Part shown: positions 1-64,000 of the stretch, in pieces | Layout of the letters: each line of letters begins with the position of its first letter | Position numbering within the stretch: position 1 is the first letter of the stretch | DNA from: an uncultured Planctomycetota bacterium | GTDB lineage: Bacteria; Planctomycetota; Planctomycetia; Isosphaerales; Isosphaeraceae | DNA: 64,000 nucleotides | Direction: 5' to 3' | NCBI GenBank assembly: GCA_963845755.1 | Contig: CAWJTV010000039.1 | Coordinates: 192,001 to 256,000 of the forward strand | Program-made: the position numbers and the translations under genes | Notes under the pieces: model-generated | What the model was told of the DNA's origin: nothing | Seen by the model: only the letters and a program-made list of their open reading frames with translations | Database searches by the model: none

Positions 1-862
1 GGCTGACGTAGCGCTGGCCGTCGAGCCACAAGACGGCCGCCCAGTCGTGCCGGTTGGTCGAGTGCACCTCGCGCAAGGTCGTCGCAACGAGCTTGATGTT
101 GGGATGTTGCTCGACCACCAGGTCGATCAGGCCGAAGAACGCGTCGGGGTCGAGCTTCGACTTGGTGTGGACGTCCGGGCCGGTGATCCCGAGTCCCTTT
201 TGAAGGTCTTCCTCGTTCCCGATCAGGGCGTCGAGATTGCCGGCGATGGTCTTGATGACCTGTTGGCCCCGCTCGGCACCGCCGACGGACGCCCAGAGCT
301 TCGCCCGGTAGTTCAGGTCGAACGAGGTGATCGCGCCGGCGGCCTTGGCCGCCTGCATGCCCTCGATGATCAGCGGGGCGGTCGTCTGGGACAGCGATGC
401 GAAGATCCCGCCGGAGTGGAACCAGCGCACCCCGCGGCCGAAGAGCCCCGCCCAGTCGAAATCGCCCGGCTTGAGCAACGCACCGGCCTCGTTCGACCGG
501 TTGTAGAAGACCACCGGAGGACGCACTCCCGCGCCCCGGTCGCTATAGACCGTCGCCATGTTCGGCCCGCGCACCCCATCGTGTTCAAACCACTTGTAGT
601 GCGGGATGACGCCGGTCTCGCGCACTCGTCCCTGGATCAACTCGCCGATCGGGTACTTGACCATCGCCGTCGCGATGCCGGTCCGCAGGCCGAAGCAATC
701 CGACAGATTCGCCGCGACGTTGTACTCACCGCCGGAGACGTGGATCTCCATCGATCGCGCCTTGCGGAACGGGATGATCCCCGGATCCAGCCGATGGACC
801 AAGGCTCCGAGGGACAAAAAATCCAGGTCGCACAAATCCTTGCGAATCGCTAAGCCGCTCAT
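1..862 (-). CDS. PfkB-family sugar kinase (KdgK-like), 3' end beyond window edge
   Basis: Manual minus-strand translation from ATG 862: MSGLAIRKDLCDLDFLSLGALVHRLDPG...SGGEYNVAANL...WFHSGGIF...SFDLNYRAKLW; GGxxNVA and DLNYR are PfkB motifs. The + strand ORF 47..853 is its shadow. Confidence 0.88.
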   Translation of the reverse strand, partial: MSGLAIRKDLCDLDFLSLGALVHRLDPGIIPFRKARSMEIHVSGGEYNVAANLSDCFGLRTGIATAMVKYPIGELIQGRVRETGVIPHYKWFEHDGVRGPNMATVYSDRGAGVRPPVVFYNRSNEAGALLKPGDFDWAGLFGRGVRWFHSGGIFASLSQTTAPLIIEGMQAAKAAGAITSFDLNYRAKLWASVGGAERGQQVIKTIAGNLDALIGNEEDLQKGLGITGPDVHTKSKLDPDAFFGLIDLVVEQHPNIKLVATTLREVHSTNRHDWAAVLWLDGQRYVS

Positions 863-1104
863 GGTGATCGCTTCGCTCCAGTGTTCCATGTCCCAAGCCG
901 ACTGCTTGACGCCAATCTTTCAGGGGCAGATGCCATGTTGATAATGGCCAGTGCTACGTGTCCCAAGCCGACTGTTTGACGCGGCTCGGCCGCAACTCGT
1001 GAGAGAGTACCCGTTCACGAGTCGAGGGTTACAAGCGTACAGAATGGTGCCGAGCCGCGAGCATACTTCGAAGGTGTGTCGGTCGATCCGACTTACGCGC
1101 GTCT

Positions 1105-1202
1105 CCAGAACGACTGCGTTCACCTGGCGGGGCCTCCTGCAAAGACGATGCGCCGCGCAAAACCTGGATGGCGGCCCCGTCAGGTGCAACGCTTGGTTAG
1201 AC
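1105..1202 (-). mobile_element. Integron attC site (98 bp)
   Basis: Minus strand GTCTAAC-CAAGC-GTTGCACCTG...CAGGTGAAC-GCAGTC-GTTCTGG: R''/L''/L'/R' boxes with an extrahelical G in L''; lies just after the dynamin stop codon (1218). Confidence 0.85.
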
Positions 1203-1217
1203 CCCATTACCGCCCCT

Positions 1218-3469
1218 TTACGCCGGCACCTCCGCAAGAACCGAAGTCATCTCGTTACCGAGTTGCTCGATCTGCTCGATGGTGTCTCTGAAGCGGCGCG
1301 ATCGATCTTCAATACCCTTCTTCCGCGTGCTGAATTCGCCCTCGACCCCCTGCGTCATGATAACCTCAAGCGCAGGTCGGTATTTACTATGCAAGACCTC
1401 CAAGAGTCGGCTCTCAATCTGCTGCATGTTGTTGATGATGATCGGGAAGATCTCGTGGGTAATCCCCTCGTGATACTGGCGAACCTTATCGATGTAGTGT
1501 TGGGTCAAGGTTGAGCGAATGGCCTTCGTCTTGCCGTCGAGATCACCTGGATTGATGGCCTGGCTGGCGTTTCGGAGGTTTTCAAATCCCATGCGGGCCG
1601 CGGCCTCCAATCCGTCCAAGATCTCATTTCCGCCGCGGCCGAAGAAGGATTTGGGTTTGTAGAGGAGCGACGCGTCGAGTTCAGCGGCCTTGGTCATCAC
1701 AACGCCGTCAATGCGGTCGGCGAAGGAGCTGCTCTCGTCGTTAATTACCTCCTCGAAGGGAGCGAGAACCTGGGAGTTGTAATTCACGTCCTCACGGATC
1801 GGTTGCAGGGCGTTATGGACCCGCTTGACCAAATCGGCGAAAACCTCATCGACCTGATTTCGGACGATGAGGCGGAAATTCCTTTTCAGCATCGTGTTGA
1901 GGTTGTCCACGATGCGCATTTCGATTTCGAAGTGGTAGGGATATTTGCGCAATTCACGCCCGGCGATGATTTCCTTGTAAATCTCGTAGGCGTCTGTTTC
2001 GGGGCCACTTTCGATCTTCGAGCGGAGCTTATCTACGAGTTCCTTAGTCTGTTGCCGCAAGAGTTCGCTGCGCTTGACCGCAACTTCATTGCGAAGCTCA
2101 CGTAGCTGCTTAACAAGTTCTATCTTCCGGTCCTCGCATCGCTCGTCAACCCGTTGGCGCGAAACTTCTCTCTCCTGACGCCTGAGGTCGCCATTCAGCA
2201 GTGTATCGTCGGCCTCTTTGGCCCGACGAAGGTGGTGGGGCAAGGGATCGCAGAAGTTGGACCGCGCATTCTCATAAGCCGAGCGCAACGTGGTCCTGCG
2301 CAACCGCTCGTTCAGGAAGCACAGAACCTGCTCTTGAAGCATCGGGACTTGGCTTTCGCAAAGCGCGGTCTGATGGCTGCCGCCGTAGCGGGTACCTAGT
2401 GCGTCCTCGTAGTCCTTTACGTGCCGCTGCAGTGCAAGGTCTCGCGGCGATTCGCCGCCAGACGCCAGATGGGCCAACAGGCCGTGGAGCGCGTTCGTGC
2501 GGAACGACTGGAAGCCATTGGGGATGGCGAATCCTCGCATCTTGCTCTCGAAGTCCGTCACCGTCTGGCGCTGCTGCTCAGCTGAGAGCGAGTCCCACCG
2601 ATTGAGTACCCAGAACGTCTTTTCCGCGATGCGGCTCTCCCCGGAGCGCACGAGTTCGACAATTTCAATTTCATCCTTATCGAAGAGGCGAGTCGCCATC
2701 AGGACGAATACGAGCGGCGTGTGCTTCCTCTTTGACGAACCGAAACGTGATGTCTCGGTGGCGTGGATTCGGGACGCTGATGCCGGGCAGGTCAACGAGG
2801 ACAACGTCTTCGGGTAGTTGCGACTTCTGGATTTTGAGAACGACTCGATCGAGGAACATCGCTTCGGTTTCGTCACGAATCTTGTCCTGAGCCTCGGAAA
2901 TACTGGTCGTGGCGACGCGGCCGCGTAGATCGACTTGCGCGCGACCGCCGTTGCTCCTGATAAGCCTGGAACTGGTCTACAAGCCGGCGGCCACGGCCTT
3001 CGGAAGCGAGCGGCCTAACCTTTTCCAACAGCGATGAGTAGGGCTCGGTGGCCAGTTCAGGCACTTGGAACAGCGACGCGATTTCGGCCCGGTAAAGATC
3101 GCCAAGTTTTTCGACCTCGGCCTCGTTCAGATAGTGGAGTTCGGCGCTCTCCGCTTCCGAGGCCGTGCGGACGAACGTCGGGACAGCGGTTGTTACCTTC
3201 GTTGACTCGGGCAGCAAGTATCGGCCAAGGAAGGCATTGACCAGTGACGACTTCCCGGCGCTGAACCCACCCACGAAGGCGATGGTGAGATCGGGGTTCC
3301 GTAGCCGGACACTCTCCCGATCCAAGAGCAGCATCTTCTGCCGCACATCCACGGGCAGACCGTTGATGAACAGCGGGTCGCGGGACGCCAGGTCGTCGCG
3401 TATCTCGCGCAGCCGGTCCATCCTCATTAGGAGTTGCTGACGGCGTTCCTGATACGTGGCTGGCTTCAT
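1218..3469 (-). CDS. Bacterial dynamin-like GTPase (split over three frames)
   Basis: G1 IAFVGGFSAGKSSLVN and G2 TTAVPT (ORF 2873..3469), G3 LVDLPG (ORF 2677..2859), G4-like VLNRWD plus long helical C-terminus (ORF 1218..2876). Confidence 0.85.
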
Positions 3470-3518
3470 CGCGATTGTGCTCCCGCGGTTGCGAGTCTTT
3501 CCGTCGGCGGCTCTTGGG

Positions 3519-3617
3519 TGCTAACGACTGCGTTCACTTGCCGCGGCCGGCTTCAATGACAGGGTGTCGCGCGAAACCAAGACACGGGCTGCGGTCAGGT
3601 GCAACGCTTGGTTCGAC
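3519..3617 (-). mobile_element. Integron attC site (99 bp)
   Basis: Minus strand GTCGAAC-CAAGC-GTTGCACCTG...CAAGTGAAC-GCAGTC-GTTAGCA; both ends nearly identical to the 1105-1202 site, central part variable. Confidence 0.85.
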
Positions 3618-3642
3618 CTTGCACTGCCCCCCGGACACGAGA

Positions 3643-3765
3643 TTACTTCGGAGGCGGCCCGCTGGGAGGCGGAGGCCTGTCCTTATTCCCATCCTTGCAG
3701 CCGCTGGCTGCGGTCGCCAGTACCAAGCAGCAGGCCACGACGATAAAGGCGAGAACATTCTTCAC
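3643..3765 (-). CDS. Small putative lipoprotein (40 aa, Pro-rich tail)
   Basis: GTG start preceded by GAGAGG; VKNVLAFIVVACCLVLATAASG-CKDGNKDRPPPPSGPPPK has a signal peptide and lipobox-like ASGC; stop is about 25 bp before attC. Confidence 0.55.
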   Translation of the reverse strand: MKNVLAFIVVACCLVLATAASGCKDGNKDRPPPPSGPPPK

Positions 3766-3791
3766 AGGTTGAGCCTCTCTCAAGAAACTCG

Positions 3792-4981
3792 TCAGTTGCA
3801 TACCGGTTGAGGGCTTCCCTTGAGCCATCCGCTGACCCGCTCACGCACATTTCTGTCGAGAGACCCATACCACGCTTGTGCGGTAAACTCTCCTATATAT
3901 GATCCCGCAAAATACCCAGAGGCCCCGCCAATCGCACCACCAACGATGCCACCAGCCGGCACAGTAGCCCACGCCCAAGGTCCACCGAATGTGCCCAGCC
4001 ACGCGCCGAACGCTGCCCCCGCCCATGCACCAGCAATCCCCGCACCGCTACGGGCGAGCGCGATGACGAACTCTTGTTGAGAGACCTTTCCAAGCCGGTA
4101 GTCGCGGACATGACCGTAGACTTCGTAGGCGTCCATCGCGACGGCCACTACAACGGCGACTCGACCGGCTGCGCGGACCAAACCTCGGCGTGTGCCACGC
4201 AACGCTTGCTTTTCTTCCAGCAATACGAGTTGCGTGCAGCTGAGCCGATCAAACGCCCGCGTTGGCGAACTAGCACTCAACCAGCTTCCCATCCTCGCTT
4301 GACGGAGCTGGTCGAGCTGCGACAGGTGGCGCATCGCCCAAGTTTGGGACGCCGGCTGTGTTGCGCGGTTGGAAACTCGATTGAACAGGCGCTCAATTGA
4401 CATGGGACCGGCACGCTCGGCCATGCTGACTGGGTCTCGGATCGTGTACTTGCCAGTGCGGAGGTTGACATCGTGGACCTCTCCCAGCCGCTCCAGGGGA
4501 ATGCCTTCTGCTTTGCGGAAGCGGAAAATTTCCCCTGCCAACTTCCGTCCTTGCTCACCGCTCGCGCAAGCGCGCCGCGTAATCGGTCGGCGAGCCATTC
4601 GCGCGACATCTGGGTGCCGACGCGAGTCTGACCAAGGTGCGGCTTACTGCTGCCATAGTGGGTTTTCACTTCGATCAGACGAAGGTCGGCGACAGACCCG
4701 GCGGCGGATCGCTTTACGGCCACAAGGTCGATCCCCTGGTTTCCGGGCAGCTTCATGTCGATGACTTCGTAGCCGCGCAGCCGCAGGGAGCCGCCGGCGA
4801 GGCTTTCGCCGAAACGTCCCACTCCCTGCCGCCAAACTCCGGCGGTGCGTACGGGGTGAGCCGCGACGAGAGGATGATCCACCGGGCTGGTGACAGGGGC
4901 CACGATGCCTTGGGCTTTGACCGGCGCGCCGTGGACTATCACCAACAAGCCAGCCGCGATCCAGGCCACATATCTGGTCAT
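3792..4981 (-). CDS. Signal peptide + PD-(D/E)xK nuclease (PoNe-like) + C-terminal glycine-zipper protein (one frameshift)
   Basis: N-terminal hydrophobic leader ending VKA; motif GRFGE...NQGIDLVAV...LIEVKT...GTQMSREWL; C-terminal GAGIAGAWAGAAFG...GGIVGGAIGG in ORF 3792..4598. Confidence 0.7.
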
Positions 4982-6094
4982 GGTTGATACTCCCGGAGGA
5001 TGCGGAGCTTGGTCGCTTCCACTTTATCATCCTTCGAGCAGTCCTCGAACAACATCTTCCAGACCTCGGTGAAGCGTTGCCCGACGTACGGAGCGAGCCG
5101 GGTTTCGTCGACGACGGCAAGACTTCTCAACTTGTCGAGGGCGCTTCCTCCGCTTTTTTCAACCTTGTCCACGCGGTCAAGCCCCAGCGGTTGTAGTTCC
5201 ATTCCCGCAGCTGCGCCAGCCGGTTCAGGTGCCTGTCTGCGCCGCCATCCTCATTATCCTTGATCGCGGCTTCGACACCGCCCTCCAAGTACGGTGTCAT
5301 ATCGCGGCTGATTCGTTGCCCCTCGACGACAAGCGCGAGGATTTCCTCGTTGACCTTGTGGATTTCGTCAAGAGCGACGTTGGCCCGTTTCTTGTTGAAC
5401 TCGTGGACTTTCCAGGCCCAAGCCAGGATTCTCGGCCTGCAATCCTCCTGGTACAGTGCAATCAGCACGTCCTTCTGGACCTCCTCGTAGCGATCTTTCA
5501 CGGCCTTCCAGCGGTTCCAGAAGTTCTCCTCGTCCTTGGGCTTCATCGCTGTTGAAGCGGCGCGCCGTGCCTGGCTGCCGAGTTCTGCTTCGACCTCGTG
5601 CAATAGGCGGGCTCTTGCGAAGTTGGGCAGCTTCGCCCGACGTGCCGCGGTCAGCAGGTTTTCTGCCTCCGCGAGCGGGTCTTCCGGGTTTGTCACTTTC
5701 TTGCCGGCAAAGAGTTCGTCTCCTACTTGGGTGTGGGCTGCACGCGCTCCTTGAGCCGTGCGAGGGGAAGGAAGGGGATCAAGTTGGCAGCGCGCTGATG
5801 AATGTCCTGAGCGAGCGGCAGGGCTTCATCGTTCGCATCCTTGCCTGCTTTCCGAACGAATTCCAGGCTCGTGTCGAAGACCTTCTCATCGCCGGGGCCA
5901 ACCCGCATGGCCGCCAGTAAGGCATCGTACGCATTCTGCATGTCGGCGGCGTCAATGTGCGACTTCGCAACAGCCAACTCCGCGGAAGCATCCTTCGGGG
6001 CGTGTGGGTGTAGCAAGGCTGCGACGCCGATGCTGGTCGGCGCACAGACCACGCTGGTGAGGATCAGCGACCATAGCGGGACTGGGCGTTTCAT
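4978..6094 (-). CDS. Hypothetical N-terminally anchored alpha-helical protein (two frameshifts)
   Basis: ORFs 5723..6094, 5127..5696 and 4978..5202 join end to end; hydrophobic N-terminus; stop overlaps the next start (ATGA, 4978-4981). Confidence 0.6.
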
Positions 6095-6269
6095 GAAGCT
6101 TACTTTGTGGGCGACCTTGTGATTCTCTCACGAAAACGCATTTATGGCTCGTCGGGGAATCGTGTGGGTGATTCTTGCGGCCTTCTCCCAAATGCCCGCC
6201 GTGTAGGCGGATGGCTATGCTCGCTCGCCAGCCGGCGGAGCCATTCGCAGCCGCGGGCAGCGGTCTCCT

Positions 6270-6520
6270 AGAGAACGAACTCGTTACTGTTGTTCGAACC
6301 TCGCAAGCAGCAACAACGGACTTTCGTTCCCCCGGGGCGGCGCAGTTCGCGGCAAGTTTGCGACGGGGTCAAGCGTGCGAATCTCCCTGAAAAACAGGGC
6401 TTTTCGAGCCTGCCCGAGCCCTACGTTACCCACACGATTCCGCGAAGAACCGCATTTATAATAATGGGCCAAAGTTTGCAGGTCAATCAGCGAACTTCCC
6501 AATGACTCAGTCGGTTAGGG
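6270..6520 (-). promoter_or_regulatory. Candidate attI-like site (or long attC) with Pc-like sigma70 promoter
   Basis: Minus strand CAGTAAC-GAGTTC-GTTCTCT at 6270-6289; TTGACC(6486-6481)-17 bp-TATTAT(6463-6458) points into the cassettes; a CCCTAAC box at 6514-6520. Confidence 0.45.
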
Positions 6521-6887
6521 CGATTTCAGCGCGCGTACTGCATAAACATTAGTTGTGCAGCCCGCAGCTCGACCGCTCAACCTTGTGACAGGAGTTTGAA
6601 CAACCTCATCAGGCTTGGCCTTGGAGCGGTCTTGCACGCTTCGGTCCGACGACACCGAAGCGCCTTCCGAGTTTGCCTCTGGCCCTCTGGCGGATGTATC
6701 GGCTTCCATGCGGCCGTACCTTTTCGCTGCTGAACGACTGCCTCCATCGATCCGTGAACGCGCATGTGAGGAATTCAATATTTAAAAATTCAAAAATATT
6801 TTTATATTTAATTCAAAATCTTGTTTTGAATCTCGTATCGAGAATCCCCCATACCTGCGGTGTTCAGGGGCTCTGCGCGGGAAGACT

Positions 6888-8014
6888 CTACGTTGAGGCG
6901 ACGTCAACAAAGACCTTAAGCGCCTTGTTCTCCTCGAGGAGATGCATCATCTCGTTGTACTGATCCAGGCCGTCGAACGGGATGCGTGAGGATCCGCTCG
7001 GTGACGGCCGGATAGGTCGAGCTCGCCGTGCGACAGGGCCTGGATGCCCAGCTCGAAGTGCCGGCGGTTGCCGTTGACGCTCGAGACCAGCAGCTTGTTG
7101 CCGAGGACCCATTCGATGTTGATCTTGGCGGCGTCAAGGGTCATCTCGTGCTTGCCGCCGGTGATGCTCGTCCAGATCAGGGCCCCGTTGTGCGCGAGGA
7201 CTTCCATCGAGCGGAAACAGACCTCGGCGTTGCCGGTCGCCTCGAAGATGAGGTCGGGCTTGCCGACCTGCTTCGCCAGCTCCGGGAGGGAGGTTTGCTT
7301 GGTGCTGATGTATTTGGCACCATACGCCTCGACGATCTCGGACTTGCGATGCGGCCCGGGTTTGGTGGCCAGGGTGAAGACTTCCATCCCGCGGAGCTTG
7401 AGCATCATCGTGGCGAGCAGGCCGATCTGTCCGGCCCCCATGACGAACGCGCGCCGGGGGTTCCAGACCTGGAGCCGCTGCTGGGCCAGGAATGCCTGCT
7501 CGATCGCCTTGGCGCAGACGCTCGCCGGCTCGGCCAGGACGCCGAGATGCTTGAGGTTCTGCGGGACCTTGACGATGTACTCGGCGTCGTCCACGAACGA
7601 CTCGGTCAGGTAACCGTGGCAGAGGTTGATCCCGCGCTCGTAGTAGACTTCCTCGCTGGTGATGTCATTCCGCCCGATCAGGTCGTAGATCGACCCGCCC
7701 GGCCGCCGGACCGTGCAGGAGACATAGTCGCCGGGCTTGACCTCGGTCACCTTGTCCCCGACCTCGACGACCTGGCCGAAGCTCTCATGCCCGATGACGA
7801 GGTGCTCGCCACCGGGTGGGGCATTGCCATAGAGCGCCTCGTTGATCTCGCGGTCGGTGGCATCCACGCCGATCTGGAGCACCTTCACCAGCACGGCCCG
7901 TCCCTCGGGGATGCGGCAGACGTGCGGATGGGGCTGATCGGTCAGCTTCGGTGCCGGGATCTCGCGGAGATGGACGCTGTTCGGCTTGCCCGGCAGGACG
8001 GCAACGGCTTTCAT
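6888..8014 (-). CDS. Zinc-dependent (MDR) glucose 1-dehydrogenase-like protein, frameshifts near the C-terminus
   Basis: [32 protein letters not shown] motifs; C-terminus ...[11 protein letters not shown] in another frame ends at 6888. Confidence 0.88.
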
Positions 8015-8098
8015 GGGAATCGTCGCGGCCGGGACCCGCGCCCGTCAGCGCGGGAGGAGCCGCGTCCTCGCATGGGGAAAAAGGAGCACCCCGTGACC

Positions 8099-9250
8099 TC
8101 ACGGGGCGGAGAACTTGTAGATCGTCGTCTGGGTGTAGGTCGATCCGGGCCTCAGGACGATCGGGGCGAAACTGGGGTGGTTGATCGCGTCGGGAAAGTG
8201 CTGGGCTTCCAGGCAGAACGCCTGATGCTTCCGGTACACGGCGCCGCCTTTGCCCTTGAAGTCGTTCAGGAAGTTGCTGGTGTAGAGCTGCACGCCAGGC
8301 TCGGTGGTGAACATCTCCAGGGTCCGGCCGCTCTTCGGGTCGCGGACCCTTGCGGCGAAGGCCGGCGACTTCGTGTCCGGGCGGATCACGTAGTTGTCGT
8401 CGTATCCCACGGGGTTCGCCTTGATCTGGTCGAACCGCGCGCCGATGGCCATCGGGGTCGTGAAGTCCAGGGGCGTCCCCTTCACGGACCTCAGCTCACC
8501 GGTCGGGATGAGGGTCTCGTCCGAGGGCGTGTACTGGTCGGCCGCCATCATCAGTTCGTGATCGAGGATCGTCCCGGAATCATGACCGGCCAGGTTGAAG
8601 TAGCTGTGATTCGTGAGGTTGACCGCCGTCGGCTTGTCGGTCGTGGCCGAGTATTCGATCTTGATCGCGTCGTCGGGGGTCAGGGTGTAGGTCACGGTGG
8701 TAGACAGGTTCCCCGGAAACCCTTCTTCCCCATCCGGGCTGAGGTACGTCATTTTGACGGCCGGTCCGCCGGGCCCCGAGACCTCCTCGCCCTTCCAGAC
8801 CTTCTTATCGAACCCCTTCAAGCCCCCGTGCAAGGTATTCGGCCCATTGTTCAGAGCCAACTTGTACTCCTGGCCATCGATGGTGAACCGCCCCTTGGCG
8901 ATCCGGTTGGCGACCCGGCCGGTAATCGCGCCGAAGTGTGGGTGAGCAGCGAGGTACGCCTCAAGCGAATTGCAGCCCAGCACCACATCGGCCGTCTTCC
9001 CCTGACGATCCGGCACGTGCAGCTCCGTGATGATCCCGCCATAGGTCATCACCTTCATCGTGATCCGGCCGTTGGTCAAGACGTACAACTCGACCGGTGT
9101 CCCGTCCGGCGTTTTCCCGAATTCCATCCGCTCCACGCTCCTTCCACTCTTGGGCTCCGTGCTGACTCGCCCGTCGGCCGCCTTCGCGATCGCCCACGGC
9201 ATCCCCAGTATGGCCGTGGCCAGCCCGATCCACTTGGTGTACTTCCGCAT
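8099..9250 (-). CDS. galM: Aldose 1-epimerase with signal peptide
   Basis: GRVANRIA, LHGG, NLTNHSYFNL, YDDNY, QLYTSN, FCLEAQ motifs. Confidence 0.93.
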   Translation of the reverse strand: MRKYTKWIGLATAILGMPWAIAKAADGRVSTEPKSGRSVERMEFGKTPDGTPVELYVLTNGRITMKVMTYGGIITELHVPDRQGKTADVVLGCNSLEAYLAAHPHFGAITGRVANRIAKGRFTIDGQEYKLALNNGPNTLHGGLKGFDKKVWKGEEVSGPGGPAVKMTYLSPDGEEGFPGNLSTTVTYTLTPDDAIKIEYSATTDKPTAVNLTNHSYFNLAGHDSGTILDHELMMAADQYTPSDETLIPTGELRSVKGTPLDFTTPMAIGARFDQIKANPVGYDDNYVIRPDTKSPAFAARVRDPKSGRTLEMFTTEPGVQLYTSNFLNDFKGKGGAVYRKHQAFCLEAQHFPDAINHPSFAPIVLRPGSTYTQTTIYKFSAP

Positions 9251-9515
9251 CGGTAAATTCCCCCTTTGGACCATCACTGAAGATACCCCAGTCTTCGGGG
9301 ATAGCCAGTAGGCTCTGGGGAAAAGTGGTGGTTAGCCACAATGTCGTTGAATTAACCGTAAACTATGCCGAGGACACAGTGTCGATGTCTTCGCGCTTTG
9401 ACTGGGCAGGCGTCCAATCGGTTAGGCACGGAAGCGACCGTGTGCCGGGTCACGGGCTTTGACCCTGATGCTAAAGTTCTCCATAGCCTGTTCCTCACAG
9501 ATGCCTGCGGCGGCA

Positions 9516-9541
9516 GTAAATCAAACGACCGTTTGCTTTAC
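9516..9541. repeat. Type-A 26-bp quasi-palindromic site, copy 1
   Basis: GTAAATCAAAC-GACC-GTTTGCTTTAC; related copies at 10095 and 12553. Confidence 0.75.
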
Positions 9542-9555
9542 AAATTGGCGAAATC

Positions 9556-9963
9556 TTATTGGATAGCTCGTGCTCCCCTGGCTGGCGTCCGGATCGCGGG
9601 AGGGGGAGGCGGTGCCGGTCTGCGTGGAGCCGGTGGACCGGGACCAGCCCATGTGCTGACGATTTCATGATGTATGGATAATGAATCACGTTGCGGATCA
9701 GTGCAACGACATTTCCAAGTGCCGGGCCATGGCTGACCGAGGAGGGTTCGCCAATATCGAGGCCAGAACGGCGATTGACAGAATGTGCCGATGCTCGGTG
9801 GATAGCTTTCCCCCGGCGGAGCTTTGAGGGCCCAAGAGTGGTGAAGCCACGAGTGTTGCGGATCGTGTTCGATGCGATATGCCGTGACCGCCATCCATAT
9901 CATGACGGCCGCACCGGGCACCACGAGCATCCACCGCCGAATCGTCATCCTTGGGATTCGCAA
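9556..9963 (-). CDS. Hypothetical membrane-anchored protein
   Basis: TTG start after GGAG; MRIPRMTIRRWMLVV leader followed by a hydrophobic helix; frame of the C-terminus uncertain. Confidence 0.6.
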   Translation of the reverse strand: MRIPRMTIRRWMLVVPGAAVMIWMAVTAYRIEHDPQHSWLHHSWALKAPPGESYPPSIGTFCQSPFWPRYWRTLLGQPWPGTWKCRCTDPQRDSLSIHHEIVSTWAGPGPPAPRRPAPPPPPAIRTPARGARAIQ

Positions 9964-10094
9964 GTTGTCAGCACTCCGTCTGATTTCTTCTGTCCGATGA
10001 TCCCGGCAACCGAGGCCGACAGACCTATGGATGCTACCGACGACTGAGGGTGGCGTCTATCTGAGGGCGATGGCAAGCAAGCCTTGATTCTTGA

Positions 10095-10120
10095 GCAAAC
10101 CAAACGTTCGTTTCCTTTGC
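10095..10120. repeat. Type-A site, copy 2
   Basis: GCAAACCAAAC-GTTC-GTTTCCTTTGC, 20/26 identical to copy 1, with a compensatory change in the outer arms. Confidence 0.6.
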
Positions 10121-10435
10121 GCACATTAGTACAGTAAAATAACCCGTCCGCAAAGGGGGTAACTTTACTCGCTGCTCGCTGTCAATTGGGGTGTCGATGT
10201 TCAGTAGCGGCTATGCCTTACCGATCCGGTCAGTTGGCAGCGAATGGACGTCTCGGGCCTGGTGCGGCATTTGTCGTGGCGCGGTATCATGTGCGGATGA
10301 GGATCACCCGGACTCTGAACGCCTGACGATCGTCGGAGGGATGGCTTACAATTGTCCGATGTGTAAAGGGTGAATATCCCTTTCGTATCAACGAAATCCG
10401 AGGCGTCGTTTCGGAACTTACGTCGAATCCCTAGT

Positions 10436-10466
10436 GTAAAGCCTCATTTAGAACTCAGACTTTCCA
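10436..10466. repeat. Type-B 31-bp site, copy 1 (diverged)
   Basis: GTAAAGCCTCA-TTTAGAAC-TCAGACTTTCC-A, 21/31 identical to copy 3. Confidence 0.55.
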
Positions 10467-10522
10467 ACTTCACGACCGGCCTGTCGCCTGGGCTCATTGA
10501 TTCAGACGAGCGAGGTGCTTGC

Positions 10523-11062
10523 GTGGAGAAGCGCACATGGGCCTCTGTCACGGGCGATCCGTGTAGTTGCGGGTTCCTGGAACGAGCCGCAGATGACCCG
10601 AACCTGCCCATCCGATTTGACCCATTGGTGGGCGAGTACCACTTTGAATTCCCCAGTCCGTGCGCCGGGGAGGCCTGCCCTGAAGCCAAGGCGCAGCTCA
10701 CGATCTACCACTGCCCGTTCTGCGGAGGCGCCGCCCCGCCCTCCAAGAGGGATACCCTGTTCACTAACATCTCGGACCAGGACGCGGCGCGGCTGTACCG
10801 GCTGTTCGAGGGGATGGACACGCTTGAAGAAGTGGTCCGTGCTCTGGGGCCGCCGGACGATGACATGGAGCGGGGACTGACGGTGAGGGAACCGGAGAAG
10901 GAGGGCAAGCCTCCGACATTACGGACCTATCGGACCCTGCGCTACACTCGGCTATCGGACAATGCCGATGTTGAGGCATATGCCGATCCGGCCAAGGGCA
11001 ACGTACAGGTCGCGCTGGTGGGCAAGTACATCGGGCCGCCCATCGAACAAGCGCCAGACTAA
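10523..11062 (+). CDS. Hypothetical Cys-rich protein (DUF6980-like IYHCPFCG motif)
   Basis: GTG start after GAGG; CSC...IYHCPFCGG; C-terminal EEVVRALGPPD segment. Confidence 0.65.
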   Translation: MEKRTWASVTGDPCSCGFLERAADDPNLPIRFDPLVGEYHFEFPSPCAGEACPEAKAQLTIYHCPFCGGAAPPSKRDTLFTNISDQDAARLYRLFEGMDTLEEVVRALGPPDDDMERGLTVREPEKEGKPPTLRTYRTLRYTRLSDNADVEAYADPAKGNVQVALVGKYIGPPIEQAPD

Positions 11063-11096
11063 CGGGCTCCCCAGCAACCCGTCCACCACGAGGGAC

Positions 11097-11127
11097 GGAA
11101 ACGGTGATTCATAGTTGAGACTTACCA
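11097..11127. repeat. Type-B site, copy 2
   Basis: GGAAACGGTGA-TTCATAGT-TGAGACTTACC-A, 28/31 identical to copy 3. Confidence 0.85.
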
Positions 11128-11244
11128 CCGGGCTCCGGTCCGGCCACGAAGCGCAAGCGGTGATCCAGAAACGAGGCTTGACAGCCTCCTGGCTATACGA
11201 TTGCTTCGGGTGAAGTTCAAGGTGCGGCGGAGGCATGGAACGCA

Positions 11245-12135
11245 ATGATGGACGACTCGGGGATGATTGTGGCCCAGTGGCTCTACGCGTCAGTCGAGCA
11301 TTTCGACGAGACGAAAGACCGGCCAAAAGGGATTAGCGGCATCCTGGCCATCGATCCCGATGGAGGCGATTGGCGGTTGGTCGCTGAGCGTAGGCGGATA
11401 AGCAATCTGCGGCTCACTCGTGATGGGGAGACTCTCGCGTTCCTGGAGGACCAGCCGGACCCGAACCTCTGGATTCTCGGCCGTCAATTCGGCTCTGTAC
11501 CCAAGCTGGTGACCCGTCTTATCGGGTTTGCCTCCTTCGTCTGGTCGAGCACGGGCGAGGAGTTCTTCGTCACTCTCAGAGGTCCGGCTGCCCGCCAGGC
11601 AGGTCGGGAAGGGGCCTGGCGCGTCGATACGAGCGGCTCGAATTGGAGACGACTCCTCCTCCAAGAGAGCGAACGGGTTCAAGATTGCTCGCCGGACGGC
11701 CAATGGCTTCTGACCAGTTCCTTCGGCTCCCCGAGGATCAAGATCGTCCGCCCAGACGAGACCGACTTGCGAGACCTGACCGGGCCGGGAGAGAAATGCA
11801 TTCGACCGCGCTTCTCGCCGGATGGGAGCCGCATCGTCTATGCGTCGCCGACAGACCACGGCGAGTCGCTCTGGGTGTTGGATTTGGGCAGGTGGGAACG
11901 CCGGCTGCTCCGGCCCGAATCCCAGGTCACGATCGTGGCGTCTTGGTCACCGGACGGCTCGCGGCTCGCGCTGAAATTGGTGGATTGCGTCTATGACGAT
12001 CGCGGTAAGCTGACGGTACCGAGCAACGACCTATCTCGGATGAGGCCACGGATCGAGATCATGGACGCGGACGGGGGTGGCCGCCGTCCGCTCAATCTGC
12101 CGCCAGGCAGGATTCTCCTCGGAGATTGGCGCTGA
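11245..12135 (+). CDS. TolB-like (PD40) beta-propeller protein
   Basis: Repeated CSPDGQWL, FSPDGSRIVY and WSPDGSRLA motifs. Confidence 0.8.
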   Translation: MMDDSGMIVAQWLYASVEHFDETKDRPKGISGILAIDPDGGDWRLVAERRRISNLRLTRDGETLAFLEDQPDPNLWILGRQFGSVPKLVTRLIGFASFVWSSTGEEFFVTLRGPAARQAGREGAWRVDTSGSNWRRLLLQESERVQDCSPDGQWLLTSSFGSPRIKIVRPDETDLRDLTGPGEKCIRPRFSPDGSRIVYASPTDHGESLWVLDLGRWERRLLRPESQVTIVASWSPDGSRLALKLVDCVYDDRGKLTVPSNDLSRMRPRIEIMDADGGGRRPLNLPPGRILLGDWR

Positions 12136-12144
12136 GTGACAAGT

Positions 12145-12175
12145 AGAAAGGGTGATTCATAGTTGAGACTTTCCA
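12145..12175. repeat. Type-B site, copy 3
   Basis: AGAAAGGGTGA-TTCATAGT-TGAGACTTTCC-A fills most of the 50-bp gap between two genes. Confidence 0.85.
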
Positions 12176-12185
12176 GGAGCGAGCC

Positions 12186-12494
12186 ATGCGACTACCCCGC
12201 GTGAGGTGTACCCTGCGGTCGATCATGATCGCACTGGGGATCTTGGCCTTGCTCCTGGGAACGGAACGGCTTCTGTTTCATTATGCGGTGAGCCTGGTGG
12301 CATCACATAATGATTATCTCTGGAACGAGGCGGTAACCGTCTGGGTGACCCTGAACATCGCGCTGTCTCTCCCCATCGGGCTGTCAGCCGCCATTGTCCG
12401 GGCCGCAACGAAAGACCAGGCCGAGGCACGTAGAGCGCATCGGGTGAACCATAGGTCACCCTTTCCATTCCCGGCGGCGACTCGGCCGCGCTGA
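12186..12494 (+). CDS. Small two-helix membrane protein
   Basis: AGGAG RBS; MRLPRVRCTLRSIMIA leader; two hydrophobic segments. Confidence 0.65.
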   Translation: MRLPRVRCTLRSIMIALGILALLLGTERLLFHYAVSLVASHNDYLWNEAVTVWVTLNIALSLPIGLSAAIVRAATKDQAEARRAHRVNHRSPFPFPAATRPR

Positions 12495-12552
12495 GGTCGA
12501 GGAGCTGACACCCCCGCGTAGCTCCTATCCGCATGACCACCTCTGCTCGGTG

Positions 12553-12578
12553 GTAAATCAAACGAGGGTTTACCTTAC
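12553..12578. repeat. Type-A site, copy 3
   Basis: GTAAATCAAAC-GAGG-GTTTACCTTAC, 22/26 identical to copy 1; similarity extends into the following A-AT-GG. Confidence 0.75.
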
Positions 12579-13033
12579 ATATGGGCCGCCGCCCACGCCG
12601 GGTCGGTTTTCCCCGGCTCTTGGTGTAAAGCAATTCGGTAAAGAAATCAAAGTAAGTATCCACGAAGCTACGACGGGTTTCTTGACTATTGCAATGGCGG
12701 GGGGCAGGGCGTGAGCTGGCGGAACGGATGAAGCTGCGGGCGAGCGGTCGCTGAACGTCGCCATTGCGGCAGAATGTGAATTTCGATGGACTGAGCTGCC
12801 GTCGATCACGCAGTCTGGCGTCACATTCCGGACGAATCGGCACTCTTGTGATACCGATCGGGAAATCAGAGCCATCTTCGATCGTCTGGAGGGAGCCACC
12901 CGAGCTGTCGTCGATCCTGGCCTCTCCTTCTGAAGCGCATGTCTCAGACCGTTTCATCTTTTGTCTTGTTCTCAACAAGGCGATAGACTCACAAATCAGC
13001 GTCTCCTTCGCCTTTTGATCACGCTCGAGGAGG

Positions 13034-13661
13034 ATGGTAGGGCATCCTCCTCGAGCTTTCCCTTGGGAGCAGTACCTCCCGTGGGCGCCGGTCAGGGTAC
13101 GCCAAAGCACGGCACTTCGGCCAGAGGGCGCCGACCGCGCCCGCGGATTTGTTTCCGCAAGGGGTGTGGACGCAAGTATCAGCCCCGCCGCTGGAACCAG
13201 CGCTACTGCCAGGACCCGCAATGTCAGCGGGAGGTCCACCGCTGGCAGGCAGCGCGCCGGCAAGCCCGACATCGCCAGCACGCCCAGGCCAGAGCCCAGC
13301 ATGCCCAGGCGGAAAAAGCGCGCCGTCAGCGAGCGAAGTCTGCGTCCCAGACCATTGAGAGCTCAGAAGTTACGCCGGCGCGTGGTCACGCAGCAGAAGA
13401 TTTTTTTCTCCGCCGTTATGCGATCGGCCGGGCTGCCATGAGCACCCCGTGAGCTCGCCCCGCAACCCCGCCCGCTACTGCGGCCCTGCCTGCCGGCAGG
13501 CCGTTCGCAATGTCCAGGACCGGGAACGCAAGTGGCTTTCCCGCGGCACCTCGGATGGGCGGAAGAAGCGCGCCATCGAGTACCAGGCCGCACGAAGGCG
13601 CCGCATCGTTCGATCAGGCCATCTCACCAACTCGGCACCATCGCGACCACCTCCCCAATGA
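13034..13661 (+). CDS. IS accessory protein with two Cys4 zinc-finger-like units (-1 frameshift at T7; start uncertain)
   Basis: CFRKGC...RYCQDPQC in one frame and CDRPGC...RYCGPAC in the -1 frame, each followed by an Arg-rich helix. Confidence 0.6.
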
Positions 13662-13756
13662 CGGTCCTCCCCAGGCGGCGCCGGTCGTCACTTATCGCGT
13701 GGCCATCCGCCGCGCTGGTTTGCTGGAGCCGGTGGTTTTCCCTCAGGAGTTCCAGC

Positions 13757-14166
13757 ATGCCTGCGACACCCATCCTCGTCCCCGCGCGACTGCGGCGTCC
13801 CCCCAGACCGGTTGGTCCTGGGTCGACCGTCGCTTCGTGCGCGAGCACGCCGCGCACCTCTCCCGCGACGCCGTGCTGCTGTACTTCACCCTCTGTGCCG
13901 TGGCCGACAAGCACGGGTTGTCGTTCTATGGCGACGCCACCATGGCCGCCATGGTGCGGATGAACTTGCCGGCCCTGATGGCCGCCCGTGAGGAATTGCT
14001 CGCCCGCGATCTCATCGCCCATGAGACGCGTTTCACTCAGGTGCTCTCCCTGCCGCCAGCCGGCCAACGCCGCGGTGAGTCCGGCGGAGGACTGATGTCT
14101 CTGGGCGAGATCTTGCGCCAGGCCGCCGCACTCCCTCAGCTCGACGACGAAAGGAGCCTGCCATGA
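13757..14166 (+). CDS. IS accessory winged-HTH-like protein (frameshift near 13800)
   Basis: AGGAG RBS; MPATPILVPARLRRPP joins GWSWVDRRFVRE...LLYFTLCAVADKHGLSFYGD...LIAH; stop overlaps the istA start (ATGA). Confidence 0.65.
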
Positions 14167-15674
14167 ACGTCGGTTTGTGGGCGGAGATCCGCCGCCTGGC
14201 CGAGATCGACAAGCTCTCCACCCGGGCCATTGCGCGACGACTCCACTGCGCCCGGCGGACCGTGACCGCGGCCCTCCAGCGGGATCATCCCTCGCGCCCC
14301 CCCGTGCACGCCGCGCCAGTCTTTTGGACCCGTACAAGGCCAAGATCAACGCCTTGGTGGAAAAGTGTCCCGAACTCTCGGCGGTGCGAATCCGCGAGGA
14401 GATCGCCCGCGGGCCCGACGGTTATACCGGCAGTACGATCCTCGTGCGTCGCTATCTCCGGACCATCCGCCCGGCTCGCGGACGGATCTACCAGGAGGTC
14501 CATTACGAGCCGGCCCAGGCCATGCAGGTGGACTGGGGCGAGTGCGGTCACGTCCAACTCGGGACCACGACCCGCAAGGTCTCGGTCTTCGTGGCCGTGC
14601 TCTGCTACAGCCGCCTGATGTTCATCGAGTTCACGCTGTCGCAGCGCAAGGCCGAGTTCTATCGCGGCGTGGTGCACGCCCTGGAGTTCTTCGGCGGCAG
14701 TCCCCGCGCCCTGATCGTCAACAACTTGAAAGCCGCCGTCCTCAACGGCTCGGGCCGCACCGCCTGTTTCCATCCCGAGTTCCTGGCGCTGTGCGGTCAC
14801 TTCTGCCTGCAGCCGATCGCTTGCGAACGACGCGACCCGGAATCCAAAGGGATCGTCGAGGGGGCCGTGCGCGTACGTCAAGCACAACGCCTTGGCCGGC
14901 CGTGGGGCGGAGCTGACGGGCTTCGAGGACTACCTGGCTCTGGCACCACTGTGGCGTGACCAGGTGGCCAACGTGCGGCTCCATGAGACGACCAAAGAGC
15001 GGCCGGTCGATCGCTTCCTGCGTGAGCGCCCGCGGCTGCGCCCGTTGCCGGCGATCCCGTTGGACACCGACGAGGTCGTGGCCGCGGTCGTCAGTCCCCA
15101 TGCGCGGGTCGAGTTCGACGGCAACCGCTATTCGACACCGCCGAAGTTCGCTCGCCGGGCGGTCACGATCCGCGCCGACCGCGACGCGGTCCGCGTCCTC
15201 CACGAGGGTCAGGTGCTGACCCAGCATGTCCGTTGCTACCAGCGGGGACAGTTGATGGTCCGGCCGGACCATCGCACTGCCGCGCTGGCCCTGGGCCGTC
15301 GGGCTCGGAGCACCGCGCTGGAACAGACGTTTGACGCGTTGGGGCCCGAGGCACGCCAGTTCCACCTCGGCCTGCGGCGTCAGCCGATCAAGACCGGCGT
15401 TCACCTGCGTCGCTTACTCGGCCTGGCCCAACTCTACGGGGCCACCGAACTGCTCTCCGCCATCGCGGAGGCCCTGGAACTGGCGATCTACGATGCTGCG
15501 GCGGTCGAGAACCTCCTGTTGGCCCAACGGCGACGGCGGCAACTCCCGACCCCCACGTTGCCCACGCCCCGGCGGCGCGAATTGATCGATGAGATCGAAC
15601 TGGAACCGGCCGATCCCAGCTTCTACGATCGCTTCTGCACTCACACCGCGGAGGACGCTCATGGCACGACGTGA
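14163..15674 (+). CDS. istA: IS21 transposase IstA (two frameshifts)
   Basis: N-terminal HTH, QAMQVDWG, LCYSR, (D/N)NLKAAV, PESKGIVE, VEFDGNRYS motifs. Confidence 0.92.
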
Positions 15675-16431
15675 GGACAATCTCCAGACCCGATTGGACC
15701 GCGATCTGGCCGAATTGAAGTTGCCCGAGATCGCCAAAGCCTACCGCGAAGTGCTGGATGACGCCGCGCGCAAGGGGAGCTCGATGCTGGAAGTCCTGGC
15801 GACTCTGATCGGCCTGGAGCAAGCCGCCCGTCAGCAACGCGCCCTCCAGCGGCGGCTGTGCGAGGCCCGGCTGCCCAAGTTGAAAACCCTGGCCGAATAT
15901 GATTTCACCTTTCCCAAGCGGATTCCCAAGGCAACGATCCTGCGGTTGTTCGACTGCGACTTCATCCCCCGCCATGGCTGCGCCGTGCTGATCGGCCCGA
16001 CCGGAACCGGAAAGTCGCATCTCCTCACGGCGTTGGGTTACACGGCGGCCGAGCGCGGCTACTCGGTCCGCCATACACGGGTCGTGGACATGATCAATCA
16101 TCTCACCACGGCCCAGATCAACGGTCTGCTGGGCAAGGCGCTCAAGACCTACGTCCGTCCCAGTCTGCTCCTGCTCGATGAGCTGGGCTATCTGCCCATC
16201 GACAAGCGCGGGGCCGATCTGTTGTTCCAGGTGGTCGCGGCCCGTTATGAATCCGGATCGATCGTCCTATCGACGAATCGACCCTTCCGGGAATGGGGCG
16301 CCCTGTTCGACGTGGACAACACCCTGGCCACGGCCTTGATCGACCGGCTGATGCATCACGGGGAGGCACTGGTGATTCAAGGAGATAGCTATCGGATGAG
16401 AGACAAAGATTCTGATTCGACCAGCGCGTGA
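15661..16431 (+). CDS. istB: IS21 helper AAA+ ATPase IstB
   Basis: Walker A GPTGTGKSHL, Walker B LLLLDELGY, STNRPF, ALIDRLMHH, GDSYR. Confidence 0.95.
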   Translation: MARREDNLQTRLDRDLAELKLPEIAKAYREVLDDAARKGSSMLEVLATLIGLEQAARQQRALQRRLCEARLPKLKTLAEYDFTFPKRIPKATILRLFDCDFIPRHGCAVLIGPTGTGKSHLLTALGYTAAERGYSVRHTRVVDMINHLTTAQINGLLGKALKTYVRPSLLLLDELGYLPIDKRGADLLFQVVAARYESGSIVLSTNRPFREWGALFDVDNTLATALIDRLMHHGEALVIQGDSYRMRDKDSDSTSA

Positions 16432-16923
16432 ATCGGCGCGGCGCGTCCACGTCCGGAGCGGGTATTCCCCGCGAAGTGAGCATCCTTTGGCGTTAGTGAC
16501 CGGGATGTCCAGCCCACCCTTGAGCCAGCCCGGCGATCCTGCCGGGCTGTTGGTTCAAGCGGCCGGTTCCTTGAACAGCGGGCTCGCGTCGGCCCCAGGC
16601 CCTGGTCCAGGATCCGCCAGCAGCTCCAAGTAGGGGCTTCGTCTTGGCGACCTGGTCATCCTGTGGTGGCCCGCGGCGGTCCACGGCGAGTGAATTGGCG
16701 GTGGTCCCGTCCCCAACGTCGGACTCACGGAGCAGGAACGCCTGGCCGGTCCGTCCGCGTCTCGCGACGTCACGACACAGATTGAGACCGACCTCACTCC
16801 GCGCATTTGACCGCGTGCCGAGCGGCGTGGCCGCATGCGCCGATCGTCTTGGACCTCACTCGAGCGCCCCTTGTGGCTCCGTCTTCACGATCAAAAGTGG
16901 CTCTCATTTCCAGATCGGTCCCA

Positions 16924-17270
16924 CTCTTGCTACTCTGCAAGAGCTTGCGGCTCAAGGCGCCGCAAATTAGCCCGATCGTCGCGACGACGAACGAGAAGAT
17001 GGCCAGCTTAAGGATTGAGGCGTAGGTGTTCGGATGAAGGGTGTCGGGCAGATCGAATATACGCTTGATCATATGGGCGGATGGGAGGCCGATCCACATT
17101 CCTGCCGTCGCAAGCCACCCCTGCCACCCCCATTTTGCACCGGCCGCGAGTGTCACGGCCAAGAGCGAGGTGACGATGATGATGGGGCTGACCTCGCCCG
17201 AGAATGCGAAGTTATCCACCAGGGCAATGCCCAGCCCGACAGCGAGGCCGATCCACAGCCGCGTGCTCAT
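16924..17270 (-). CDS. Four-helix membrane protein whose 3' end is interrupted by the IS21 element
   Basis: MSTRLWIGLAVGLG...LICGALSRKLLQSSK; removing the IS and one CTCTTG restores ...KSADSSGM* ending near 12821. Confidence 0.7.
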
Positions 17271-17439
17271 CAGATGCATTTGATTATTCCTGAGATTGAC
17301 TTCGACACATCGAAAAAGGGATGGCGATGTGCCAGCCACTCTAATTAACTTTGCATTGCAAAGCAATATCGCAGGCCGAAACTTGTCATCCGATTATCGC
17401 GTGATTGCACGCAGTCGTCTTGGTTGTAGGCGGCCCGCT

Positions 17440-17797
17440 GAAGGAACCGCTGACGGGCTATCACGTCGCGTTCATGTCGCAGGTATCGCAGTCGGTGGCG
17501 TGCACCGGCCTGCACCGGCTGGTGCAACGCTGCTGTCGCTGGCTGCGGATGACCCGCGACCGGGTCGGTTCGGACGAATTGCGACTAACATACGAATATA
17601 TGTCGATGATTCTGAGAGCCCGGAGGGCGGGCGTGACGGAGGCGTTGAGGCCGCTACAGGAGGCGGGGGTGGTGCGGTCGCATCGTGGCCGGATCACGAT
17701 CCTGGACGGAGCGGGTCTGGAAGCTCGTGCGTGCGAGTACTATTTCGTGGTGCGGGATGAATACGATCAACTGCTGGGCGACGCCTGGCATGCGTGA
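17440..17797 (+). pseudogene. C-terminal HTH fragment of a Crp/Fnr regulator
   Basis: QSVAC..LH...QRCCRWL...LT.E.MSM.L..RRAGVTEAL...RGRITILD..GLE..ACE; cNMP-binding domain absent. Confidence 0.75.
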
Positions 17798-18032
17798 CCA
17801 CTCGTTCTGAGATCAATCACGAATGCGATGTCATGTGTAGCGACTCGCAAACATCCGAGGGCGGAATCGCCAAGAGGGCTGTTCGCCGGGTGCAATTCAC
17901 ATTCCCAATCTGCATGGATTTTGAGAGACCGTGACTAAATGGCGGTGTGCCGTTTGCATGGATGGTTCGGCTTGGGCCTGTCGATTTTGGGCGGCAGCCT
18001 GCACGATCACCACAACCGAGGGAGAGGGTGGC

Positions 18033-18353
18033 ATGGCACACGAGCAATATCGAAGCTGCATCGAAGCATGTGTGACTTGTGCACAGGCGTGTGAGCACTG
18101 CGGGGATGCCTGCATCGGGCACGCGGAAATGGCCGGATGTGTCCGCACCTGCCGCGACTGTGCGGCGCTGTGCTGGACGTGCTCCGGTTCCATGAGCCGG
18201 GGTTCGGCCCTGGCGGCGGCGATCTGCCGGGTCTGTGCCGAGGCGTGCGACCAGTGTGCGGTCGAGTGCTCGAAGCACCAGGCCGAGCACTGTCGGCGGT
18301 GTGCGGAGGCGTGCCGCCGCTGTGCCGAAGAATGCCGGAAGATGGCGGCGTGA
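18033..18353 (+). CDS. Cys-rich four-helix bundle copper-binding/storage protein (DUF326/Csp-like)
   Basis: Repeated CxxxC/CxxC: CIEACVTCAQACEHC...CRRCAEACRRCAEEC. Confidence 0.88.
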   Translation: MAHEQYRSCIEACVTCAQACEHCGDACIGHAEMAGCVRTCRDCAALCWTCSGSMSRGSALAAAICRVCAEACDQCAVECSKHQAEHCRRCAEACRRCAEECRKMAA

Positions 18354-18399
18354 GCGGGCGACCGTGAGGAGGCTATTGCTGAATCCGTGGAGTGCCGAT

Positions 18400-19843
18400 A
18401 TGAACTCGATTCCACAATCCGAAACCGCTGCCTTGGTCATCGGCGCCGGTCCCGTCGGACTGACGATGGCCTGCGAACTGCTCCGTTACGGCATTCCCTG
18501 CCTTGTCATCGAACAGAATGAGGGGCCTCATCGACGTCTTGAAGTCGCGTGGTGGTGCGGTCGAATGGCGAACGCATCTGACCGGCCTCCAGGGCGATGA
18601 ATGTGTCCGCGCAACGCTTAGCGGTCCGGACGGGACGGAGCAAACCGTGCGCACACGCTGGCTCATCGGGTGCGACGGGGCACGGAGTACCGTTCGCCAC
18701 GAGTTGAACCTCCCGTTCCAGGGAGCGGAGTACGAGGAGACCTTCTATTTGGCCGATGTCCGGATCGACTGGGAGCAGCCCGACGACGAGGCCACAGTGA
18801 TCCTCGACAAGGAAATCCAGGTCGGCGCCTTCCCGCTACCGGAGCCGGGGCGCTGGCGACTCGTTGACGCGCGCGCGACGATCGGTACTGATGATCCTCC
18901 GCTGGCCGTCGAGCGCCTCCAAGGCCTGCTCAACTCCCACGGATTCCCGAACGCTCGCGTCAGCGACCCGGTCTGGGTCTCGTCCTTTCGCATTCACCGC
19001 CGCGTCGTCGATCGGTTTCGCGTCGGGAGCTGCCTGGTAGCCGGAGACGCGGCGCACATCCATAGCCCCGCGGGAGGGCAGGGCATGAACACCGGCATTC
19101 AGGAGGCGTGCAATCTCGCCTGGAAGCTCGGATTGGTTCACGCCGGCGTGGCGCGCGACCCCGAAGGGTTGCTGGATTCCTACGACGCCGAGCGGCGACC
19201 GATCGCCTTGGACGTCCTGCGGGGGACCGATCTGGCCACGCGAGCCGTCACCCTGCGCAATCCTTTGCTGGAATCACTCCGCAATCGACTCGCGTCGTTC
19301 CTGAGCGAATTCGATTTCGTCCGGCAACGGGTTTCGGTGGGAATCTCTGAGCTTGGGGTCAACTACCGAAGGAGCCCTATCGTCGCCGAGGACCGCCCCG
19401 GCGCCATGGGCCTTCACGCCTTTCCCGGCCCCCGGGCCGGCGATCGCGTCCCCGATGTCGCACTCGACCCGGCGGCGAACGATGGTACGGCGCGGCTGTT
19501 CGACCGCCTGCGGGGCACGGGCCACCACCTTCTGCTCTTCGAGGGGGACCGTCCCTCGGCGGACGTCCATGAGAAGCTCGGCGCCCTGGCGCGGCAGGTC
19601 TGCGACCGCGCGGGCGCGTGGATCGAGCCACAGCTCGTGATCGGCGCGGCAAGCAGGCCGGCGTCGCTCTCCTGGGATGGCCGAGTCGTTCTGGACGTCG
19701 ACCGGTCCCTCCATCACCGCTTCGGCGCCGGTGCAGCTTGTCTGTACCTCACGCGTCCGGACGGCTATGTCGGCTACCGGAGCGAGGCCGTCGACGCGGA
19801 ACGGCTCTGGGCGTACCTCGATCGAATCTTCGTCACGGGTTGA
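18400..19843 (+). pseudogene. FAD-dependent monooxygenase (FAD_binding_3) with apparent internal deletion and frameshift
   Basis: VIGAGPVG, IGCDGARSTVR, AGDAAHIHSPAGGQGMNTG, RPDGYV motifs; the segment normally following ..IEQNEG is missing. Confidence 0.75.
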
Positions 19844-19908
19844 GGAAGTCCATACACACCCACTGTCCTGCGGCGTGGTCACCCGCGCCGATTCTCAGGT
19901 CGTCGCTG

Positions 19909-21088
19909 TCAAATGTCCGGGCTTTCCCCTTCGGCGGTGGCCTGAACGGCTGGGTGTGGCTCGGATCGCACGATGCGAATCCCGATCTTCCTCGCGCGAC
20001 CTCGGCGTCTTCCTCCTTGCGGATGAAATACACCTCGGTGGTGCGGATATCGCTGTGGCCGGCGAATTCGCGCACTTCGAGCATCGTCGCGCCATTGCGG
20101 ATGGCGTCGTTGATGGCCGTCTTGCATAAGCTATGGATGCCGATGCCGCGGCTACCCAGCCGCCTGGGATCGATGCCCGCCGCCTCGCAGTATTTCTTGA
20201 CCAGCCGCCAGGGAGTCTTGCGGTCGAGGTGCCGCCGCACCAAGCCGCTGCTGTCCGGCGTCATCGGCCGGAAGAGGGTTCCCTCCCGGTCATCCTTGAT
20301 ACCGGCCTGCGCGACGTAGGCCAGGACCGGCCGGGCGGCGTCGAGCAGGATTTTCCGTCGCTTACGGTTCCGCTTCTCGGTGACATGGAGGTAGTGATCG
20401 ACACCGTCGGTCTCCAGGTGGTCGAACGCAGGCTCCGGTGACCGCCGACACCCGGCACCCCGTCAAAAAGAACACGCTCAACATCGCCAGGTCGCGGATG
20501 CCTTGCAGTGTGTCGGTCGGGATGGCCTCCAGCAGGGCCACGGCCTGCTTCTGGGTGAGGGAAGGGGTGGAGTTCTTCTGAACGCCGGCGGCCTTGACGG
20601 CGGCAATGTCCTGGGCGCTCTCCCAGGAAATCAGCCCCTTGGCGGCGAGTTGCTGGTAGGCACCGCGGAGTACGGACAGGCGTCGGGCGATGGTGGCGGT
20701 GGTCATGCCGGCTTCGTGCAGGGCTCGTTTATAAAACTTCACATGATCGGCGGTGACGATTAAGGGTGCCACCCCCTGGGCCTGTATCTGCCGGAAAAAT
20801 TCCGTAAGGTCGCGATGGTACGCCTTGACCGAGTGATTCGACGGTAGCGCGTCGCAGATCCAGGGCACCAGGGCGGCGGTCAGAGCCTGCCCCGCATTGG
20901 TTGAGGGGGTCACTTCCGGTGGCTTCCAGGGCGCGGGCGAGGAAGGCTTGGACTTTGTCCGCGGCCGGGGCGTCGCCCTCGAGGAAGTCGCTGCGCTCCG
21001 GCACGAGGGGAGGGCGGCGCGGTGCCGCCTCGGCCTGCGGTAAGGGGAGGGTCGGGAGCGTGGGTGAGGGGATGGAGTCCATGGGCAT
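19909..21088 (-). pseudogene. Tyrosine recombinase (XerD-like), frameshifted, HxxR reads HSLC
   Basis: SAM-like N-terminal domain (TIARRLSVLR), RDLAML...TGCRVSAV, HSLCKT...AGHSDIRTTEVY. Confidence 0.82.
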
Positions 21089-21497
21089 AATGTCACCGGA
21101 TAAAAGGTAGGGACGTAAAGCAGATTCTGTCCCTTCCTGCCGAGCCGCCCCAAAGGTCAGGACGCCGCGCCCACACAGGCGATTAGGATCAATGCCCGAG
21201 GGTCCTTACGGCGCGATCGGAGGTGAGAATCGGGTGGGAGGTGCTTCTAGGTCGTCGGGTCCGCTCGGTCCCCGATCGGACATCACCCGTCGGTACGACT
21301 GCAGAAACGCGACTGCACCCACTGGGCGGTTGCGCCTTGCATCGGCGGGCATGAACTCGCAAGAATTGAGAACTACAGATCTTCAGGCCGGTATGTTTGG
21401 ATGCAAAAGTGGGGGATTGCGGTCGCCTATCCCGTCACACGTCCATCAACTCATCCGACGGAGCGAGAAATCCCGCGGAGCAATCAGGAAGTCCTCC

Positions 21498-24349
21498 ATG
21501 CGCGAGTCAACTGATCCGGCCCAAGGAACACCTGCTCTTCCTCCCGCCCCGCGGGCGGACCGTTGCGAGGACGCGGACTCTGCGGCACCCTCGCCACTCC
21601 CGTCCGTCGAATCGACGATCACGGATGCCGAGATTGTTGACAGGACGCAGGTATTGCCCCTTGCAACCGTGTTCGCGGAGACCGGGCCCTCTCAGGATGC
21701 GCACGACACGCCCTCCTCCGAGATCCGGTCGGGCCCCCAGTCCGAGAGGGCGGCCAAAGATGGGCAGGGCCAGCTCCGCGGCCATCCCTCCGGGATCGCC
21801 GGTTACGAGATCCTCGGTGTGCTGGGGCAAGGGGCCATGGGGATCGTCTACAAGGCCCGCCAACGCGGATTGAAGCGGGTGGTCGCCCTCAAGATGGTCC
21901 CCTCGGGACATTACTGCGGCTCGGCGGAACTGACCCGGTTCCGCCTCGAGGCGTGGACTGTGGCCGAGCTCCAGCATCCCAACATCGTCCAGATCTACGA
22001 GGTCGGCGAGGAGAGCGGCCATCAGTTCTTCTCGCTCGAATACGTCGAGGGCGGCAGCCTGGCCAGGAAGATCGACGCCACGCCGCAGCCGCCGATGGAA
22101 GCGGCGCGCCTGGTCCGCGTGCTGGCCGACGCCATGGAATACGCCCACTGCCGCGGCATCATCCACCGCGACCTGAAGCCCGCCAACATCTTGCTGACGG
22201 CCGACGGCATGCCCAAGATCAGCGACTTCGGGCTGGCCAAGCGGCTCGCCGACGACGACGGGCAGACGGTATTGGGTTCGATCCTGGGCTCGCCCGGCTT
22301 CATGGCCCCCGAGCAGGCCGAGGGTCGGAACTTCGAGGTCGGTCCCCGCTGCGACGTCTACGGGCTGGGGGCCATCCTTTACAACCTTCTGACGGGGCGG
22401 CCACCCTTCCGGGCCGCGTCGGTGCTGGAAACGCTCGAACTGGTCAAGACTCAGGAGCCCATCACACCGTCGCAGTTCCAGCCGAAGCTCACGCGTGACC
22501 TGGAGACGATCTGCCTGAAGTGCCTCCAGAAGGATCCCGCGTTGCGGTACGCCACCGCGGGCGACCTGGCCGCGGACCTCCACCGCTTCGAGGCCGGTGA
22601 GCCGATCGTGGCGCGGCCCGTCCACCGCGCCGAGCGCCTCTGGCGGTGGTCCCGACGCAACCCGCGCGCCGCGGCCGTAAGTGGGGCGATTGTCCTGCTG
22701 GTCGTCGGCTGGGCGGTGACCTCGACGGTGCTCTATCGACGGGCCAGGGCCAGCCAGCAGGCCGCTGTCCTCGCGGCCGCGGATGCCCGACGTCATGAGG
22801 CCATCGCCTTCGAGAACGCCATAGCAGCCCGGCGCAGTGCCGAGCAGGCCCAGCGCAACGCCGACCTCGCCCGCCGCCGCGAGGAGGCCGCGACGACGAC
22901 GGCCCAGAACGCCATTACCCGGATGATCCACCTGGGCAACCAGCTCCTGGGCCGGCTCAGGGCCAGGCACGACCCGCCCCAGACCGAGACCCAATGGCTC
23001 GGACTCCGCGAGGACCTGATCGCCCTCATGACCAAGGAGACGGTCGCCATGGCGCAGCAGATCGAGAGCCAGGAGATCGTCTCGTTCGCCGTGGTCGCCA
23101 CGCATCAGCAGTTGGGCGACCTGCTCCGGAACCTCGGCCAGGGCGAGGATGCGCGGCGGCAGTTCCAACGCGCCTGCGAGTTGCTCGACCGGATTGTCGC
23201 CGCCCAGCCCGGTAATGACGTCGCGCGGGCCAATCTCGGCGTGATGGTCCAGCGGCTCGGCGAGATGGCCCTGAACCTCGACGGCGACGCTGCAGGGCGC
23301 TCGGCGAATTCCAGCGTAGCTGGGACCTTCAGCAGCAGATCGCCGAACATCCTCGCAGCGGATTCTACAAAGACGAGGACAACCACCGCCTGCTCTCACA
23401 CGCCGCGATCAAGCAAGGCTTCGCCGAGCTCGGACTCGGACACCCCGCCGAGGCCCGCGACCGATTCCAGGCCGCGTGGGAGCATCGCACCGCCTGGTTG
23501 AAGGCCAAACCTCAAGATGCCGCGGTTTTCAGCTACCTGTCGCAAGCCGAGCTCTGGCTGGGTGTCGCTTCCAGCCACCTCGATGACTGGCCGGCCGCGC
23601 GTCCGCACTTCGATCGGGCCCTCGAGATCTGCCAGGACCTGTCTCGTCGTTTCCCGACCCAGTTCTCCTTCCGCGGAGACCTCGCAGAGGTGCATGGCGC
23701 ATACGCCGAGGCGCTCGAGCGCCTCGGGAAGGATGATGAGGCCGAGCAGGCCAATCTCCGATCGCTACAATGCGCCGAGGAAGCACTGGTTCAAGACCAG
23801 CAGGGCACGGCGCCTCGATCGCTCATCGCCGCGGCTCACGAGCGGCTCGCCGCGATCGCCCTCCTCCGCAACCGGCCGGCGGAGGCCGAGAAACACCGGC
23901 GCACGGCACTCGAGATCCGTACGGACCTGGCGAAAGTCGAACCCCACAATCTGCCGCGACAGGCCATGTTCGCGCTGGCCCTGGCGCACTGCGGTCGCCG
24001 GGATGAGGCGAGGGGCAAGGCCGAGGAACTCCTCCACACGGCGGCGGACCGCCCCGCCATCCTGCTCCCCCTGGCACGCACCTACGCCGCATGCGCGACG
24101 AGCGATCCCGATCGCCGCCGCGACCTGTCGCGGATGATCGATGCGCTCAATGCCGCGATCGATCACGGCTACCGCGATGCGCTCGCCATACGGACCGACC
24201 CCGACCTTACTCCCTTCCTGACCGAACCGGCCTTTCGGGCGTCCTCGATGGCCTCAAGGCGAAACGGTAGATCGGACGGACGCCGTTTCCCCCCTGTCCG
24301 GGATGAAAAGCCTGCGGTTACAGTGATGGGGATTTCGGCGTTCTGGTGA
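21498..24349 (+). CDS. Ser/Thr protein kinase with TM segment and TPR region (frameshift near 23300)
   Basis: LGQGAMGIVY, VALK, HRDLKPANIL, DFGLAK, APE; TPR-like helices; C-terminal D..IRTDPDL motif. Confidence 0.9.
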
Positions 24350-24409
24350 AGTCGATCACGCGTTTTCGGCCGTCAGGTGGATGTCTTGGAACAGTGCTGG
24401 GAGGATGAA

Positions 24410-24718
24410 ATGGCGGCGGTAACCGTCGAGGTTCCCAACGACGCGTTCTCCGCATTGCGGCGCTCGCCGAAGAAGTTTGCCCAGGACATGTGGATCGCCG
24501 CGGCCATCCCGTGGTATCACCAGCGACTGATCTCCCAGGGGAAGGCCGCTGCCATAGCCGGCCTGAGCCGCAGAGAGTTCCTGATGGCGCTGTCCCATGC
24601 CAAGGTGGAAGCCAGCGAGGTTGACATCGAGGAAATGATGGAGGAGGTTGAACGTGATCTCCAGGCGCGTCGTGAACGCCTCGCCCCTGATCTTCCTGAC
24701 CGAAGTGGGGCTCCTTGA
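24410..24718 (+). CDS. UPF0175-family antitoxin-like protein
   Basis: ISQGKAAAIAGLSRREFL HTH; directly followed by a PIN-like fragment. Confidence 0.8.
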   Translation: MAAVTVEVPNDAFSALRRSPKKFAQDMWIAAAIPWYHQRLISQGKAAAIAGLSRREFLMALSHAKVEASEVDIEEMMEEVERDLQARRERLAPDLPDRSGAP

Positions 24719-24790
24719 GGTCTTGCATCCGCCGGGTGTCCTCGTTCTGGTGCCCGACGTGGTCCTGGTCGAGATCAATAGTCTTGCCCC
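24648..24790 (+). pseudogene. Truncated DUF3368/PIN-like toxin N-terminus
   Basis: VVNASPLIFL...VLVPDVVLVEI motif, after which homology is lost. Confidence 0.65.
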
Positions 24791-25302
24791 TTGCCCCCAA
24801 CGATCCGTCGATTCAGGCCGTTCGGTTCACACTCCTCGGCTGGGCCGCCGCTGGCATCGTACGTATTGCGTTCACCGGGCTTCCCGCGGATGCGCCCGAT
24901 CGCACGAAGAGCCCGACGCAGGTTGATGAGCGCCGGGCAATTGAGGTGCAAGGCTGCCACGGTCGCTCGGCCCGTCGCGTTGCGCCCCTCGATACGCAGG
25001 AGGTCTGGGCTCCAGGCGAAGTGGCGCGACCATTGCTGACGGCGCGGGTTGAACAGGGGGACGGTTCGCCCGGTTTGTGGATCGTGCGCCTGCGTTTTGG
25101 CATACTTGTGGCCGTTACACGCCGGGCACGCCCAGGCCAGCTCGTCCGCGGTGCTCCCCGCGCCGAGCATCCGGGGCAGGACATGCTCACAGACAAACGG
25201 GGCGCACGAATAACTCGCGGGATGCCGGCAGTATTCGCAGTGGTCGCCGGCGCGGTCGCGCACCTGGCGCCGGACTGGCCGCGGGATCGCCTCATGCGCC
25301 AT
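24775..25302 (-). CDS. HNH endonuclease
   Basis: VRDRAGDHCEYC...EHVLP...LAWACPACNGHK...LFNPR..W..HF.W...TGRATV..L.LN. Confidence 0.88.
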   Translation of the reverse strand: MAHEAIPRPVRRQVRDRAGDHCEYCRHPASYSCAPFVCEHVLPRMLGAGSTADELAWACPACNGHKYAKTQAHDPQTGRTVPLFNPRRQQWSRHFAWSPDLLRIEGRNATGRATVAALHLNCPALINLRRALRAIGRIRGKPGERNTYDASGGPAEECEPNGLNRRIVGGKGQDY

Positions 25303-25690
25303 TCTTAGGGCCTTCGCAGCCGATTTCCGTCTTCACGGCCTGCACCGATTTCCCCTGGCGGCGCGCCAGCTCCGCCAGGGCCTCGGCCCGCGCGGCGTCG
25401 AGCCGCTGGACTTCCTGTGACAGGGTTTGGTACTCGGCCAACTCGTTCCGGGTCAGAAGTCCGCGCTCGCTCCTGGCGATGAGTCTCTTGAGACGCCGCT
25501 CCGCCGCCGCCGGCAGCCGGACCTTGGCGGCCCGGGCCAAAGTCGCCTCGTCAGACCCCTCATTCCCGTTTTCTGCGCGGCGCACGGCCAGGCGGCGCTC
25601 GAACTCGCGCCGCTGCGCGGGTGAGAGGCGATCGACCGCATCGAGGAGCTGTTCCAGGCTGAGCGGGTCGGGTGCCGGCGGCGCGGCCAT
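25292..25690 (-). CDS. Small helical partner of the HNH gene (antitoxin-like)
   Basis: Overlaps the HNH start; RLKRLIARSERGLLT..E..EY..L motif as in HNH-upstream genes. Confidence 0.65.
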   Translation of the reverse strand: MAAPPAPDPLSLEQLLDAVDRLSPAQRREFERRLAVRRAENGNEGSDEATLARAAKVRLPAAAERRLKRLIARSERGLLTRNELAEYQTLSQEVQRLDAARAEALAELARRQGKSVQAVKTEIGCEGPKNGA

Positions 25691-25764
25691 GACGATTCCT
25701 CCTTCACTACCCGGCGATCTTACACGACCCCCGCTGCCGTGTGAACTCCAGCACTTGCCGCGAT

Positions 25765-25902
25765 CCCAACAACGCATCCTCCGCACTGCGGCGCTCGCCG
25801 AAGGAGTTTGCCGAGGACATGCGGAACGCCGCGGCTATCCCGTGGTATCACCAGCGACTGATCTCCCAGGGGAAGGCTGCCGTGATCGCTAGCCCGAGCC
25901 GC
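25765..25902 (+). repeat. Degenerate duplicate of the UPF0175 gene interior (24434-24570)
   Basis: Shares the identical run ATCCCGTGGTATCACCAGCGACTGATCTCCCAGGGGAAGGC and similar flanks. Confidence 0.85.
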
Positions 25903-25987
25903 GCGTCCACCGTCGTGAGACCGTGGTCACAGGCTCGGGATCAATTCGGAGTGTCAACTCTTGGGCACGAAGTTTCGTTTTGTGACA

Positions 25988-28900
25988 TTAACGGTTCCCA
26001 ACACTATTTCCCCGCCGGATCGGCTGGTTCGAGATCGCGACCTGATCGATCGCCAGGTCTTGAATCATCGCGCCGGACGGCGACTCGTCATCGAGGGCGC
26101 CCAGGATTTCATCGACCGCGAGGTCCGAAGAGACCGTTGCGGAACCAGACGTCGCCTTCTGGACCGTCTGCCTCAGCGCAGCCGATGTGCTGGGATTGAA
26201 GCTCGTGTCCCCGCCGTAGACGGCCTTGATCGTGAAGGTGCCGACCGCCAACGTCGATGTCGTGAAGCTGGCGATGCCGTTGTTGAGCGTGTCCATGCCC
26301 AGAATCGTCGAGCCGGCGTAAAAGCTGACCGTGCCCGTGGGAGTTCCACTCCCCGGCGCCACGACGTTGATCATGGCGGTGAACGTCACCGGCTGGCCGA
26401 CGCTCGACGGGTTGGCCGAGGAGACCCCCGTCGCCGTCGTGGTGGCCTGTTTCACCTTCTGGGTCAGGCCAGGAGAGGTCGAGCCGGTGAAGTCGGTGTC
26501 GCCGTTGTAAACCGCCGTGATCGCGTGTGAGCCGACGACAAGACTTGAGGTGGCGAACGTCGTCTGATCGGCGCCGTTGACGACCGAGAGCGTGCCGCCG
26601 CCGAGCATCGTCGAGCCGTCGTAGAAGGCGACGGTTCCGGTCGGTGTCCCACTCCCCGGTGACTTCGCCGACACCGTGGCCGTGAACGTCACCGTCTCGC
26701 CGAATTCGGATGGGTTCGCCGACGAGGACAGCTTGGTGGTCGTCGCGTCCAGGTTGACCGTCTGCGTCAGGGCCGCCGAGTCGCTGGTCAGGAAGTTGCC
26801 ATCGCCGCTGTAACTCACCGTGATCGTGTGCGTGGCGACCGCCAGTGCCGTCGTGCTGAAGGTCGCTTTCCCTCCACTGAGCCCGACCGTGGTCAGGACC
26901 GTCGAGCCGTCCAGGATCGTCACGGTGCCGGTTGGTGTACCGCCGCCCGGCGACGCGGCCTTGACCGTGGTCGTGAACGTGACGGACTGGCCGAAGACGG
27001 ACGGGTCCTTGGAGGACGTTACGGTCGTCGTCGTCGCGTCCGGGTTGACCATCTCCGTCACGGTGGCAGAGGTACTGGTCCCGTAGTTCGGATCCCCGCT
27101 GTAAACGGCGGAGATCGGGTGTGAGCCCACCGACAGGGCGCCCGTCTTGAAGCTCGCCGTCTTTCCGCTGAGCGCGACCGTGGCCAGGACGGTCGAGCCG
27201 TCCAGGAAGGTGATGGATCCTGTCGGTGTCCCGCCGCCCGGGGGTACCACGGACACGGTCGCCGTCAGGTTGACCGACTGACCCCAGACCGATGGGTTGG
27301 CCGATGAGCTGAGGGTCACGGTCGTGGTGTCCGAGCTGACGACCTGGGTCAGGCTAGATGATGAGCTCGTGGCGAAGCTGGCATCGCCGGCGTAGACGAC
27401 CAAGATCGCGTGCGACCCGATCGTCAGTCCGGTCGTCCTGAACGTGGCTTTTCCGCCGCCGAGCGTGGCGGTCCCCAGGCTGGTCGAACCATCATAGAAA
27501 GTGACCGTGCCCGTGGGCGTGCCTTTGTTGGGCGGTGTCGGTTTCACCGTGGCCGTGAAGGTCACGGACTGACCGAAGGCCGATGGATTCGCCGAGGATG
27601 TGAGGCTCGTCGTGCTGCTCTCCTCGGCCCCGAGCACGACGGTACCGCTCGTGTAAGTCGGCTCAAAGGCGACGGGCCCGGCGATCGCCGACTCGTCGAT
27701 GGTCGAGAACGGACCGTTGAAGGGGTTGGCGTTGACCATCGTGAAGGTCTGGCCCAGGGTCGGCGTGAAGCCATTGATCAGGCCGAGGATCAGGCTGCCG
27801 CCGACCGTCGCGGACCCGCTCACGTCGAGCTGATCGTACTGGGTGCCGGCCGTCGTGCCGCCCAGTTCGATGTTGAGGCTGCCTGTGGCCGTCTGGGTGT
27901 AGTTGCCATTGATGGAGAGCAACCCGGCTGCGCCGGCGCCGCCGGGGATGACCTGGCCGCCGCTGTTGACGTTGGCATTGATCGTTCCGGAGCCGGTGAG
28001 AACGCCTGCGTTGATATCGAGGTCGCCGCCGAGGATGTCTCCCCCATTGAGGACGGTGGCACCCGCGGTCTGGATGTAATTGTCGATGCCGAGGTTGGTT
28101 GCGGACGCCACGGTCACCGTCCCCGAATTCGCGGCATCCGTCAGGTCGAGCTCGCCCTGCTGGACATCGACCGAGCCGGTGTTGCTGAACGGGACTTCGA
28201 TGTCGAAGTAGTCGTTGCCGACCGCGGTCACGGAGCCGGTGAAGCTGCCCGCATTGTTGAAGGCCACCGCCGAGCCGTCGCCCGCGACGATCCCGCCGTA
28301 GCTGGTGCCCACCACGGTGAGGCTCGCACCGGCCAGGTTGTTAATCACGGCGCCGGCCTCGAGCGCGGTACTGATCCCATTGTCCCCGGAGAGGTCCCAG
28401 GTCGCCGCGCCGTAGTTATTGAGCGTCGTCCCGTCGAGCGTGAGCGGGGGCTGAACACCCTGAGGACCCGTCGCGAAGATCGCCATCCCGCCGTAGGCGT
28501 CCACCGATGGGACGCCGAGGATCGAGCCCCCGTGGAGCGTCAGGAGCCCATTGGCCACGAAGCTGTCGGTGCCGTCCAGATTGGCAAGCGGGTCGAGCGT
28601 CACCGCCCCGATGGTCAGCGTCACCGGTCCGCCCGCCGCCGGGGCGAAGCTCACCGTGCCATCCACCTCCAGCGACGAGCCCAGGGCGACGGCGCCCGTG
28701 AACGTGGTCTCGACGGCATCGGTGTCGCCGGCGACGCTGTAGCTCCCCTCCACGGTGCAGTCGGAGAGAGCCACCGACCCCTGCGATGAAATCGCCGAGT
28801 CCGTCGTCAAGATCTGGCCGTCGATCTCCAGGCTGGTCCCGGCGGCGCCGGTGAACGTCCCGCCGCTGACCGTCGAGCCGTCGCCGCCGAGGACGAACGA

Positions 28901-29734
28901 CCCCTGCTGGACGGAGACCGAGCCGACGTCGGACTGCGTGAAGGTCGGCTCGATGAACGTCTCCCCGATGTTGCCCGCCGGCTGGATCAGCGCCCCCTCG
29001 TTGTCGAAGAAGGTGCCCGAGCCGTCGCTGGTGATCTGGCCGGCGGTCGCGTAGGGGAAGTCGGTCGGGAAGGTGAAGCGGCCCGTCGCCTGGTTGTCGA
29101 TCCCGGCCTCGTCCTCCAGCGCCAGGCTGAAGCTGCAGCAGCCGGCGGCGAGCGAGAGCGACGCGGCGCCGGCGTTCTCCAGCACGACGCCGTCGAGGGT
29201 CGCGGTATTCCCGGCATCGAGGCTGACCTGGAGCGCCGCGCCGTCGGCGATGTCGAGCGCCCCGAGGCCCGCGATTGTCCCTCCAGTCCAGGTCATCGTT
29301 CCGCTGATCGTGAGGTTCCCCGCCGTGCTCAACATCGCGTTGCCGAGCGTGAAGCTGCCGGCGATCGACGAGGACGTGTTGAGCGCCAGCGCGCCGTCCG
29401 AGATGTCGAGGGCCGAATCGCTCGACGAGATCGTCAGACTGTTGATCGAGTCGGAGGCGGACGAGGAATGCGTGACCATGATGCCGGGCAGATCGATGAC
29501 CACGTCGTCGGTCGGGCCGGGCAGCACGCCCGTATCCCAGTTCGACGGCGTATCCCAGTCGCCGCCATCTGGGTTGATCCAGGTCACCGTCGAGAGCAAG
29601 GTCCGGCCTTCCAGGATCTCCGCGCGCGGTCGGAGGCGCCGCGTTGCGTTGCGGGCCGATCGGCGGCCGCCCTTCGTGGGCCTGGGCGGCCGGAAGCCCG
29701 GTATTCTCTCGTCAACTCTCCGGTGCGAAGCCAT
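25988..29734 (-). CDS. Large surface protein: LEPR-xLL leader, beta-rich passenger region, five bacterial Ig-like (group 3) repeats
   Basis: ILEGRTLLS; five repeats of SSANPS.FGQ.VTFTATV...TPTGTV.F.DG...H.I...Y.GD. Confidence 0.9.
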   Translation of the reverse strand: MASHRRVDERIPGFRPPRPTKGGRRSARNATRRLRPRAEILEGRTLLSTVTWINPDGGDWDTPSNWDTGVLPGPTDDVVIDLPGIMVTHSSSASDSINSLTISSSDSALDISDGALALNTSSSIAGSFTLGNAMLSTAGNLTISGTMTWTGGTIAGLGALDIADGAALQVSLDAGNTATLDGVVLENAGAASLSLAAGCCSFSLALEDEAGIDNQATGRFTFPTDFPYATAGQITSDGSGTFFDNEGALIQPAGNIGETFIEPTFTQSDVGSVSVQQGSFVLGGDGSTVSGGTFTGAAGTSLEIDGQILTTDSAISSQGSVALSDCTVEGSYSVAGDTDAVETTFTGAVALGSSLEVDGTVSFAPAAGGPVTLTIGAVTLDPLANLDGTDSFVANGLLTLHGGSILGVPSVDAYGGMAIFATGPQGVQPPLTLDGTTLNNYGAATWDLSGDNGISTALEAGAVINNLAGASLTVVGTSYGGIVAGDGSAVAFNNAGSFTGSVTAVGNDYFDIEVPFSNTGSVDVQQGELDLTDAANSGTVTVASATNLGIDNYIQTAGATVLNGGDILGGDLDINAGVLTGSGTINANVNSGGQVIPGGAGAAGLLSINGNYTQTATGSLNIELGGTTAGTQYDQLDVSGSATVGGSLILGLINGFTPTLGQTFTMVNANPFNGPFSTIDESAIAGPVAFEPTYTSGTVVLGAEESSTTSLTSSANPSAFGQSVTFTATVKPTPPNKGTPTGTVTFYDGSTSLGTATLGGGKATFRTTGLTIGSHAILVVYAGDASFATSSSSSLTQVVSSDTTTVTLSSSANPSVWGQSVNLTATVSVVPPGGGTPTGSITFLDGSTVLATVALSGKTASFKTGALSVGSHPISAVYSGDPNYGTSTSATVTEMVNPDATTTTVTSSKDPSVFGQSVTFTTTVKAASPGGGTPTGTVTILDGSTVLTTVGLSGGKATFSTTALAVATHTITVSYSGDGNFLTSDSAALTQTVNLDATTTKLSSSANPSEFGETVTFTATVSAKSPGSGTPTGTVAFYDGSTMLGGGTLSVVNGADQTTFATSSLVVGSHAITAVYNGDTDFTGSTSPGLTQKVKQATTTATGVSSANPSSVGQPVTFTAMINVVAPGSGTPTGTVSFYAGSTILGMDTLNNGIASFTTSTLAVGTFTIKAVYGGDTSFNPSTSAALRQTVQKATSGSATVSSDLAVDEILGALDDESPSGAMIQDLAIDQVAISNQPIRRGNSVGNR

Positions 29735-29754
29735 GAAGAAGATCCTTACAAGTT

Positions 29755-29808
29755 GTTTCAAAACGGGGACTGGCTACGAGTCTTCGAGGTGCCTGTCCCC
29801 TTTGAAAC
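29755..29808. repeat. REP-like hairpin, family 1 copy 1
   Basis: GTTTCAAAACGGGGACTGGCTACGAGTCTTCGAGGTGCCTGTCCCCTTTGAAAC; near-identical direct copy at 31181-31236. Confidence 0.85.
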
Positions 29809-30203
29809 GGCCTCTTAACAAGGTGGCGCGTCGAGGAATCAATCGCCCATTGACTTTCGCCGAGGCGGTTTTTTCAGAGGAATCGTGGTCGATTCATGAC
29901 GGATTCGACCGGCGACGAGCCTTTCGCCGGCCAGGACCGGTTCTCTCCTGCAACGATCCGAATTCGGAATCCGATCTCGCCGCGGTGGCTCTCCGGCTTG
30001 ACTCCGCCGATCGGTCGGCCAGCTCTCATGGCGAGGCGCGGACGCCGATCAGCGCCGGCACGCCAGCGGCCACGACCTCAGATCCTTCAAGGGAAGAGAT
30101 GCACGAGATGAGGAAACCTATCGCGGATTCCCCAAGATTTTTGAGACTGTCGCAAGAGGACCGGGTTCTCCGCCGAGGGAGTCTCGGTGGGCCCATGGGA
30201 TCC

Positions 30204-30569
30204 TCGTTCCCACGCTCCCGCGTGGGAACGTCCGCCGGCGACGCTCCGCGTCGTCCGGTCCCGCGGGCCGCGGGGAACGCTGACGAAATAAACTCCCGAT
30301 ATTCTGGGGGACATCTCGGTCGGTCCTGGGAAGTTCTTTCGTCAGCGCTCCAAGGCGTCGCACAACAATGCCCAGGGTCGCCGGAGGCGCAGCCTGGGCA
30401 CCGATCACCAAACCTCAGCGCACCCCAAGGGGTTTCTCGGGTGTGGCCGCATGGCGGAACCTCCTTGGGGTGCTGGCGAATTCCAAGTAACGGGAAATCC
30501 GACGTCGCACGCCGACCCGGGGTGAGCCTCCGCCGACCCTGGGCTCGATTGTGTAACGCTCGGCGTAAG
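30204..30569. repeat. Cluster of REP-like palindromes
   Basis: TCGTTCCCACGCTCCCGCGTGGGAACG (30204-30230); 78-bp hairpin 30274-30351 repeated at 40500-40577; long CCCAGGGTCG...CGACCCTGGG hairpin related to 58086-58349. Confidence 0.75.
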
Positions 30570-31180
30570 GACTTTCTCACTCGAGATCATGAATCGTCCA
30601 CGGGAGGGACTCCCTCCGCGGACCCCCTGGGGTTGCGGCTCGGCCGCGCCAGGTGTTGATGAATTGTAGCCTATTATGGGATCAAGATCGGTCGCTGGAA
30701 TTCCTTATTTGACCCGAGAGGACGGACAACGCGCCCGTCGTGAGCTCGAGGTGACTGCCTGGCCTCAAGCCAGTTCATTGCGCATTAACTCCCTATAAGA
30801 ATGAAATTGGTCGATATCCAGTACCGAATCATATGATTTGGCACAACGGGTCAGAAAAAAATTTCAGAAAAACCAGGACGACCCTCTTGCATTCGCGGGG
30901 ACGCTCGGCATAGTAAGGAGTTGTTTCACGAGGCCGAACCGGTGAGACTAGGGACGCGGATGGATCGGACAACGCCGTGTTGAGAGCGGCGACTGTCGAT
31001 CTCATCCTCCCGAACTCGGACGGCCTGGTCCTTTCCCGATGATTCTAGCGATTCGCACCCTGACATCCCGGCGCTGAGGAACCGCGCCATGGACCGCGGC
31101 CAGTCCCTTCCGGAGGGAGCGGGTTCGCCGCGAGGGATCCCGTGCGCCTACGACCTGGGCGATCGAACTCCTTACACGCT

Positions 31181-31236
31181 GTTTCAAAACGGGGACTGGC
31201 TCCGAGTCTTCGAGGTGCCTGTCCCCCTTTTGAAAC
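31181..31236. repeat. REP-like hairpin, family 1 copy 2
   Basis: Direct repeat of 29755-29808. Confidence 0.85.
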
Positions 31237-31301
31237 CACCTTTTACGCGCGTCGCGGGAGGATGGTCGAGGTCCGCGCGTGGGGATCCGGGGGACCGCAT
31301 C

Positions 31302-34300
31302 ATGTCGCGCATCCGTCTGAGTTTCGCCCAGCGTCGCCGTCGTGCCTTGATGGTCAGGCCGATCCTCCTCAGTTTGGAAGCGCGAAACGCGGTTACGCCC
31401 ATGGGAGCGGCCTCGCTTGGCCTTGGAACGCTTGGCGTCATGCATGCAAACGGGGGGGGGTAGTGCTCTGATCCGATCCGCCTCCGGCATTGCGGCGAGT
31501 TCTCCGGCGGGAGGGAGGAACCTGCTCGATGGTGCCCAGCGGCAGACCCTCGACTCAGCCCGCGATCGATGGGCCACGCGGATCGCCGACGGCGCGCCAG
31601 GAAGCCAGGGCTCGGGGGGTGTTCTTCCGGACGTCCCGGCGATCGCGAGTCCGAAGGTGAGTGGATCCTCAACGGCCGATGACGCCACAAACCTCAGCGG
31701 AATGCTCGGCAAAGGCTCCGATCGGCCTGCGCAGCCCACCGGTATCTCGGCGCCGTGGAAGCCGGATCAGCGCGGTTGGGTGCCGGCGGCGGCGCCTTGC
31801 CACCGCGCGGTGGGTCGGGGAGCATCGCGGCGGGGGTCGCCCTCGCCACGGCGAAATCGGCCGCAACGACCCGTCCCGCGGCAGCCAACCCCACCTCAGC
31901 CGGCTCCTCGGCAGCCTCCTCGGCGCTGCTCTCCACGCTCGGGCTCAACTCCGTCACCTCGCAGGCAGTGACGACCGTCAGCCGCAACGCCCTGGCCACC
32001 GCTCTCAACAGCCCTGGCGGAGCCGGCACGATCCAACCCCCGAGCAATCCCGGACCACTTACGCCGTCCCCGGCCTTCACGCTCCTGACCCTCGATTACA
32101 ACCACGGCACGGTTATGGTGCCCGGCTTCGACCAGCTCGCCACACCCGGCGGCGCCGTGGACCTGCGCGCCCAGGTCGTCGAACTCGGCCTCCGGCACCT
32201 ACACCTATTCCTGGAACACCTCCGGCCTGACCAGCGCCAGCGGCATCAGCGGGAGCAGCTCCTACGACCTCACGTTCCACTGGGCCACTTCGATCAGCAC
32301 ATCCCAGGCTGAATCCGCGACCCTCACCGTCACGGACCCGAGCAGCAACCAGGTCAGCCAGACATACACCTTCTGGGTGCCCGCCGGCTCCGGCTCGACG
32401 ACCGGGGGCACGACCTGGCCCTCGTCGCTCGACCCGGGCGCCATCGCGGCCAGTTCCCCCGCCGTTTCCAGCGGCAACGTCTCGGTCGTCTCGGCCACGG
32501 GCGCCCTGATGACCTCGATCGATATGCCCAGTTACAACCCCAATGTCCCCGCGCTCTCGCTGGTCTACAACTCCCTGGCCGCCAACGCGATGCCGATCGT
32601 GGTCGCCGAGCATCCGCTCAGCGCCAGCCTGGCCACGCCCTCAAAGGTCTCGGCGCAATTGACGTTCGACGGCACAGCCCTGACGACCTACTATTACAAC
32701 ACCTCATCGCTGACGCCCGGCGACATCATGCAGATTGGCCTCCAGGCCACCAACACCACCAGCCTGGACTCGGGCAGCTACCCCTACACGATGACCGTCG
32801 CCGACGACCGCAGTGGCTCCTGGACGACGGTCACCTACAACGGCACGGCCACGGTCGAGAATGCGGCTAAAGATCCAACCTTCTCCGCCCTCGGCGCCGG
32901 CTGGACAGTCAACGGGCTGACGAAGATCATCCCGGGCACCGGTGGCGTGCTCCTGGATGAAGGGGGCGGCTCGGTCCTGTGGTACTCCGGGAGCTTCGGC
33001 AGCGGCGGCGGGACCTACACCAGCCCGGCCGGCGATTTCAGCACCCTGGTCCTCAACAGCAACGGCACCTGGACGCGGACCCTCACCGACGGCACCAAGC
33101 AGAACTTCGCCGCGACCACCGGCCTGGAGACGACCAGCGTCAACCGCAACGGCCTGACCACGACGTTCACCTATTCCGGTAACCTCCTGACCAAGATCAC
33201 TGACCCGTTCAGCCAGGTCACCTCGTTCACCTACAGCGCCGGCGATCTCCAATCGATCAAGGACCCGGCGAACCGCCTGACAACCTTCACCATCTCGAGT
33301 GGCAAGCTCACCGCCGTCGAATATCCCGACACCAGCACCTGGGATTACGGCTACGATTCCGCCAAGCGGATGACCAGCGTAACCGAGCCATCGTCGGCCG
33401 GTGAGCCGACCAAGATCACCACGATTACGTACGATGCCGCCGAACGAGTGGGTACGGTAACGCGGGCCGACAGCACGACGGAGGAGTTCTCGGCCGGCCA
33501 GGAGCAGGGCTGGACCAACAGCGGCACATCGAGCAGCCCGGCGCCGGCGACCTTGCTGGCCCAGGTGGGCTCGACCCACACCGACCCGCTGAGCAACGTG
33601 ACCACGTCGCGCCCCGATTGGTATGGCCTGGGCCAGACCAGCCAGACGACCGACGCGCTGAGCAACGTCACGACGGTTGACCTCAATTCCAACGGCCTGG
33701 CCACTGTTACCATCGACCCGATGAACCGGATCACCCAGGATGCCTATGATTCCAAGGGGAATGTCACCGAAATCACCAACCCCGACGGGACCACGGTCAC
33801 CTACGGTACGTACAACAGCTTCGCCGAGCCGTCGACGATGACCAACGAGCTGGGCAAGACGACGTCCTACACCTACGATTCCCACGGAAACGAAACGGTC
33901 ATCGAAGATCCGATGACCTACTTGACGACGATGACCTACACGTCCAACGGCGAGGTGTCGACATCCATCGACGCAAACAACAAAACGACTACGTATCAAT
34001 ACGACAGTCTGGACCGGCTCACGACCACGACGTTCCCTGACGGCACGACCAACGTGAATTCGTACAATTCCCAGGGAAACGTGACCCAGGCCACTGACGG
34101 CCGGAGCAATTCGACGACCTACGCCTACGACGCCATGAATCGCGAAACGGGCATGACCAATGCCCTGAGTGGCCACACCACGTACCAGTACGACGCGGCC
34201 GGCAACCAGACCGCCGTCACCGATCCGCTGGGTAACACGACCACCAATGTCTACGACGCGATGGACCGGCTCACGACCGCGACGACCCCGTTGGGTTACA

Positions 34301-36985
34301 ACACCGTTTACGGCTACGACGCCGACGGCAACCAGACCTCGGTCAAGGACCCCCTCGCGCGGATCACCACAACCGTATACGATGCGCTGAACCGCCCGAC
34401 CGTCGTCATCGACCCCATGAGCGGGCACACCACGACGACCTACGACGCCGACGGTGAGGTCATCCAGGAGAAGGACGCCCTGGGCCGGATCACGACGACC
34501 AGCTACGACGCACGGGGCCGGGTCGCCACGACAACTGACCCGCTCGGCAACACGACGACCTATTCGTACACGTCGACCGGCCAGCAAGCCACCGTGACGA
34601 CCGAGACCCAGAGCGGCGGCACAGCGACCACAACGCACACGTACAATGCCGACGACCGGCTCGTCTCCACCACGGATCCGCTCTCGAACATCACCACATA
34701 CGGCTACGACGGCGTCGGCAACCAGAAGACCGTGGAAGATCCCGACGCGAATACGACCACGACCGTTTACGATTCGCGAAACCGGGTGATCGAGACGATC
34801 GAGCCACTCGGAGTGACGGTCAGCTATACTTACGACAACTCGGGCAACCAGCAGACGGTTACCGATGCTCTGGGCCACACGACGACGACGCTGTACGACG
34901 CTCTCGACCGCGCCACGACGACGATCAGCGCCGTAGACGGCACGACCACAACGACCTACGATGCCGACGGCCATGAAACCAGCACGACCGACCCGGTGGG
35001 CAACAAGACCCAGTGGGCCTATGACGCCGACGGCCGCATGACAACCCAGACCAATCCCAACGGCTCGACGGTGACCAACACCTACGACTCAGACAATGAG
35101 CTGACGGACACTACCGATGCCGACGGCCGCCGCACGACCTACTCGTACAACGCCGATGGCGACCAGTCGGGCGCGACCTGGGTCGGCACCACTCCATCCG
35201 AGATCATTACTTTCACCTACGATGCCGAAAACGAGTTGACCGGCGCCGCCGACAGCTTCGCCACGCTGACGTTCACCTACAACGGCGGCGAATTGCAAAC
35301 TGCGGCTACCTCCGGCCCAGGCTCCGGCCAGCCCAGCGTCCTGCTCTCCTACACCTACGACCCCGCGGGGAACGAGACCAGCGTCACGGACAACCTGTCG
35401 AGCCAGGGTGTCACGTCCTTCACCTATAACGCGGGCGAACAGGTCACGGGGATCGCGGCTTCCTACGGCGGCACGACCATCCCGCAGGTCAGTTACACCT
35501 ACGAGCCGAACGGCCAGATTGCCACCGAGTCGCGGATGATCAGCGGCTCGGGCAACCAGGTGAACACCGCCTACAGCTACGATTCCGTCGATCGCCAAAC
35601 GACGATCAGCGATACGCGCTATGGCCTGGTTCCGGGATTCGGCTCGACCCCCATCGGCACGTATGTCTACGCCTACGACCAGGCAAGTCGCGTGACGAGC
35701 GAGACCGACAAGGAGGGCACGGCCACGTTCACCTACGATAATGCCAACGAGCTGACGGCCGTCGGCGGCTCGCGGACCGAGTCGTACAGCTACGATGCCA
35801 ACGGCAACCGGACCGGGACCGGCTACACGACGGGGACAGAGAATGAGATGACCAACTCGCCGGGGAATACTTACACCTACGACAGCGCGGGTAATCTGGT
35901 CTCGGACAACAACGGCACCACGATCACGACGTACACCTACGACTATGAGAACCGCTTGACAGGGGTGAAGGTCGGCGGTACGATTGTGGCAACATATACC
36001 TATGATGCGCCTGGGCCGGCGGATCGACGTCGATGACAGCGGATCGCAGACCTGGACTGTCTACGACGGCACCGGCGCCGATGCCAACACGTACGCGGAC
36101 TTCACCAGTTCCGGCAGCTTGGGTGAGCGCTACCTCTTCGGTCCGACGATGGTGGACGGCGCGGTGACGCCGGGTATCCTGGGTCGGACCAGCTCGGGCG
36201 GGACGACCGCCTGGTACCTGACCGACAAGTTGGGCACCGTACGCGACGTCGACAGCACGTCGGGAACCAACCTCGACCACATCGTCTACGACAGCTTCGG
36301 CAACATCGTCACGGAGACCAACGCGACCAACGGCGACCGGTTCAAGTTCGCGGGGATGGAATACGATGCCACGACAGGGCAGAGCTACGACCGGGCGCGC
36401 TATTACGACGAGGCGATCGGGAGGTTCATGGCACAGGATCCGATGGGGTTTCAGGCGGGTGATGAGGATCTCTACCGCTACGTTGGGAACGGGCCTACAG
36501 ACGCCACGGATCCGAGCGGTCTCATAAAGGTTGAGATAGGCGCGATCACACGCCCTGCCAAGAATCTACCGCCGGGTTATGGCGTTGTAAGGGTTGATTA
36601 TCGTATTACAGACAACTATGATCCTGATCTCTTAACTGTCGTCTGGCTAAACGCAAAAGCAGTCTGGACGTCGGCAGCTGGCAAGACTCTCGACGCGCTC
36701 GATACGGTCTTATATGTAAAGATCGCCACGCAGAAAGTGTACAGAGGTTTCTTCTGGGAGGTCTTCCCGTCATCCTTTTGGGAGGGCCCTCGGCTCCCCA
36801 ATGTGAAGGTGGAGGCCGTGGAGCAGGACCGGAGTGGACTTGGGGTAGTTACCATGCCCTCCGCATCGGACCAAACGAATGTACCTCCTCCCGGAGCGTT
36901 CCCACCACCGACTCCACCAAAGCCTATAACACCGAGGCCTGTGCCAGTTGGACCGCCGGGCCCTGGCCCCATTAGACTGGGTTAA
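31302..36985 (+). CDS. RHS/YD-repeat protein with variable C-terminal tip (several frameshifts)
   Basis: LEARN leader; dozens of YD repeats; core end YDSFG...RYYD...GRFMAQDP...LYRYVGNGPTDATDPSG; tip 36521-36985. Confidence 0.9.
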
Positions 36986-37271
36986 TGGCTGATGTACAGG
37001 GAGCCCTAGTGGAGCCCGGCTTCATCCGTGAGGCTCTTTTGAGCGCATTGGTTCGATAATGGTTAGTGTGCACAGGCAACCAAAGGGATTGTATTATAAA
37101 TTTAATCAGATGATATTATCATTATCTATTAAAAATCTGGATCGGACACAACGGTGTGCAGATCATCGAGGTCGCTGGCGGTCTCCTCCCAGCGCGTCGA
37201 TAATCCTGTTAGAATGGCCCGAAGCCACAGAGCCGGCGTGTCCCAAACTCCGAACCCCCGGGGCCATCATA

Positions 37272-38154
37272 ATGCACGACAATCCGATCCGACGCTCTGG
37301 ATGGAGATACCCGCGGCTCACCGTGCGCGTGTTTATAGTCCTCGTACTACTTGTCGGCGCCTGGCTAGGATGGACGGTGCGCACGGCAAGTATCCAGCGC
37401 GACGCCATCACCGCAATTGAAAAAGCCGGTGGCCGACTCTTTTATTCGTGGGAGTGGAAGAATGGCAAACTAATCCCGTTTGGCAAGCCCAAATGGCCGA
37501 ACTGGTTGGTGCGTCGGCTTGGTGTCGATTACTTCGGCCATGTCGCGATTGTTTCCCTGGCTGGCATGGGGAATTCTCGAGATTTTGAGTACTGTCTCGT
37601 CAAGGGAAAGGCGGGAGGCGGGGTTTCTGTTACTGGCTTGGGGAAGAACTGGGGTTATGTGACCCTCGATCCGGTGCAGCGTCTCATCGAGGATCCTGGG
37701 GGAGATTCAGTCGTGCGTGAGGAAGTGATGAAGCACCTTGGCGGCGCTAACTAGCCTCGAAGAGCTGGAGCTCCAGGGTGCTCGGGTCGATGACACTGCG
37801 TTGGCCCACCTCAAGGACCTGACAAACCTCTGGTGGCTGAACCTCAGTGATACTGAAGCCGGCGATGCCACACTGGCTCATCTGAATCGCTGCACTCGAC
37901 TTCAAGACTTGCGGCTCAAGGGTAGCAGGATCACGGATGGCGGAATCGTGCACCTGAAGGGGCTGACCCGTCTCAGGTTTCTGAATCTGGACGATACTCG
38001 GATCACCGACGCCGGGCTCGTACACCTGAAAGGGCTGGCCAACCTCCGTGAACTGAGCTTAGACGGTACCGACGTCACCGACGCCGGGGTAGGAGAGCTC
38101 CAGAAGGTGTTACCTAGGTTGAAGATCTCGCACTGGGCGATCGCAAATCCCTGA
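37272..38154 (+). CDS. Membrane-anchored leucine-rich-repeat protein (frameshift near 37745)
   Basis: N-terminal TM; P.WL...LGVDYFGHV; repeats ITDAGLVHLKGL..L..L.L. Confidence 0.85.
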
Positions 38155-38205
38155 GCAAGGCGAGTCAAGGGAAGGTCCCTAAGTTCAGCAAACGACGCCA
38201 CTCCC

Positions 38206-40432
38206 GTGACATCGATCATCATCCCCTGCTGGAATCAGCGGGAATTCACCGAGCTCTGCGTTCAGGCCCTGTTCCGGCACACCCTGCCGGCCTGGGAGTT
38301 GATCGTCGTCGATAATGGCTCGACCGACGATACGGCCGCTTACCTGGCCGGCGTCCGGGATGCCGCCAGCGTGCCGGCCACAATCATCCGCAACCCCGAG
38401 AACCTGGGGTTTCCCCGGGCGATCAACCAGGGCTTGCAGGCGGCGCGCGGCGAATACCTCGTGTTGCTCAACAACGACGCGGTGGTCACCGATGGCTGGC
38501 TGGATCAGCTCATCGCTCTGACCGCGGCCCGTCTTGAGCAAGAAACGAATGGCGGCGGAGGCCAATTCTCAACCCCCCCTGGCCCCCCCTTCGCAAGGGG
38601 GGGAGAGTTCTGCGAATCGCCGACCTCATCCTGGACCGAGGATCGGACTCGTCGGGCCGATGTCGAATTACGCGACGCCGCCACAACTGGTCGAAGGCGT
38701 TTCGTATCGCGACCTGGACGAGATGCAGGCGTTTGCCCGACGATGGCGCGGCGAGCATCGCGGGAACTGGTTCACGGTGGCCAAGCTGTCGGGGTTCTGC
38801 ATCCTGATGACGCGGGCGGTGTATGAGGCCGTCGGCGGGCTGGACGAGCGGTTCGGGCTGGGATTGTTCGACGACGACGACCTGGCCGAACGGGCGCGGC
38901 GGGCCGGGTTCGCGCTGGCGGTGGCTCATGACCTGTTCATCCACCACTTCGGCAGCCGGACGTTTGTGGGCAACGGCATTGATTCCTCGGCGTTGCTGGA
39001 GGAGAACGCGCGGCGGTTCGCCGCCAAGTGGGGGCAGGATGCGCCGCGGGGGCGGCGCGTGGAGTTGCGGCCTTTTGAGCCGTCCTCCCCTGACGCGGCA
39101 TTCGTCCGCAACCCAGGAGGAATTCCCGATTCGAGATTCGAGATTCCGCAATGGTCTCCCCCGGCAATCGGGAGTGGGGAACTGGGGATGCCCACGATCG
39201 GCGCACGCCGCAAACACTCTACCAGGGGGGAAGAGAGGCCCCGTATTACGCTAACGATGATCGTCCGGGACGAGGAGGAGAACCTGCCGAAGTGCCTGGA
39301 ATCGATCCGGGGGATCTTCGACGAGATCGTGGTCGTCGATACCGGCAGTACGGACCGGACGGTCGAGATCGCCCAATCGTTCGGTGCGCGGGTGTTCGAC
39401 TTCGTCTGGGTCGATGACTTCGCCGCCGCTCGCAATGCCGCTCTGTCGCACGCCACCGGCGATTACGCTTTCTGGCTCGACGCCGATGATGTGGTCGAGC
39501 CGTTCGAGCGGGAGAGGCTGCGGGCGCTGCTGGACACTCTCGGAGGCTCGGTACATCCTCGGGAGGGCGAGCCTCCGTGCGAGCCGAATTCAGGGGCGGC
39601 TCGCACGGAGGCTCGCCCTCCCAGGTCGCTTCGATCGCCTGATGACGTCGCGGCCTACGTCGTGCGCTGTGCCTGCGATCCCGGCGCCGACGGCAGCGGC
39701 GGCGAGACGGTCGTCGATCACGTCCGGCTGTTCCCGATCCGCCAGGACGTCCGCTGGAGCTATCGCGTCCACGAGCAGATTATGCCGGCGCTCCGCCGGG
39801 CCGGGATTCCCGTGCGGTGGACCGATCTCGTGGTGCGGCATACCGGCTATGTCGACCCGGCGCTGCGCGCGCGGAAGCTCGAGCGCGACGCGCGCATCCT
39901 CCAGGAGGAGCTGAAAGACCGGCCGGAGGAGCCATTTATCCTGTTCAACCTCGGTGCGATCGCCATCGAGCGTCGGGATTGGCAGGGCGCGCTGGGATAT
40001 CTCCGCCGAAGCCTGGAGCGGTCGGCGCCGAGCGACTCGATCACGCGGAAGCTGTTCGCCTTGATCGCCCGGGCGCATCAGATGCTCGGAGATTCGGCCG
40101 CGGCGCTTCGCATTTGTGCCGAGGGCCTGGCGATCGATCCGGACGACGCCGAGCTCTGGCATCGCAAGGCGGTCGTGCATCGGCATCGCGGCGAGTCGGC
40201 CGATGCGGAGACCTGCTGGCGGCGGATCCTTTCGCTACGGCGGCCCGAGCGCTTCGCCAGCCTGGACATGGGGATCTATGGCCACCTCACCCGGCGCAAC
40301 CTGGCGTTGCTAGCCCAGGAGCGTGCCGAGCACGACGAGGCGGCGCGGCTGTGGTGCGAAGTGCTCGCCGAATGTCCTGGCGACCGTGAGGCACTGGTCA
40401 TGGTGGAGCGACTCCAGCACTCCAGTGGTTAA
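38206..40432 (+). CDS. Double GT2 glycosyltransferase with TPR tail (frameshift near 38550)
   Basis: SIIIPCWN...VVDNGSTD...NLGFPRAINQG...LLNND; second domain MIVRDEE...VDTGSTD...DDFAAARN...LDADD...RVHEQ; TPR helices. Confidence 0.9.
39561..39622. repeat. Perfect 26-bp-stem hairpin inside the GT coding sequence
   Basis: GGGAGGGCGAGCCTCCGTGCGAGCCG-10 nt-CGGCTCGCACGGAGGCTCGCCCTCCC. Confidence 0.9.
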
Positions 40433-40499
40433 CAAAGGGATCGGGTACATCCCAGGGAAGCGGCAATCTGGACCGTCTCGAAGGTCGTCCTTACGCCGA

Positions 40500-40620
40500 G
40501 GAACGCCGACGAAATAACCTCCCGATGGTTGGGGGGACATCTGGGTCGGTTCCGGGAAGTTGTTTCGTCAGCGTTCCGAGCGGCCAGGAGGGCCGTTCCC
40601 ACGCGGGAGTGTGGGTACGA
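40500..40620. repeat. 78-bp hairpin repeat plus REP half
   Basis: Direct copy of 30274-30351, followed by CGTTCCCACGCGGGAGTGTGGGTACGA (inverse of 30204-30230). Confidence 0.8.
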
Positions 40621-40638
40621 GATCGCCCGGTGTCCTCG

Positions 40639-43600
40639 CTACCGTATCGATTTTTTCCGGAACGCCGATCGTGCGGTCGTTGCTGGGCGCCGAACCGTAA
40701 TTGACTCGCGCGGCATCGCCGTCCAGAGGAAGAGTTCCGAGCGGCTTTCGGCCGTCTCGGCGCAGGTTGCCAGGGTCAGGCCGTCGGGTGAGAAACGAAC
40801 CTGGTTGACCGGACCGGTGTGGCCTTCGAGCGTCGCAAGCTCTCGGCCTGTGGCGACGTCCCAGAGGTGCACGCATCGATCGTCAAGACCGGCCGCCAGC
40901 GTACGACCGTTGGGAGAGAAGGCCATGGATCTCACCCAGGTCGCGGGTCCCGATATCTGCGCCAGGGAACTCAAGGACTCGGAATCCCAGAGGATGATCG
41001 TCCCTCCCGAACCACCCGTCGCCAGGATCGAGCCATCCTGGGAGAATGCCTGGGAGATGATCGCGTCCCGATGTCGACCCTCCGTCGCGGTCCGGGGCCG
41101 AGCGGAGGGGATGTCCCACAGGACGGGAGTCCCCGCGCCCCAACCCCAGATCGACAAGGAATCGCCCCGAGGTGAGAAGACCAGGGCATAGCCGTTGGAT
41201 CGTTCGAGGCGCTTCGACTCGCCGTTGCGGGCCACATTTTGGAGGAATACCGAATCGCCGTGATCGGATCGAGCGACCCATTGTCCATCGGCAGTGACCG
41301 CCAGATGACCGTTGAATGCCCGTGGGACCGGATAGTTCCCGAGTCGTCGGCCACCCGGAAGTTCCCACAAGGTGACGGTGTCGGACTCTCCGGCCGTCAC
41401 CAGCAGACGCGCATTGCGCGCGAGGGCCGCGTGACGAATCGGATAGCCTGCGGTGCCGGGATTCACGGCCGAGAGAGCACCCCCCTGCGCATCGCGGATC
41501 CAGACCCGACCCGCGTCGTCGGCCATAGTGATCGTCGCCCCATCGGTTGAGAACGCCAGCGAGGAGATCCTGCCCGTTGGGATGCGAATCGAGATCCGAG
41601 ACCGATCGCGTTCGAGGTCCCAGAGCCTGACCGTCGATTGCCCGCTTACGGTCGCCAGCGTACGCCCATCGGGAGAATACGCGACGCACCAGAGCCCGTC
41701 GTGGCCGCTGGCGATCGATTCATGGGCACATGTGGATCGGTTGATGAGGTGGATCGGGCCGTGCGTCCCGACCGCGGCCAGGGTTTGATCGTCCGGCGAA
41801 AAGGCGACGGACCGGAGTTCCGAATCATTCGTCGGGAAGATCGCCGTGCGCGTCCAGGTGCGCGTCTCCCAGAGTTCCACGTCGCCGCCTCGACCGCACG
41901 TGGCCACGGCGCGTCCATCATGCGAAAACGTGGCGCAACGGGCCTGACCGTCTTGACGCGCCAGGCGAGCGAGTTCCCGGCCGTCGATCAAACACCTGAT
42001 GATCGTGCCGTGACCCGCGATGGCGAGGGTCGTGCCGTCGGGTGAAATCGCCATCGCCTGGAGATCCGGATTCGTCACATCGAACGAACGGACTTCCCGT
42101 AACGTCGCGGCGTCCCGGACGATCACTTTCCTCGCCCGGCCGCACGAGATCACCTGACGGCCGTCTGGCGAGAAAATCGCGGCGACGACCGGCTCGGAAT
42201 GATCCCGCATCGTGGCCAGGACCCGGCCGTTCCGGGCATCCCAGAGCTTGACGGCCTGGTCGTCACTGGCGGTCGCCAGGGTCCGGCCGTCGGGCGAGAC
42301 CGAGACCCAGTTCAGGTCATACGTGTGGGCGTCCTTTCCTTCCAGGACCCGGAGGATTCGCCCGGTGGCAACATCCCAGAGCCGAGCGGTCCGGTCCTGG
42401 CCGGCGGTGGCCAGGGTCATGCCGTCCGGGGAGAACATCGCGTGATAGACCTCACCCCGATGACCCCGGAGCGAGGGTCGGCCCACCTGACAGAGACGAT
42501 CGACGTAATGCCAGACGAATCCCCGGAGGTCTTCCTCGCCGGCCTCGGGCCGTTGGCGCTGGAGGACTTCCCGGGCCTGGTCCGGCAGGTTGTCCGCCCA
42601 GTGGCGATAGGCTTGCTGGACGTCGCGAGCGTATTGCTCGATGCGGCGGGCTCGCCCACTGCGGCGGGCCTCCTGATCCAATCGTGCGACCACGTGATGA
42701 GCCCGCATCCCGGTGGCGATCCCCACCACGCTGGTGGCCAGGAGCAAGACCAGGACGGACGCCAAAGCGGTCGACCGAGGATGGTGGCGGCAGAGCCGCC
42801 AGGCCCGCTCGACCGGGCCGGCCCGCCGCGCCGCGATTGGCCGGCCCGCTAGCCAGCGCTCCAGGTCCTCGGCCACGGCTTGTGCCGTGAGGTACCGACG
42901 AGCCGGTTCCTTCTCCAGGCATTTCAGGCAGATGGTCTCGAGGTCGCGGTCAACGGCGGGTCGGATCGTGCTCGGCGGGTCGGGGGCCTGCTCTCGGACT
43001 TGCTCCAGGGTCGCCTGCGGCGTCTCGCCCCGGAACGGCGCACGGCCGGTCAGCAGGGCATACAGCACTGCACCCAGGCCGTGGATATCGGTGGCTATGG
43101 TGACCGCCCCCTTCCGGCCGGTCGCCTGCTCGGGCGCCATGAAGGCCGGCGTGCCCAGCACCGCCCCGGACTGGGTCAGCTCGCTATCCCCTTCGACCCG
43201 CCGAGCCAGGCCGAAGTCGGCCACCAGCGGCTCGCCCCGATCATCGATGAGGATGTTCGACGGCTTCAAGTCGCGGTGGAGGATGCCCCGCTCGTGCGCA
43301 TGGACGATCGCGCGAGCCACCGCCGCCACGATCCGCGCCGCCGCCCGGGTGTCGCCGACATAGTCCTTGATCCGATCGCCCAGGCTCCCGCCCTCGACGA
43401 GCTTCATGCTGAAGAAGCCGCAGCCGCGATGTTCGCCAACCTCGTGGATCGGGACGATATGCGGATGGTCGAGGTTGGCCACCGCCTCGGCCTCGTTCCG
43501 GAATCGCCGCGCGTCGTCCGGGCTGGCGCATCCACCGTCGCGGATGACCTTGAGCGCCACCAGGCGATTCAGGCTCCGTTGCCGCGCCCGATAGACGATC

Positions 43601-43938
43601 CCCATCCCGCCTCGTGCGATCTCGCCCAGGAGGTCGTAATCGCCGACGACGCGGTCTCCATCAGGCGTGGTCGGACCGGGCAACCGTCCCTCGGGCGTCG
43701 GATCCCCACCGCCCGGCTTGCCCAACGGGGATTCGGAGGCCCGAAAGGGCGCGGTCAGCTCATGGAATTGATGCTGGGCGGCGAAGAACTCGGCGAGATC
43801 GGCCGTGAGTTCGGGGTGATTCTCGAGCAAGGATCGGACATCCGGCGCATCGCCGCGATCGACCTCTTCGAAATAGGCGGCGAGCACCTCATGGAGCCGT
43901 TGCTCGCGATGGCTCATGCTCTCGGAATCAACGGCCAT
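40639..43938 (-). CDS. Ser/Thr protein kinase with WD40 repeats
   Basis: IARGGMGIVY, HRDLKPSN, DFGLAR, APE; many FSPDG..LAT...LWD repeats. Confidence 0.95.
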   Translation of the reverse strand: MAVDSESMSHREQRLHEVLAAYFEEVDRGDAPDVRSLLENHPELTADLAEFFAAQHQFHELTAPFRASESPLGKPGGGDPTPEGRLPGPTTPDGDRVVGDYDLLGEIARGGMGIVYRARQRSLNRLVALKVIRDGGCASPDDARRFRNEAEAVANLDHPHIVPIHEVGEHRGCGFFSMKLVEGGSLGDRIKDYVGDTRAAARIVAAVARAIVHAHERGILHRDLKPSNILIDDRGEPLVADFGLARRVEGDSELTQSGAVLGTPAFMAPEQATGRKGAVTIATDIHGLGAVLYALLTGRAPFRGETPQATLEQVREQAPDPPSTIRPAVDRDLETICLKCLEKEPARRYLTAQAVAEDLERWLAGRPIAARRAGPVERAWRLCRHHPRSTALASVLVLLLATSVVGIATGMRAHHVVARLDQEARRSGRARRIEQYARDVQQAYRHWADNLPDQAREVLQRQRPEAGEEDLRGFVWHYVDRLCQVGRPSLRGHRGEVYHAMFSPDGMTLATAGQDRTARLWDVATGRILRVLEGKDAHTYDLNWVSVSPDGRTLATASDDQAVKLWDARNGRVLATMRDHSEPVVAAIFSPDGRQVISCGRARKVIVRDAATLREVRSFDVTNPDLQAMAISPDGTTLAIAGHGTIIRCLIDGRELARLARQDGQARCATFSHDGRAVATCGRGGDVELWETRTWTRTAIFPTNDSELRSVAFSPDDQTLAAVGTHGPIHLINRSTCAHESIASGHDGLWCVAYSPDGRTLATVSGQSTVRLWDLERDRSRISIRIPTGRISSLAFSTDGATITMADDAGRVWIRDAQGGALSAVNPGTAGYPIRHAALARNARLLVTAGESDTVTLWELPGGRRLGNYPVPRAFNGHLAVTADGQWVARSDHGDSVFLQNVARNGESKRLERSNGYALVFSPRGDSLSIWGWGAGTPVLWDIPSARPRTATEGRHRDAIISQAFSQDGSILATGGSGGTIILWDSESLSSLAQISGPATWVRSMAFSPNGRTLAAGLDDRCVHLWDVATGRELATLEGHTGPVNQVRFSPDGLTLATCAETAESRSELFLWTAMPRESITVRRPATTARSAFRKKSIR

Positions 43939-43948
43939 CGTTGATGAC

Positions 43949-44518
43949 TCACGGGGACTCGCTCAGCCGTTGCCGAAGCGTCTTGTAGCCACGATACAAC
44001 AAGCAGGTCACCGACGCGACGGTTTTCTCCATCCGCCGGGCGGCCTCCGCCACCGAGAGCCCCTGAAGGTGATGGAGCTCCACGGCGGTCCGTTGGTTCT
44101 CGGGCAGCGCGGCGAGGGCTTCGGCCAGGATGAGCAATTGCTCGGCCTTCACGGCCTTCTGACTGGGCGTGGACTCCGCCCGGGCCAGCCACGATTCCAG
44201 CCGAGCCGAGGATTCTTCGACGCCCTCCTCCAACGAGCGAGGCCGCTCCGCGGGCTGCCGGTCGAACCTTCGTATCGTCCGCGCCAGATGATTGGCCAGG
44301 ATCGTTCGAAGCCACGCCGCCAGCTCGGCATGGGTCCGGCCTCGAAACTGTGCCAGCTTTTCGTGAGCGATGAGCAGGGTCTGCTGCACGACATCCGACG
44401 GGTCGAGGCGGCTGCGCAGCCGGGGGTCAATCTGGCAACGAGCCAGGAGGCGGAGATAATCGGCGTATCGCTCCAGCGGCAGCGGAGCACCACCGGCCTC
44501 TTCAGACATCGAAACCAT
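43949..44518 (-). CDS. Planctomycete-type ECF sigma factor coupled to the kinase
   Basis: YLRLLAR.QIDPRLRSRLDPSDVVQQT region 2; region 4 LPENQRTAVELHHLQGLS; ends 10 bp upstream of the kinase. Confidence 0.9.
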   Translation of the reverse strand: MVSMSEEAGGAPLPLERYADYLRLLARCQIDPRLRSRLDPSDVVQQTLLIAHEKLAQFRGRTHAELAAWLRTILANHLARTIRRFDRQPAERPRSLEEGVEESSARLESWLARAESTPSQKAVKAEQLLILAEALAALPENQRTAVELHHLQGLSVAEAARRMEKTVASVTCLLYRGYKTLRQRLSESP

Positions 44519-44970
44519 GAACCCTCGTGATTGACGCCAATCGTGACGGCACTTATCATCCCACACCGTCGCGCTCGAAGACAAGGTCCGCCGACACGTT
44601 ACGCAGCCTTCGCGCCCTCGGGGAATACCTTATTCTTTTTTGAGGGCCGACCGAACTGCCATTCATGCGCGTGATGATAGCGGGCCTCGAACACCGGTAT
44701 CCTGGCTCGAGGGTTCCGTCGCCTCCGCCGATCCGGACGCAACAAGAATCCGTAGGGGTTTATGCAACTGGAGCGACTCTTCTTCGGATCATACAGTTAG
44801 AGACGCGGACAATGACCCACTCCCTTCCAAACCCACGGTCCATACATCAATGAATGCTGGCCGACGGTCCTGGTGGATCTCCGGGGATGGACACATCGCA
44901 TGGAACACGACCTCGAAACAAGACTGGCGCCAATCGTGCATGCGATCGAATCGACGAGGCGGACGATGCC

Positions 44971-45121
44971 GAATTGACGAAACGAAGCCAGGGCAAAGCG
45001 TGCATGCGAATCGGTCTGCCAGCCAGACACCGCGGAAAATCACCAAAACGAAGCCAGCGATTGAAACGTATGTCCACTATCTGGGCGATGTCGGCAACAG
45101 GAAATCAAGAAAACGAAGCCA
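44971..45121. repeat. Three regularly spaced AAACGAAGCCA repeats
   Basis: Cores at 44980, 45046 and 45111 (period 66 and 65 bp). Confidence 0.7.
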
Positions 45122-45168
45122 AGTACATGGTCAATTGTGCGCTAAATGTACCTGAGGAGTCATGATTG

Positions 45169-46018
45169 ATGAGTGATGTCACTACGACAACGATCCGGGT
45201 CGGGCACAGTCCCGACTCGGATGATGCATTCATGTTCTATGCCCTGACACACGATAAGGTCGATACGGAGGGGCTGCGGTTCAATCACCAGCTTGAGGAC
45301 ATCGAGACACTCAATCAACGTGCACTCAAGGGGGAGCTGGAGGTCTCGGCAGTTAGTATCCATGCGTTCGCGTACCTGGCGGATCGGTACTGCGCTGCTG
45401 GCGTCCGGCTCGAGCATGGGAGATCAATATGGTCCGACATTGGTTACGCGTCAGCCTCTGACACTCGACGACCTCCGCGGCCGGACGATCGCGATTCCGG
45501 GAAAGCTGACGACGGCCTATCTGACCATGCAGCTTTGTTTGGGAAAGGATACGCCGGTCGTCGTGATGCCGTTCGACCAGATCCTGCCGGCCGTGGCGGA
45601 AGGTCGGGTCGAGGCAGGACTTCTGATCCACGAGGGGCAGCTCTACTATGGGGAGCGGGGGCTGCATAAGGTCGTCGACCTGGGCCAGTGGTGGCACGCT
45701 CAGACGGGGCTGCCACTGCCGCTGGGGGGCAACGTGGTCCGCAGGGACCTGGGCGAGGCGCGGGTGGCCCAGATCGCCCGGCTCATCAAGGAAAGCATCC
45801 GCTATGCGCTCGACCATCGCGCGGAAGCCCTCGAATATGCCATGCGCTACGCCCGCGATCTGGAACCCGCCCTGGCCGACCGGTTCGTGGGGATGTATGT
45901 CAACGACTGGACGATCGATTACGGGCCAGTCGGCCGAGAGGCCGTCCGCACCCTTCTGAATCGTGCGGCGGAAGCGGGTTTAGTCCCGGGACCACTTGAC
46001 GTACAATTTGTCGGATGA
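45169..46018 (+). CDS. mqnD: MqnD-like futalosine-pathway menaquinone protein (frameshift near 45390)
   Basis: [43 protein letters not shown] motifs. Confidence 0.8.
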
Positions 46019-46049
46019 TCCCGCCGGCCCGTGTGATAAAGGACGACCC

Positions 46050-48854
46050 ATGCCGAACTCCTTCGATGCCCGCTCAACGCTCTCGGTGGACGGTCAGACG
46101 TTCCACTACTATCGGCTCGACGCGCTCAGCCGGTCCGGGCTCGATGCCGCGCGCCTGCCGTTTTCTCTCAAGATTTTGCTGGAAAACCTCTTGCGTCACG
46201 AGGACGGGGTCACCGTCACGGCCGAAGATATCCAGGGGCTGGTGTCGTGGGATCCCAAGGCAGAGCCGGACCGCGAGATCGCCTTCCGGCCCAGCCGGGT
46301 GCTGCTCCAGGACTTCACCGGCGTGCCGGCGATCGTCAACCTCGCCGCCATGCGCGATGCCATGAAGCGGTTAGGGGGCGATCCGAAGAAGATCAACCCG
46401 CTACAGCCGGTCGAGCTGGTCATCGACCACTCGGTGCAGGTTGACGAGGCCGGCACGCCGCAAGCCTTCACCGCCAACGCGGACCTCGAATTCCAGCGCA
46501 ACCGCGAGCGGTATGCGTTCCTCCGCTGGGGGCAGAACGCGTTCGATAACTTCCGCGTCGTCCCACCGGACACCGGGATCGTCCATCAGGTCAACCTCGA
46601 ATACCTGGCCCGCGTGGTCTTCGATGTCCAGGAGGGGGGCACGCGGACGGCGTATCCGGACACCTTGGTCGGCACCGACTCACACACGACCATGATCAAC
46701 GGGTTGGGCGTGCTGGGCTGGGGGGTCGGCGGCATCGAGGCCGAGGCGGCCATGCTCGGGCAGGCCGTCTCGATGCTGGTGCCCCAGGTCGTCGGTTTCA
46801 AGCTCACCGGCACCCTCCGCGAAGGGGCCACGGCCACCGATCTGGTGCTCACCGTCACCCAGATGCTGAGGAAAAAAGGGGTCGTCGGCAAGTTCGTCGA
46901 GTATTACGGGGACGGCCTGGCCGGCCTGCCGCTGGCGGACCGGGCCACGATTGCCAACATGGCCCCCGAGTACGGCGCGACCTGTGGCCTGTTCCCGATC
47001 GACGCCGAGACTCTCCGTTACCTGGAGCTCTCGGGCCGGCCGGCTCGGCAGATCCGGCTGGTCGAGGCGTATGCCAAGGCGCAGGGCATGTTCCACACGT
47101 CCGGAGCCGCCGAGGCCGAGTATTCCGACACCCTGGAGCTCGACCTGTCGACCGTCGAGCCCAGCCTCGCCGGACCCCGGCGCCCGCAGGACCGCGTCCC
47201 CCTGCACGCCGCCAAGGCGTCCTTTGCTGCGGCCCTCAAGGAGTTGCAGGCCGCGAAACCCAAAGCCAAGGGGAAACCCGCGCCGACCGCCGCGCCCTTG
47301 CCGGTCCTCGATCGGTTTGCCGGCGAGGGAGGAGGTACGGCCATCGGCCACGACGAAGTAGACGGGCACAACGGGGCCGCGGCGGAAGCGGCCCGCTCGG
47401 TCACCAACGGCTCGGTCGTGATCGCGGCGATCACCAGTTGCACCAATACGTCGAATCCGTCGGTCATGGTCGCCGCCGGGCTGCTGGCCAAGAAGGCCGT
47501 CGAGCATGGTCTGAAGACCAAGCCCTGGGTCAAGGCCAGCCTGGCGCCGGGTTCCAAGGTCGTCACCGACTACCTCCACGATGCCGGGCTCGACACCTAT
47601 CTCGACCAGCTCCGGTTCAACCTGGTCGGCTATGGCTGCACCACCTGCATCGGCAATTCCGGCCCGTTGCCGCCGGCCATCTCCGAGGCGATCAACGAAG
47701 ATGACCTGGTGGCCGTCGCCGTCCTCTCGGGCAACCGCAACTTCGAGGGCCGGATCAATTCGGATGTCCGTGCCAACTACCTGGCCTCGCCCCCGCTGGT
47801 CGTGGCCTATGCCCTGGCGGGCACCATGGACGTCGACCTTCAGAACGATCCGCTGGGCTCCGACCCTCAGGGCCGGCCGGTCTTCCTCAAGGACATCTGG
47901 CCCAGCCAGCACGAGATCCAGCAAGCCGTCCAGAAGTCGGTCCGCTCGGAGATGTTCCGCGCCAAGTACGCCGAGGTCTTCGGCGGCGACGAGCGGTGGA
48001 GTACGCTGCCGGTCCCGGAGGGCGACCTCTATCAATGGGACGAATCCTCGACGTACGTCAAGAATCCCCCGTATTTCAGCGATATGGGGGTCGAGCCGGT
48101 ACCAGTTGCGCCGATCGAGAATGCCCGGGTCCTGGCCATGCTGGGCGACAGTATCACCACCGACCATATCTCGCCGGCCGGCTCGATCAAGCCGGACAGC
48201 CCCGCGGGGCGATACTTGATCGAGCGGGAAGTGGGTGTGGCCGACTTCAATTCCTACGGGTCCCGGCGCGGGAACGACGAGGTGATGGTCCGCGGGACGT
48301 TCGCCAACATCCGGCTGCGGAACCGCCTCGCCCCGGGGACGGAAGGGGGATGGACCCGCCACCTTCCCGACGGCGAACAGATGACCATCTTCGACGCCTC
48401 CCGGCGCTACCAGGACGCGGGGGTTCCGCTCGTGGTCCTGGCCGGCAAGGAGTACGGCTCGGGCTCGTCGCGCGACTGGGCCGCCAAGGGTCCACGGCTC
48501 CTGGGCATCCGCGCCGTGATCGCCGAGAGTTACGAGCGAATCCATCGGTCCAACCTGGTGGGCATGGGCGTCCTCCCGCTCCAGTTCCGCCCCGGCGAGA
48601 CCGCCGAGAGCCTGGGACTGACCGGGGAAGAACTCTACGCGATCGAGGGACTGCCCGAAGCGATCTCCGGCCGGTTCGCGTCCGGTAGAGAATTGACCGT
48701 GACCGCCCGGCGCGACGGTCAGCCGCCGATCCGATTTCGGGTGGGTGTTCGGATCGACACCCCGCAAGAGATCCGCTACTATGAACATGGTGGAATCCTC
48801 CCGTACGTGCTTCGACAACTGCTGCACGGCGAGTCGCAGGGAGGTACCACCTGA
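46050..48854 (+). CDS. acnA: Aconitate hydratase A
   Basis: [60 protein letters not shown]. Confidence 0.97.
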
Positions 48855-49072
48855 CGCGGGTTTCGGCTGGCACAGGATTCGTAGGTCAGGCAATCCAGCC
48901 TGACGTGCCTGGAGTCGTCAGGCTGGATAGCCTGACCTGCGGGATACCCGCGCGAGATGCGCACGGTACAAAGATCCCACGGAGGCTCGCCCCCCCGATC
49001 CCTCCTTCGACAGAAATACCCTCCTAACGCCGTCCTACCGTTTTTCGCACGAACTCAGGAGTCGTGAAGATT

Positions 49073-50086
49073 ATGGCGCAAGTGCAGACCGAGGCGAAAC
49101 CGATCGTCAACCGGACCCAGGCACTGGTTTGGCTCCGCCAGATGATGCTGATCCGCCGCTTCGAGGAGCGCGCGGAGATGCTCTACCAGAAAGGGAACAA
49201 GATCGGCGGATTCTTCCACCAGTACAGCGGTCAGGAGCCGGTCGCCGTCGGCTCGATCGGGGTCCTGCGGGAGGACGACTATGTGATCACGGCCTATCGC
49301 GACCACGGCCATGCCCTGGCGCGGGGCATGACGGCCAAGTCCGCGATGGCCGAGCTGCTCGGCAAGGTGACCGGTTGCTCCAAGGGGAAGGGCGGCTCGA
49401 TGCACTTCTTCGACACGGAGAAGGGGTTCCTCGGCGGTCATGCGATCGTCGGCAGCCACATCCCGCTGGCGGCCGGCGTCGCCTTCGCGGCCAAGTACCG
49501 CAACGAGGACCGGGTCTGCATCTGCTACTTCGGCGACGGTGCCCTCAACCAGGGATCCGTCCACGAAGGTATCAACATGGCGGCCCTCTGGAAGCTGCCG
49601 GCGATCTACGTCGTCGAGAACAACATGTACGCGATGGGCACCTCGCTGGCGCGGTCCTCGGCCGTGCTCGACCTGACCGCCCGCGGCGCCATTCCTTACG
49701 GGATCCCTGGCTTCTCGATCAATGGGAACGACATCGAGCTTATGGCCAAGACGACGCGCGAGGCGGTCAATCGGGCGCGAGCCGGCGAGGGACCGACTTT
49801 CATCGAGGCCCAGACCTATCGCTACAAGGGACACTCGATCAGCGATCCGGGCAAGTATCGCCTCAAGGACGAGCTCGACTCGGCCGTCCGCAACGACCCG
49901 ATCGTGGTCTATCAGAACATCCTCAAGCAGCGCGGCTGGATCGACCAGGAGGCCATCGACCGCACGCACGAAAGCGTCAAGCAAGAGGTCGAGGAGAGCA
50001 TCGCGTTCGCCGAGCAGAGCGAGCCGACGCCCCTGGATGCCCTCTATGAAGACATCACGGTAGCCCCCTACATCCCACAGGAGTAA
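49073..50086 (+). CDS. pdhA: Pyruvate dehydrogenase E1 alpha
   Basis: GKGGSMH, GDGA...ENN ThDP motif, YRYKGHS. Confidence 0.95.
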   Translation: MAQVQTEAKPIVNRTQALVWLRQMMLIRRFEERAEMLYQKGNKIGGFFHQYSGQEPVAVGSIGVLREDDYVITAYRDHGHALARGMTAKSAMAELLGKVTGCSKGKGGSMHFFDTEKGFLGGHAIVGSHIPLAAGVAFAAKYRNEDRVCICYFGDGALNQGSVHEGINMAALWKLPAIYVVENNMYAMGTSLARSSAVLDLTARGAIPYGIPGFSINGNDIELMAKTTREAVNRARAGEGPTFIEAQTYRYKGHSISDPGKYRLKDELDSAVRNDPIVVYQNILKQRGWIDQEAIDRTHESVKQEVEESIAFAEQSEPTPLDALYEDITVAPYIPQE

Positions 50087-50088
50087 AC

Positions 50089-51066
50089 ATGGCGGTGATT
50101 TCGTATCGTGAGGCCCTGAATCAGGCGATGACCGAGGAGATGGACCGCGACGACAATGTCTTCCTCATGGGCGAGGAAGTGGCGCAGTACGACGGGGCCT
50201 ACAAGGTCAGCCAGGGCATGCTCAAGCGGTTCGGCCCGCGACGGGTGGTGGATACGCCGATCTCGGAGGCGGGCTTCGCGGGCATCGGCATCGGTGCCGC
50301 GATGGCCGGGCTCCGGCCGATCATCGAGTTCATGACGTTCAGCTTCAGCCTGGTGGCCATCGACCAGATCGTGAATAACGCGGCCAACATGCGGTACATG
50401 AGCGGCGGCCAGTTCGCCGTGCCGATCGTCTTCCGCGGCAGCTCGGGGATGGCCGGCTGTCTCGCGGCGACCCACTCGCACCGGCTGGAGTCGTGGTACG
50501 CCCACATCCCCGGCCTGACGGTGATCCTCCCCGCGACGCCCGCCGACGCCAAGGGGCTGCTCAAGAGCGCCATCCGCTCCGACGACCCGGTGGTCTTCAT
50601 CGAGCATGAGGTCCTCTACCACGACCGCGGCGAGGTCCCCGACGGCGAGCACCTGATCCCGATCGGCAAGGCCGAGATCAAGCGCCCGGGCTCCGACGTC
50701 ACATTGATCACCTATTCGCGATCGCTCAAGGCGACCCTCGCCGCGGCCGAGGCCCTCGCCGAGGAGGAGATCGATGCCGAGGTGATCGACCTCCGCACCG
50801 TCCGTCCGCTCGACCTGGACGCACTCCTGGCCTCGGTCCGCAAGACCCATCGCGCCGTGATCGTCGAGGAGGACTGGCCGTATTGCGGACTCGGCGCGGG
50901 GATCTCCGACCGGATCACCCGGGCGGCCTTCGACGAGCTCGATGCGCCGATCCTCCGGGTGACCGCCAAGGATGCGCCGATCCCGTACAACCGGGCCCTC
51001 GAGGCGTCGATGCTCCCCTCGGTCAACCGCGTCGTCGCCGCGGTCCATGATGTCCTTTACCTTTGA
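50089..51066 (+). CDS. pdhB: Pyruvate dehydrogenase E1 beta
   Basis: GEEVAQYDGAYKV, DTPISE, VIDLRT motifs. Confidence 0.95.
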   Translation: MAVISYREALNQAMTEEMDRDDNVFLMGEEVAQYDGAYKVSQGMLKRFGPRRVVDTPISEAGFAGIGIGAAMAGLRPIIEFMTFSFSLVAIDQIVNNAANMRYMSGGQFAVPIVFRGSSGMAGCLAATHSHRLESWYAHIPGLTVILPATPADAKGLLKSAIRSDDPVVFIEHEVLYHDRGEVPDGEHLIPIGKAEIKRPGSDVTLITYSRSLKATLAAAEALAEEEIDAEVIDLRTVRPLDLDALLASVRKTHRAVIVEEDWPYCGLGAGISDRITRAAFDELDAPILRVTAKDAPIPYNRALEASMLPSVNRVVAAVHDVLYL

Positions 51067-51080
51067 GTGGGAGAAGAGAC

Positions 51081-52495
51081 ATGCCGATCGAAGTCACGAT
51101 GCCAAAGCTCAGCCCCACGATGGAGACCGGCGTGATCGCGCAGTGGCTGGTCAAGGTCGGGGACCAGATCAAGGAAGGCGACGTGCTGGCGGAGATCGAG
51201 ACGGACAAGGCCACCATGCCGATGAAGTCGTACGACGACGGCACGGTCGTCCAGATCGACCATGCCGCCGGCGACGAGGTCGCGCTGGGGCAGCGGGTGC
51301 TGGTGCTGGCCAAGAAGGGTGAGGACCCGCAGCAGGTCGCGGCGAGCCTGGGCGGGGGCTCGGCGGCGCAGTCCAAGCCCACGGCCCCAGCGGCGGGCGG
51401 CAAGGCGGCCTCGGCGCCGAAGAAGGCCGAAGCCGACGACCGCGGCCCGGAGCCGGATCGTTCCCGAGGGAATGGCCAGCAGAAGCCCGACGCCGGCAAC
51501 GGCCGAAAGGCGGTCGACGAGGAACCCCAGGACGGCTCGGACACCCGGCGCCTCAAGGTCAGTCCGCTGGCGCGGAAGCTGGCCGAGTCGTCGGGCATCG
51601 AGCTGTCGCGGGTGCGCGGGTCGGGGCCCGGCGGACGGATCGTCCGGCGCGACATCGAGGAAATCCTGGAACGGTCGCCGGGATCCGGGTCCCCTGCGAC
51701 GGCCGTCGAGGAGCCGGACGAAGTCGATGCAGCCGAACCGGAGCCCACTCCCGCTGCGAGTCCAAAGACGGCCCCGGTGCCTCCAACGCGACCGTCCCCG
51801 GCTCCGCTCGCCGCCCAGCGCATCCCGCACACCCGGATGCGCAAGACCATCGCTCAGCGGATGCTCCAGGCCAAGCAGGCCGCACCCGAGATCCACCTGA
51901 CCGTCAACATCCGTGCCGACCGCCTGGTCGCCGCGCGCGAGGAGTTGAACAAGCGTCTGGCCCGCGACGGGATCAAGCTCTCGCTGGGCGACTTCGTCAC
52001 CAAGGCCGTGGCCCTGGCGTTGCGAGCCCATCCCGGCGTGAATGCCAGCTTCGAGGCCGACGCGATCGTCCGCCACGCCGAGGTCAACATCGGGATCGCC
52101 GTGGCATTGCCCGACGGACTCATCGTCCCGGTGCTGCATCACGCCGACACCCTGGGCCTGCGCGAGATCCGCCGGCAGAGCGAGGCGCTCGCCACCGCGG
52201 CCCGCGCCAGCACCCTGACCGGCGAGCAGCTCACCGGCAGCACGTTCACGATCTCCAACCTCGGCATGTACGGCATCCGCCAGTTCGACGCGATCATCAA
52301 CCTGCCCGAGGTCGGCATCCTCGCAGTCGGCGCCGCCGACAAGCGCCCGGTCGTCGAGGGGGACCGCCTGGTCGTCGGCAGCGTGATGACCGTCACCCTG
52401 ACCGCCGACCACCGCGCCGTCGACGGCGCCCTGGCCGCCGAGTTCCTCCAGACCCTCAGGGCATCCTGGAGGAACCGACGTCGATGCTCTTATAA
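51081..52495 (+). CDS. pdhC: Dihydrolipoamide acetyltransferase E2 (indel near the stop)
   Basis: Lipoyl ETDKAT, E3-binding SPLARKLA...GPGGRI, DHRAVDGA; likely true end GILEEPTSMLL* at 52495. Confidence 0.93.
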
Positions 52496-52570
52496 TCGGG
52501 CATCGGGCGTCGGGCATGGCGATTCTGGTATCCTGCCCCGATGGTTCCGACTCTCCTCGAGGACACACTC

Positions 52571-53842
52571 ATGACCTCTCCTGGAACGAATGCGGAACCG
52601 GCTTTTGCGCTGGCGAAAGATCGCTATGCGGACTGGGGCGTCAACGTCGAGGCGGCCATGCGCCGGCTGTCGACCCTCGCGATCTCGCTGCACTGCTGGC
52701 AGGGGGACGACGTCGGCGGGTTCGAGAATGCGGGCCAGGAGATCGGTGGCGGCCTGGCGGTGACGGGCAACTATCCGGGCAAGGCGCGCACCGCCGACGA
52801 GCTCCGCTCCGACCTGGACAAGACCCTCTCCCTCTTGCCGGGCAAGCATCGCCTGAACCTCCACGCCAGCTATGCCGAGACCGCCGGCCGTAAGGTCGAG
52901 CGCGATGCACTCCAGCCCGAGCACTTCCGCGGCTGGATCGACTGGGCGAAAGCCCGACGGGTCGGCATGGACTTCAACCCCACGTATTTCGCCCACCCGC
53001 TGGCCGCCGATGGGTATACGCTGGCGCACCCGGTCGAGAAAACCCGCCGGTTCTGGATCGATCACGGGATCGCTTGCAGGCGGATCGGCGCCGAGATCGG
53101 CAAGGCGCTGGGGACGCCGTGCGTCACGAACGTCTGGATCCCCGACGGCTCGAAGGAGCCGCCCATCGATCGCAAGACTCCGCGCCGGCGGCTGGCCGAC
53201 TCCCTCGACGCGATCTTCGCCGAGCCGATCGACCCGAAGTTCCATCGCGACGCCGTCGAGGGCAAGCTCTTCGGCATCGGCTCGGAGAGCTACGTCGTCG
53301 GCTCGCACGAGTTCTACCTGGGATATGCCATCACGCGGAAGAAGCTCCTGTGCCTCGACGCCGGTCATTATCATCCGACCGAGGTCGTCTCCGACAAGGT
53401 CTCCGCCGTCCTCCAGCACCTCGACGAGATCCTGCTGCACGTCAGCCGGGGCGTCCGGTGGGACAGCGATCATGTCGTGATCCTCTCCGACGAACTGGAG
53501 GCGATCGCGCAGGAGCTGGTCCGGGGCGACTACCTCAAACGCGTTCACATCGGGCTCGACTTCTTCGACGCGAGCATCAACCGGGTGGCGGCCTGGGTCA
53601 TCGGCGCCCGCTCCATGCTGAAGGCGCTCTTGCTCGCGCTGCTCGAGCCGATCGAGACCCTCCGCCGGCTCGAGGCCGAGGGGGACACCACCGGCCGGCT
53701 GGCGATGCTCGAAGAGCTCAAGACCCTTCCCTTCGGCGCCGTCTGGGACCATTATTGCCGCAGTCAGGGCGTTCCGGCCGGCCGCGAATGGCTGGAGGAC
53801 GTCAAGAAGTACGAGCGTGAGGTGCTCTCGGGTCGAGGGTAG
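52571..53842 (+). CDS. rhaA: L-rhamnose isomerase
   Basis: [57 protein letters not shown]. Confidence 0.96.
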
Positions 53843-54254
53843 CGCGGCTCCTGAATCCGTCGCGCACGCCACGGCGCGGGTGGGGCGCGGGCACGATCCG
53901 AGCGCGAAACGCTCGGGGCCGCCGGCCTGAGAACAGGTGGAATAACAGGTGGAATTGGAACGTTGGTACACTAAGTGCATCGATTGTAATAGAATTCATA
54001 ATGTGTTAAAATATTAATATTTATTTATATGGGGTGCGCGTTCACGTGCTGAGAGTGACGGTCGTTCAGCGGCGAACAAGGTGTGGGTGCGTGAAAGGCG
54101 ATCCAGCCGTCATGGGGCCAGAGAGCTGCGTCAAACCCACGGCCTTGAAGCAATCGTTATCGGTCAGCCCCACTTCCGCAACTGCTGGGAGCGGGCTGGA
54201 GGATCTCACCGTTTGATCGGAAATCAAGAGCCACACACATTTGAGGAGCAGAAT

Positions 54255-55230
54255 ATGACGCAGTACATCATCGATCATCTGGCGACAAGGCGGGCATTTC
54301 TGGGCGGCACGGCCGCCCTGGCAGGGTGCGCGGTCATGCCGCGCAGCGTCTTCGGCGCTGACGCTGCCAAGCCCGACTCCGTCTTCAACGGCGTGCGAAT
54401 CGGTTGCATCACCTATAGCTATCGCGGCGGCGCCAATACCGCCGAGTACACGCTCGAGTGCCTCCTGAAGGATGGCCTGAGCGAGACGGAGTTGATGGAC
54501 GGACCCATCCGCTCCTTCGCCGGGATTACGGGTGGAGGCGGCGGGCGCGACCGTGGTCGGCGCGGCGGGGCGGGCAACGACGCCCAGCAACCGGCGTCTC
54601 CCTCGGTGAGCGATGCCGACCGCGCCAAGCTCGCGCGAGTCGCAGCTCGCCAAGTGCGCACAGCTCCGCAAGATGTACAACGACGCTGGCGTCAACATCC
54701 ATATCCACAAGTTCCCCTTCGGCCCGACCGACGACGACATCAACTTCAACTTTGAGATCGCCAAGGCTCTGGGCTGCAAGGCCATCACCACCGAGCGCAA
54801 CGACCAGCAGGCCAAGCGCCTCGCCCCGTTTGCCGAGAAGCACAAGATCTGGGTCGCCTTCCACAACCACACGAACAACACGCCGACGATCGAGGACATC
54901 GATCCGCTGCTGAACGTCGGCGAGTACATCGGCTTCAATTTCGACATCGGACACTACGTCGCCGGCACCAAGGGCAAATCGCCGATCCCGGTCATTGAGA
55001 AATACCACGACAAGATCATCAGCATGCACCTGAAAGACCGCACCGCCGCTGGCGGCAATCTCCCCTGGGGCCAGGGTCAGACGCCAATCAAGGAGGTCCT
55101 GCAACTGCTCAAGAAGGAGAAGTGGCCGATCTACGCCGACATTGAGCTGGAATACCGGATTCCACCGGGCTCCGACGCGGTGAAGGAGGTGGCCAAGTGC
55201 GTGCAGTACTGCAAGGAATCGCTCGCTTGA
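54255..55230 (+). CDS. Tat-exported sugar-phosphate isomerase/epimerase (xylose isomerase-like TIM barrel), frameshifted
   Basis: TRRAFL Tat motif; AFHNH, FDIGH, MHLKD, IELEY. Confidence 0.85.
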
Positions 55231-55589
55231 GAAGCGGATTCGTAACCGGATAATGAGCAGGCCCTGCGCGGTTCGCCAGCGAACGACAGTGACCGAGAAA
55301 AGAGACGTATGCGCATTGGCTTGTTCAAATGGCAGATGGTGGTCGTCGCGAGTTTCCTTCGGCTCTTCAGGCCGCCGGAGATCGGGCATGTGCCACGGAC
55401 CCCGGGTTCCACGCGGGGCTGGGCCCTTGAGGCTCGTTGGGCCGCCGAAGATCGACCGATAACGCGTGCGCAACCCATCTGTTACACGCTCGAAGACGAT
55501 GGTGCCGCGTCGATCGGTTGTTTTCCGGCCCCAAATCGGTCACAATGATCGCCCCGCTGACAGTTGTCGATGGTGCGAGATCGTGATCG

Positions 55590-56563
55590 ATGAAAAACGT
55601 GGGTTGGCTCTTCCTGGCGATCCTCATCGCGTATGGCTGCGCCGTGGTCGCGCCGCTTCTGCGATACCGGCTTCGGGGTCGAGTCGGCGTTTTCGTCGGC
55701 TGGTGCCTTGTGCCGATCATCCTGCTTTGCCCATTGCTCATCCCGTCCGCGAATATCGGGCTGCGGACCGTATCGGCCTTTACAACGGGCGACATCACCT
55801 TCAAGATGGTCGAGTCCTTTCGCCACTGGGGCCATGGGGAGCGGAGCATCGTCCTTCGCGATTACTACCGCTTCCTGATCCCGTTCCCGGTACTCGGCAT
55901 CGTCTATCCCGATCATAAGCGGCGGTTGCTGCATCCGGCGAGCCCGTGGCCGCAGCTTCTGCGTCTCTTGGGTGGGATCGTCGGTTTCACCATCGCCTTT
56001 CTGGCGGTGAGGGCTCTATCCCGTATCGCCCTGTTCCGATCGAGCTTCGCGCTGAACCATGCGGTGATTCTGCCGATCTTCGTGCTCGCCATCGAATCGC
56101 TCTCGCGAGCACTCTGGGGGCTCGAACGGCTGGCAGGATTCGACACGACTCCGATTATCCGAAACGCCTACCTGTCGCGGACGATCTCCGAGTTCTGGCG
56201 ACGGTACAACTACCGGACCCATGACTGGCTCTACCGCAACGTGTTCCAGGCGACCGGAGGCCGACGCGCCCCGGTTCGCTCCCTTTTGCTGGTGTTCCTG
56301 GTCAGCGGTTTATTCCACGAGGTGACGTTCGCGCTGGCGACCTCGCGACTGACGGGATATCAGTTTGCGTTCTTCACGATCCAGGGTCCGGCGGCGCTCG
56401 TCTCGGGCGCCTCGAGCGGCTGGCCAGGCGAGGCGGGATTGTGGGCAAGATCACGGCCCACGGAGCGACGATCCTCTTCATGGCCGTCACGTCCGTCCTC
56501 TTCTTCGACGGGGTCAGCAAGATCTTCCCCTTCGTCTATGTCAGCCCGTCGCCGCTGCCGTAG
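55590..56563 (+). CDS. MBOAT/wax-synthase-like membrane O-acyltransferase (frameshift near 56410)
   Basis: Multiple TMs; SRTISEFWRRYN and FLVSGLFHE motifs. Confidence 0.8.
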
Positions 56564-56810
56564 GATGCGTTCCCAATAAGCTCAGAATCGCGGCATGAAC
56601 TCGTTCCCACGGTCCCGCGTGAAGCGCAGGGTCAAGCGGCGCCGCCATCGACGAGATCCACATCGCCACCGAACGTCAGGATGTAGCCGTTCGGGTCTCG
56701 CACCTCCCACCGGATTCGGATCGCCCGCGCCTGGTTTTTCGGAGGATCGGTCATAGGATTGGCTCACTTTCGCCGCGCCGCCAGGCGCGTCATGAGACGT
56801 CAGCACGTCC

Positions 56811-57341
56811 TCAGCGCCGGGCCTCCGCGGCGCGCTTGGTCCACTGCCACAAACCGCCCGTCACACTCACGGGGAGCCGATGGCCGAGCTGTCGCGCCAC
56901 GAGGACGATCTGGCCCCGATGATGACCCTCATGAGCGACGAAATAGGCCAGCACATGCCCCACATCCAGCGGCAGGTTGCGCCAGGCATAGGCCGCGGTC
57001 GGCGGAATCTGTCCGTCTCGCTCGAGCCCCAGGGCCAGCAGGCTGGCGATCCCGCGGCCGCTGCGTTTCAGGGCGCGGGTCAATTGCGAGCGGGTCACCC
57101 GATGCCGATCAACCGCGGGGGGCACCGCGATCCCGTGTGGCTGTCCGAGCGTCTTGATCCACATGCAGCGCGCATTGTGGATATGGCCAGCAATCATCCG
57201 GATCGTGCGCCGCGGAGAACCCGGGACAGCCGCGTCCCACACTGCCACGGGGAGCTGCTCGACCAGGAAGGTCGTGACGCGGTTGTTCGTGGACCAGGCC
57301 TCCAGGAGGCTGTCACCCAGTGGTGAGGACCTGGACTTCAC
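56811..57341 (-). CDS. DinB-family protein
   Basis: HIHNARCMW and HEGHHRGQ metal-binding histidines. Confidence 0.85.
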   Translation of the reverse strand: MKSRSSPLGDSLLEAWSTNNRVTTFLVEQLPVAVWDAAVPGSPRRTIRMIAGHIHNARCMWIKTLGQPHGIAVPPAVDRHRVTRSQLTRALKRSGRGIASLLALGLERDGQIPPTAAYAWRNLPLDVGHVLAYFVAHEGHHRGQIVLVARQLGHRLPVSVTGGLWQWTKRAAEARR

Positions 57342-58085
57342 GGCTCCCCTCCGAATGTGCTGACGCTTAAAGTGTTCCTGGACGGATCCGGGTATCTCTC
57401 ACCCGCAGGCCGCACTGTGCAGCCTATCGCGCTGGAACCAGATCGCCGCAAGTCAAAGAGAATTCTATCACGCGGTTGTTCCATGGTGATGGTCCCTTCA
57501 GCGTGATCGGCGGTTTCCGTCAAGCCGCGGGCCCCGAGTTTCACCCGAGGCTGGGATCTCGCGGCCCTTCAAGCCGGCGCCGATCGGCCCTCATCTCGTG
57601 TGCGCGACCCACCTGTCAGGCCCTCTCGATTGTCTCGTGTCCGGCCCGTCAGCTTCGCACGCCATTTCGTCGGGCGGCCCGGGCACCGGCGTGTCGGTTC
57701 CATGTCTTCGGCGAGCATCGCCCGGGCCGAAGATTCGAACCCATGGTGTCGGATGCCTCACCAAGTCGCAGCGTCCTCATCTCCCTCGACTAATGACATT
57801 GCCAAGTGAGCGACAAAAGGCCCTTGTGTTCCGGGCATTGAAACAGCCATCCGCAACCCCAGTCCACAGGACGGTCGAAGAATTTCTGTCCGAAGCTGTA
57901 GTTCAGGTGAGCGTGTGACCCGAATTGAAAGAAATATCGTATGTCTTAGCCACAACTCTTACAAAGCATGGACTAGGGATCCTGGATCCAGGCGGGCCAT
58001 CCGGCGAGTTTGTCTCGCGTCAACACTTCTCGCCGAACACCACCCGATTCCTGCACCCATGAGTCGGATTCCCTGCGGCTACCCT

Positions 58086-58349
58086 TACCCCGAAGGCGTT
58101 AAACAGCAAAGCCCAGGGTCGCCGCAGGCGCACCCGGGGTCGCGAACACCCCGAATCTCGGAACCGCATCGAGGTTCCACAATGACGGACCGGTGGCATC
58201 CCATGCCGAGCGGACAGCGGGGTCGGGCTGGGGCGACCCCGTTGGGGTGTCGCCGGAGGATCGGGGAACGGGGGCGAGGTGGCGACGAGTCACTCCCAGG
58301 GTGCGCCTGCGGCGACTCTGGGCTCTGTTCTGCAACGCCTTCGGCGTAG
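58086..58349. repeat. Long REP-like inverted repeat
   Basis: CCGAAGGCGTT...GCCCAGGGTCGCCGCAGGCGCACCC / GGGTGCGCCTGCGGCGACTCTGGGC...AACGCCTTCGG. Confidence 0.8.
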
Positions 58350-58609
58350 AGAAGTTCGGCCGACCGAGGTGGTGATAAGCGAGGAATGTCCTAAACGCTG
58401 TCGCTCGAATCGGCTCGCCGTTGAGATTCCGACCCTGGTCGTCGGCCAAGAGACCTTGCCACAGCGCCGACGTATGCAACACAATTGTCAGGCGCCCTGG
58501 TTGGAACCAGGTCGTTCCCCTTGCAGGATCTCTGGACATCGTCCCGGGATGGAGGGGATGACCGACCGGTCGTGGTGAGCCGATCAGGCCAGGAGATCCA
58601 TCGTTGTCG

Positions 58610-60127
58610 ATGCTGTTGCGGTTGACGGGGATCAGCAAGGCCTTTGCCGGCGTGCAGGCGCTCAAGGGGGTATCGTTCGACCTGTGCGCGGGGGAAGTGC
58701 ACGCGTTGGTGGGCGAGAACGGGGCGGGGAAGTCAACCCTGATCAAGGTGATCACCGGCGCGCATCGCCAGGACGAGGGGACGCTCGAGGTCCAGGGGAA
58801 CCGGATCGAGGACAACGACCCGGTGCGTGCGCGGGAATTGGGGATCGCGGCGATCTACCAGCAGCCGGCGCTGTTCCCGGACCTGACGGTGGCGGAGAAC
58901 GTCGCGATCGGCCTGGAGCCGGGCGGCGCGTGGCGGCGGGTCCGGTGGAAGGCGCGTCGCGATCGGGCGCGGCGGCTGCTGGAACGGATCGGCGCGTCGA
59001 TCGACGTCGAGGCCGAGGTCCGCGGGTTATCGATGCCCGAGCAGCAGCTCGTCGAGATCGCGCGCGCCCTGGGCGCCGAGGCGCGGATCCTCATCATGGA
59101 CGAGCCGACCGCCTCGCTCAGCGACCAGGAGGTCGAGCGGCTGTTCCGCGTCATCGGCGATCTGAAGAGGCAAGGGGTGGGGATCATCTACATCTCGCAC
59201 CGGCTGGAAGAGCTGCCGCAGATCGCCGAGCGGGTGACCGCCCTGCGTGACGGGACCCTGATCGGCACGCGACGCATGGCCGAGGTCTCGCGCGCCGAGC
59301 TGATCCGGATGATGGTCGGGCGCGAGTTGTCGGCGGTCTTCCCCAAGTCGGCGGTCGCGTTCGGTGACGTCGTGCTGGAGGCGCGCGGGGTGGGGAATCG
59401 GGCGTCGGGCGTCCGGGATGTGGACCTGAGCGTCCGGGCCGGCGAGGTGCTGGGCGTGGCTGGGCTGGTCGGCGCCGGCCGGACCGAGCTGGCGCGGATC
59501 CTCTTCGGCCTGACCCCCGCCGACGCGGGCGAAGTCCGGCTCCGTGGCCGCGCGGTGGCCGTCGAATCCCCGGCCCAGGCGGTCGCGATGGGGATCGCGT
59601 ATGTCCCCGAGGATCGGCGGCGGCATGGGGTGATCCTCGAGATGACGACGGCGGCCAACGCGACGCTGGCGACCCTCCGCGCCCATTCCCGGCTCGGGCT
59701 CCTCGACCCCGGCAAGGAGCGGGCGACAGCCGGGCAGTTCGTCCGCCGGCTGGGAATCAAGACCCCGTCGCTCGAGACGCCGGTCGGCAACCTCTCCGGC
59801 GGCAACCAGCAGAAGGTGGCCCTGGCGCGCTGGCTGGCGTCTCGGCCCGCCGTGCTCATCCTCGACGAACCGACCCAGGGCGTGGACGTCGGGGCCAAGG
59901 CCGAGATCCACCGGTTGATGAACGAGCTGGCCCACGACGGCCTGGCCATCCTGATGATCTCCTCCGAGCTGCCCGAGATCCTCGGCATGAGCGACCGGAT
60001 CGCCGTCATGCACGGCGGGACCATCGTCGGACAACTGGATCGCGCCGGCGCGACCCAGGAGGCGATCCTGGAGCTGGCATTGGGCCACCAGTTGCCGCAA
60101 TTCAAGTCGGAGATCGCGAAGACGTGA
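58610..60127 (+). CDS. Sugar ABC transporter ATP-binding protein (two ABC domains)
   Basis: GENGAGKST, MDEPT, YISHRL, LSGGNQQK, LDEPTQGVDVGAK. Confidence 0.95.
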   Translation: MLLRLTGISKAFAGVQALKGVSFDLCAGEVHALVGENGAGKSTLIKVITGAHRQDEGTLEVQGNRIEDNDPVRARELGIAAIYQQPALFPDLTVAENVAIGLEPGGAWRRVRWKARRDRARRLLERIGASIDVEAEVRGLSMPEQQLVEIARALGAEARILIMDEPTASLSDQEVERLFRVIGDLKRQGVGIIYISHRLEELPQIAERVTALRDGTLIGTRRMAEVSRAELIRMMVGRELSAVFPKSAVAFGDVVLEARGVGNRASGVRDVDLSVRAGEVLGVAGLVGAGRTELARILFGLTPADAGEVRLRGRAVAVESPAQAVAMGIAYVPEDRRRHGVILEMTTAANATLATLRAHSRLGLLDPGKERATAGQFVRRLGIKTPSLETPVGNLSGGNQQKVALARWLASRPAVLILDEPTQGVDVGAKAEIHRLMNELAHDGLAILMISSELPEILGMSDRIAVMHGGTIVGQLDRAGATQEAILELALGHQLPQFKSEIAKT

Positions 60128-60184
60128 TCTGCGGAATTGGACGAGGAGGGATTTGTCTGGACCGCTTTGGCCCTTCGACGGCGC

Positions 60185-60511
60185 TCAGAATGGCATATCG
60201 AAGGAATAGTGGATGGCTTCCCACACCTCGTTCATCCGATCCGATGAGAGGGATGTGAGGTAATGGACCAGCAAGTCTTGATCGATCGTTGCGATGTTGT
60301 CGAGCGTGACGGCACTGCGGGTTGGTACGCCATCGTCCGGCTCGAGGACGACCTCCGAGTCGAGCCCCCGGATCGTCCGCGTTAGCGGCGCGACTGTCGC
60401 ATAGTGGAGCTTGGGCACGGCATCGTCGCGGGTCAGAATCAAGACAGGACGCCATCCCAGCGGATCGGGGAGATTGGCCCACCACACCTGTCCTTGAGCT
60501 TTATCGACCAT
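60185..60511 (-). CDS. PemK/MazF-family toxin
   Basis: GQVWWA.L....RPVLIL...VAPLT...SEV...S.V.LDNI.TI. Confidence 0.88.
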   Translation of the reverse strand: MVDKAQGQVWWANLPDPLGWRPVLILTRDDAVPKLHYATVAPLTRTIRGLDSEVVLEPDDGVPTRSAVTLDNIATIDQDLLVHYLTSLSSDRMNEVWEAIHYSFDMPF

Positions 60512-60719
60512 CGGGAGGATTCCATTCCGCAAAGTCTTCCGTGGACCATACCTGGGGGAGGAGGCTCCGCGTGGTCTCGACCCAGGACGACGGCTCGCTT
60601 TCCAGTGCGTTGAGGTAGGAGAGCATCGCTTCCTCGACGACTTCCGAGAGGGGCTGCGAGCGCTTTTGAGCGATCGCCTGGAGGCGACGCTCCAATTCCG
60701 GCTTGAGTTCTACGTTCAT
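60501..60719 (-). CDS. Ribbon-helix-helix antitoxin
   Basis: MNVELKPELERRLQAIA...LSEVVEEAM..YL, acidic tail; overlaps the toxin start. Confidence 0.8.
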   Translation of the reverse strand: MNVELKPELERRLQAIAQKRSQPLSEVVEEAMLSYLNALESEPSSWVETTRSLLPQVWSTEDFAEWNPPDGR

Positions 60720-60920
60720 GATCGTCTCCCCGCCGCTTTTCTGACAGGGCAAGCCCTCCGCTGCCACCCGCTCGACACAGCCGCGGTCTTCCAGCGTCGA
60801 TGTCTTGAATGTCCGTTCATTCACCAGGGTGAGACTATGCAAATCCGGTCCCGCCTGTCAATCGGCCCTGCGGTCCACGGGGTGATCCGATCGGCGGCAA
60901 TGGGCTTTGCTCGGTGGCCA

Positions 60921-61104
60921 TGATCCACCGGCCGATGAGCGATCTGGCCCGCGACGGGTTGGCCATCGTGATGATCTCGTGCGAGCTGCGCGAGACCCTC
61001 GGCATGAGCGACCGGATCGCCGTCATGCATGGCAGGACCATCATCGGAGAGCTGGATTGCACCGGCGCGACTCAGGAGGCGATCCTGGAGCTGGCCCCTG
61101 GGCC
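60921..61104 (+). pseudogene. Degenerate duplicate of the ABC ATPase 3' end (59905-60086)
   Basis: IHRPMSDLARDGLAIVMISCELRETLGMSDRIAVMHG...ATQEAILELA. Confidence 0.85.
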
Positions 61105-61619
61105 GCCGGTCGCCGCCGCCGCGCTGACAGCCCGACTCTGATATCGATCGGGAATTCAGCGCCAATTTCGATCGTCAGGCGAGCGCCACCAACAGCGTCT
61201 CCTTCCTTGGTCTCTCCCCATCGAAGGCGTGCGAAACGGTCTCCTTCTTTGTTTCGTTCCACCGAGGAGCGACGCATTCTGGAAAACTGTTCCTCGTTTC
61301 GATCAGGCGAGGAACCTCACTCAGGGTGTACCACCTCCGTCCTTGCTGTCTGACCTGAGCCAGCTTGGGGGTGCTCCCTGTCGGTTTCCTGCGCGCCCTG
61401 GCTGTGGCATGCGTCGGTGTCGTCGGACCGGAGTGCGCAAGCGATGATTCCACTGCTCCCAATCCGCACATTGGGGCGAGATCGTCAACGAACCCTGGGG
61501 TTCGGGGGTGAAGGACCTGGCTTCAAGAGGACTGAGAGTCTGTCCCAGAAGGGCGAGCGGGGGGCGTCAGCCCCCTGTCCGGTGAGCGACGGACCTCCAA
61601 GACAGGGGGCAGACGCCCC

Positions 61620-62999
61620 TGTCACCCGACAGTAGGTTTTGCCGCGAATCCCGACAAAAAGGTTTTGCCGCCTCGTGGCGGGGGGTAGTCTGTGATGGTC
61701 CGATCCTGCCAACTCCTGCGAGGGTCACTATGCCCGCTCCACTCCCGCCGACAACCCGGCGCCTCATCTTGCTACGATCCCGTCGCGGCCAGACCGCGGC
61801 GGCCATCGCGGACGCCCTGCATCTCTGCCCCCGCACGGTCCGGCACCTGCTCCAGCGGGCTCGCGACCCGGCGAGCCCTCAGGGGACCGCTTATCGGCCC
61901 GGTCCGGGGCGGCCCGCCGACGACCACCCGCTCCGAGCCCAGGCCCTGGCCCTGCGACAGCAGCATCCGACCTGGGGAGCGGGCTACATCCGCGTCCGCC
62001 TGGCCACCGAGGCCGACCCGGCGACGGTGCCTAGCGAGCGCACGTTGCAGCGCTGGTTCCGCCGCCAGCGGCACCCGCCTGCGGCGGGGGGACGGCGGTC
62101 GCCGTCGGCCGCCGACCGTGCCATCGCCCCGCATGACATCTGGCAGAGGGACGCCGCGGAGCAACTCCGCACGGCCGACGGCCAGGGCGCCTGCTGGCTG
62201 CGGCTGGTGGATGAATATACGGGGGCCTTCCTGGGCACCACGGTTTTCCCCCCACTACTACTGGGCCCACGTCCCCGAGGCCGAGGTGCAGCGGCACTTG
62301 CGCCGCGCCTTCGAGCGGTGGGGGCTGCCGTGCCGCATGCGGGTCGATAACGGCAAGCCGTGGGGGTCCTGGAGCGACCTGCCCCCGCGCTGGCGTTGTG
62401 GCTGATCGGCCTGGGGGTCGGCGTGATCTGGAACGACCCGCGGCGGCCGCAACAGAACGGCGTGGTGGAGCGGTCGCAGGGGACGGCCAAGCGGTGGGCG
62501 GAGCCGCACGCCTGCGGCAACCCGGCGGAGCTGCAGGCCCGCCTGGACGCCGACGACCGGCTGCAGCGGGAGCGGTATCCCGTCGCCGGGGGACACAGCC
62601 GTTGGGAGCTGTTCCCGGGTCTGGTGCACAGCGGCCGCGCCTACCGCGAGGCGGACGAGGCCGGCGCGTGGTGCCTGGGGCGGGTGCGCGACCACCTGGC
62701 GGAGTGGGCCGTGCCGCGCCGGGTGGACAGCCAGGGAAAGGTGTCGATCTATAACAGGAATATCTATGTAGGAGTGTTGTATGCGGGCCGGGACGTCTGG
62801 GTCCAGTTCGACCCGGGGCACGGCGAGTGGCTGATCAACGACGGCGGGGGCCAGCAGCTGCGGGCCCGGCCGGCCCCCGAGATCGACGCGGAGTCGATCC
62901 GCGGGTTGCGATTGTCGGGACGGAAGTAGGGACCGCCGGGTGTCCATGCGGCAAAACCTTTATGTCGGGATTCGCGGCAAAACCTACTGTCGGGTGACA
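61620..62999 (+). mobile_element. IS481-like insertion sequence (1380 bp)
   Basis: TGT...ACA ends; ~52-bp inverted repeats with doubled AGGTTTTGCCGC; GCCCC duplicated on both sides. Confidence 0.85.
61730..62929 (+). CDS. DDE (rve) transposase, two frameshifts
   Basis: HTH; HP.WG; WQRDA...LVDEYTG...RVDNG.PW...PQQNGVVER. Confidence 0.88.
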
Positions 63000-63311
63000 G
63001 CCCCCCGCTCGCCCGGACCGGCCCCTTCGGGGACAGACTCTCAGTGGTTTGGGACGGCCGAGCCGAGGCAATCACACGGTCCGCGCGGCGGCGATGCACA
63101 GCCTCGACGCGGCCCGGACGAAAAAATATTCGCGGGAGATGTCGGGCTCGAGGCCGCGCGACTCGGTTTAAAGGGTGAAGGCAATCAGCCAGGGTTACTC
63201 GCCCTTGAGCAACCCACCTCCGCGCAGGCGCACCAGTGCTTGATGATGAAATGACGACCAGCCTTCAAGGCGGAAATTGACTTCACATCGCATCACGGTA
63301 GAACACGTGTC

Positions 63312-63644
63312 ATGGTAGCGGGCAGGCCCTCAACCGCTCAAACCGGAGGACTCTACGTGATAACGGACAACGTCAATCGTCAGAGGCAGCACGGGCTGGC
63401 CTTACGCGTTCGCGAGATTCGCAAAGATCAGTACGGGGAATACGGCGCCCAGCTCCTGGCCGATGCCCTGGAGGTCCGGGTTGAGACCTGGCTCAATTAC
63501 GAGTCGGGGGTCACAATGCCGGCTCACGTCGTCTTGAAACTGATTGACATCGCGCGGGTCAATCCCCATTGGCTGCTCACCGGCCAGGGAGACCCGCATG
63601 ATGATCGAACGTGCGAGTGCCAGACGGGTCGCCCTCTGCTTTGA
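63312..63644 (+). CDS. XRE-like HTH protein (start uncertain)
   Basis: LALRVREIR...LADAL....TWLNYESG...VNPHWLLTGQG. Confidence 0.75.
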   Translation: MVAGRPSTAQTGGLYVITDNVNRQRQHGLALRVREIRKDQYGEYGAQLLADALEVRVETWLNYESGVTMPAHVVLKLIDIARVNPHWLLTGQGDPHDDRTCECQTGRPLL

Positions 63645-63752
63645 GCAACGCCGAGCTCGGATGGATCGCCGTTCCGCACCACGGCGGCCGGTCCGAGCGG
63701 GAAATGCGGAGTGCTGCCCCGGGCAGCCGGGTTCAACGCGGCCCGGGGTCGG

Positions 63753-64000
63753 CTAGCATCGTTTGCGCTCGGCGCGAATGCGACAAAGCTCGTCGTCTTG
63801 CTTCTTCCGTCCGTCCATCCATTTCACGGACCGGTCGAAGAAGGTCCGCGCCTTGTCGCGGGCACCCAATCGCCAGTGAGCCATGGCCAGGAAGAACCAG
63901 TCGGAGGGGGTACCGTCCGCCTGCAGGCTCATCGCCCTCTCCAATTCGGCGACGGCTGCCCTGTCGTCGCCGCTGCGGTAGTAGGCCACACCGAGGGTAT
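63753..64000 (-). CDS. TPR-containing C-terminus (probably of a Ser/Thr kinase), 5' end beyond window edge
   Basis: TLGVAYYR...DWFFLAMAHWRLG..DKAR..FDR.V.WM. Confidence 0.8.
   Translation of the reverse strand, partial: TLGVAYYRSGDDRAAVAELERAMSLQADGTPSDWFFLAMAHWRLGARDKARTFFDRSVKWMDGRKKQDDELCRIRAERKRC

Follow-up and report, generated by a model that had tools for sequence, protein, structure and literature searches.

An orphaned gene-cassette array in an Isosphaeraceae genome, probably exchanged at short palindromic sites by a resolvase-type serine recombinase

Recombination at res sites of the Sin and beta type requires HU or IHF as well as supercoiling, and leads to resolution only. According to the available part of PMC2428073, the resH site of Sin spans 86 bp and its site II has a head-to-tail arrangement and is catalytically inactive; the res site of Tn3 measures 114 bp, and the wild-type Tn3 resolvase performs intramolecular resolution only (PMC2602789, available part). 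Small serine recombinases have also been described as markers of defence islands (PMC13552941), in a text whose available sections lack the terms 'integron', 'res site' and 'crossover', while such terms appear in the methods only in the available sections of bioRxiv 2024.07.02.601686. The cassette-array gene-capture systems found in print, namely integrons and dif modules, run on tyrosine recombinases. No description of the system presented here was found in the literature, of which subscription papers or supplements could hold one.

The window analysed is a 64,000-nucleotide stretch of a contig from an uncultured planctomycete of the family Isosphaeraceae. An earlier note had pointed to small genes bounded by two families of quasi-palindromic sites, A and B, and all of the sites it named, together with spacing variants at 10150 and 10363, were found where it had placed them. 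The B site is 30 bp long, with 14-bp halves around a 2-bp centre that is nearly always AG or AT. Calling B sites with a weight matrix at a threshold of at least 17 bits gave 72 matches in the 14.3-Mb genome, in excess of chance, as a block-shuffled copy gave 2; the same scan places the genome's sites in 16 clusters of 2–10 sites each, and B arrays reach up to 14 sites. The outer motif described as common to A and B is only approximate in B2, B3 and A3, and the two families turned out to be associated with two different recombinase clades instead of being spacing variants for one enzyme. The reported lack of attC boxes was confirmed, an attC heuristic giving a single match over 110 kb of B-array sequence, and that one distant from every B site; the heuristic recovers the canonical 57–59-bp attC sites of the genome's true integron on contig C3. 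Furthermore, B pairs fold no better than shuffles (mean z -0.17, 18 paired sites).

The breakpoint within the B site was located in 21 independent families that share one flank only (363 pairs in the fuller set). Mismatches amounted to 11/63 at positions 12–14, 2/42 at positions 15–16 and 33/63 at positions 17–19, and the central dinucleotide was identical in 19 of the 21 independent cases (chance 0.37). AT sites also act as exchange points. B sites therefore show the matching 2-bp overlap that characterises small serine recombinases, which is not found at A sites, where identity at positions 12–13 is 0.44 (25 pairs). A tyrosine-recombinase layout of 11+8+11 was ruled out, since positions 12–14 travel with the left flank and positions 17–19 with the right one, and a dif or pdif site, with 28 bp (11+6+11) and a 6-bp overlap, does not correspond to a 30-bp site where exchange is confined to 2 bp. 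As read from the aligned sequences, the breakpoints at B sites follow the grammar of a serine recombinase, not that of attC or dif.

The first B site of the window, B1 (10436..10465, + strand), is the attI-like platform crossover site, with its AG centre at 10450–10451. A conserved leader (10250..10451, +) ends at this centre. The cluster at 10.1–10.5 kb is the platform, as had been proposed. The leader is present in 14 copies in this genome and has matches in 27 of 121 genomes of the family; the leader-site pattern was found in 5/61 family genomes and 1/190 others, the rate outside the family being like that of the reversed control. At its start lies a promoter-like element (10262..10290, +), consisting of two hexamers 16–17 bp apart that appear by eye to be conserved among aligned leaders; a sigma-70 scan of the leader returned 2 matches against 1.1 expected, neither of them at the two-hexamer motif. 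The variant at 10363 is a left half of a B site (10363..10377, +), 73 bp before B1, which is kept in 42 of 67 leader sites and is likely an accessory site. A tyrosine recombinase fragment that adjoins the leader on contig C4 is not repeated in relatives.

Five B sites are found in the window, all on the + strand, two of which had been overlooked. Cassette gene 1 (10523..11062, +), which follows B1, encodes 179 aa with a DUF6980 match that is weak and below the cut-off. It is followed by the AT-centred B2 (11097..11126) and, 56 bp later, by an AG-centred crossover site absent from the earlier list (11153..11182), which together form a 56-bp pair. Cassette gene 2 (11245..12135, +; 296 aa) encodes a TolB/PD40 beta-propeller, the window's WD40 cassette, and shows 58 differences over ~1 kb from a copy in another context. 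The AT-centred B3 (12145..12174) then separates it from cassette gene 3 (12186..12494, +), whose product of 102 aa is hydrophobic and belongs to no family, and whose ORF reads through the other overlooked site, a terminal AT site (12437..12466). The right half of this terminal site resembles an inverted left-type half, and the DNA to its right, starting at 12445–12451, is also present on contigs C6 and C12. Packing is as tight as had been described, with B3 9 and 11 bp from its neighbouring genes and A1 14 bp from a stop codon. With regard to the claim that each small gene is flanked by sites, the sites are real, but the right bound of the fourth gene is the terminal AT site and not A3. In a soil contig (run X5), a leader is joined to the window's WD40 cassette exactly at 11167; this contig departs from the window within B3, at 12165, into a 57-bp linker and then into different DNA. 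The window holds an orphaned array, and the genes for both the small and the large recombinase described below are lost here.

Across the 237 segments between sites, the arrangement AG-gene-AT predominates (92), followed by AT-linker-AG (49), AG-gene-AG (25), AT-gene-AT (23) and AT-gene-AG (16). The usual repeat unit is an AG site, a gene, and an AT site separated by a 57-bp linker from the next AG site, and the AT site, the 57 bp and the AG site make up an 87-bp two-site unit. Paired in this way are 50 of 126 AT sites; among the 135 non-leader AG-type sites, a partner at -57 could be detected for only 76. A single ORF was called in 118 of the 177 cargo segments. Most sites are direct repeats and 74 of the 81 AG-AT segments with a called gene are co-oriented, although some genes are inverted. 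Like those of integrons and CALINs, the cassettes hold one ORF each and follow a platform site in tandem and in one orientation. Inversions driven by the symmetric AT centre had been predicted, but orientation flips are not enriched at AT sites (3/11 versus 4/13, p=1). The 108 cargo proteins fall into 85 clusters, and 89 of them have no Pfam match. The expectation that sites recur between variable single genes was borne out genome-wide and in relatives, where one and the same leader precedes different cargo and a given cargo recurs at other positions. Among 196 segments, 19 pairs are shared over their full length at 83–97%, of which 15 have alignments that stop no more than a few bases short of either end of the shorter segment, and one links a position adjacent to the recombinase (L194) to a mid-array position (L043). 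No excised circle or informative joint was detected in public sequencing runs, all of them assembled contigs, the best of which contained 18% of the words; one joint (10299–12432), with only 22 letters on one side, was left out of the evidence.

The candidate B-site enzyme is a small serine recombinase of a clade (P0001–P0040), mostly of 200–224 aa, whose gene ends on a degenerate B site; an AG site follows 57 bp later, and then cassettes. Of 11 clade loci, 10 have this AG site at the same place after the gene, as against none of 24 more distant relatives, and the DNA diverges immediately after AG. A recombinase gene thus co-occurs with the sites, as anticipated in the earlier note, and its distance to a B site is constant. 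The enzyme combines a PF00239 catalytic domain, whose RVS and DRLGR motifs are invariant in 10/10 aligned proteins, with HTH_7; among proteins of solved structure, it is best matched by DNA invertases and Tn3/gamma-delta resolvases. Several distant relatives carry one B-like 30-bp palindrome upstream of the gene start, which suggests that the family recognises B-like sites. An intact gene accompanied by cassettes is present at two loci (L264 and L189), whereas in the present assembly, which is 88% complete, all copies are broken: a 3' part on C29, a 5' remnant on C48 and a fragment on C20. Most of the 58 fetched regions of relatives show no recombinase, and a tyrosine recombinase does not recur at a constant position in them; a search of plasmid records gave no match to the small recombinase at E<=1e-30. 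Beyond the family, only relatives of 53–57% were found, in 4 of 400 genomes of the phylum, none with a downstream site. The enzyme acting at B sites is likely to be one of the small serine recombinases and not a tyrosine recombinase of the Xer or IntI kind. It had been proposed to act in trans; the intact element carries its own enzyme, so trans action would be needed for orphaned arrays only.

Of 73 leaders, 8 are preceded by a large serine recombinase gene or its remnants, with a constant distance of 373–379 bp in 4, and the leader-linked large recombinases cluster in the tree with weak support. The gene encodes Resolvase, Recombinase and Zn-ribbon domains and is associated with defined ends that share a dinucleotide, as in large-serine-recombinase elements; these ends delimit 10 distinct elements, with CA at the left end of 9/10 and at all right ends. 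The complete element comprises, in order, the left end, a small ORF, the large serine recombinase, the leader, the arrays, the small recombinase and the right end; the small recombinase gene faces inward, and the two platform AG sites are oriented towards one another. Contig C48 of this genome retains the large enzyme, the leader and B sites, next to the remnant of the small enzyme mentioned above. Sister elements (L091–L093) have both ends and cargo, and no B site at 17 bits or more. For two elements, the search for an empty target gave one relative with the flanking genes ~0.7 kb apart and no exact empty junction. The large serine recombinase is likely the enzyme that moves the whole element.

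The A site, of 26 bp, is associated with a second resolvase clade in 14 of 17 loci, and ~15 copies lie near B clusters or near resolvase genes. In the window, A1 (9516..9541) precedes a gene (9556..9963, - strand) for a 135-aa protein with a hydrophobic N-terminus and no Pfam or NCBIfam match, which is likely an A-bounded module. A2 (10095..10120) marks the left edge of the block in which the B array lies, and the DNA to its right, from within the site onwards, is 98% identical to a copy on C6. The 19-bp variant at 10150..10168, ~52 bp from the A2 centre, probably serves the A system as an accessory site; it is only partly kept in the copy on C47. A3 (12553..12578) forms the right boundary of the A-enclosed block. 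In the C6 copy, an intact resolvase gene of 193 aa begins ~130 bp after A3, and its upstream region is retained in the window (12579..12687, +; 84% to C6); the gene itself is missing and an IS21-family element is present from ~12849. Two nested systems are found here, the leader and B array being enclosed by the A sites of the second resolvase.

Taken together, the sequence comparisons make it quite probable that these are orphaned single-gene cassettes whose neighbours are exchanged at the B centre, likely by the small resolvase-type enzyme, which is predicted to excise and reinsert them. One recombinase dimer would bind each B site, with the AG site as the main crossover site and its upstream partner (an AT site, the gene-end site or the leader half-site at -73) as a putative accessory site, as in Sin resH. 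Recombination between two AG sites would free a circle that contains a single complete two-site unit and could re-enter at a platform AG site, either the one in front of the promoter in the leader or the one that follows the gene for the recombinase; exchange between AT sites would occur too, and the large enzyme would transpose the whole unit. Since the wild-type Tn3 resolvase only resolves intramolecularly, integration by a resolvase-type enzyme would need relaxed control. The wider reading of a 'serine integron' also appears reasonably likely, in which the small recombinase collects, stores and reorders cassettes at two inward-facing sites with an AG/AT code, the large one moves the platform, and the A clade represents a parallel module system able to carry entire arrays.

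Arrays could alternatively grow, with the same enzyme and sites, by whole elements or plasmids exchanging DNA at res-like sites through cointegrate formation and resolution, with no free circles. Resolvases favour deletion, transposons are documented to swap their ends at the dinucleotide of res site I (PMC7157771, available part), and many elements coexist per genome, with 14 leaders here; nevertheless, single cassettes with different neighbours on both sides would demand two exchanges per move, and the unit of AT site, linker and AG site behind cassettes suits self-contained units, which makes this scenario unlikely. That the large recombinase upstream of the leader is itself the B-site enzyme seems very unlikely: its position at 8 of 73 leaders, the fixed distance in 4 and the weakly supported leader-linked cluster speak for it, but its own ends cross over at CA within other sequences, the sister elements L091–L093 have no B site at the same threshold, and B, symmetric and 30 bp long, has the form of a site for a dimer of a small recombinase.

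A phase-variation invertase of the Hin/Gin/Min or Mpi type, flipping cassettes relative to the leader promoter with no collecting of genes, would account for the invertases among the closest structures, the facing platform AG sites of complete elements and the inverted genes. It is at odds with sites that are mostly direct repeats, with genes that are mostly co-oriented and with cargo of 85 clusters moving between genomes, and is thus highly improbable. Finally, the proximity of sites to gene starts might suggest transcription-factor operators, and the intact IntI on C3 (485 bits versus a TIGR02249 cut-off of 265) divergent attC sites. Operators would not produce breaks of homology at the B centre; the canonical attC hairpins of the C3 integron are unlike B, whose units do not fold, and this only intact IntI is accompanied by an attC array of its own, in the vicinity of which no B site scores above 13 bits. 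These readings are largely refuted and keep hardly any probability.

If the preferred reading of cassette exchange by the small recombinase is true, a resolvase-type serine enzyme would have independently invented the integron strategy, in a system that is invisible to attC-based searches and constitutes a reservoir of uncharacterised genes. It would raise the question of how a family of strictly intramolecular resolution became able to integrate, and the ordered assembly of genes would benefit from a compact integrase of 200–220 aa whose two centres are naturally orthogonal.

Within the available parts of the papers cited, a close likeness is to integrons and CALINs (PMC8618304), which share the platform with an insertion site, placed here behind a putative promoter, the rows of single-gene cassettes that lack promoters and whose functions are mostly unknown, and the enzyme-less orphan arrays. 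Here, however, the linked enzyme is a small serine recombinase and not IntI, its gene points into the array between two inward-facing insertion sites, and B is a double-stranded 30-bp palindrome with an AG/AT centre and neither attC boxes nor a hairpin. Sin resH and Tn3 res have in common with B sites the PF00239 and PF02796 enzymes, a crossover at the centre of a dimer site and a second site nearby; two dimer sites occupy ~86 bp in res of the Sin/beta type and 87 bp here. Conversely, the units described here are many, in tandem and one per gene, and would serve gene collection, not dimer resolution; the site is placed after the recombinase gene instead of ahead of it; both paired sites are inverted repeats and both exchange, so that neither is a silent accessory site as in Sin. 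Tn3-family transposons also gain passengers by a resolvase-type crossover at the central dinucleotide of res site I (PMC7157771), but with one res per transposon and whole ends swapped, as opposed to arrays. Acinetobacter dif/pdif islands (PMC12907356) are likewise linear, with short palindromic sites separating the gene modules of an array, although these sites are of 11+6+11 bp and served by the host tyrosine recombinases XerC/XerD, whereas B, at 14+2+14, comes with a leader and a linked serine enzyme of its own. Lastly, Gin/Hin, Min of p15B and Mpi of Bacteroides fragilis (PMC5903667) combine a small serine recombinase with several sites, on which Mpi acts in trans, but these serine invertases invert fixed segments, while in the B arrays unrelated genes between direct repeats are gained, lost and moved between genomes.

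All of the sites listed in the earlier note are present in the window, and its expectation that B sites would recur has held up at the level of the whole genome. The B sites are 30-bp palindromes with 14-bp halves around a 2-bp centre, AG or AT. A matrix seeded with three window B sites and then iterated identified 72 sites at a cut-off of at least 17 bits in the 14.3-Mb genome, versus 2 in a block-shuffled copy. These sites form 16 clusters of 2-10 sites each, mostly co-oriented, and the window holds two additional ones at 11153 and 12437. The 26-bp A sites number about 15 genome-wide. Among the weak B matches, palindromes of a third kind, again 30 bp long, with TGAATT at the start and TTTCA at the end, were observed at G000:C24:110390, C17:10545, C33:41846, C20:335156, C1:199960, C41:247313 and C3:54535, and may represent the site of another recombinase.

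The B clusters contain unrelated genes that run in the same direction, one per interval, and most of them open with a conserved leader, about 200 bp long, which runs up to the centre of the first B site. The leader has 14 copies in the window's genome and, with up to 6 candidates scored per genome, matches in at least 27 of 121 family genomes. Pooling this genome with 58 fetched regions of relatives and 11 further loci gave 331 distinct B sites, whose centre (positions 15-16) is AG in 157 and AT in 126. Across 73 arrays, the segments are AG-gene-AT (92), AT-57-bp-linker-AG (49), AG-gene-AG (25), AT-gene-AT (23), AT-gene-AG (16) and others (32). Cargo segments below 2.5 kb (n = 177) have one called ORF in 118 cases, none in 30 and more than one in 29, as counted with a simple gene caller. 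The 108 cargo proteins fall into 85 clusters, with a Pfam match in 19 (LRR, WD40, ankyrin, SMI1/KNR4, peptidases). By eye, many cargo genes (e.g. L035:11605-11982, in a relative) carry a basic-then-hydrophobic N-terminal leader typical of these planctomycetes, which hints at membrane or exported cargo; a strict motif for this leader matched only 7 of the 108 proteins.

The B sites are points of exchange, with the crossover at a centre that matches between partners. The B sites that have only one flank in common form 21 families; with each represented by one pair, mismatches amount to 11/63 at positions 12-14, 2/42 at positions 15-16 and 33/63 at positions 17-19. The two centres agree in 19 of the 21 families, versus 0.37 by chance. 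The same step is seen from both sides across all 363 pairs, which are mostly leader pairs and hence not independent. A 2-bp overlap that must match is the signature of serine recombinases. The centre of dif spans 6 bp, according to the available part of PMC12907356. The cassettes themselves move: among 196 segments, 19 full-length pairs are shared across genomes at 83-97% identity, in 15 of which the alignment stops no more than a few bases short of either end of the shorter segment. Moreover, a single 2,576-base contig from the soil sequencing run X5 carries the window's WD40 cassette, beginning at 11167, the first base of site 11153's AG centre; a leader end precedes it, and a 57-bp linker follows from 12165 in place of the window's next gene.

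Several arrays terminate in an inverted AG site that directly adjoins the 3' end of a gene for a small serine recombinase, and from this fixed gene-site linkage we infer that the enzyme acts on B sites. Most intact copies measure 200-224 aa, databases contain about 40 proteins with at least 72% identity, and the catalytic motifs are invariant in all 10 aligned proteins, one of which is the A-type enzyme. Among solved structures, DNA invertases and Tn3/gamma-delta resolvases come nearest. An AG site lies at a constant distance behind the gene in 10 of the 11 clade loci that include the 3' end, the gene end itself carrying a degenerate B site 57 bp ahead of the AG site; at the exception, L199, other DNA is inserted behind the gene. 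An AG site in this position is absent from all 24 more distant relatives, several of which have a single B-like palindrome ahead of the start. In the clade loci, the DNA diverges immediately after the AG of this site. Cassettes occupy this position in five relatives' loci (L264, L189, L194, L266 and L267), and one recombinase-adjacent cassette recurs mid-array in L043. In the window's assembly, which is 88% complete, all copies of the gene are broken, and thus the arrays of this genome may no longer move, or a gene missing from the assembly may serve them.

In the proposed mechanism, a dimer would bind at each site, and the AT-linker-AG unit of 87 bp could work like a two-site res; Sin resH measures 86 bp in the portion of PMC2428073 consulted. 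Circles would be excised from AG to AG and re-enter at platform sites, with cassettes expressed from the leader. Several points count against this mechanism. Wild-type resolvases show no integration, as far as the accessible text of PMC2602789 goes, and no excised cassette circle was seen in assembled contigs. Furthermore, a partner is detectable for no more than 76 of the 135 AG-type sites outside leaders, and AT sites show no excess of gene flips (3/11 versus 4/13).

For 8 of 73 leaders, the upstream DNA carries a large serine recombinase with Resolvase, Recombinase and Zn-ribbon domains, or what remains of one. Motifs for a left and a right end, having CA at their junction, mark out 10 distinct elements between 2.7 and 13.5 kb in size, the right end being the upstream region of the small recombinase. 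The element at C48:17091-23882 of the window's genome comprises, in order, the left end, the large recombinase with a frameshift close to the beginning of the gene, leader, B sites, a 5' remnant of the small enzyme and the right end. A 110-bp palindromic REP-like repeat, found at G000:C5:375050-375160 and about 70 other places in copies up to 96% identical, has one copy just outside this left end. In the relative locus L265, the two recombinase genes face each other across an array. A comparison with relatives for two of the elements yielded no exact junction of an empty target; in one relative the two flanking genes are about 0.7 kb apart. Three sister elements (L091:8643-15329, L092:8641-14133 and L093:8644-18178) have both ends and kinase or ECF-sigma cargo, and none contains a B site scoring 17 bits or more; the large enzyme is therefore likely the transporter and not the B enzyme.

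Each site family is in fixed linkage with one enzyme clade. For A sites this is the A-type resolvase (193 aa, C6:46091-46672): an A site of at least 19 bits lies within 1.5 kb in 14 of 17 loci at 70% identity or more, C6 being one of the 14 and also part of the matrix training. The site is mostly 100-170 bp before the resolvase start, and none was found near the resolvase in 13 loci below 65% identity. The SRPT(I/V/L)Y helix common to the A-type and small B-linked enzymes may explain the common outer motif of their sites. A sites are also breakpoints, at positions 12-15, and their centre is not kept across exchanges, with an identity of 0.44 over 25 pairs. The leader and array of the window lie between A2 and A3, and the ends of this block recur on C6 (98% and 84%) and C12 (93%). 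The resolvase follows the block on C6; in the window its place is taken by an IS21-family element (12849-16431, IstA pieces and IstB), the first 252 bp of which are 100% identical to a C40 copy. Rows of A sites flank single genes at G000:C47:77564-83337 and in L032, L041, L085, L232 and L233. This arrangement suggests a separate module system that the A-type resolvase would operate, with a variable 4-bp centre.

Elsewhere in the window, a small tyrosine recombinase in two pieces (19833-20913, minus strand), with SAM-like and catalytic domains, has similar genes on C29, C33 and C40. A 1219-aa RHS-repeat protein (32377-36985, plus strand), continued in a second ORF, shows strong AT skew, and a 1203-aa Ig-like repeat protein is encoded upstream on the other strand. 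A PemK/MazF-like toxin gene and its small upstream partner (60185-60842, minus strand) are likely a toxin-antitoxin pair.

No description of this system was found in the main-text, open-access literature searched. The present analysis contributes a candidate for the enzyme, the AG/AT code and the ends of the element, and it separates A from B sites. The nearest chemical precedent is Tn3-family exchange at res site I, as described in the available part of PMC7157771. The working of the B arrays resembles that of the integron, judging from the part of PMC8618304 at hand, but they lack its defining components: as the earlier note had claimed for attC, neither attC hairpins nor IntI are present, unlike in the same genome's integron (G000:C3:152700-162200), which has an intact IntI of 330 aa and short attC sites of 57-59 bp with canonical hairpins, and whose array is broken up by a large-serine-recombinase element and an ORF resembling a reverse transcriptase. 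The system is real and likely a new kind of cassette system.
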